A stretch of 7,935 nt of DNA. It comes from an uncultured Bacillales bacterium. GTDB taxonomy: Bacteria; Bacillota_I; Bacilli_A; RF39; UBA660. Location: assembly GCA_947089915.1 (NCBI GenBank), contig CAMUMB010000055.1, positions 1 to 7,935 on the forward strand, given 5' to 3'. The position numbers were made by a program, and so were the translations under genes. The notes beneath the pieces are model-generated. The model was given only the letters and a program-made list of their open reading frames with translations, did no database searches and was not told where the DNA came from. Numbering within the stretch: position 1 is the first letter of the stretch; each line of letters opens with the position of its first letter. Shown piece after piece: positions 1-7,935 of the stretch.

Positions 1-94
1 ATGTCATTTTCATATAAAAAGATTCAATCCCATAGAAAAAGTGATTGAACCCTATAAGTAAATATTTTTGGTTTTATTTTAGAAGAAAATAGGA

Positions 95-115
95 GTTACA
101 GATGAAATCTGTAAC
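95..115. other. Perfect 9-bp inverted repeat (GTTACAGAT-gaa-ATCTGTAAC) in the upstream intergenic region; function unknown
   Basis: Arms 95..103 and 107..115 are exact reverse complements with a 3-nt loop. No T-run follows directly (the T-run starts near 137), so a terminator role is not supported. Confidence 0.4.
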
Positions 116-207
116 AAAACCATCGCAGAAATGTGATTTTTTTTAATAAATATTGTTTTTGTATATTTTGTTAAAATTTATTCTTTAAATTATAACAATC
201 TAGGTAT

Positions 208-236
208 TTTAAAAAAATAATAACTTGTGCTATAAT
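208..236 (+). promoter_or_regulatory. Candidate sigma70-type promoter with extended -10, upstream of the avd-like gene
   Basis: TGcTATAAT at 228..236 is an extended -10 with a perfect TATAAT at 231..236. A weak -35-like TTTAAA sits at 208..213 with a 17-bp spacer. AGGAG (244..248) and the start codon follow. AT-rich background makes chance matches likely. Confidence 0.4.
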
Positions 237-258
237 ACCAACTAGGAGTTGTGATGTA

Positions 259-843
259 GTGTTGCAGGTAAATAGAAATGGTAGTTTAAAAATACCAAAG
301 CAAATAGAACAATATGAAACAAGTGCAAATAGTATAGAGGATGCAGTTGCAATCAAAAAAGCACTTACGAGTGTAAATGAACAAAAAATAAATATAAATA
401 CTTTAAGAGAAAAATTAGAAATAGAAGATCAGGAATTAGAAAGAATTTCTAAGATTCCCTTTAATGCAAATGATTTAATGGTAATTACGGTTGTAAAGAA
501 GTTAGGTGCTTATGTAATTGCAGTAACAGAAAAATCTCCTAAAAAGTTTAGAGGCGTATTTGTTAATAGAATGCAGAATTATTGTTTAGATACATTAGAA
601 TTATTATTAGAAGCAAATTTGATTCGAATGGACTCGGAAACAAATAAAATAAATCGAGAACAATTTCAAAAAGAGGCTATTGTGAAGCTAAAATTACTGG
701 GATATGTTGCGATGATTGCAGAGAGTTCTAATTGTATTTTGAAAAAACAGTATAAACAAATATCCATTCAATTAGCGGAAGCCATTAATTTAATTGCTGC
801 TTGGAAAAAGAGTGATGATGAAAGATGGCGCAGGAAGAGTTAG
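259..843 (+). CDS. avd: Avd-like accessory variability determinant (four-helix-bundle protein) with an N-terminal extension of about 73 aa
   Basis: The C-terminal ~120 aa (DLMVITVVKKLGAYVIAVTEKSPKKFRGVFVNRMQNYCLDTLELLLEANL...KLKLLGYVAMIAE...QLAEAINLIAAWKKS) resemble DGR Avd / four-helix-bundle proteins. The gene lies directly upstream of the TR and RT. AGGAG at 244..248 favours GTG 259 or TTG 262 as the start. The only internal in-frame ATG (478) has no SD. Stop is TAG 841..843. Confidence 0.75.
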   Translation: MLQVNRNGSLKIPKQIEQYETSANSIEDAVAIKKALTSVNEQKININTLREKLEIEDQELERISKIPFNANDLMVITVVKKLGAYVIAVTEKSPKKFRGVFVNRMQNYCLDTLELLLEANLIRMDSETNKINREQFQKEAIVKLKLLGYVAMIAESSNCILKKQYKQISIQLAEAINLIAAWKKSDDERWRRKS

Positions 844-922
844 GATTTTAGATTGAAAAATCTTTAATTAAGGAGAAAATTTACATTTGTGCATTTTTGT
901 TTTCGGCCCCTTTGTTGTTCTT

Positions 923-996
923 CGCGCGCGTCGTTAATAAAAACGGTAATAAGAACTAAAATAATGTTAGAAAACGGGATGTAGGAGCCCGTCCAG
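923..996 (+). repeat. DGR template repeat (TR)
   Basis: Noncoding and located between avd and the RT. It aligns ungapped with 2522..2595 (offset 1599), 63/74 identical. At 9 of the 11 mismatches this copy carries A. It contains 28 adenines and is flanked by GC-rich blocks (CGCGCGCGTCG and CGGGATGTAGGAGCCCGTCCAG) in an otherwise AT-rich locus. Confidence 0.9.
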
Positions 997-1164
997 ATTC
1001 ACTTTTGAAGAGATTTTAAAAAAATCTAGAAAACAGATGAGAGAAGTTTATTTTTGGTAAAATAAGCCTGTATTGTAAGGTGAAGGAATTTTCTTCTTTT
1101 CTAATCGCTAAAAGAGAAGTCTTAGATGCGATGGAAAAATAATAAACACTCACACAAACAATGA
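997..1164 (+). ncRNA. Putative spacer (Sp) segment of the DGR RNA between the TR and the RT start; boundaries uncertain
   Basis: The position matches the Sp region of the characterised Bordetella phage BPP-1 DGR RNA (TR followed by a spacer before brt). It contains three AT-rich hairpins: 1011..1027 (AGATTTT-aaa-AAAATCT), 1048..1065 (TTATTTT-tggt-AAAATAA) and 1093..1119 (CTTCTTTT / AAAAgaGAAG with a 2-nt bulge). No credible ORF. Confidence 0.4.
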
Positions 1165-1218
1165 ATGAATACATTCCTTGGGCGTTATATGGGGTGTTTC
1201 TTTTTTGAGGGAGTATTT

Positions 1219-2250
1219 ATGAATTTAGAAGAAATTTTTACATTTGAAAACTTATATGAAGCATATCAAAATTGTCGAAAATCCAAACAACACAAAGGAG
1301 AAGTGATTCGGTTTGAGACCAATTTGGCTGTTCATATACATGAGTTAATGCAAGCTATTTATAAACGTAAATATCAATTGGGTTCTTATAAAATATTTTA
1401 TATTTATGAACCTAAAGAGCGTTTAATAGAAGCTTTGCCGTTTAAAGACAGAGTGGTGATTCGCTGCTTTTGTGATGTTTGTCTAAAACCAAAAATAGAA
1501 AAGAAATTGATCTATGATAATTGTGCTTGTCGAAAAGGGAAAGGTACTACGTTTGCAATCAATCGGCTACATCAATTTTTACGAAAAATTTATAATAAAG
1601 TAAAAAGTAATCAATTTTATTTTTTAAAATGTGATATTCATAAATACTTTCCAAGCATTCATCATGATATTTTAATCACCTTACTTGAAAAAATTGAGTT
1701 TTCGGAAGATGAAATGTGGATGATTCAAAAATTAATCCAGGAGCAACCTAATGCGGCGAATAGAGGTTTGCCTCTTGGAAATCAATCGAGTCAGTGGTTT
1801 GCCCTTTATTATTTAAATGTAGTAGACCGATATATCAAAGAAGTGCTGCAAGTAAAGTATTATGTAAGGTATATGGATGATATGATTTTAATTCATGAGG
1901 ACAAAAAGTTTTTAAAGTATTGCAAGAATGAGATAGAAAGAATATGCCATAATGAGTTAAAATTAGAACTCAATCAAAAAACACAAATTGGTATGGTCAA
2001 AAATGGAATTGATTTTTTAGGATATCGACATATTGTTACGCCTAGTGGAAAATTGATTATGAAATTGCGATATTCTTCGAAACAGAGAATGAGAAAACAT
2101 TTAAAAACAATGAATAAATTATATCAAAAGGGAATTGTTGATGAAACTTATGTATTGATTCGAAAAAATGCTTTTTACAATCATATAAAAAATACAAATG
2201 AATATTTTCTTAGACAGACAATTTTATTGGAAGATATAAATAAACTGTAA
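1219..2250 (+). CDS. DGR-type reverse transcriptase
   Basis: YMDD catalytic motif at 1870..1881 (VRYMDDMILIH). DGR-signature LGNQSSQ ([I/L]GxxxSQ) at 1774..1794. Other RT motifs include PKERLIEALPFKDRVVIRCF, ACRKGKGT, LKCDIHKYFPSIHH and GIDFLGY. The start was moved to ATG 1219 because it is preceded by GAGGGAG (1207..1213) and the typical N-terminus MNLEEIFTFENLYEAY begins there. The track's 1165 start adds an implausible leader. Stop is TAA 2248..2250. Confidence 0.9.
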   Translation: MNLEEIFTFENLYEAYQNCRKSKQHKGEVIRFETNLAVHIHELMQAIYKRKYQLGSYKIFYIYEPKERLIEALPFKDRVVIRCFCDVCLKPKIEKKLIYDNCACRKGKGTTFAINRLHQFLRKIYNKVKSNQFYFLKCDIHKYFPSIHHDILITLLEKIEFSEDEMWMIQKLIQEQPNAANRGLPLGNQSSQWFALYYLNVVDRYIKEVLQVKYYVRYMDDMILIHEDKKFLKYCKNEIERICHNELKLELNQKTQIGMVKNGIDFLGYRHIVTPSGKLIMKLRYSSKQRMRKHLKTMNKLYQKGIVDETYVLIRKNAFYNHIKNTNEYFLRQTILLEDINKL

Positions 2251-2312
2251 AAAAATGACAAAAGGTGTCTACAATGAGCAAAATTATGTTATGATATAGG
2301 TGGTGATTTACT

Positions 2313-2558
2313 ATGTTAGATTTTACTTTTTTGGAAACAGAACAAATATTTGGTGATAAACAATTAGATATATTTAAATTGTATGGAACCAAATGTGCAA
2401 TTTCGGATTTTGCTATTTTATTAGGTGGTTATGTAGCAAATAGTACATATACAAGTGAAGGAAGTACATTAAAAGACCGTACTGGTTGGTGGTGGACAAA
2501 GACTTCAGATGGAGATAATGACGCGCGCGTCGTTAATGGAGACGGGTCTAATTACTAG
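2313..2558 (+). CDS. N-terminal fragment (81 aa) of the DGR target, ending at a TAG inside the VR
   Basis: ATG 2313 is preceded by AGGTGGTGA (2298..2306). The product ...GWWWTKTSDGDNDARVVNGDGSNY* carries the front part of a WWxx[ST]...G[VA]RPAL-type module. The stop TAG 2556..2558 falls in the middle of the variable positions. Confidence 0.7.
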   Translation: MLDFTFLETEQIFGDKQLDIFKLYGTKCAISDFAILLGGYVANSTYTSEGSTLKDRTGWWWTKTSDGDNDARVVNGDGSNY

Positions 2559-2595
2559 AATGATGTTAGAAAGCGGGATGTAGGAGCCCGTCCAG
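2522..2595 (+). repeat. DGR variable repeat (VR) within the target gene
   Basis: Cognate of TR 923..996. Substitutions occur at TR-A positions 939, 940, 942, 948, 949, 954, 959, 963 and 974 (VR 2538, 2539, 2541, 2547, 2548, 2553, 2558, 2562, 2573). Two non-A differences lie at VR 2546 and 2552. The first 13 bp and last 22 bp are invariant. Confidence 0.9.
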
Positions 2596-2601
2596 CTTTA
2601 C
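2574..2601 (+). promoter_or_regulatory. IMH-like element (initiation of mutagenic homing) at the 3' end of the VR
   Basis: A 22-bp GC-rich block, CGGGATGTAGGAGCCCGTCCAG, is identical in TR (975..996) and VR (2574..2595) even though it contains 4 adenines. The next 6 nt diverge (TR ATTCAC vs VR CTTTAC), as expected for an IMH*/IMH pair that sets directionality. Confidence 0.5.
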
Positions 2602-2636
2602 CATACTCTTCTATCTCTTCCATCTCCTCGAACGAA

Positions 2637-4397
2637 GTGAGAGGGGCATGTGGACTTCCTGAAGTTGACTTTGGAGAATTACCACAAACTGCTATGGAAG
2701 ATAATTTTGCAAGACAATTGGAAAATACATACCAAATTGGTATGAAAGAAATAGGAAACAAATATACAACAGATTCTGTTGCTTATGATGATTATGACAC
2801 GCCTTTTCAGGCACGCGAATTTACTGAGTACGAGTATATGCAAGAAAGATATATTCGCTTTTTGGGTGATAAAAATGGAGCAGGAAAGGTGCTTTCAACA
2901 GGAGCGAAGGTAGAAATTGGGAAACCATATTGGGTGAAAGTAGAAAAAGTTCGTTGGTTCGTAGATAAAAAGAATGATATTGTGCTTCCTAAAATCATTT
3001 TGTTTGCAGGTGTGCAATTCAATCAGATTAGAAATTATATGGGAGATTTTGCAAATACAGATATCAAAAAATACATGGATAATTGTTTTGCAAAAGAAAT
3101 ACAGACAAATAAAGTGGATTACCTGATAACTGATACCGATACCAGTATTCGTAAAACAAGACTTCAAAATCTCAATCCAGATACCACAATCGCATCTGAA
3201 AGAAGAAAAATGACATATACCGAAATGATTCAAAATTGGATTGAAGCAGGGGAATCAGTACTATTAAGAGGACCATCTGGAATTGGAAAGACAGAACGTA
3301 TTCGTAAATTATATCCAAATTTAATCTATCTCAAATTGACCAACAATATGCTTCCTGAGAAGGTAGTTGGTTCTAGTAACTTTCAAACGGGGCAAAATAT
3401 TCCACCTAATTTTGCCAAGCAGGCGATTTTAAATTGTGCGACGGAAGAAGAAAAGAAAATGGTTGCAAGTAATATTCAAAGCTTATATGACCTTGCTGAT
3501 ACCATATATGAAAGATCAAAGACAAGTAATGAAAAAATTGTAATATTATTAGATGAACTTTTGAATGTAAAACCAGTGGTACAATCACTTGTCTATACCC
3601 TCGTTTTGAATCGGATTGTAGAAACAGGAAGTGGTTTAAAGTTACCAGAAAATACCGTGATTGTGGCGACTGGAAATCCGCAAAAATATTCTAGTGTTGC
3701 AGAAGAATTAGCAGAACCACTAGAAAAGAGATTTGATCATATATTAGATATGGAACCACGTGTTTCAGAATGGATTTATGAATATGCAATTCCAAATCAG
3801 TTGCATCCTTCTGTGATTGGATATATTGTTTCAAAATATATGGAAAATCAAAGAAGAGAAGATATTCCTTCGATTGGATACTTTTATGAAGAACCAGAGG
3901 TAGGGGAAAGGGATAAAGATCGTAATGGTTGTCGTGGTAGAACCAATGACCCAAGAGGGTGGACATCCATTTCTCATACACTATGTGCATTTGAAAAAAA
4001 TTTAGTAGAAGGCAAATATGTGGGTAAAGATGTAGAACATTTATTGCAAATGTCTGTCGCAACCAAATTGCGTGAATCTTGGGCAAGAGAATTTTTGAAT
4101 TATTATAATATTCCAACACTTACCATAGAACAAGTTGTGAGTAAAACCTATACTCAGGCTGATTTACCAAGAAATACCAATGAGCGATATGCTTGTATGG
4201 TGGCATTGTTGTTAGCTGATGAGAACCAAGTGGGTACTTGTCGAGAATTTGTTCAGCAATATTGTGATCCTGAATATCGTGAATTATATGATTTACTATG
4301 GGTTGGAAATGATGAGATGCGGATGCTGAAAATGAGTGAATTACAACAATTAGAATTGCAAAAGAGGCAAATAGAGGGAGTTGGAAAAAGTAGATGA
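2637..4397 (+). CDS. MoxR/AAA_5-like AAA+ ATPase; downstream part of the DGR target frame, with doubtful independent initiation
   Basis: Walker A GPSGIGKT at 3270..3293. Walker B ILLDE with D-E at 3552..3557. Sensor-1-like VIVATGNP and an Arg in PLEKRFDHI. The frame is open from 2559. Stop TGA 4395..4397 overlaps the next start (ATGA). Confidence 0.8.
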   Translation: MRGACGLPEVDFGELPQTAMEDNFARQLENTYQIGMKEIGNKYTTDSVAYDDYDTPFQAREFTEYEYMQERYIRFLGDKNGAGKVLSTGAKVEIGKPYWVKVEKVRWFVDKKNDIVLPKIILFAGVQFNQIRNYMGDFANTDIKKYMDNCFAKEIQTNKVDYLITDTDTSIRKTRLQNLNPDTTIASERRKMTYTEMIQNWIEAGESVLLRGPSGIGKTERIRKLYPNLIYLKLTNNMLPEKVVGSSNFQTGQNIPPNFAKQAILNCATEEEKKMVASNIQSLYDLADTIYERSKTSNEKIVILLDELLNVKPVVQSLVYTLVLNRIVETGSGLKLPENTVIVATGNPQKYSSVAEELAEPLEKRFDHILDMEPRVSEWIYEYAIPNQLHPSVIGYIVSKYMENQRREDIPSIGYFYEEPEVGERDKDRNGCRGRTNDPRGWTSISHTLCAFEKNLVEGKYVGKDVEHLLQMSVATKLRESWAREFLNYYNIPTLTIEQVVSKTYTQADLPRNTNERYACMVALLLADENQVGTCREFVQQYCDPEYRELYDLLWVGNDEMRMLKMSELQQLELQKRQIEGVGKSR

Positions 4398-4774
4398 ATC
4401 AAGAATTAGTAGAGTTACAACGAGGGAGTTCGACTGGTGTTATTATACTGGATTGTATGTATCAAGACTTAGGACAAACTGCATATATGGATGCTAGTAT
4501 AGAAGATACCTATTTGTTTCGTTATGGAAATCCCATTTTCAAATCTAAATTGGAACAACTTTCTAGCAATGGAAAAACAACGTATTTTGTCATTCGCAGA
4601 ATAGATGCATTAATTACGGTACAACAAGAAAAATATATTGGACTCATCAAAGATAGAGAATTTATGGGGTATTCAATTCCTTCCAATGTCATTATTGTTT
4701 TTACAGTAGCATCAAAAGAATCTTTAAAAAATATTGCACCCAATCTTTATCAATTGTGTGTTGTAGCATTTTAG
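4394..4774 (+). CDS. Hypothetical 126-aa protein, translationally coupled between the ATPase and the VWA-peptidase genes
   Basis: The ATG at 4394 overlaps the ATPase stop (ATGA). Its TAG stop (4772..4774) overlaps the AGGAG RBS of the next gene. No recognisable motif and no TM segment. Confidence 0.65.
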   Translation: MNQELVELQRGSSTGVIILDCMYQDLGQTAYMDASIEDTYLFRYGNPIFKSKLEQLSSNGKTTYFVIRRIDALITVQQEKYIGLIKDREFMGYSIPSNVIIVFTVASKESLKNIAPNLYQLCVVAF

Positions 4775-4785
4775 GAGAGTTGTCT

Positions 4786-6021
4786 ATGGATTTAATACAT
4801 GAAGCAAAAAATATTCTAATGATTCGCTATCCTCGTTTTGCAAGCTTACTTGCAGCTACACCAATTGAATATAATTCTCATTTAAAGTATCATACAGGGG
4901 CAACGGATGGAAAAAAGATTTTGATTGACCCTGATTATTTTGCAAGCTTAGAACTTGAGGGACGTTTATTTCTCTTGGCGCATGAGCTTATGCATATGCA
5001 ATTTCTCCATATGTATCGTTTAAAGAAGAATGGAAAAAAGAAAGATTTAGATACATGGAACGAAGCTACCGATGCAATCATCAATGCCAATTTGGTAAGA
5101 GATGGATTTCAGATAGAAGAAGATTATTTTACTTATCCAGACGCGTTATCCTATACAGCGGAACAATTATATGAAAAATTATTAAATGAAGATGGGAAAC
5201 ATACGGAATCTTGGAAGGATGATCATAGTCTTTGGGAAAAAGCTTTTGAAAAAATGGAAAAAGGAGAAGATCAGGTTCAAAAACTAGATACAGAAATTGA
5301 TGAAAAACAAGAATTTAGAGAAAATAGAGAGGAACGCATTGCAAAAGCCAAAAAGGATTTGATGAAGAAAAAAGAACAAGTATTAAAGGAATGGGAAAAA
5401 AATAAGATTCAAAATGAATTAGGCACAGTAGGGGAAGAAAATAATGCGATTGATTGGCTACTTCTTTTAAGAAGAGAAGTCAATAAAGATGAGATTATTT
5501 GGAGTAATCGACGTTCCATTGCTGAAAATAATTATGCATATAGATTAGAGGAAGACGAGTTAGAAGAAGAAGCGGAAACAGAGGTTTTAATTGATGTTTC
5601 TGGGTCAGTTAGTTTAAATTTAGTAAAATTTTTTTTAAGGATGATCAAGCCGATATTACACCATTCCAAATTAAAAGTAGGGTGTTTCAATGAAAAATAT
5701 TATGAAATGGTAGAAATAAAATCAAATAATGATATTGATCATTTTGTGATTCCAAAAGAATCGCATAAGTATGCATGGACAGAAGACTGGGATTTGGCTG
5801 TTCGTTCTTTCACAAGAAAAAAAGAAATCAATAAAATTATATTTACCGATGGAATACCCGGTCCAGGAAATATGCCCAAAGAAGATTTAAAAAATGAAAA
5901 TGTAATTTGGATTGTTTACGGAAATCCAAATTTCAAACCATGTTGTGGAAAGGTAATTCAAGTGACAGAATCAGAGTTGTTGGGAATGATGTTATCAGAA
6001 GAAAAGGGAAAGATAAGATAA
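4786..6021 (+). CDS. DUF2201-type protein: N-terminal HExxH putative metallopeptidase domain plus C-terminal VWA-like domain
   Basis: ATG 4786 is preceded by AGGAG (4773..4777), so the track's 4756 start is rejected. HELMH lies at 4981..4995 within LLAHELMHMQFLH, followed by WNEATDAIINANL, as typical of the DUF2201_N peptidase-like domain. The MIDAS-like DVSGS lies at 5593..5607. A Lys/Glu-rich linker separates the two domains. Confidence 0.8.
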   Translation: MDLIHEAKNILMIRYPRFASLLAATPIEYNSHLKYHTGATDGKKILIDPDYFASLELEGRLFLLAHELMHMQFLHMYRLKKNGKKKDLDTWNEATDAIINANLVRDGFQIEEDYFTYPDALSYTAEQLYEKLLNEDGKHTESWKDDHSLWEKAFEKMEKGEDQVQKLDTEIDEKQEFRENREERIAKAKKDLMKKKEQVLKEWEKNKIQNELGTVGEENNAIDWLLLLRREVNKDEIIWSNRRSIAENNYAYRLEEDELEEEAETEVLIDVSGSVSLNLVKFFLRMIKPILHHSKLKVGCFNEKYYEMVEIKSNNDIDHFVIPKESHKYAWTEDWDLAVRSFTRKKEINKIIFTDGIPGPGNMPKEDLKNENVIWIVYGNPNFKPCCGKVIQVTESELLGMMLSEEKGKIR

Positions 6022-6025
6022 GAAT

Positions 6026-6084
6026 AAGCTTCAAGAAATTATGATAATTTTAGAGAAAGATATTGAAGCTTTCTTTTTTATTTG
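6026..6084 (+). terminator. Rho-independent terminator ending the DGR-target operon
   Basis: Perfect 9-bp arms AAGCTTCAA (6026..6034) and TTGAAGCTT (6063..6071), followed by TCTTTTTTATTTG. The 28-nt loop is large but contains an inner AAATTA-tga-TAATTT hairpin. Confidence 0.6.
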
Positions 6085-6172
6085 ATATCATATATTTATG
6101 AGTTTGATGTATCAATATCAATTCGTAAAAAGGAATAAAAAGTGGTTGAATAATGAAAAGAGGGAGTGGACT

Positions 6173-6700
6173 ATGAACAATTATATCGATGAAAATACAC
6201 CATTTGGAATTCAAAATCAACATAATTATTCAACAATTATACCAACGGGAGAATGTATTACTTATTTAGTACAATATTGTGCGGATGAATATCAAAAATT
6301 CACTGCGCTTACAGATGAAGTAGAAAAAAACAAAGAACAACATGGTGAATACAATTACAGTTTTAAAAAAGGAGCGTCTCTTTTTGAAATTGCAATTAGA
6401 GGAAAACAGTATAGTAATATTGTTTGTGAAAATTTTCAGGAATTTGAAGATGCTATCCAAGAAAAAGGATTAAAAGACATTAGTAGTTTAGAAATCAAGA
6501 TGCATTTGAATTTTAAAAGAGATCGGGAAGAGGTAGGAACAGAACATCAAAATGAATTTGTCATTACCTTTAGACCTTATGAAATTTCTTTTTCAAGAAA
6601 ATCAAATTACAATGAAACAATGATGAATCAAATAGAAACCAATATTGATGATGTTTTAAGAAGATTCCCATCTATCAATAGCATTTTTTCAGCAAGGTAG
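6173..6700 (+). CDS. Hypothetical protein (175 aa)
   Basis: ATG 6173 is preceded by AAGAGGGAG (6158..6166). The track's 6098 start lacks an RBS and lies next to the terminator. No family recognised. Confidence 0.6.
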   Translation: MNNYIDENTPFGIQNQHNYSTIIPTGECITYLVQYCADEYQKFTALTDEVEKNKEQHGEYNYSFKKGASLFEIAIRGKQYSNIVCENFQEFEDAIQEKGLKDISSLEIKMHLNFKRDREEVGTEHQNEFVITFRPYEISFSRKSNYNETMMNQIETNIDDVLRRFPSINSIFSAR

Positions 6701-6706
6701 GGGTTT

Positions 6707-7012
6707 ATGGCAATTACCAAAGAATACAAAGATTATGTATTAGAAAAATTAGAGTGTTTGGACTTTATTACATACCGTCCTATGATGGGTGATTATCTAT
6801 TTTATTACCAAAATATTTATTTTGGTGGAATGTATGAAGAAGAACGATTTTTAATAAAAGAAACTTCTAGTAATCAAAAATACAATTTGAAAGAGGCGCT
6901 TCCTTATAAAGGGGCGAAATTGATGTATTGGGTAGAAGATTTAGAAGATATGGAACGGCTCAAAAATATGATTATAGATACTTGTAAGGATTTAAAGCCA
7001 AAGAAAAAATAG
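6707..7012 (+). CDS. TfoX N-terminal domain-like protein (101 aa)
   Basis: YRPMMGDYLFYYQNIYFGGMYEEERFLIKET resembles the TfoX_N core (MFGgyglY..g..fa.i.d..lylK). The RBS AAGGTAGGGG (6694..6703) overlaps the previous stop. Confidence 0.55.
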   Translation: MAITKEYKDYVLEKLECLDFITYRPMMGDYLFYYQNIYFGGMYEEERFLIKETSSNQKYNLKEALPYKGAKLMYWVEDLEDMERLKNMIIDTCKDLKPKKK

Positions 7013-7013
7013 G

Positions 7014-7037
7014 ACAGATTTCAAAATCTGTTTTTCT
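7014..7037 (+). terminator. Rho-independent terminator
   Basis: A 7-bp stem, ACAGATT (7014..7020) and AATCTGT (7025..7031), has loop TCAA and is followed by TTTTCT. It lies directly after the TAG stop at 7010..7012. Confidence 0.7.
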
Positions 7038-7059
7038 GATATTGTAAGGAGATTGTTTT

Positions 7060-7935
7060 ATGATTTTATTTGTCAGTGGTCGAACAGATATTGTAGCTTT
7101 TTATTCAAAGTGGTTTCTGAAACGATATCAGGAAGGCTTTGTAGACGTTAGGAATCCCTTTTATCCGAAACAAATTAGCCGTATTTATTTTGAGGATGTT
7201 GATGCAATTCTGTTTTGTACGAAAAATCCCATTCCAATATTAAACCATTTAAAATCAATTGATAAACCAATTCTTTTTCATGTAACATTAACACCTTATT
7301 TAAAGGAAATTGAACCCAATGTTCCTCCAAAGGGAAAAATAATAGAAGCGATTAAACAACTATCTTCTATTGTGGGAATTGAAAATTTATATATTCGTTA
7401 TGATCCTATTTTCCTAAGTGAACAATATAATATTTCTTATCATAAAAAAGCATTTGATCATATGTGCTCTTTATTAAATGGTTTTGTAAAGAACATTATT
7501 ATCTCTTTCATCGATGATTATCAAAATGTAAGAAAAAATAATTCAATTTTAAAAATAAGAAATTTTAAAGCAGAAGATTATCAAGAAATTGGTCTTTCTT
7601 TTTGTGAGAGTGCTCAGAAAAATGGAATGACAGTACAAACTTGTTTTGAGAAAAATAATTTAACACAATATGGATTTGTAAAAGGGGAGTGCTTGTCTAA
7701 AACCTGTGCTTATCAACTCACTGGTAAAACGTATAAAAAATGGAATGCCAGAAAATGCGGATGTGTAGAAATGGTCGATATTGGTGTTTATAATTCATGT
7801 AAACATTTTTGTAAGTATTGTTACGCTAACTATGATGAAAACCTAGTTATGTCTAATTTTAGTCAACATAATTCCAATAGTAGTTTATTGATTGGCGATT
7901 TAAAACAAGATGATGTTATTAAAAGAAGAAAATGA
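7060..7935 (+). CDS. DUF1848 domain protein
   Basis: Motifs include SGRTDIVAFYSKWF, VRNPF, ILFCTKNP, IRYDPI and the C-terminal Cys cluster CGCVEMVDIGVYNSCKHFCKYCYAN, all characteristic of DUF1848. RBS AAGGAG at 7046..7051. Stop TGA falls at the window end (7933..7935). Confidence 0.8.
   Translation: MILFVSGRTDIVAFYSKWFLKRYQEGFVDVRNPFYPKQISRIYFEDVDAILFCTKNPIPILNHLKSIDKPILFHVTLTPYLKEIEPNVPPKGKIIEAIKQLSSIVGIENLYIRYDPIFLSEQYNISYHKKAFDHMCSLLNGFVKNIIISFIDDYQNVRKNNSILKIRNFKAEDYQEIGLSFCESAQKNGMTVQTCFEKNNLTQYGFVKGECLSKTCAYQLTGKTYKKWNARKCGCVEMVDIGVYNSCKHFCKYCYANYDENLVMSNFSQHNSNSSLLIGDLKQDDVIKRRK

Follow-up and report, generated by a model that had tools for sequence, protein, structure and literature searches.

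A chromosomal DGR with a stop codon in its template repeat and a variable repeat near the N-terminus of a MoxR-like ATPase

Gene content of the locus

The stretch of DNA analysed here (7,935 nucleotides, hereafter the window) carries on one strand an avd-like accessory gene, a non-coding template repeat (TR), a structured spacer, a reverse transcriptase (RT) gene, and a target gene that contains the variable repeat (VR) and is followed by two further genes (Table 1).

Table 1. Positions of genes, repeats, motifs and candidate sites in the window
Feature	Positions	Strand	Basis
Promoter-like site TTTAAA-17-TG-TATAAT upstream of avd	208..236	+	Consensus scan, 10/12 matches, extended -10
avd-like accessory gene, 194 aa	259..843	+	PHROG phrog_3206 'Avd protein of DGR', E 1.4e-15
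TR, non-coding, 28 adenines	923..996	+	Repeat alignment with VR
TAA codon of TR, aligned to target codon 82 (in VR)	957..959	+	TR read in VR frame
Structured spacer RNA between TR and RT	997..1218	+	Covariation, covariance model
DGR reverse transcriptase, 343 aa	1219..2250	+	RVT_1 E 1.6e-18; phrog_1423 E 1e-106
RT motif LGNQSSQ	1774-1794	+	Direct motif location
RT motif YMDD	1870-1881	+	Direct motif location
Promoter-like site upstream of target gene	2268..2295	+	Consensus scan, 9/12 matches with TG
Target gene, one 694-codon frame, TAG-interrupted at codon 82	2313..4397	+	ORF reading, homologue coverage
VR, codons 71-95 (residues 70-95) of target	2522..2595	+	Hypervariable column block in homologue alignment
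In-frame TAG in VR (OFF allele)	2556..2558	+	From TR TAA via one A>G change
Walker A GPSGIGKT in target	3270-3293	+	Motif location
Walker B LLDEL in target	3546-3560	+	Motif location
Conserved 126-aa protein, start overlapping target's stop codon	4394..4774	+	Downstream of ATPase in most of 75 related loci
DUF2201_N putative metallopeptidase with vWA-like C-terminal domain	4786..6021	+	DUF2201_N E 1.3e-21; phrog_1314 E 1.4e-42
HELMH in DUF2201_N protein	4981-4995	+	Motif location
DVSGS (MIDAS-like) in DUF2201_N protein	5593-5607	+	Motif location

The avd-like protein consists of a conserved N-terminal extension of ~70 aa and an Avd core of ~115 aa. Its matches to the Pfam bAvd (E 4.7e-5) and NCBIfam DivGenRetAVD (E 1.2e-6) models cover the full profiles and score below the curated cutoffs, and the PHROG match bears out the Avd-like gene that a first-pass annotation had placed beside the repeat pair. 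PDB searches with the single sequence and with an 11-member profile did not match bAvd. About 25 related loci keep this gene ahead of their RT. Both RT motifs that had been named as DGR signs, [I/L]GxxxSQ (here LGNQSSQ) and YMDD, were located, and the best PDB match of the RT is 8ub7_A (E 1.9e-36), whose sequence is identical (100%) to BPP-1 brt. It leads the next PDB match by ~24 orders of magnitude and the group II RTs (1e-8) by ~28, and retron-type RTs score about 1e-6. Retron, group II and Abi RTs are thus not the relatives with which this RT groups; the closest phage RTs are those of phage nd12 (39%), FP_Brigit (37%) and VP585 (36.5%).

In the spacer, ATTCACTTT directly 3' of the TR is paired with AAGGTGAA, which lies ~85 nt further on, and beyond these there are several hairpins. 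Compensatory changes occur in 21 of the 39 predicted pairs in a 16-locus alignment, and a covariance model of the spacer gave full-length matches in 9 held-out loci of the family (E 1e-26 to 2e-34); in the 79 viral DGR loci searched it gave no such match. No Rfam family was matched in a scan of the window at E ≤ 1. The promoter-like site upstream of avd is a candidate start of the avd-TR-RT transcript, but it is suggestive only, since promoter-like sites are no more numerous in the window than in shuffled sequences; the site ahead of the target gene is likewise only suggestive.

The target protein comprises a VR-bearing N-terminal domain of ~270 aa followed by an AAA_5 (MoxR-like) ATPase (E 4.6e-6, above the Pfam cutoff). 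Intact homologues of ~700–740 aa span 98–100% of the protein obtained by reading through the stop codon. No transmembrane segment or signal-like hydrophobic stretch was found in the target, and the ATPase is predicted to be cytoplasmic. The structure model of the N-terminal domain has a pLDDT of 87 and a pTM of 0.89; Foldseek searches of PDB and BFVD with this model gave nothing significant, including no solved variable protein of the C-type-lectin fold. With the model of a full-length homologue, Foldseek returned weak AAA+ matches, none of them at E ≤ 0.001, and a phmmer search of PDB with the ATPase part returned no match.

The target ATPase, the 126-aa protein and the DUF2201 metallopeptidase/vWA-like protein form a conserved operon, the gene of the last being likewise kept in most of the related loci (n = 75). 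The 126-aa protein had no match in Pfam, NCBIfam, PHROG or PADLOC. The C-terminal match of the DUF2201_N protein to PF09967 (VWA-like) is weak in the window (E 0.015) and clear in the homologue from locus L080 (E 6.6e-14), and phmmer found no match to the DUF2201 protein in PDB. On the target module PADLOC gave a weak DolB match and nothing else. Searches of the window's ORFs with Pfam, NCBIfam and PADLOC did not reveal a VMAP, TIR, caspase or trypsin effector domain. The cassette is chromosomal, and its neighbours in the related locus L001 are rhomboid, DUF3048 and HD genes. Another gene, 5 kb downstream, encodes a DUF1848 protein, a type that has been linked to defence RTs; such a gene adjoins the cassette in the three closest loci only.

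Adenine-specific differences between the repeats

The recomputed gapless alignment of positions 923–996 and 2522–2595 has 63 of 74 positions identical, and the 11 mismatches are those listed in the first-pass annotation. Nine fall at TR adenines, with A>G at 939, 940, 942, 959, 963 and 974, A>T at 948 and 954, and A>C at 949; the other two are T947G and G953T. Mismatches thus affect 9 of 28 adenines compared with 2 of 46 other bases (one-sided Fisher p = 0.0019), and none of them falls at an adenine of the VR copy. In 40 dinucleotide-preserving shuffles of the whole window the best 74-nt ungapped direct match had a mean of 43.3 identities (sd 1.0, max 46), compared to the 63 observed. The same bias is found in the TR/VR pairs of related loci (n = 27), where 336 of 762 TR adenines are mismatched compared with 10 of 1382 other bases (p = 3e-160). 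Ordinary duplication cannot account for these biases. In the window pair 2 of the 11 mismatches fall on non-adenines, compared with 0.7% in the relatives.

The repeat homology ends at the boundaries 922/2521 and 997/2596. Of the invariant ends claimed before, the 3' end of 22 nt (975–996) stands, and the 5' end, given as 13 bp, is in fact 16 nt long (923–938), adenine being absent from its first 13 nt. Across the related loci TR and VR part sharply after CCAG, and the identical 22-nt 3' end is never diversified. The TR is non-coding, as had been stated, with stops in all frames, and lies 80 nt past avd and 222 nt ahead of the RT; the VR does lie within a protein-coding target, in a 694-codon frame that itself carries a stop. 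A DNA fold search up to 65 nt downstream of the VR found no significant GC hairpin of the BPP-1 kind (z +1.1 and +0.6). Exact-pattern scans for the TR and VR flanks gave no match in viral contigs and one odd contig among metagenome contigs.

Comparisons between strains agree with the mutagenic retrohoming that had been proposed from the window alone. The window and L001 are 95.4% identical and have no difference in the TR (over 923–1008), and their VRs differ at 11 positions, all within 2539–2573; the 10 mismatches between the VR and TR of L001 are all at adenines (10/10). Locus L076 has the same TR as the window and L001 with a third VR allele, and L077 and L078, from two samples, encode an identical downstream protein and have different VRs. 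In this comparison of assemblies the VR was therefore neither invariant nor variable independently of TR adenines; all the compared sequences are metagenome assemblies, in which a VR consensus may mix alleles. The pattern suggests that the cassette is active or was so recently.

Stop codons encoded by template repeats

The TAG at codon 82 of the target is copied from the in-frame TAA of the TR, and the allele in the window is therefore OFF; with this TAG in the VR, full-length target is not made in this genome. The locus had been called a complete DGR. The avd gene, TR, RT and target with VR are present in the order given, but complete does not mean intact here, because the templated TAG interrupts the target frame within the VR. 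An alternative genetic code was considered as the origin of the stop and rejected, as TAG, TAA and TGA each end other ORFs in the window. Two possible restarts were likewise rejected: the in-frame GTG at 2637, which is the start chosen by ORF callers, has no evident ribosome-binding site, and the ATG at 2647–2649 is out of frame.

The codons of the TR include TAA, two AAA, AAG and AGA, and hence do not have the stop-proof make-up of AAY codons only. Eleven codons, the stop-prone TAA among them, are diversifiable, corresponding to about 3e14 DNA and about 2e12 protein variants, and under a simple model the probability of a stop at the TAA codon is 0.42–0.62.

In-frame TR stops are a recurrent property of this gut-Firmicutes family. 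They are present in 7 of its 12 TR lineages, at three codon positions, compared with 1 of ~62 viral DGRs with a clear TR/VR pair. The stops are TAA or TGA at diversified positions, and the lineages that carry them have RTs 19–30% apart and are spread over more than one branch of the RT tree. Among about 55 homologous copies of the target, the only codons with an in-frame stop are VR codons 76, 82, 84 and 87. About half of the alleles from stop-carrying TRs are null (6 of 12), whereas all 11 alleles from stop-free TRs are intact (0 of 11 nonsense), in a sample that was not picked by allele state. Five sense alleles from stop-carrying TRs (TGG, TCG, TGC, TGT and TGT) need two A substitutions and show that homing from such TRs can be productive, and a sixth (TAC, in L080) is one change away. 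The templated stop, its recurrence among TRs and the N-terminal VR in an AAA_5 ATPase operon are three points absent from the first-pass annotation.

Interpretation and alternative explanations

The best explanation of the window is, in our judgement, a genuine chromosomal DGR in which avd, TR, structured spacer and RT are followed by their target operon, and we put the probability of this at about 0.88. This reading takes in the observed components, adenine bias, turnover of the VR between strains, templated stop and its family-wide recurrence. Points that weigh against it are the two non-adenine mismatches, the possible mixing of VR alleles in metagenome assemblies, the lack of a significant hairpin past the VR, the sub-cutoff Pfam and NCBIfam scores of Avd, and the failure of the N-terminal domain model to match a solved C-type-lectin-fold variable protein. 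By analogy with BPP-1, the RT and Avd would bind the avd-TR-spacer-RT transcript via the spacer, the TR would be reverse-transcribed with random misincorporation opposite adenines, and the cDNA would replace the VR, with the identical 22-nt 3' end as the homing anchor. Homing would recode 11 codons near the N-terminus of the cytoplasmic MoxR-like ATPase, and because of the in-frame TAA in the TR each event would have a roughly 40–60% chance of installing a stop codon. The target may then serve as a hypervariable intracellular sensor of ligands or invaders on an ATPase-vWA-peptidase module.

These results lead us to speculate, though we hold it less likely than not, that the TR nonsense codon is a maintained feature, such that homing re-draws the binding specificity of the sensor and also tosses a roughly even ON/OFF coin. 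If it is maintained, silent cells would exist in a population side by side with expressing cells, no two of which need have the same receptor. This would amount to a phase-variable, immune-like DGR repertoire for a costly cytoplasmic system, in which the OFF state is normal and not a sign of decay.

An alternative is that the DGR is in fact decaying, that is, the TR acquired its nonsense codon by drift, retrohoming then killed the target, the cassette is being lost, and the stop has no role. The target is interrupted not only in the window but also in its closest relatives (L001, L005, L077 and L078), a +1 frameshift is present in the VR of L005 and L067 as well, and the VR of the window has its two non-adenine mismatches. 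Such decay is nevertheless improbable, given that the window has an intact RT, avd, remainder of the target and set of downstream genes, that homologous target copies have no in-frame stop outside the VR, and that the TR is unchanged between strains 4.6% apart elsewhere. The sharing of TR stops by distant RT lineages and the sense alleles that point to productive homing likewise speak against decay.

It is even less probable that assembly or consensus building in a hypervariable region created the in-frame stop as an artefact and that real cells have sense codons. The sequences are all metagenome-derived, and the L076 assembly is odd around TR and VR, yet the stop falls exactly on the codon that reads TAA in the TR, at least six independent assemblies or samples have a stop there, and public gene calls cut the target in two (81 aa plus 586–634 aa). 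Finally, an RT from a different kind of retroelement (group II intron, retron, Abi or DRT defence RT) beside a coincidental duplication can practically be dismissed. In its favour are sub-threshold NCBIfam scores with models of group II (E 1.5e-25), Drt3a and retron RTs, the many RT models listed by PADLOC, and the DUF1848 gene. Yet all these matches are far under the family cutoffs, the DUF1848 gene is beside the cassette in the three closest loci only, BPP-1 bRT is by a wide margin the best solved relative, GxxxSQ is present, and the adenine bias in the window and its relatives is beyond ordinary duplication.

DGRs are usually described as nonsense-avoiding, through AAY codon choice and RT bias (PMC12875486; bioRxiv 2024.11.15.621889), and their VR is usually found at the C-terminus of the target (PMC8144416). 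The gut-Firmicutes family departs from both habits. If TR stops are kept by selection, DGRs would be stochastic ON/OFF switches besides diversifiers, and cassettes dropped by annotation pipelines because the target seems pseudogenised may be functional. The fusion of a hypervariable domain to a MoxR-like ATPase beside a DUF2201 peptidase/vWA protein is a candidate diversified intracellular sensor of unicellular gut bacteria, and the operon could give a first functional handle on DUF2201. In the collection of papers searched, nothing relevant turned up on TR-encoded stop codons, DUF2201 function or the association of DUF2201 with RTs.

Comparison with known systems

The DGR of BPP-1 (avd-TR-brt, with target mtd) resembles the present one in its Avd-like gene, the non-coding TR beside the RT, the adenine-specific TR-to-VR differences, the undiversified 3' end of the repeat, and the GxxxSQ and YMDD motifs of the RT. 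The BPP-1 cassette is phage-borne with the target upstream, whereas the cassette described here is chromosomal with the target downstream. In BPP-1 the VR is C-terminal, in a tail-fibre protein whose C-type-lectin fold has been solved, and a GC hairpin comes after it, while here the VR lies near the N-terminus of a predicted cytoplasmic ATPase and no such hairpin was found. The spacer RNA model is without a match in other DGRs, and the TR, unlike that of BPP-1, holds a stop codon.

The tentaclin-type phage targets (nd4/nd12; PMC10743442) and the targets of Faecalibacterium prophages (PMC11792537) come, like the present one, from gut Firmicutes, and the RT of phage nd12 is among the nearest phage RTs. 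Tentaclin-type targets have an N-terminal DUF6273 domain (PMC10743442), and 9 of 20 family members show similarity between their VR segment and the C-terminal end of that domain (best E 5.7e-6), over ~40 residues only and below threshold for the lineage of the window. In tentaclins, which are receptor-binding proteins of phages, the variable domain is followed by Ig-like or Fn3 domains, in contrast to the AAA_5 ATPase fusion and non-phage operon seen here.

A variable domain and an AAA+ ATPase in one polypeptide are also known from a described DGR system of other phyla and another RT clade, the likeness being one of description only. The MoxR-vWA ternary conflict systems of Thiohalocapsa PB-PSB1 and cyanobacteria (PMC10907252, PMC7159879) associate, as here, a DGR with a MoxR-like AAA+ ATPase, and their vWA-type partner and peptidase-like domain have putative counterparts in the DUF2201 protein. 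There the VR is in the C-terminal CLec of a separate vWA or STAND protein, whereas here the VR domain makes up the N-terminal part of the ATPase protein itself; VMAP defines those systems, whereas the partner here has DUF2201_N plus DUF2201 and VMAP was not seen; and the hosts here, unlike theirs, are unicellular gut Firmicutes. The two nevertheless have in common a target predicted to be cytoplasmic and the idea of a hypervariable intracellular sensor.

Identification of the DGR cassette

The cassette in the window (see the table) is a diversity-generating retroelement (DGR) by every defining test run, as the first-pass annotation had proposed; the reverse transcriptase (RT), Avd, the bias between template repeat (TR) and variable repeat (VR), and VR turnover between strains all support this reading. 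The RT carries the anticipated DGR motif (LGNQSSQ) and YMDD, and its closest solved structure is chain 8ub7_A (E = 1.9e-36), confirmed as the brt of Bordetella phage BPP-1 (100% identity). In the same structure-sequence search, group II intron RTs (~1e-8) and retron-type RTs (~1e-6) came far behind, so the RT does not group with retron, group II or Abi enzymes. NCBIfam/PADLOC matches to group II, Drt3a, retron and UG models were all far under family cutoffs. The match to the PHROG RT family reached E = 1e-106; the nearest phage RTs (36–40% identity) include those of phage nd12, Faecalibacterium phage FP_Brigit and Vibrio phage VP585, with further matching records from Bordetella phages. The flanking Avd-like gene was likewise recovered: its product matches the PHROG "Avd protein of DGR" family (E = 1.4e-15) and spans the whole Pfam bAvd and NCBIfam DivGenRetAVD profiles with scores under their cutoffs, a pattern seen in 10 of 11 Avd members of the family. 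A PDB sequence search with this protein gave no match. Avd-like proteins of the family share a conserved N-terminal extension of ~70 residues (MLQVSR..LKIPK...EDK.AVK) that lies outside the 107-position bAvd profile.

Features of the DGR cassette and neighboring genes in the window
Feature	Position	Strand	Remarks
avd-like gene	259-843	+	194 aa
Avd N-terminal extension	259-480		avd residues 1-70
TR	923-996	+	non-coding
TAA in TR (VR frame)	957-959
Spacer, 222 nt	997-1218, between TR and RT	+
RT	1219-2250	+	RVT_1 protein
LGNQSSQ motif of RT	1774-1794	+
YMDD motif of RT	1870-1881	+
Target reading frame	2313-4397	+	694 codons
81-aa ORF	2313-2558
VR	2522-2595
TAG in VR	2556-2558
586-aa ORF	2637-4397
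126-aa ORF	4394-4774	+
411-aa protein	4786-6021	+	DUF2201_N + vWA-like domain
175-aa protein	6173-6700		no family match
101-aa protein	6707-7012		weak resemblance to TfoX_N (E = 0.0026)
DUF1848 protein	7060-7935		Pfam E = 9e-86

The ungapped TR–VR alignment has 63 identical positions out of 74 and reproduces exactly the alignment and the 11 differences listed previously. The reported adenine enrichment held as well: mismatches affect 9 of 28 adenines of the upstream copy compared with 2 of 46 other bases (p = 0.0019 by one-sided Fisher's exact test), and the downstream copy has A at 0 of the 11 mismatches. The invariant 5' stretch, given as 13 bp in the first-pass annotation, is actually 16 nt long, with 13 nt of these adenine-free. 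The pair is the sole long repeat in the window; when the window was shuffled 40 times with dinucleotides preserved, identities in the top 74-nt ungapped match averaged 43.3 ± 1.0 (maximum 46). With our own adenine-tolerant, ungapped repeat finder, 24 related loci yielded TR/VR pairs, and nearly all mismatches in these fall at TR adenines (pooled, 336 of 762 TR adenines versus 10 of 1382 other bases).

A scan of one genome per species yielded 75 related loci (designated by L-numbers), nearly all in metagenome-assembled genomes from the guts of sheep, mouse, rabbit, chicken and human that carry the labels Bacilli, Tenericutes or Clostridia. Most contain the module of ATPase, small protein and DUF2201 protein, and ~25–30 have avd and RT directly upstream of it. 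The L001 cassette is preceded by genes for a rhomboid protease, a DUF3048 protein and an HD protein, which indicates a chromosomal rather than a phage context. Over 6.6 kb, L001 and the window share 95.4% identity, with 0 differences in the TR (923–1008) and 11 differences within 2539–2573; its VR differs from the TR at 10 positions, every one an adenine. L076, a metagenome contig 97–99% identical to the window, has a third VR version, and L077 and L078, from two samples, encode an identical 592-aa downstream product with different VRs (SFDGDSD*FIVGLR and SKDGLSL*DLVRIR). The VR is thus neither invariant nor varying independently of TR adenines.

L076 (ERZ777305 NODE-2186) contains a junction at ~7457–7530 of its reverse complement that joins window 52–996 to 2574–6966; avd and the TR 5' flank continue directly into a mutated VR body and then the target's 3' portion; the RT and target N-terminus are absent. 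Either TR/VR recombination through the 13–16-nt common 5' end caused a deletion, or the contig, covered at 3.9x, is an assembly chimera. In many Clostridia loci the VR-ATPase gene is present as two or three tandem paralogues. L006, L009, L011, L012, L023, L024, L029 and L035 each contain two or three copies of the target, and in L006, L011 and L012 a single TR templates unlike VRs across copies. In L007, L008 and L036 two target copies are identical, VR included, which may reflect recent duplication or an assembly artefact.

A templated stop codon in the target

The 81-aa and 586-aa ORFs share one frame, and read through they form one 694-codon protein whose sole TAG lies within the VR. The read-through protein has >1400 relatives in the database search; the majority of the top 120 are intact, ~700–740 aa long, and cover 98–100% of the query. 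In their alignment the VR-equivalent block (ARVV-x-G-x-V-x-R-x-GARPALPYSSI) is hypervariable between conserved flanks, and the residue at the stop position is mostly Y, W, S, C, F or L, all encoded by TNN codons. Read in the VR frame, the TR gives ARVVNKNGNKN*NNVRKRDVGARP. Because the TR carries TAA at that codon, the TAG of the window is the TR codon with one A>G change, and the window allele therefore cannot make the full-length protein. The target in the window is, as read from its sequence, in a templated OFF state. Recoding of the stop was considered and rejected, as TAG, TAA and TGA each end other ORFs in the window.

In-frame stops in ~55 homologous target copies are all located in the VR, at query codons 76, 82, 84 or 87, and none occurs across the remaining ~660 target codons. 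Copies with VR stops are those of the window, L001, L005, L019, L031, L033, L037 and L056. L037:1-200 has three (codons 82, 84, 87) and L033:5990-6180 has one (82); the TRs of these two loci lie beyond the fetched DNA. In L043:4802-4909, from a second subgroup of the family (RT ~54% identical), a VR TAG derives from a TR AAA (lysine) codon and is not a templated stop. The VRs of L005 and L067 (both 6190–6310) have one extra nucleotide relative to the TR, at an A-rich run just after a conserved GT(A/T) codon, which shifts the target frame; RT slippage on A-runs or assembly error may be responsible.

Stop codons encoded in TRs

In-frame TR stops in the family occupy three codon positions (TRs read in the VR frame, ARVV-numbered): position 6 (TAA in L004, L025, L040 and L056), position 12 (TAA in the window, L001, L005/L079, L077/L078 and L080; TGA in L019 and L074) and position 17 (TAA in L031). 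TRs without such stops are found in L002, L003, L073, L006, L009, L011, L012, L021 and L067. Stops are present in 7 of 12 distinct TR lineages in the genome-scan set, compared with 1 of ~62 clear TR/VR pairs in a baseline of 80 viral DGR loci fetched by RT alignment and processed with the same repeat finder (p = 3e-6 by Fisher's exact test). The one viral case, L107 (IMG/VR; TR 4686–4801), has TAG at the GGN*NNG position, where its relatives and its own VR have TGG (Trp); by its sequence, it shows that the phenomenon also occurs, rarely, outside the family. In a neighbor-joining RT tree, stop-carrying TRs are on several deep branches and thus represent a persistent or recurrent trait and not a one-off lesion. 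The codon-12 TAA is common to sub-clades with RTs ~81% identical, and the codon-6 TAA is common to L025 and L056 and also present in L004 and L040. These comparisons point to the TR stop as an enriched, long-lived trait of the window's DGR family.

The trait may be an adaptive ON/OFF device or merely tolerated collateral. Alleles not picked by state were compared at the stop codons of their TRs: six retain a stop (window, L001, L005, L019, L031, L056) and six are sense (L004 TGG, L025 TCG, L040 TGC, L074 TGT, L076 TGT, L080 TAC); at the stop position the L076 codon specifies Cys. Stop-free TRs gave nonsense VRs in 0 of 11 intact alleles. With per-adenine misincorporation from 0.31 (PMC12875486) to 0.5, a TAA codon remains a stop with probability 0.62 to 0.42, and the whole window VR is stop-free with probability 0.29 to 0.42; the observed rate in the family is 0.44. 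The 6:6 split is near the predicted 0.42–0.62 and therefore looks close to neutral, given the small numbers. Five of the sense alleles require two adenine substitutions from TAA, which indicates productive homing from stop-carrying TRs.

Spacer RNA

Strong conservation of the TR–RT spacer extends over 16 loci that have RT identities of just 51–80%. Of the 39 pairs predicted by RNAalifold, 21 show compensatory changes. In a predicted long-range helix, ATTCACTTT directly after the TR pairs with AAGGTGAA ~85 nt downstream. When the first 170 nt were used to build a covariance model, nine family loci that had been held out matched over its full length (E = 1e-26 to 2e-34), compared with 0 of 79 viral DGR loci; an Rfam search of the window gave no match. 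The conserved, covarying RNA spans the whole spacer and its equivalents in 25 loci. It fits a lineage-specific DGR RNA scaffold and is a candidate new lineage-specific DGR RNA motif. By analogy with the BPP-1 paradigm, it would bind RT-Avd and prime cDNA.

Domains of the target and neighboring proteins

From residue ~300 the target matches AAA_5 (MoxR/dynein-related) ATPases over the Pfam cutoff (E = 4.6e-6) and contains both Walker A and Walker B motifs, and a sequence scan detected no transmembrane-like segments in any operon protein. The target is predicted to be a cytoplasmic ATPase with an N-terminal VR. Its N-terminal ~270 residues have no Pfam match in the window protein; in relatives, the VR segment (residues 56–95) matches the C-terminal end of DUF6273 (9 of 20, best E = 5.7e-6) and Fib_succ_major (8 of 20), the domain types in which the VRs of Legionella-type DGR targets and of gut-phage "tentaclin" targets are found (PMC5758913, PMC10743442, PMC11792537). 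The N-domain of homologue P0010 was modelled with AlphaFold at good confidence (pLDDT 87, pTM 0.89); the model had no significant Foldseek match in PDB or BFVD, and the domain may or may not have the C-type-lectin fold usually assigned to DGR targets. Another homologue, P0002 (962 aa), has two tandem N-terminal VR-type domains ahead of the ATPase, the second with its own ARVV...GARPALPYSSI segment. L080 (IMG/VR UViG 3300006217_003178) is filed as viral, yet ABC-transporter genes flank it; the VR domain is retained in its 638-aa target, whose C-terminal part lacks an AAA match (tblastn, Pfam), and the avd of this locus appears split in two ORFs.

The downstream 411-aa protein is a putative metallopeptidase (DUF2201_N with HELMH, E = 1.3e-21) with a second, vWA-like domain (DVSGS motif) whose match is weak in the window and clear in L080. 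PADLOC did not recognize the target module as a system, and we found no literature on DUF2201 function. The 175-aa and 101-aa genes after the operon occur in the window, L001, L005, L077 and L078 only. The DUF1848 protein also matches PADLOC "RTasDUF1848" (defence-RT-associated, E = 4.7e-29); its gene lies ~5 kb downstream of the RT. Only the closest relatives (L001, L005) also have this gene beside the cassette, and it is therefore probably a neighbor and not a component.

Comparison with known DGRs

Beyond the first-pass annotation, the analysis adds the templated OFF state of the target, the N-terminal VR on a predicted cytoplasmic ATPase, and the TR stop as an enriched and long-lived family trait. 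A published design principle holds that TR codon choice avoids stops (PMC12875486, bioRxiv 2024.11.15.621889); our literature search, of incomplete coverage, found no description of TR-encoded stop codons, which is absence of evidence only. Typical DGRs have a C-terminal VR, whereas that of the window target is N-terminal. C-terminal VRs and C-Lec folds were near-universal in the survey of Roux et al. (PMC8144416), and N-terminal VRs are known but rare, with three in the survey of Wu et al. (PMC5758913) and a description as "rare among phage DGR systems" in the tentaclin paper (PMC10743442). For multicellular bacteria, an antigen-sensing role has been proposed for DGR targets tied to MoxR ATPases and vWA proteins, and CLec-AAA fusions were reported in CPR bacteria (PMC10907252). 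The window differs from the MoxR/vWA-linked targets in having no VMAP or effector domain and gut Firmicutes as hosts, and in the direct fusion of the variable domain to the ATPase, at its N-terminus.

Follow-up and report, generated by a model that had tools for sequence, protein, structure and literature searches.

A stop codon templated by the repeat of a DGR: a likely contingency-like locus controlling a MoxR-like ATPase gene in gut Bacilli

Why does a gene that is rewritten by a DGR carry a nonsense codon inside its variable repeat, and does this codon mark a decaying gene, the border between two genes, or an allele that the retroelement itself has written? The question is raised by a DNA stretch of 7935 bp (31% GC) from an uncultured Bacillales bacterium, below called the window, which consists of one block of co-oriented genes. 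The features considered here are as follows.

259–843, + strand: Avd-like accessory gene, 194 aa, ending in TAG (Pfam bAvd, 4.7e-5; NCBIfam DivGenRetAVD, 1.2e-6)
923–1002, + strand: template repeat (TR), a direct repeat with the homing tract extending to about 996 and the 3' end GATTCA, the fixed TR type
957–959, + strand: TAA codon of the TR in the target frame, present also in the TRs of the related loci L001, L005, L226, L227 and L162
1219–2250, + strand: DGR-type reverse transcriptase, RT (Pfam RVT_1, 1.6e-18; PADLOC RT, 2.7e-35)
2313–2558, + strand: 5' part of the target gene in the present allele, 81 codons and TAG
2522–2601, + strand: variable repeat (VR), with diversified codons at 2535–2573 and the VR-type 3' end GCTTTA
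2556–2558, + strand: TAG nonsense codon, cognate of the TR TAA in the codon alignment of the TR and the VR
2559–4397, + strand: rest of the target gene, comprising the remaining VR domain, a beta-rich domain, a MoxR-like AAA+ ATPase and a helical C-terminus
4394–4774, + strand: ORF of 126 aa, overlapping the stop codon of the target (ATGA)
4786–6021, + strand: DUF2201_N partner gene, encoding a putative metallopeptidase / vWA-like protein (Pfam DUF2201_N, 1.3e-21)

The 343-aa product of the RT gene contains the motifs LGNQSSQ and YMDD, which conform to the (I/L)GxxxSQ and YxDD patterns. The Avd-like gene, whose matches to bAvd and DivGenRetAVD are both under the curated cut-offs, is situated directly 5' of the TR, and the same order is seen in related loci. 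The target ATG at position 2313 is preceded by the SD-like sequence AGGTGGTGA. The promoter and terminator scans yielded scores at or close to background. Downstream of the target, the 126-aa ORF is kept in L150, L151, L226, L227 and L229, and it has no family match in Pfam, NCBIfam or PADLOC. For the partner gene, PF09967 (DUF2201, vWA-like) is recorded only in the orthologs from L227 and L229, the window's own partner being a match to DUF2201_N. Three more ORFs are located in the window beyond the partner gene. The last of them (7060–7935) encodes a DUF1848 protein (Pfam, 9.2e-86), which is also recognised by the PADLOC model RTasDUF1848 (4.7e-29), describing a protein associated with defence reverse transcriptases.

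The TR and the VR form the only long repeat in the window, 80 nt at 84% identity, the next repeat family being 34 nt long. They differ at 13 positions. Nine of the eleven mismatches in the diversified tract fall on TR adenines (939, 940, 942, 948, 949, 954, 959, 963 and 974), and the other two are T947>G and G953>T (VR positions 2546 and 2552). Two further mismatches, A997/C2596 and C1000/T2599, are at the 3' end, where GATTCA in the TR and GCTTTA in the VR constitute a fixed difference in every related locus, marking the end of the homing tract. Each of the two non-adenine changes is directly 5' of a mutated adenine, and both are absent from the isogenic loci L150 and L152 described below. 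They are compatible with tandem misincorporation after a mismatch in cDNA synthesis; some time could also have passed since the last homing event in the window.

In the frame starting from the ATG at 2313, the TR codon at 957–959 is TAA, and the VR codon at 2556–2558 is TAG. The initial annotation had proposed that the in-frame stop of the VR is templated by the TAA of the TR, with the third A changed to G, and the alignment bears this out. The TAG is the sole interruption of a frame of 694 codons (2313–4397, 2085 bp): past it, the frame is open from 2559 to the TGA at 4395–4397, that is, for 612 codons. The description of this frame as reopening for about 1.8 kb into an AAA+ ATPase that has no SD or ATG of its own is also correct, as neither an in-frame ATG nor an SD is present between 2559 and the GTG at 2637, the ATGs at 2560 and 2563 lying in another frame.

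Gene callers split the target into ORFs of 81 and 586 aa, but it is one gene and not two. The search with the fused translation yielded 1411 matches. Among the 120 listed, about 115 are 687–742 aa long and one has 962 aa; the listed full-length homologs span 98–100% of the fused query, including its N-terminal part. The homologs share the pattern WW(W/Y)TK..DGDNDARVV-xxxGxxxxxxVxxRxxGARPAL, where x denotes hypervariable residues and where R93, P94 and A95 are invariant. The VR corresponds to residues 75–87 (approximately) of 694, and the 81-aa ORF breaks off partway through this conserved domain, ahead of the invariant RPA motif. In a large subfamily of 738-aa proteins, the VR residue at the position of the stop codon is mostly Y, C, F or W.

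The ATPase part of the target scores 27.1 bits with AAA_5 (cut-off 22), this family being matched by all 41 of the 41 homologs, and the Foldseek matches in BFVD include MoxR-like and CobS-like ATPases. The VR-bearing domain is weakly matched by DUF6273 in eight and by Fib_succ_major in three of the 41 homologs. The window's own N-terminal 264 residues have no Pfam match even at E <= 1, and a profile search of the PDB sequences for the target found nothing. The Foldseek comparison of the full-length AF2 model with PDB and BFVD gave weak AAA+ matches only and nothing usable for the VR domain, with one marginal match to DUF6273 (E 0.25). In the AF2 model of the full-length allele, residues 1–260 have pLDDT of about 90. 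When residues 1–108 are modelled alone, the result is poor (pLDDT 52), residues 1–100 reaching only about 50 in isolation against about 90 in context. Hence the N-terminal piece does not look like an independent unit in these models, and the segment with the VR probably folds as one unit together with the beta-rich region 110–260.

Isogenic VRs give direct evidence of an active DGR and of a templated codon that alternates between stop and sense. The protein cluster that includes both ORFs of the split target has nine members: four of 81 aa, one of 89 aa, three of 586 aa and one of 694 aa (P0126), and the residues of the window's 5' product are identical to residues 1–74 of P0126. The locus encoding the latter protein, L150 (3361 bp, SRR24860732), coincides with window positions 2291–5651 except at 17 positions, all of them within 2539–2573. 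Its templated codon is TTC (Phe), yielding the full-length 694-aa product, and all its TR-to-VR changes are at adenines. The same ON VR with TTC is found in a second sample (L230, SRR24860719), whose sequence likewise agrees with the window at every base elsewhere. The latter is a Logan contig that opens with Nextera adapter sequence at positions 1–24, AGATGTGTATAAGAGACAG; given this start and the TTC in the VR, the 586-aa gene call on it is a contig-end artefact and not an OFF allele. The third locus, L152 (846 bp), coincides with window positions 1990–2835 except at 18 positions, all within 2535–2584, and has TAA at the templated codon.

Thus, the window, L150 and L152 are identical outside 2535–2584 and have three different VRs, as is the case under ongoing homing. 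One strain background, recovered from different gut samples, carries TAG (the window) and TAA (L152), both OFF, and TTC (L150 and L230), which is ON; this co-occurrence of ON and OFF alleles at a programmed hypermutable site is a property of contingency loci. Among somewhat more distant relatives, L001 (95% identical, with the TR identical to that of the window) has TAA, L153 (96%) has TAA and a 1-nt deletion, and L076 (98%) has TGT. All these alleles are consensus sequences from metagenome assemblies. Natural alleles, which the initial annotation had suggested surveying for sense codons at 2556–2558, hence include both sense codons (TTC in L150 and L230, TGT in L076) and stops (TAG in the window, TAA in L152, L001 and L153). 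At the level of alleles, the proposed DGR-driven ON/OFF switch is supported, since both states have been written by the DGR in an isogenic background.

The arrangement of L076 is unusual. Window positions 52–996 (L076 positions 3130–4073) are joined there to 2574–7935 (4052–9411), so that the 5' flank of the TR runs straight into a diversified VR-like tract and the VR 3' end. There is no RT gene in this contig, the target lacks its initial 210 nt, and the homology shared on the 5' side amounts to only about 14 nt. This junction is either a deletion by recombination between the TR and the VR or an assembly collapse.

As to the frequency of stops, the initial annotation had noted that 13 of the 16 possible TNN codons are sense. 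The arithmetic is right, but the probability of the ON state that it implies is too high: as adenines are retained at about 53% in the lineage, a stop is expected in a fraction of about 0.54 of the rewrites rather than in 3/16. When the TAA codon is set aside, the adenines in six alleles of the lineage are unchanged in 53% of cases and replaced by G in 25%, T in 15% and C in 7% (n=131), with 47% of adenine sites changed as against 6 of 144 non-adenine sites. This spectrum yields the predicted probability of a stop, given TAA, of 0.54. The observed stops are four out of six in the window's lineage, five out of nine in the species-representative genomes, and about nine out of 16 overall. The species-representative set was chosen by a C-terminal peptide and hence is unbiased for the VR state. 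There is no sign of depletion of stops in these small samples (6–16 alleles), the retention spectrum itself being post-selection.

The family comparison covered 75 loci from species-representative genomes, 74 loci from metagenomes and 10 targeted contigs. Among about 15 distinct TRs of the species-representative set, nine have a stop codon (TAA or TGA) at one of three diversified positions. At the codon of the window's stop, the TR has TAA in the five loci given in the feature list above and TGA in L019, L074 and L229. Six codons upstream, TAA is found in L004, L025, L040, L056 and L229, and five codons downstream, in L031. At the window's stop codon, sister TRs read TGG, TAC or AAC. The cognate VR codon is a stop in five species-representative loci (L001, L005, L019, L031 and L056) and in three loci located via truncated proteins (L226, L227 and L229). 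It is a sense codon in L004 (TGG), L025 (TCG), L040 (TGC), L074 (TGT) and L162 (TAC). The comparison with TRs of homologous DGRs, proposed initially as a check, thus reveals TAA or TGA both at the window's codon and at two other codons, with either a stop or a TNN sense codon in the respective VRs.

Out of 58 distinct VRs of the family, 46 are intact, seven have an in-frame stop and five are frameshifted. Each in-frame VR stop with a readable TR is situated at a templated codon, and there are zero stops in about 40 VRs for which the TR has no stop codon or lies outside the stretch examined. The search with the 81-aa fragment produced 67 clusters of short proteins, of which 28 stop exactly at the three templated codons (15 at the window's codon, and 10 and three, respectively, at those upstream and downstream of it). 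When viral contigs were scanned with the TR 3' end, a real TR was found behind only one of 72 matches (L162).

Several loci of the family have particular features. In L229, a single TR (about 1616–1699) templates two stops, a TAA and, six codons further on, a TGA; the corresponding VR codons are TAG and TGG, respectively. The VR of L037 (about 1–75), where there is no local TR, contains three in-frame stops. Frameshifts are seen in the VRs of L005, L067, L153, L009:2788 and L028 and in proteins P0140, P0145, P0151, P0157, P0160, P0162, P0166 and P0170. The types seen are +1 insertions located between GTT and CGC, which are conserved, a -1 deletion close to the VR 5' end and one +14 insertion; about 15 protein clusters end in a common out-of-frame tail, MVGLAQLYLTLQSNQSPRTE. 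These frameshifts may be caused by RT slippage on A-runs or by assembly errors at the hypervariable site. Paralogous targets, two or three in tandem at a spacing of about 3.1 kb, are present in L006, L009, L011, L012, L081–L085 and L124, and in L006, L009, L011, L012 and L082 they are served by a single local TR. The VRs of tandem paralogs are identical in some pairs and different in others.

We consider it likely that the window contains a full DGR (the Avd-like gene, the TR and the RT) with a single local target of 694 codons, and that together they constitute a contingency-like locus written by the DGR. The target would be an N-terminal hypervariable, putatively binding domain fused to the MoxR-like AAA+ ATPase, and the TR TAA would serve as one of about 13 diversified codons in the target frame. 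During mutagenic retrohoming, the T would be copied faithfully and the two adenines redrawn, producing a TNN codon in the VR. About half of the draws would be TAA, TAG or TGA, truncating the protein after residue 81, and the remaining draws would encode Tyr, Phe, Cys, Trp, Ser or Leu, producing the full-length protein. The window would represent an OFF draw (TAG). As the RT, Avd, the TR and 1.8 kb past the stop are intact, the next homing event could switch the gene ON; the switch would then be reversible within a lineage over time, and the locus would be of the phase-variable (contingency) type, with the switch written by the DGR. The 81-aa product presumably lacks the function of the full-length protein. 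Moreover, the overlap of the ATG of the 126-aa ORF with the TGA of the target (ATGA, 4394–4397) suggests translational coupling, and hence the stop at 2556 may be polar, lowering the expression of both downstream genes.

Why the TAA is kept in the TR is a separate question. We lean towards the view that it is kept because it can give Tyr, Trp and Phe, the stops being a cost that is tolerated, and not for the OFF state as such. TAA is the only adenine-mutable codon that reaches these three residues together. Among the codons of sister TRs, TGG is a fixed Trp, and TAC gives Tyr, Ser, Cys or Phe. A single G/C-to-A step leads from TAC or TGA to TAA, and this proximity, together with the aromatic reach, makes the tolerated cost a sufficient explanation.

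The strongest alternative is that the templated stop itself has been selected, so that each redraw of specificity is coupled to a coin-flip on the synthesis of the sensor ATPase and, by polarity, of its partners, which could limit cost or self-reactivity. This is possible but, in our opinion, rather doubtful. It agrees with the occurrence of templated stops in nine of about 15 distinct TRs, at three codons and in several TR lineages, one TR having two of them. The stop alleles at the frequency of neutral draws, combined with strong purifying selection, are the signature of a contingency locus, and TAA persists at dS of about 1, even though seven of its nine single-base changes abolish or greatly cut the nonsense potential. 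However, the retention of TAA is statistically indistinguishable from the general conservation of the TR: the test for selection on TAA among diverged TRs is not significant, since at 81–87% TR identity all three bases are expected to be conserved about half the time. Further, TGG and TAC occur at the same positions in sister TRs, and a position favouring aromatic residues, along with G/C-to-A drift (31% GC), explains TAA and TGA without selection for stops. Frameshifted VRs are also common, which suggests a system generally tolerant of errors and not a switch by design.

It is very improbable that the target is a plain pseudogene, inactivated by the nonsense mutation and decaying. The gene is indeed interrupted, so that callers split it, and the VR has two non-adenine changes. 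On the other hand, the stop is a single lesion in 2085 bp and is situated exactly at the TAA of the TR, an isogenic full-length allele exists, and the substitution rates demonstrate constraint. Between the window and L001, both with the stop, dN/dS of the post-VR part of the target is 0.088 at dS 0.16 (1794 nt), and that of the RT and Avd genes is about 0.15 each, dS over the compared genes being about 0.16–0.29. In comparison with lineages at dS of about 1, dN/dS of the target is about 0.18. In eight of nine OFF loci examined, coming from different species, the RT retains SQ and YxDD, and 550–650 codons are open past the VR. The stop is neither decay nor fixed, and the target is under long-term purifying selection. 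The initial annotation had noted that degradation elsewhere in the locus would point to a pseudogene; what is seen instead is dN/dS of 0.09 past the stop and intact RT and Avd genes.

Recoding or readthrough, with the stop read as sense (for instance, through a suppressor tRNA or a sense meaning of TAG), would account for the surprisingly high frequency of stops at templated codons, but all three of TAG, TAA and TGA occur at templated positions in different genomes. In the window, TAG ends ORFs at 843, 4774, 6700 and 7012, TAA ends genes at 2250 and 6021, and TGA at 4397 and 7935. In addition, the search for tRNA genes in the window found none. Hence we regard recoding as highly unlikely.

An assembly artefact, where the consensus of a hypervariable population forms a chimeric VR with a spurious stop, has an equally small chance. 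All sequences do come from metagenome assemblies, one of which may have collapsed at the L076 junction, and the frameshifted VRs could in part be assembly errors. However, the stops occur at the exact templated codon in independent assemblies from different samples and pipelines, often as unmodified TAA, and the stop codon is present in the TR itself, which is not variable.

The least probable explanation, two genuine genes, one for a small variable protein of 81 aa and the other for the ATPase, which the initial annotation had named as a possible refutation, has in its favour the recurrence of 81-aa ORFs in many assemblies, but it fails on the single proteins of about 700 aa that make up nearly all the 120 listed homologs and span both parts, on the end of the 81-aa ORF inside the VR domain with no start for the downstream part before GTG 2637, and on the confident AF2 modelling of residues 1–100 only within the full-length protein.

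A contingency-like locus written by a DGR can be compared with three types of known systems. With the canonical DGRs (Bordetella phage BPP-1 Mtd, Treponema TvpA and Legionella LdtA) it shares the (I/L)GxxxSQ RT and, probably, the Avd-like gene, the TR/VR differences at TR adenines, the fixed difference at the 3' homing boundary and the evidence of ongoing rewriting. Published surveys stress that AAY-rich TRs cannot yield nonsense codons (PMC10907252; bioRxiv 10.1101/2024.11.15.621889). Unlike these, the TR of the window is not of the AAY-dominated, nonsense-excluding design, as it has a stop in the target frame and the codons AAA, AAG and AGA. Two more differences from the canonical systems are the position of the VR, near the N-terminus instead of the C-terminus, and the lack of a predicted hairpin 3' of the VR (no stable structure in 2575–2680, z-score +1.4).

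The second type is the DGR-linked MoxR-vWA ternary conflict systems (Kaur et al. 2020, PMC7159879; Dore et al. 2024, PMC10907252), which are thought to sense invaders (PMC7159879; PMC10907252). The likeness is that a DGR diversifies a putative ligand-binding module around a MoxR-like AAA+ ATPase and a vWA-type partner, the latter putative here. The described systems, mostly cyanobacterial and proteobacterial, have a C-terminal FGS/C-type-lectin variable domain on the vWA component or on the NTPase/STAND (PMC7159879; PMC10907252), whereas here the variable domain is N-terminal, weakly DUF6273-like and situated on the ATPase itself, the partner is DUF2201_N, and the host bacteria belong to Bacilli and Clostridia of the gut and rumen. 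No third component (VMAP/iSTAND) or effector domain was recognised in the window by Pfam, NCBIfam or PADLOC.

Finally, the contingency loci based on simple-sequence repeats in Neisseria, Haemophilus and Campylobacter are similar in that a programmed hypermutable site sets the translatable state, and OFF alleles are common in natural isolates despite long-term purifying selection on the gene. They differ in the mechanism, since here the nonsense codon is written by templated adenine-specific reverse transcription and not by slipped-strand mispairing or inversion, and since a single event here redraws, besides the stop codon, about 12 further codons in the binding site. A literature search, with most subscription papers outside its reach, found no report of TR-templated stops acting as a switch.

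In the family considered here, the nonsense-protection rule for TR codons is broken in nine of about 15 TRs examined, and the null state is found in natural genomes about as often as chance predicts, while the gene is still under purifying selection. Hence DGRs can act as ON/OFF generators besides diversifying their targets. There are practical consequences: in annotation pipelines, a target of this kind will appear as a short ORF followed by an "orphan" ATPase, and DGR surveys restricted to intact targets will miss or misclassify targets with templated stops. The variable N-terminal domain on a MoxR-like ATPase is an unreported architecture among the DGR-linked conflict systems, and the isogenic ON and OFF alleles in public samples provide a tractable case for studying the tolerance of a hypervariable intracellular receptor. 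Whether this DGR family of gut and rumen Firmicutes has evolved its in-frame TR stops as an expression lottery, about 50:50 per redraw, is a more tentative matter, and we hold it to be less likely than simple tolerance; if true, it would be a retroelement-driven phase variation that limits the cost or self-reactivity of a hypervariable receptor.

Follow-up and report, generated by a model that had tools for sequence, protein, structure and literature searches.

DGR-diversified CLec domains occur in MoxR-vWA-VMAP systems (PMC7159879; PMC10907252), and CLec-AAA fusions rank first among the DGR target architectures of CPR bacteria (PMC10907252), with Midasin-type AAA proteins also among the targets (PMC5758913). 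A MoxR ATPase paired with a metallopeptidase-vWA protein is known from jumbo phages (PMC7824862). DGR-diversified MoxR/vWA systems, CLec-AAA targets and the phage pair are therefore already published, and a preliminary description of the locus analysed here, which had treated a cytoplasmic NTPase-linked DGR target as unusual, is corrected by these precedents (PMC7159879, PMC10907252). N-terminal VRs were found in 3 of about 370 DGRs (PMC5758913).

We analysed a 7,935-nt stretch of DNA from a gut Firmicutes bacterium, hereafter the window, which carries a chromosomal cassette. Across the region they share, the window is ~95% identical in nucleotide sequence to MAG contig CANSPQ010000002.1 ("uncultured Bacillales"). 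In the cassette, a DGR rewrites a stretch of ~12 codons belonging to a small lectin-like module of a predicted cytoplasmic AAA_5/MoxR-like ATPase. As an overall explanation, to which we give an even chance, we propose a DGR-tuned intracellular sensor-ATPase-peptidase cassette, likely to serve in conflict and switchable by stop codons. The published DGR-diversified sensors of MoxR-vWA systems are a precedent for it.

A recently active DGR

The window holds a complete DGR: an Avd-like gene, a template repeat (TR), a reverse transcriptase (RT) and a target bearing the variable repeat (VR), all on the + strand, as are the other window features located by coordinates below. The Avd-like accessory gene (259–843; 194 aa) is recognised by profile matches that do not reach their cut-offs (Pfam bAvd, 24.3 bits; NCBIfam DivGenRetAVD, 28.8 bits), and a homologue lies 5' of TR and RT in ~25 related loci. 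The RT (1165–2250; 361 aa) matches RVT_1 at 67.4 bits and contains LGNQSSQ and YMDD; the SQ dipeptide is a hallmark of DGR RTs (PMC3521204).

Comparison of the two repeats, 80 nt each and 84% identical, delimits the TR (923–1002) and the VR (2522–2601), the latter also standing out as the hypervariable column block of the family alignment. The adenine-rich mutagenised zone of the TR spans 939–974, and the TR 3' end, CCAGATTCAC, shows an identical pattern of difference from the VR across all loci. TR adenines take 9 of the 11 window mismatches 5' of this fixed boundary (p=0.004), and the two non-adenine mismatches are 947 T>G and 953 G>T. Family-wide, 269 of 283 mismatches in 23 TR/VR pairs fall at TR adenines (p=4e-104).

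The DGR was recently active. L001, a relative that is 95% identical at the nucleotide level, shares its TR with the window but not its VR. The VR changes lie almost exclusively at adenines, which places homing after the split between the two. Three distinct VR alleles were found among otherwise near-identical proteins.

A variable module fused to an ATPase

The target gene (2313–4397) spans 694 codons in one frame, in which one TAG is the only interruption. Intact homologues (695–742 aa) span 98–100% of the read-through frame, and more than 1,400 protein clusters match the target, most of them over the same 98–100%. The fusion of variable module and AAA+ ATPase reported in the preliminary description is thus real, ancestral and widespread.

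The N-terminal VR-bearing module (2313–2605; ~97 aa, ending in GARPAL) resembles the C-terminal part of DUF6273/Fib_succ_major. DUF6273 profile positions 125–168 match residues 55–96, below threshold, in 8 of 39 homologues, and the module is modelled in homologue P0009 at pLDDT 69–94, mostly at least 85. Next comes a beta-rich middle domain with linker (2606–3257; conserved EVEYGEYPQ...W.VEPIKW motifs); more distant homologues keep the middle domain and differ in their N-terminal parts. The AAA_5/MoxR-like core (3258–3734) matches the AAA_5 profile at 26.9 bits (cut-off 22; residues 316–474) and contains the Walker motifs named earlier, both invariant in homologues: GPSGIGKT (Walker A; residues 320–327, nt 3270–3293) and VILLDE (Walker B, given before as ILLDE; residues 410–415, nt 3540–3557). 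Its fold matches are AAA+ ATPases, among them phage AAA_5/MoxR-like ATPases; the AAA+ part of the model is of moderate confidence only, and PDB matches are weak (best E=8.8e-4). The helical C-terminal region (3735–4397), a lid plus a domain with conserved YFYEEPEVG...GRTNDPRGW, returned no match in a family profile search.

As had been claimed, the target shows neither signal peptide nor transmembrane segment: no hydrophobic segment was found (maximum 19-residue Kyte-Doolittle mean, 1.51), and the N-terminus is acidic. The lack of membrane and secretion signals suggests a cytoplasmic protein.

A stop codon written by the DGR

The in-frame TAG of the VR (2556–2558) corresponds to a TAA codon in the same register of the TR (957–959), the template for the target stop. 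Because the TR carries TAA at this codon, the TAG is a DGR-written nonsense allele, and the present copy is switched off. The TR codon is also TAA in L001 and L006 and is TGA in L019 and L073. The L001 VR has TAA at the codon equivalent to window 2556–2558, and homologues at this column mostly carry TNN-coded residues (Y, W, C, S, F, L). According to PMC10907252, stop and stop-prone codons are avoided in the TRs of DGRs; in this family ~10 of 24 TRs contain stop codons, and 7 of ~33 VRs have a stop (window, L001, L006, L019, L031, L043 and L056).

The preliminary description had read the stop as sense. We reject such decoding: the stop is templated by the TR, and TAG terminates four neighbouring ORFs (five of the eight listed if the VR stop itself is counted). 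Another round of mutagenic homing, not decoding, would remove it.

Could the stop instead mark a pseudogene, with the DGR dead in this lineage and the operon without current function? L001, the 95%-identical relative, has a VR stop as the window does, the two non-adenine mismatches at 947 and 953 point the same way, and true decay is seen in relatives, where VRs are frameshifted (L006, L067) or TR-VR recombination has removed the RT gene and the target N-terminus (L028). However, the frames of Avd, RT, ATPase, p126 and the DUF2201 protein are all intact in the window, homing took place after the two relatives diverged, and the TAG, lying exactly at the TAA codon of the TR, came through mutagenic homing, not random decay. 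We consider decay very unlikely. Within the switchable cassette that we propose, loss of function in the lineage is possible, as the window copy and its closest relative are both stop-bearing.

Two partner proteins

Both junctions of the operon are as first described: the target stop and the p126 start share ATGA (4394–4397), and the p126 stop (TAG, 4772–4774) falls within TAGGAGAG, the RBS of the next gene, 5' of ATG 4786. The small standalone protein p126 (4394–4774), formerly an unknown 126-aa protein, is predicted by modelling to be an alpha/beta AAA+ core that lacks a P-loop. Its AlphaFold2 model (pLDDT 86, pTM 0.83) was compared with the PDB by Foldseek, and the best 50 matches listed are all AAA+ ATPases (MgsA, FlrC, ClpX, HslU, PspF). 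The listed matches align over ~130–175 columns, equivalent to one AAA+ module, with probabilities mostly of 0.9–1.0 and query-normalised TM-scores of 0.34–0.57, the best ~0.5–0.57. A scan of the p126 sequence for Walker A found none. The gene lies 3' of the ATPase gene in 47 of the 56 loci with sufficient downstream sequence.

The third gene (4786–6021) encodes a DUF2201-type protein comprising a zincin metallopeptidase, a low-complexity linker and a VWA-like domain (DUF2201_N, 77.8 bits; cut-off 23.2). Its start is probably ATG 4786 and not the alternative GTG at 4756. The HExxH and MIDAS motifs of the preliminary description are present as HELMH (4981–4995) and DVSGS (5593–5607). In the peptidase, H66, H70 and H75 do not vary, and at least 90% of sequences retain E67; the DUF2201 family profile matches the solved metallopeptidase MJ1213 (E=3.8e-5). 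The VWA half is less clear-cut: PF09967 (VWA-like) covers model positions 3–122 of 123 in the window protein and stays below threshold (15.5 vs 26.4 bits). We uphold the assignment because the MIDAS residues D270, S272, S274, T332 and D355 are invariant among homologues and PF09967 matches 11 of 38 of them. The ATPase, peptidase and VWA/MIDAS assignments thus survived both HMM and fold checks.

The operon unites a domain for binding with an AAA+ motor and a zincin peptidase, which recalls the logic of FtsH- or Lon-type proteases, split across genes; the fold matches include AAA+ unfoldases (ClpX, HslU, ClpC, FtsH and proteasomal ATPases). The variable module might capture a foreign protein that the ATPase unfolds and the peptidase cleaves, so that the ligand is destroyed and the cell survives. 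Against such targeted degradation, which we judge improbable, the fold matches are generic AAA+, and MoxR-family ATPases are known as remodellers rather than processive unfoldases.

Distribution and neighbourhood

The order target, p126, DUF2201 protein is repeated in 75 loci from gut Firmicutes MAGs, with an RT upstream in 31. At some loci one TR serves 2–3 tandem targets. More distant homologues keep the core of ATPase, p126 and DUF2201 protein, with N-terminal domains that are different or absent, the pattern expected of a swappable sensor. Neighbouring genes are housekeeping: proS, lspA, rluD, murB, a tRNA-synt_1c class-I aminoacyl-tRNA synthetase, nrdD and CTP synthase. PADLOC models gave no match to p126 or the DUF2201 protein, and to the ATPase only DolB, a local match to the AAA core. 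Linkage to DGR RTs, raised in the preliminary description, is therefore borne out, and linkage to defence islands is not. The conflict or defence role suggested there is, we infer, plausible; the housekeeping neighbours without defence-island context speak against it, as do the PADLOC results.

The housekeeping flanks also suit a chaperone or maturation module, not a defence system, in which the pair folds, assembles or processes a cellular or prophage complex and the variable module widens the range of clients. The available accounts present MoxR-VWA pairs such as NorQ/NorD and RavA/ViaA as established maturation factors, and the phage MoxR and metallopeptidase-vWA pair is predicted to act in virion assembly (PMC7824862). 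Homologous ATPase and peptidase-VWA genes are adjacent in N4-like and rV5-like phages; ZC03 and CR9 show this adjacency. Yet a hypermutating client-binding site would be of no obvious use to a dedicated chaperone, neither phage structural genes nor a candidate client operon adjoin the cellular loci, and tandem targets and N-terminal swapping are more readily explained by a recognition arms race than by a fixed client. We regard a chaperone function as unlikely. Distant homologues of the two proteins lie in virulent phages, and these, with the virion-assembly chaperone predicted in PMC7824862, count against our main explanation.

Proposed function

In the DGR-tuned sensor cassette that we propose, the ATPase would presumably form an oligomeric ring, as other AAA+ proteins do, and display the hypervariable modules as intracellular ligand sensors. 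ATP hydrolysis would couple ligand binding to the peptidase-VWA partner, whose MIDAS site would mediate the contact as it does in other MoxR-VWA pairs, and the output would be either activation of the peptidase or transfer of the bound ligand to it. By analogy, p126 may regulate the ring or serve as its adaptor, without catalysis of its own. We think that the cassette most likely serves in conflict with phages or other mobile elements. Since the TR holds stop-prone codons, each homing event would carry a substantial chance of a new stop, which would turn the operon reversibly on or off, with the present copy off.

Comparison with known systems

The nearest cellular counterpart is the MoxR-vWA-VMAP system (Kaur et al. 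2020, PMC7159879; Dore et al. 2024, PMC10907252). In both, a DGR diversifies a lectin-type binding domain; both are cytoplasmic and centred on a MoxR-like AAA+ ATPase and a vWA protein; and both have a peptidase as proposed output, under a proposed logic of sensor to ATPase to effector. Four features set our locus apart. The variable module is N-terminal on the ATPase, whereas theirs is C-terminal on the vWA protein; a zincin is fused to the vWA protein, in place of a trypsin or caspase on the VMAP protein; there is no VMAP component, and a 126-aa AAA-like protein stands in third place; and the hosts are gut Firmicutes (MAGs only), not reported to be multicellular, rather than cyanobacteria and gammaproteobacteria. 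The preliminary description had drawn a comparison with vWA-MoxR ternary systems. We do not assign the locus to the VMAP ternary system: a VMAP-like protein is lacking, and the ATPase, not the vWA protein, bears the variable domain.

Group 2.2 jumbo phages (Iyer et al. 2021, PMC7824862) share the adjacency of an AAA_5/MoxR-like ATPase and an N-terminal-metallopeptidase/vWA protein. By fold, the ATPase is matched best by the Gp24-like protein of Klebsiella phage RaK2, and also by gp566 of phage G. The phage versions, however, are only 21–27% identical and reside in phage genomes, with a predicted role in virion assembly (PMC7824862). In the two loci inspected, ZC03 and CR9, no p126-like gene lies between and no RT is annotated nearby, and the best-matching phage ATPases, at ~350–520 aa, are too short for the 270-aa N-terminal module.

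CLec-AAA targets of CPR bacteria (Paul et al. 2017, as summarised in PMC10907252) likewise fuse a diversified domain to an AAA ATPase and are predicted to be intracellular. In the CPR targets of category g (Wu et al. 2018, PMC5758913) the NTPase motif is 5' of the VR, an order reversed here. RT lineages and hosts differ, and a peptidase-VWA partner is not reported there; this separation is drawn from published descriptions.

With Bordetella phage Mtd and Treponema TvpA, finally, the locus shares the set of TR, VR, RT and Avd, adenine-specific mutagenesis and a VR ending in the G-x-R-P-A-L type of motif typical of lectin-fold VRs. Unlike theirs, its VR is internal to a long ORF, in a protein without a secretion signal, and its TR carries a stop and stop-prone codons.

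Results

The retroelement, its target and two partner genes form one co-oriented series, with all relevant ORFs on the + strand of a window of ~30% G+C. An Avd-like accessory gene (194 aa, 259–843) is followed by a non-coding stretch (844–1164) that contains the template repeat (TR) of the diversity-generating retroelement (DGR), and then by the reverse transcriptase (RT; 1165–2250). The target comes next as an 81-aa ORF (2313–2558) and a 586-aa ORF (2637–4397). The two share a frame and make up a single 694-codon frame (2313–4397) with one interruption, a TAG at 2556–2558. Behind it lie the ORFs of p126, a 126-aa protein (4394–4774), and of a DUF2201-type protein (421-aa ORF, 4756–6021). The junctions first described for these genes are present: p126 overlaps the stop of the target, and the p126 stop codon falls within an AGGAG that precedes an ATG at 4786, where the third gene probably starts. 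A promoter and terminator scan gave no usable operon boundary, promoter-like sites being no commoner than chance.

Of three further genes downstream of the system, the first (6098–6700) encodes 200 aa without a family match, the second (6707–7012) a 101-aa protein with weak likeness to TfoX_N, and the third (7060–7935) a DUF1848 protein (288 bits), its ORF reaching the window's final base. Their synteny is limited to the closest relatives, loci L001 and L006, so they probably lie outside the system.

The DGR bears the marks of adenine-directed mutagenesis. An 80-nt direct repeat links the TR (923–1002) to the variable repeat (VR; 2522–2601) at 84% identity. Of the 11 mismatches that lie 5' of the fixed boundary at the 3' end, nine fall on TR adenines (p=0.004). 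Across 23 TR/VR pairs from related loci the figure is 269 of 283 mismatches (p=4e-104). Two window mismatches, T>G (947 vs 2546) and G>T (953 vs 2552), are not at adenines and are absent from the closest relative. The RT matches RVT_1 at 67.4 bits and contains LGNQSSQ and YMDD motifs, which by sequence mark it as DGR-type; the SQ dipeptide is a hallmark of DGR RTs (PMC3521204). The Avd-like gene has the position, the size and, across the family, the conservation upstream of the TR that befit an Avd; its HMM support is weak, with scores below cut-off (24.3 bits vs 40 and 28.8 bits vs 80).

At its 3' edge the repeat changes from CCAGATTCAC in the TR (996–1002) to CCAGCTTTAC in the VR (2595–2601), a difference that is identical in all loci examined and lies within the sequence coding for ARPALPYS. 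It resembles the boundary that fixes homing direction in other DGRs. We found no hairpin or cruciform just 3' of the VR: folded as DNA, 2575–2670 scored z=+1.48, and the VR is not followed by an inverted repeat.

Comparison with close relatives dates some of this activity. L001 (MAG contig CANSPQ010000002.1, which is also L002; “uncultured Bacillales”) is 95% identical to the window in nucleotide sequence. The two have the same TR and different VRs, with all differences in the mutagenised zone at adenines, so homing postdates the split of their lineages. Near-identical target proteins from different samples carry three VR alleles.

Several loci hold two or three tandem targets diversified from one TR. 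L007, L012 and L013 each have two paralogous targets in tandem, both with VRs derived from a single TR, and L029 has three tandem target genes. The 962-aa target homologue P0002 carries the entire N-terminal module twice. At L028 (7870–8060), a TR/VR hybrid with a TR-type 5' flank and a VR-type 3' flank directly follows the Avd gene, and the RT gene and target N-terminus are absent, a structure that homologous recombination of the TR with the VR would produce.

The VR lies near the start of its protein, at residues 70–97 of 694, rather than at the expected C-terminal location. Only three DGRs in the survey of Wu et al. 2018 had an N-terminal VR (PMC5758913). Searching with the read-through frame retrieved >1,400 clusters, most of them 695–742 aa long and matching at 58–65% identity over 98–100% of the query. 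Since most clusters span nearly the whole read-through frame, the fusion of VR module and ATPase is ancestral. In the family alignment the VR coincides exactly with a hypervariable block flanked by invariant ARVV and GARPALPYSS. The VR module is a candidate lectin-type domain, on the basis of sub-threshold matches: 8 of 39 homologues match DUF6273 at its C-terminal end, and three match Fib_succ_major.

The target also contains an AAA_5-like ATPase, as the preliminary description had proposed. Residues 316–474 match AAA_5 at 26.9 bits against a cut-off of 22, all 39 homologues match the same model, and the Walker A (GPSGIGKT) and Walker B (VILLDE) motifs are invariant in the family. The AAA_3 model, which represents MoxR proper, reached 19.3 bits vs 27. 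We modelled the intact homologue P0009 (65% identical) with AlphaFold2 in place of the window target, obtaining a mean pLDDT of 75.7; the N-terminal 270 residues were mostly at 85–95 with dips to 60–69, and the ATPase part at 50–80. Searched against the PDB with Foldseek, the full-length model returned almost only AAA+ ATPases, as weak generic matches. The MoxR-like entry 2r44 scored a weak target-normalised TM-score of 0.31, for an ATPase part modelled at pLDDT 50–80. Against viral models it matched AAA_5/COG0714 MoxR-like ATPases of large phages, up to E=9.5e-9. By sequence, the target family found no useful match among solved structures. A crude hydropathy test, in agreement with the first reading, showed no signal peptide or membrane segment.

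The internal stop is the work of the DGR itself. The preliminary description had joined the two target ORFs by reading the TAG as sense, which is not borne out. A TAA in the TR (957–959) lies exactly opposite the TAG in the VR, and the L001 VR has TAA there. Because the template has a stop at that codon, the stop was written by the DGR and poses no decoding problem. We rejected an alternative genetic code for TAG on this ground and because TAG, TAA and TGA all end neighbouring ORFs (four, two and one, respectively), which means that the standard code applies. Intact homologues mostly have Y, W, C, S, F or L in the same column, residues whose TNN codons mutagenesis of a TAA would yield. The window copy is thus in an off state imposed by its DGR template, an unexpected extra finding. 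Since p126 overlaps the target stop, we infer that premature termination 1.8 kb before it should reduce expression of the genes that follow too.

Template stops recur across the family. About 10 of 24 TRs have an in-frame TAA or TGA, at three codon positions: at the window's codon, TAA in the window, L001 and L006 and TGA in L019 and L073; at a second, TAA in L005, L025, L040 and L056; and at a third, TAA in L031. Seven of ~33 VRs contain a stop (the window, L001, L006, L019, L031, L043 and L056), that of L043 arising from AAA in the TR to TAA in the VR. The codon composition of DGR targets normally prevents nonsense outcomes (PMC10907252), a statement to which this target family is an exception. 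Lineage-specific decay is possible. Copies in L006 (8180–8300) and L067 (8183–8300), whose VR–TR alignment needs a gap and whose target frame is shifted past the VR, look truly inactivated.

The first partner, p126, is predicted to be an AAA+-like module that lacks a P-loop. Its sequence has no match in Pfam, NCBIfam or PADLOC and no P-loop. Its AlphaFold2 model is confident (pLDDT 86, pTM 0.83), and the best 50 PDB matches listed for that model are all AAA+ ATPases, over ~130–175 aligned columns, the extent of one AAA+ module. When a p126 profile was aligned to the target ATPase, the match was weak and local (probability 13%), in the stretch that follows Walker B. Searched with HMMER against 1.84 billion representatives, the profile found 183 matches (E≤0.001), of which the 150 listed were all small (43–192 aa), with no canonical full-length AAA+ protein among them, and the AAA-like assignment therefore comes from the predicted fold.

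The second partner combines a peptidase domain with a candidate VWA-like domain. DUF2201_N matches the window protein at 77.8 bits against a cut-off of 23.2. In its HExxH region every sequence has H66, H70 and H75, and at least 90% have E67; a profile of the family hits MJ1213, a minimal metallopeptidase of solved structure, at E=3.8e-5. In the C-terminal part, D270-x-S272-x-S274, T332 and D355 are invariant and form a complete MIDAS pattern. The VWA-like model PF09967 covers model positions 3–122 of 123 in the window protein at a sub-threshold 15.5 bits vs 26.4, and reaches E<0.01 in 11 of 38 homologues. PADLOC and NCBIfam gave no informative match for this protein.

The two domains are joined by a low-complexity linker rich in Q, N, E, K and D (window ~5200–5480; columns 140–370 of the family alignment A4). 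Its length varies greatly, giving proteins of 411 to >700 aa, and it contains conserved islands (DDHSLWE; DE..EF..NR.ER).

The operon is widespread in gut bacteria. In species-representative genomes our scan retrieved 75 distinct loci. All come from MAGs of gut or rumen origin, labelled Bacilli, Clostridia, Tenericutes, Christensenella and similar. Downstream sequence of at least 3 kb was available for 56 loci. The ATPase gene is followed by a DUF2201-type gene, its adjacent VWA-domain partner, in 52 of them, and 47 carry p126 in addition. More distant members keep the core of ATPase, p126 and DUF2201, and their N-terminal domains differ or are absent. Clostridia-type loci have an extra ORF of ~150 aa, absent from the window, between target and p126 or upstream of p126 (L007 ~10230–10690, L077 191–667).

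An RT lies upstream in 31 loci, 29 with a VR-type module and two without. The conflict or defence role first suggested finds no support in the surroundings: the neighbours are chromosomal housekeeping genes, with no defence island and no prophage. A chaperone role is possible. One locus has a toxin gene and recombinase genes nearby. We rejected a phage origin for the window, given its chromosomal context and the lack of a near match in 50,697 phage records.

Discussion

The proposed architecture of a DGR-diversified ATPase in operon with p126 and a peptidase-VWA protein is confirmed, and its interpretation as a sensor with proteolytic output is partly supported. The parts and their conservation come from the data; the steps of a mechanism are drawn by analogy with MoxR–VWA pairs. 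An ATPase ring would carry the variable modules, the VWA domain would dock to the ATPase through its MIDAS site, ATP hydrolysis would couple ligand binding to peptidase action, and p126 may modulate the ring. The peptidase would either be activated against host targets or cleave the captured ligand.

As a joint reading, which we think rather unlikely in its entirety, the system would be a programmable intracellular recognition-and-proteolysis machine, in which an AAA+ ring, its substrate- or ligand-binding tips rewritten by the DGR, works with a zincin peptidase anchored through MIDAS and with a dead AAA+ subunit, while the DGR doubles as a reversible on/off switch. The template would deliberately carry TAA/TGA and other stop-prone codons, such that a large share of homing events silence the translationally coupled operon. 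If true, this would be DGR-driven phase variation, which would limit self-damage by a hypervariable protease system. Recurrent TR stops contradict the accepted view that DGR templates avoid nonsense outcomes and, if selected, would represent a new regulatory use of DGRs. As a compact six-gene cassette, the operon also offers a practical system in which to study the coupling of a hypervariable binding site to an AAA+ motor.

So far, multicellular bacteria and CPR lineages have been the main setting for DGR-diversified NTPase-linked intracellular sensors, and the same sensor idea now appears in abundant gut Firmicutes (>1,400 protein clusters, 75 species-level genomes sampled). CLec-AAA fusions are the commonest DGR target in CPR bacteria (Dore et al., PMC10907252). 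In MoxR-vWA-VMAP systems, too, DGRs diversify lectin-type domains, there fused to the vWA component (Kaur et al. 2020, PMC7159879; Dore et al. 2024, PMC10907252), and these have been proposed as antigen sensors (PMC7159879, PMC10907252). We found no DUF2201 linked with DGRs in the literature. The window system thus joins known parts in a wiring of which we found no earlier description.

Compared with the VMAP ternary system, the only extra conserved gene here is the AAA-like p126; window proteins gave no VMAP-type match in a Pfam set that may not include VMAP models. In DGR-linked VMAP systems the variable FGS/CLec domain sits on the vWA component, whereas here the VR is in the ATPase gene and the vWA protein has none. 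The wiring differs at both ends: the ATPase itself bears the variable domain, and the output is a VWA-containing zincin peptidase.

A second comparison leads to phages. Iyer et al. 2021 described a MoxR and metallopeptidase-vWA pair in jumbo phages and predicted a role in virion assembly (PMC7824862). That pair is encoded in phage genomes, unlike the window system, which likewise has ATPase and metallopeptidase-vWA genes but with p126 between them. We found adjacent ATPase and peptidase-VWA genes in N4-like and rV5-like phages (ZC03, CR9) at 21–27% identity. The peptidase-VWA homologues, ZC03 gp65 (L080 3429–4586) and CR9 gp127 (L081 4725–6278), each directly follow an ATPase gene; their RefSeq label, “HNH endonuclease”, seems to be a mis-annotation. 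The ZC03 pair lies just downstream of annotated transcriptional regulator and RNA polymerase genes, not among structural genes. The core ATPase and peptidase-VWA pair is widespread in phages, which links the bacterial operon to an unexplained phage module.
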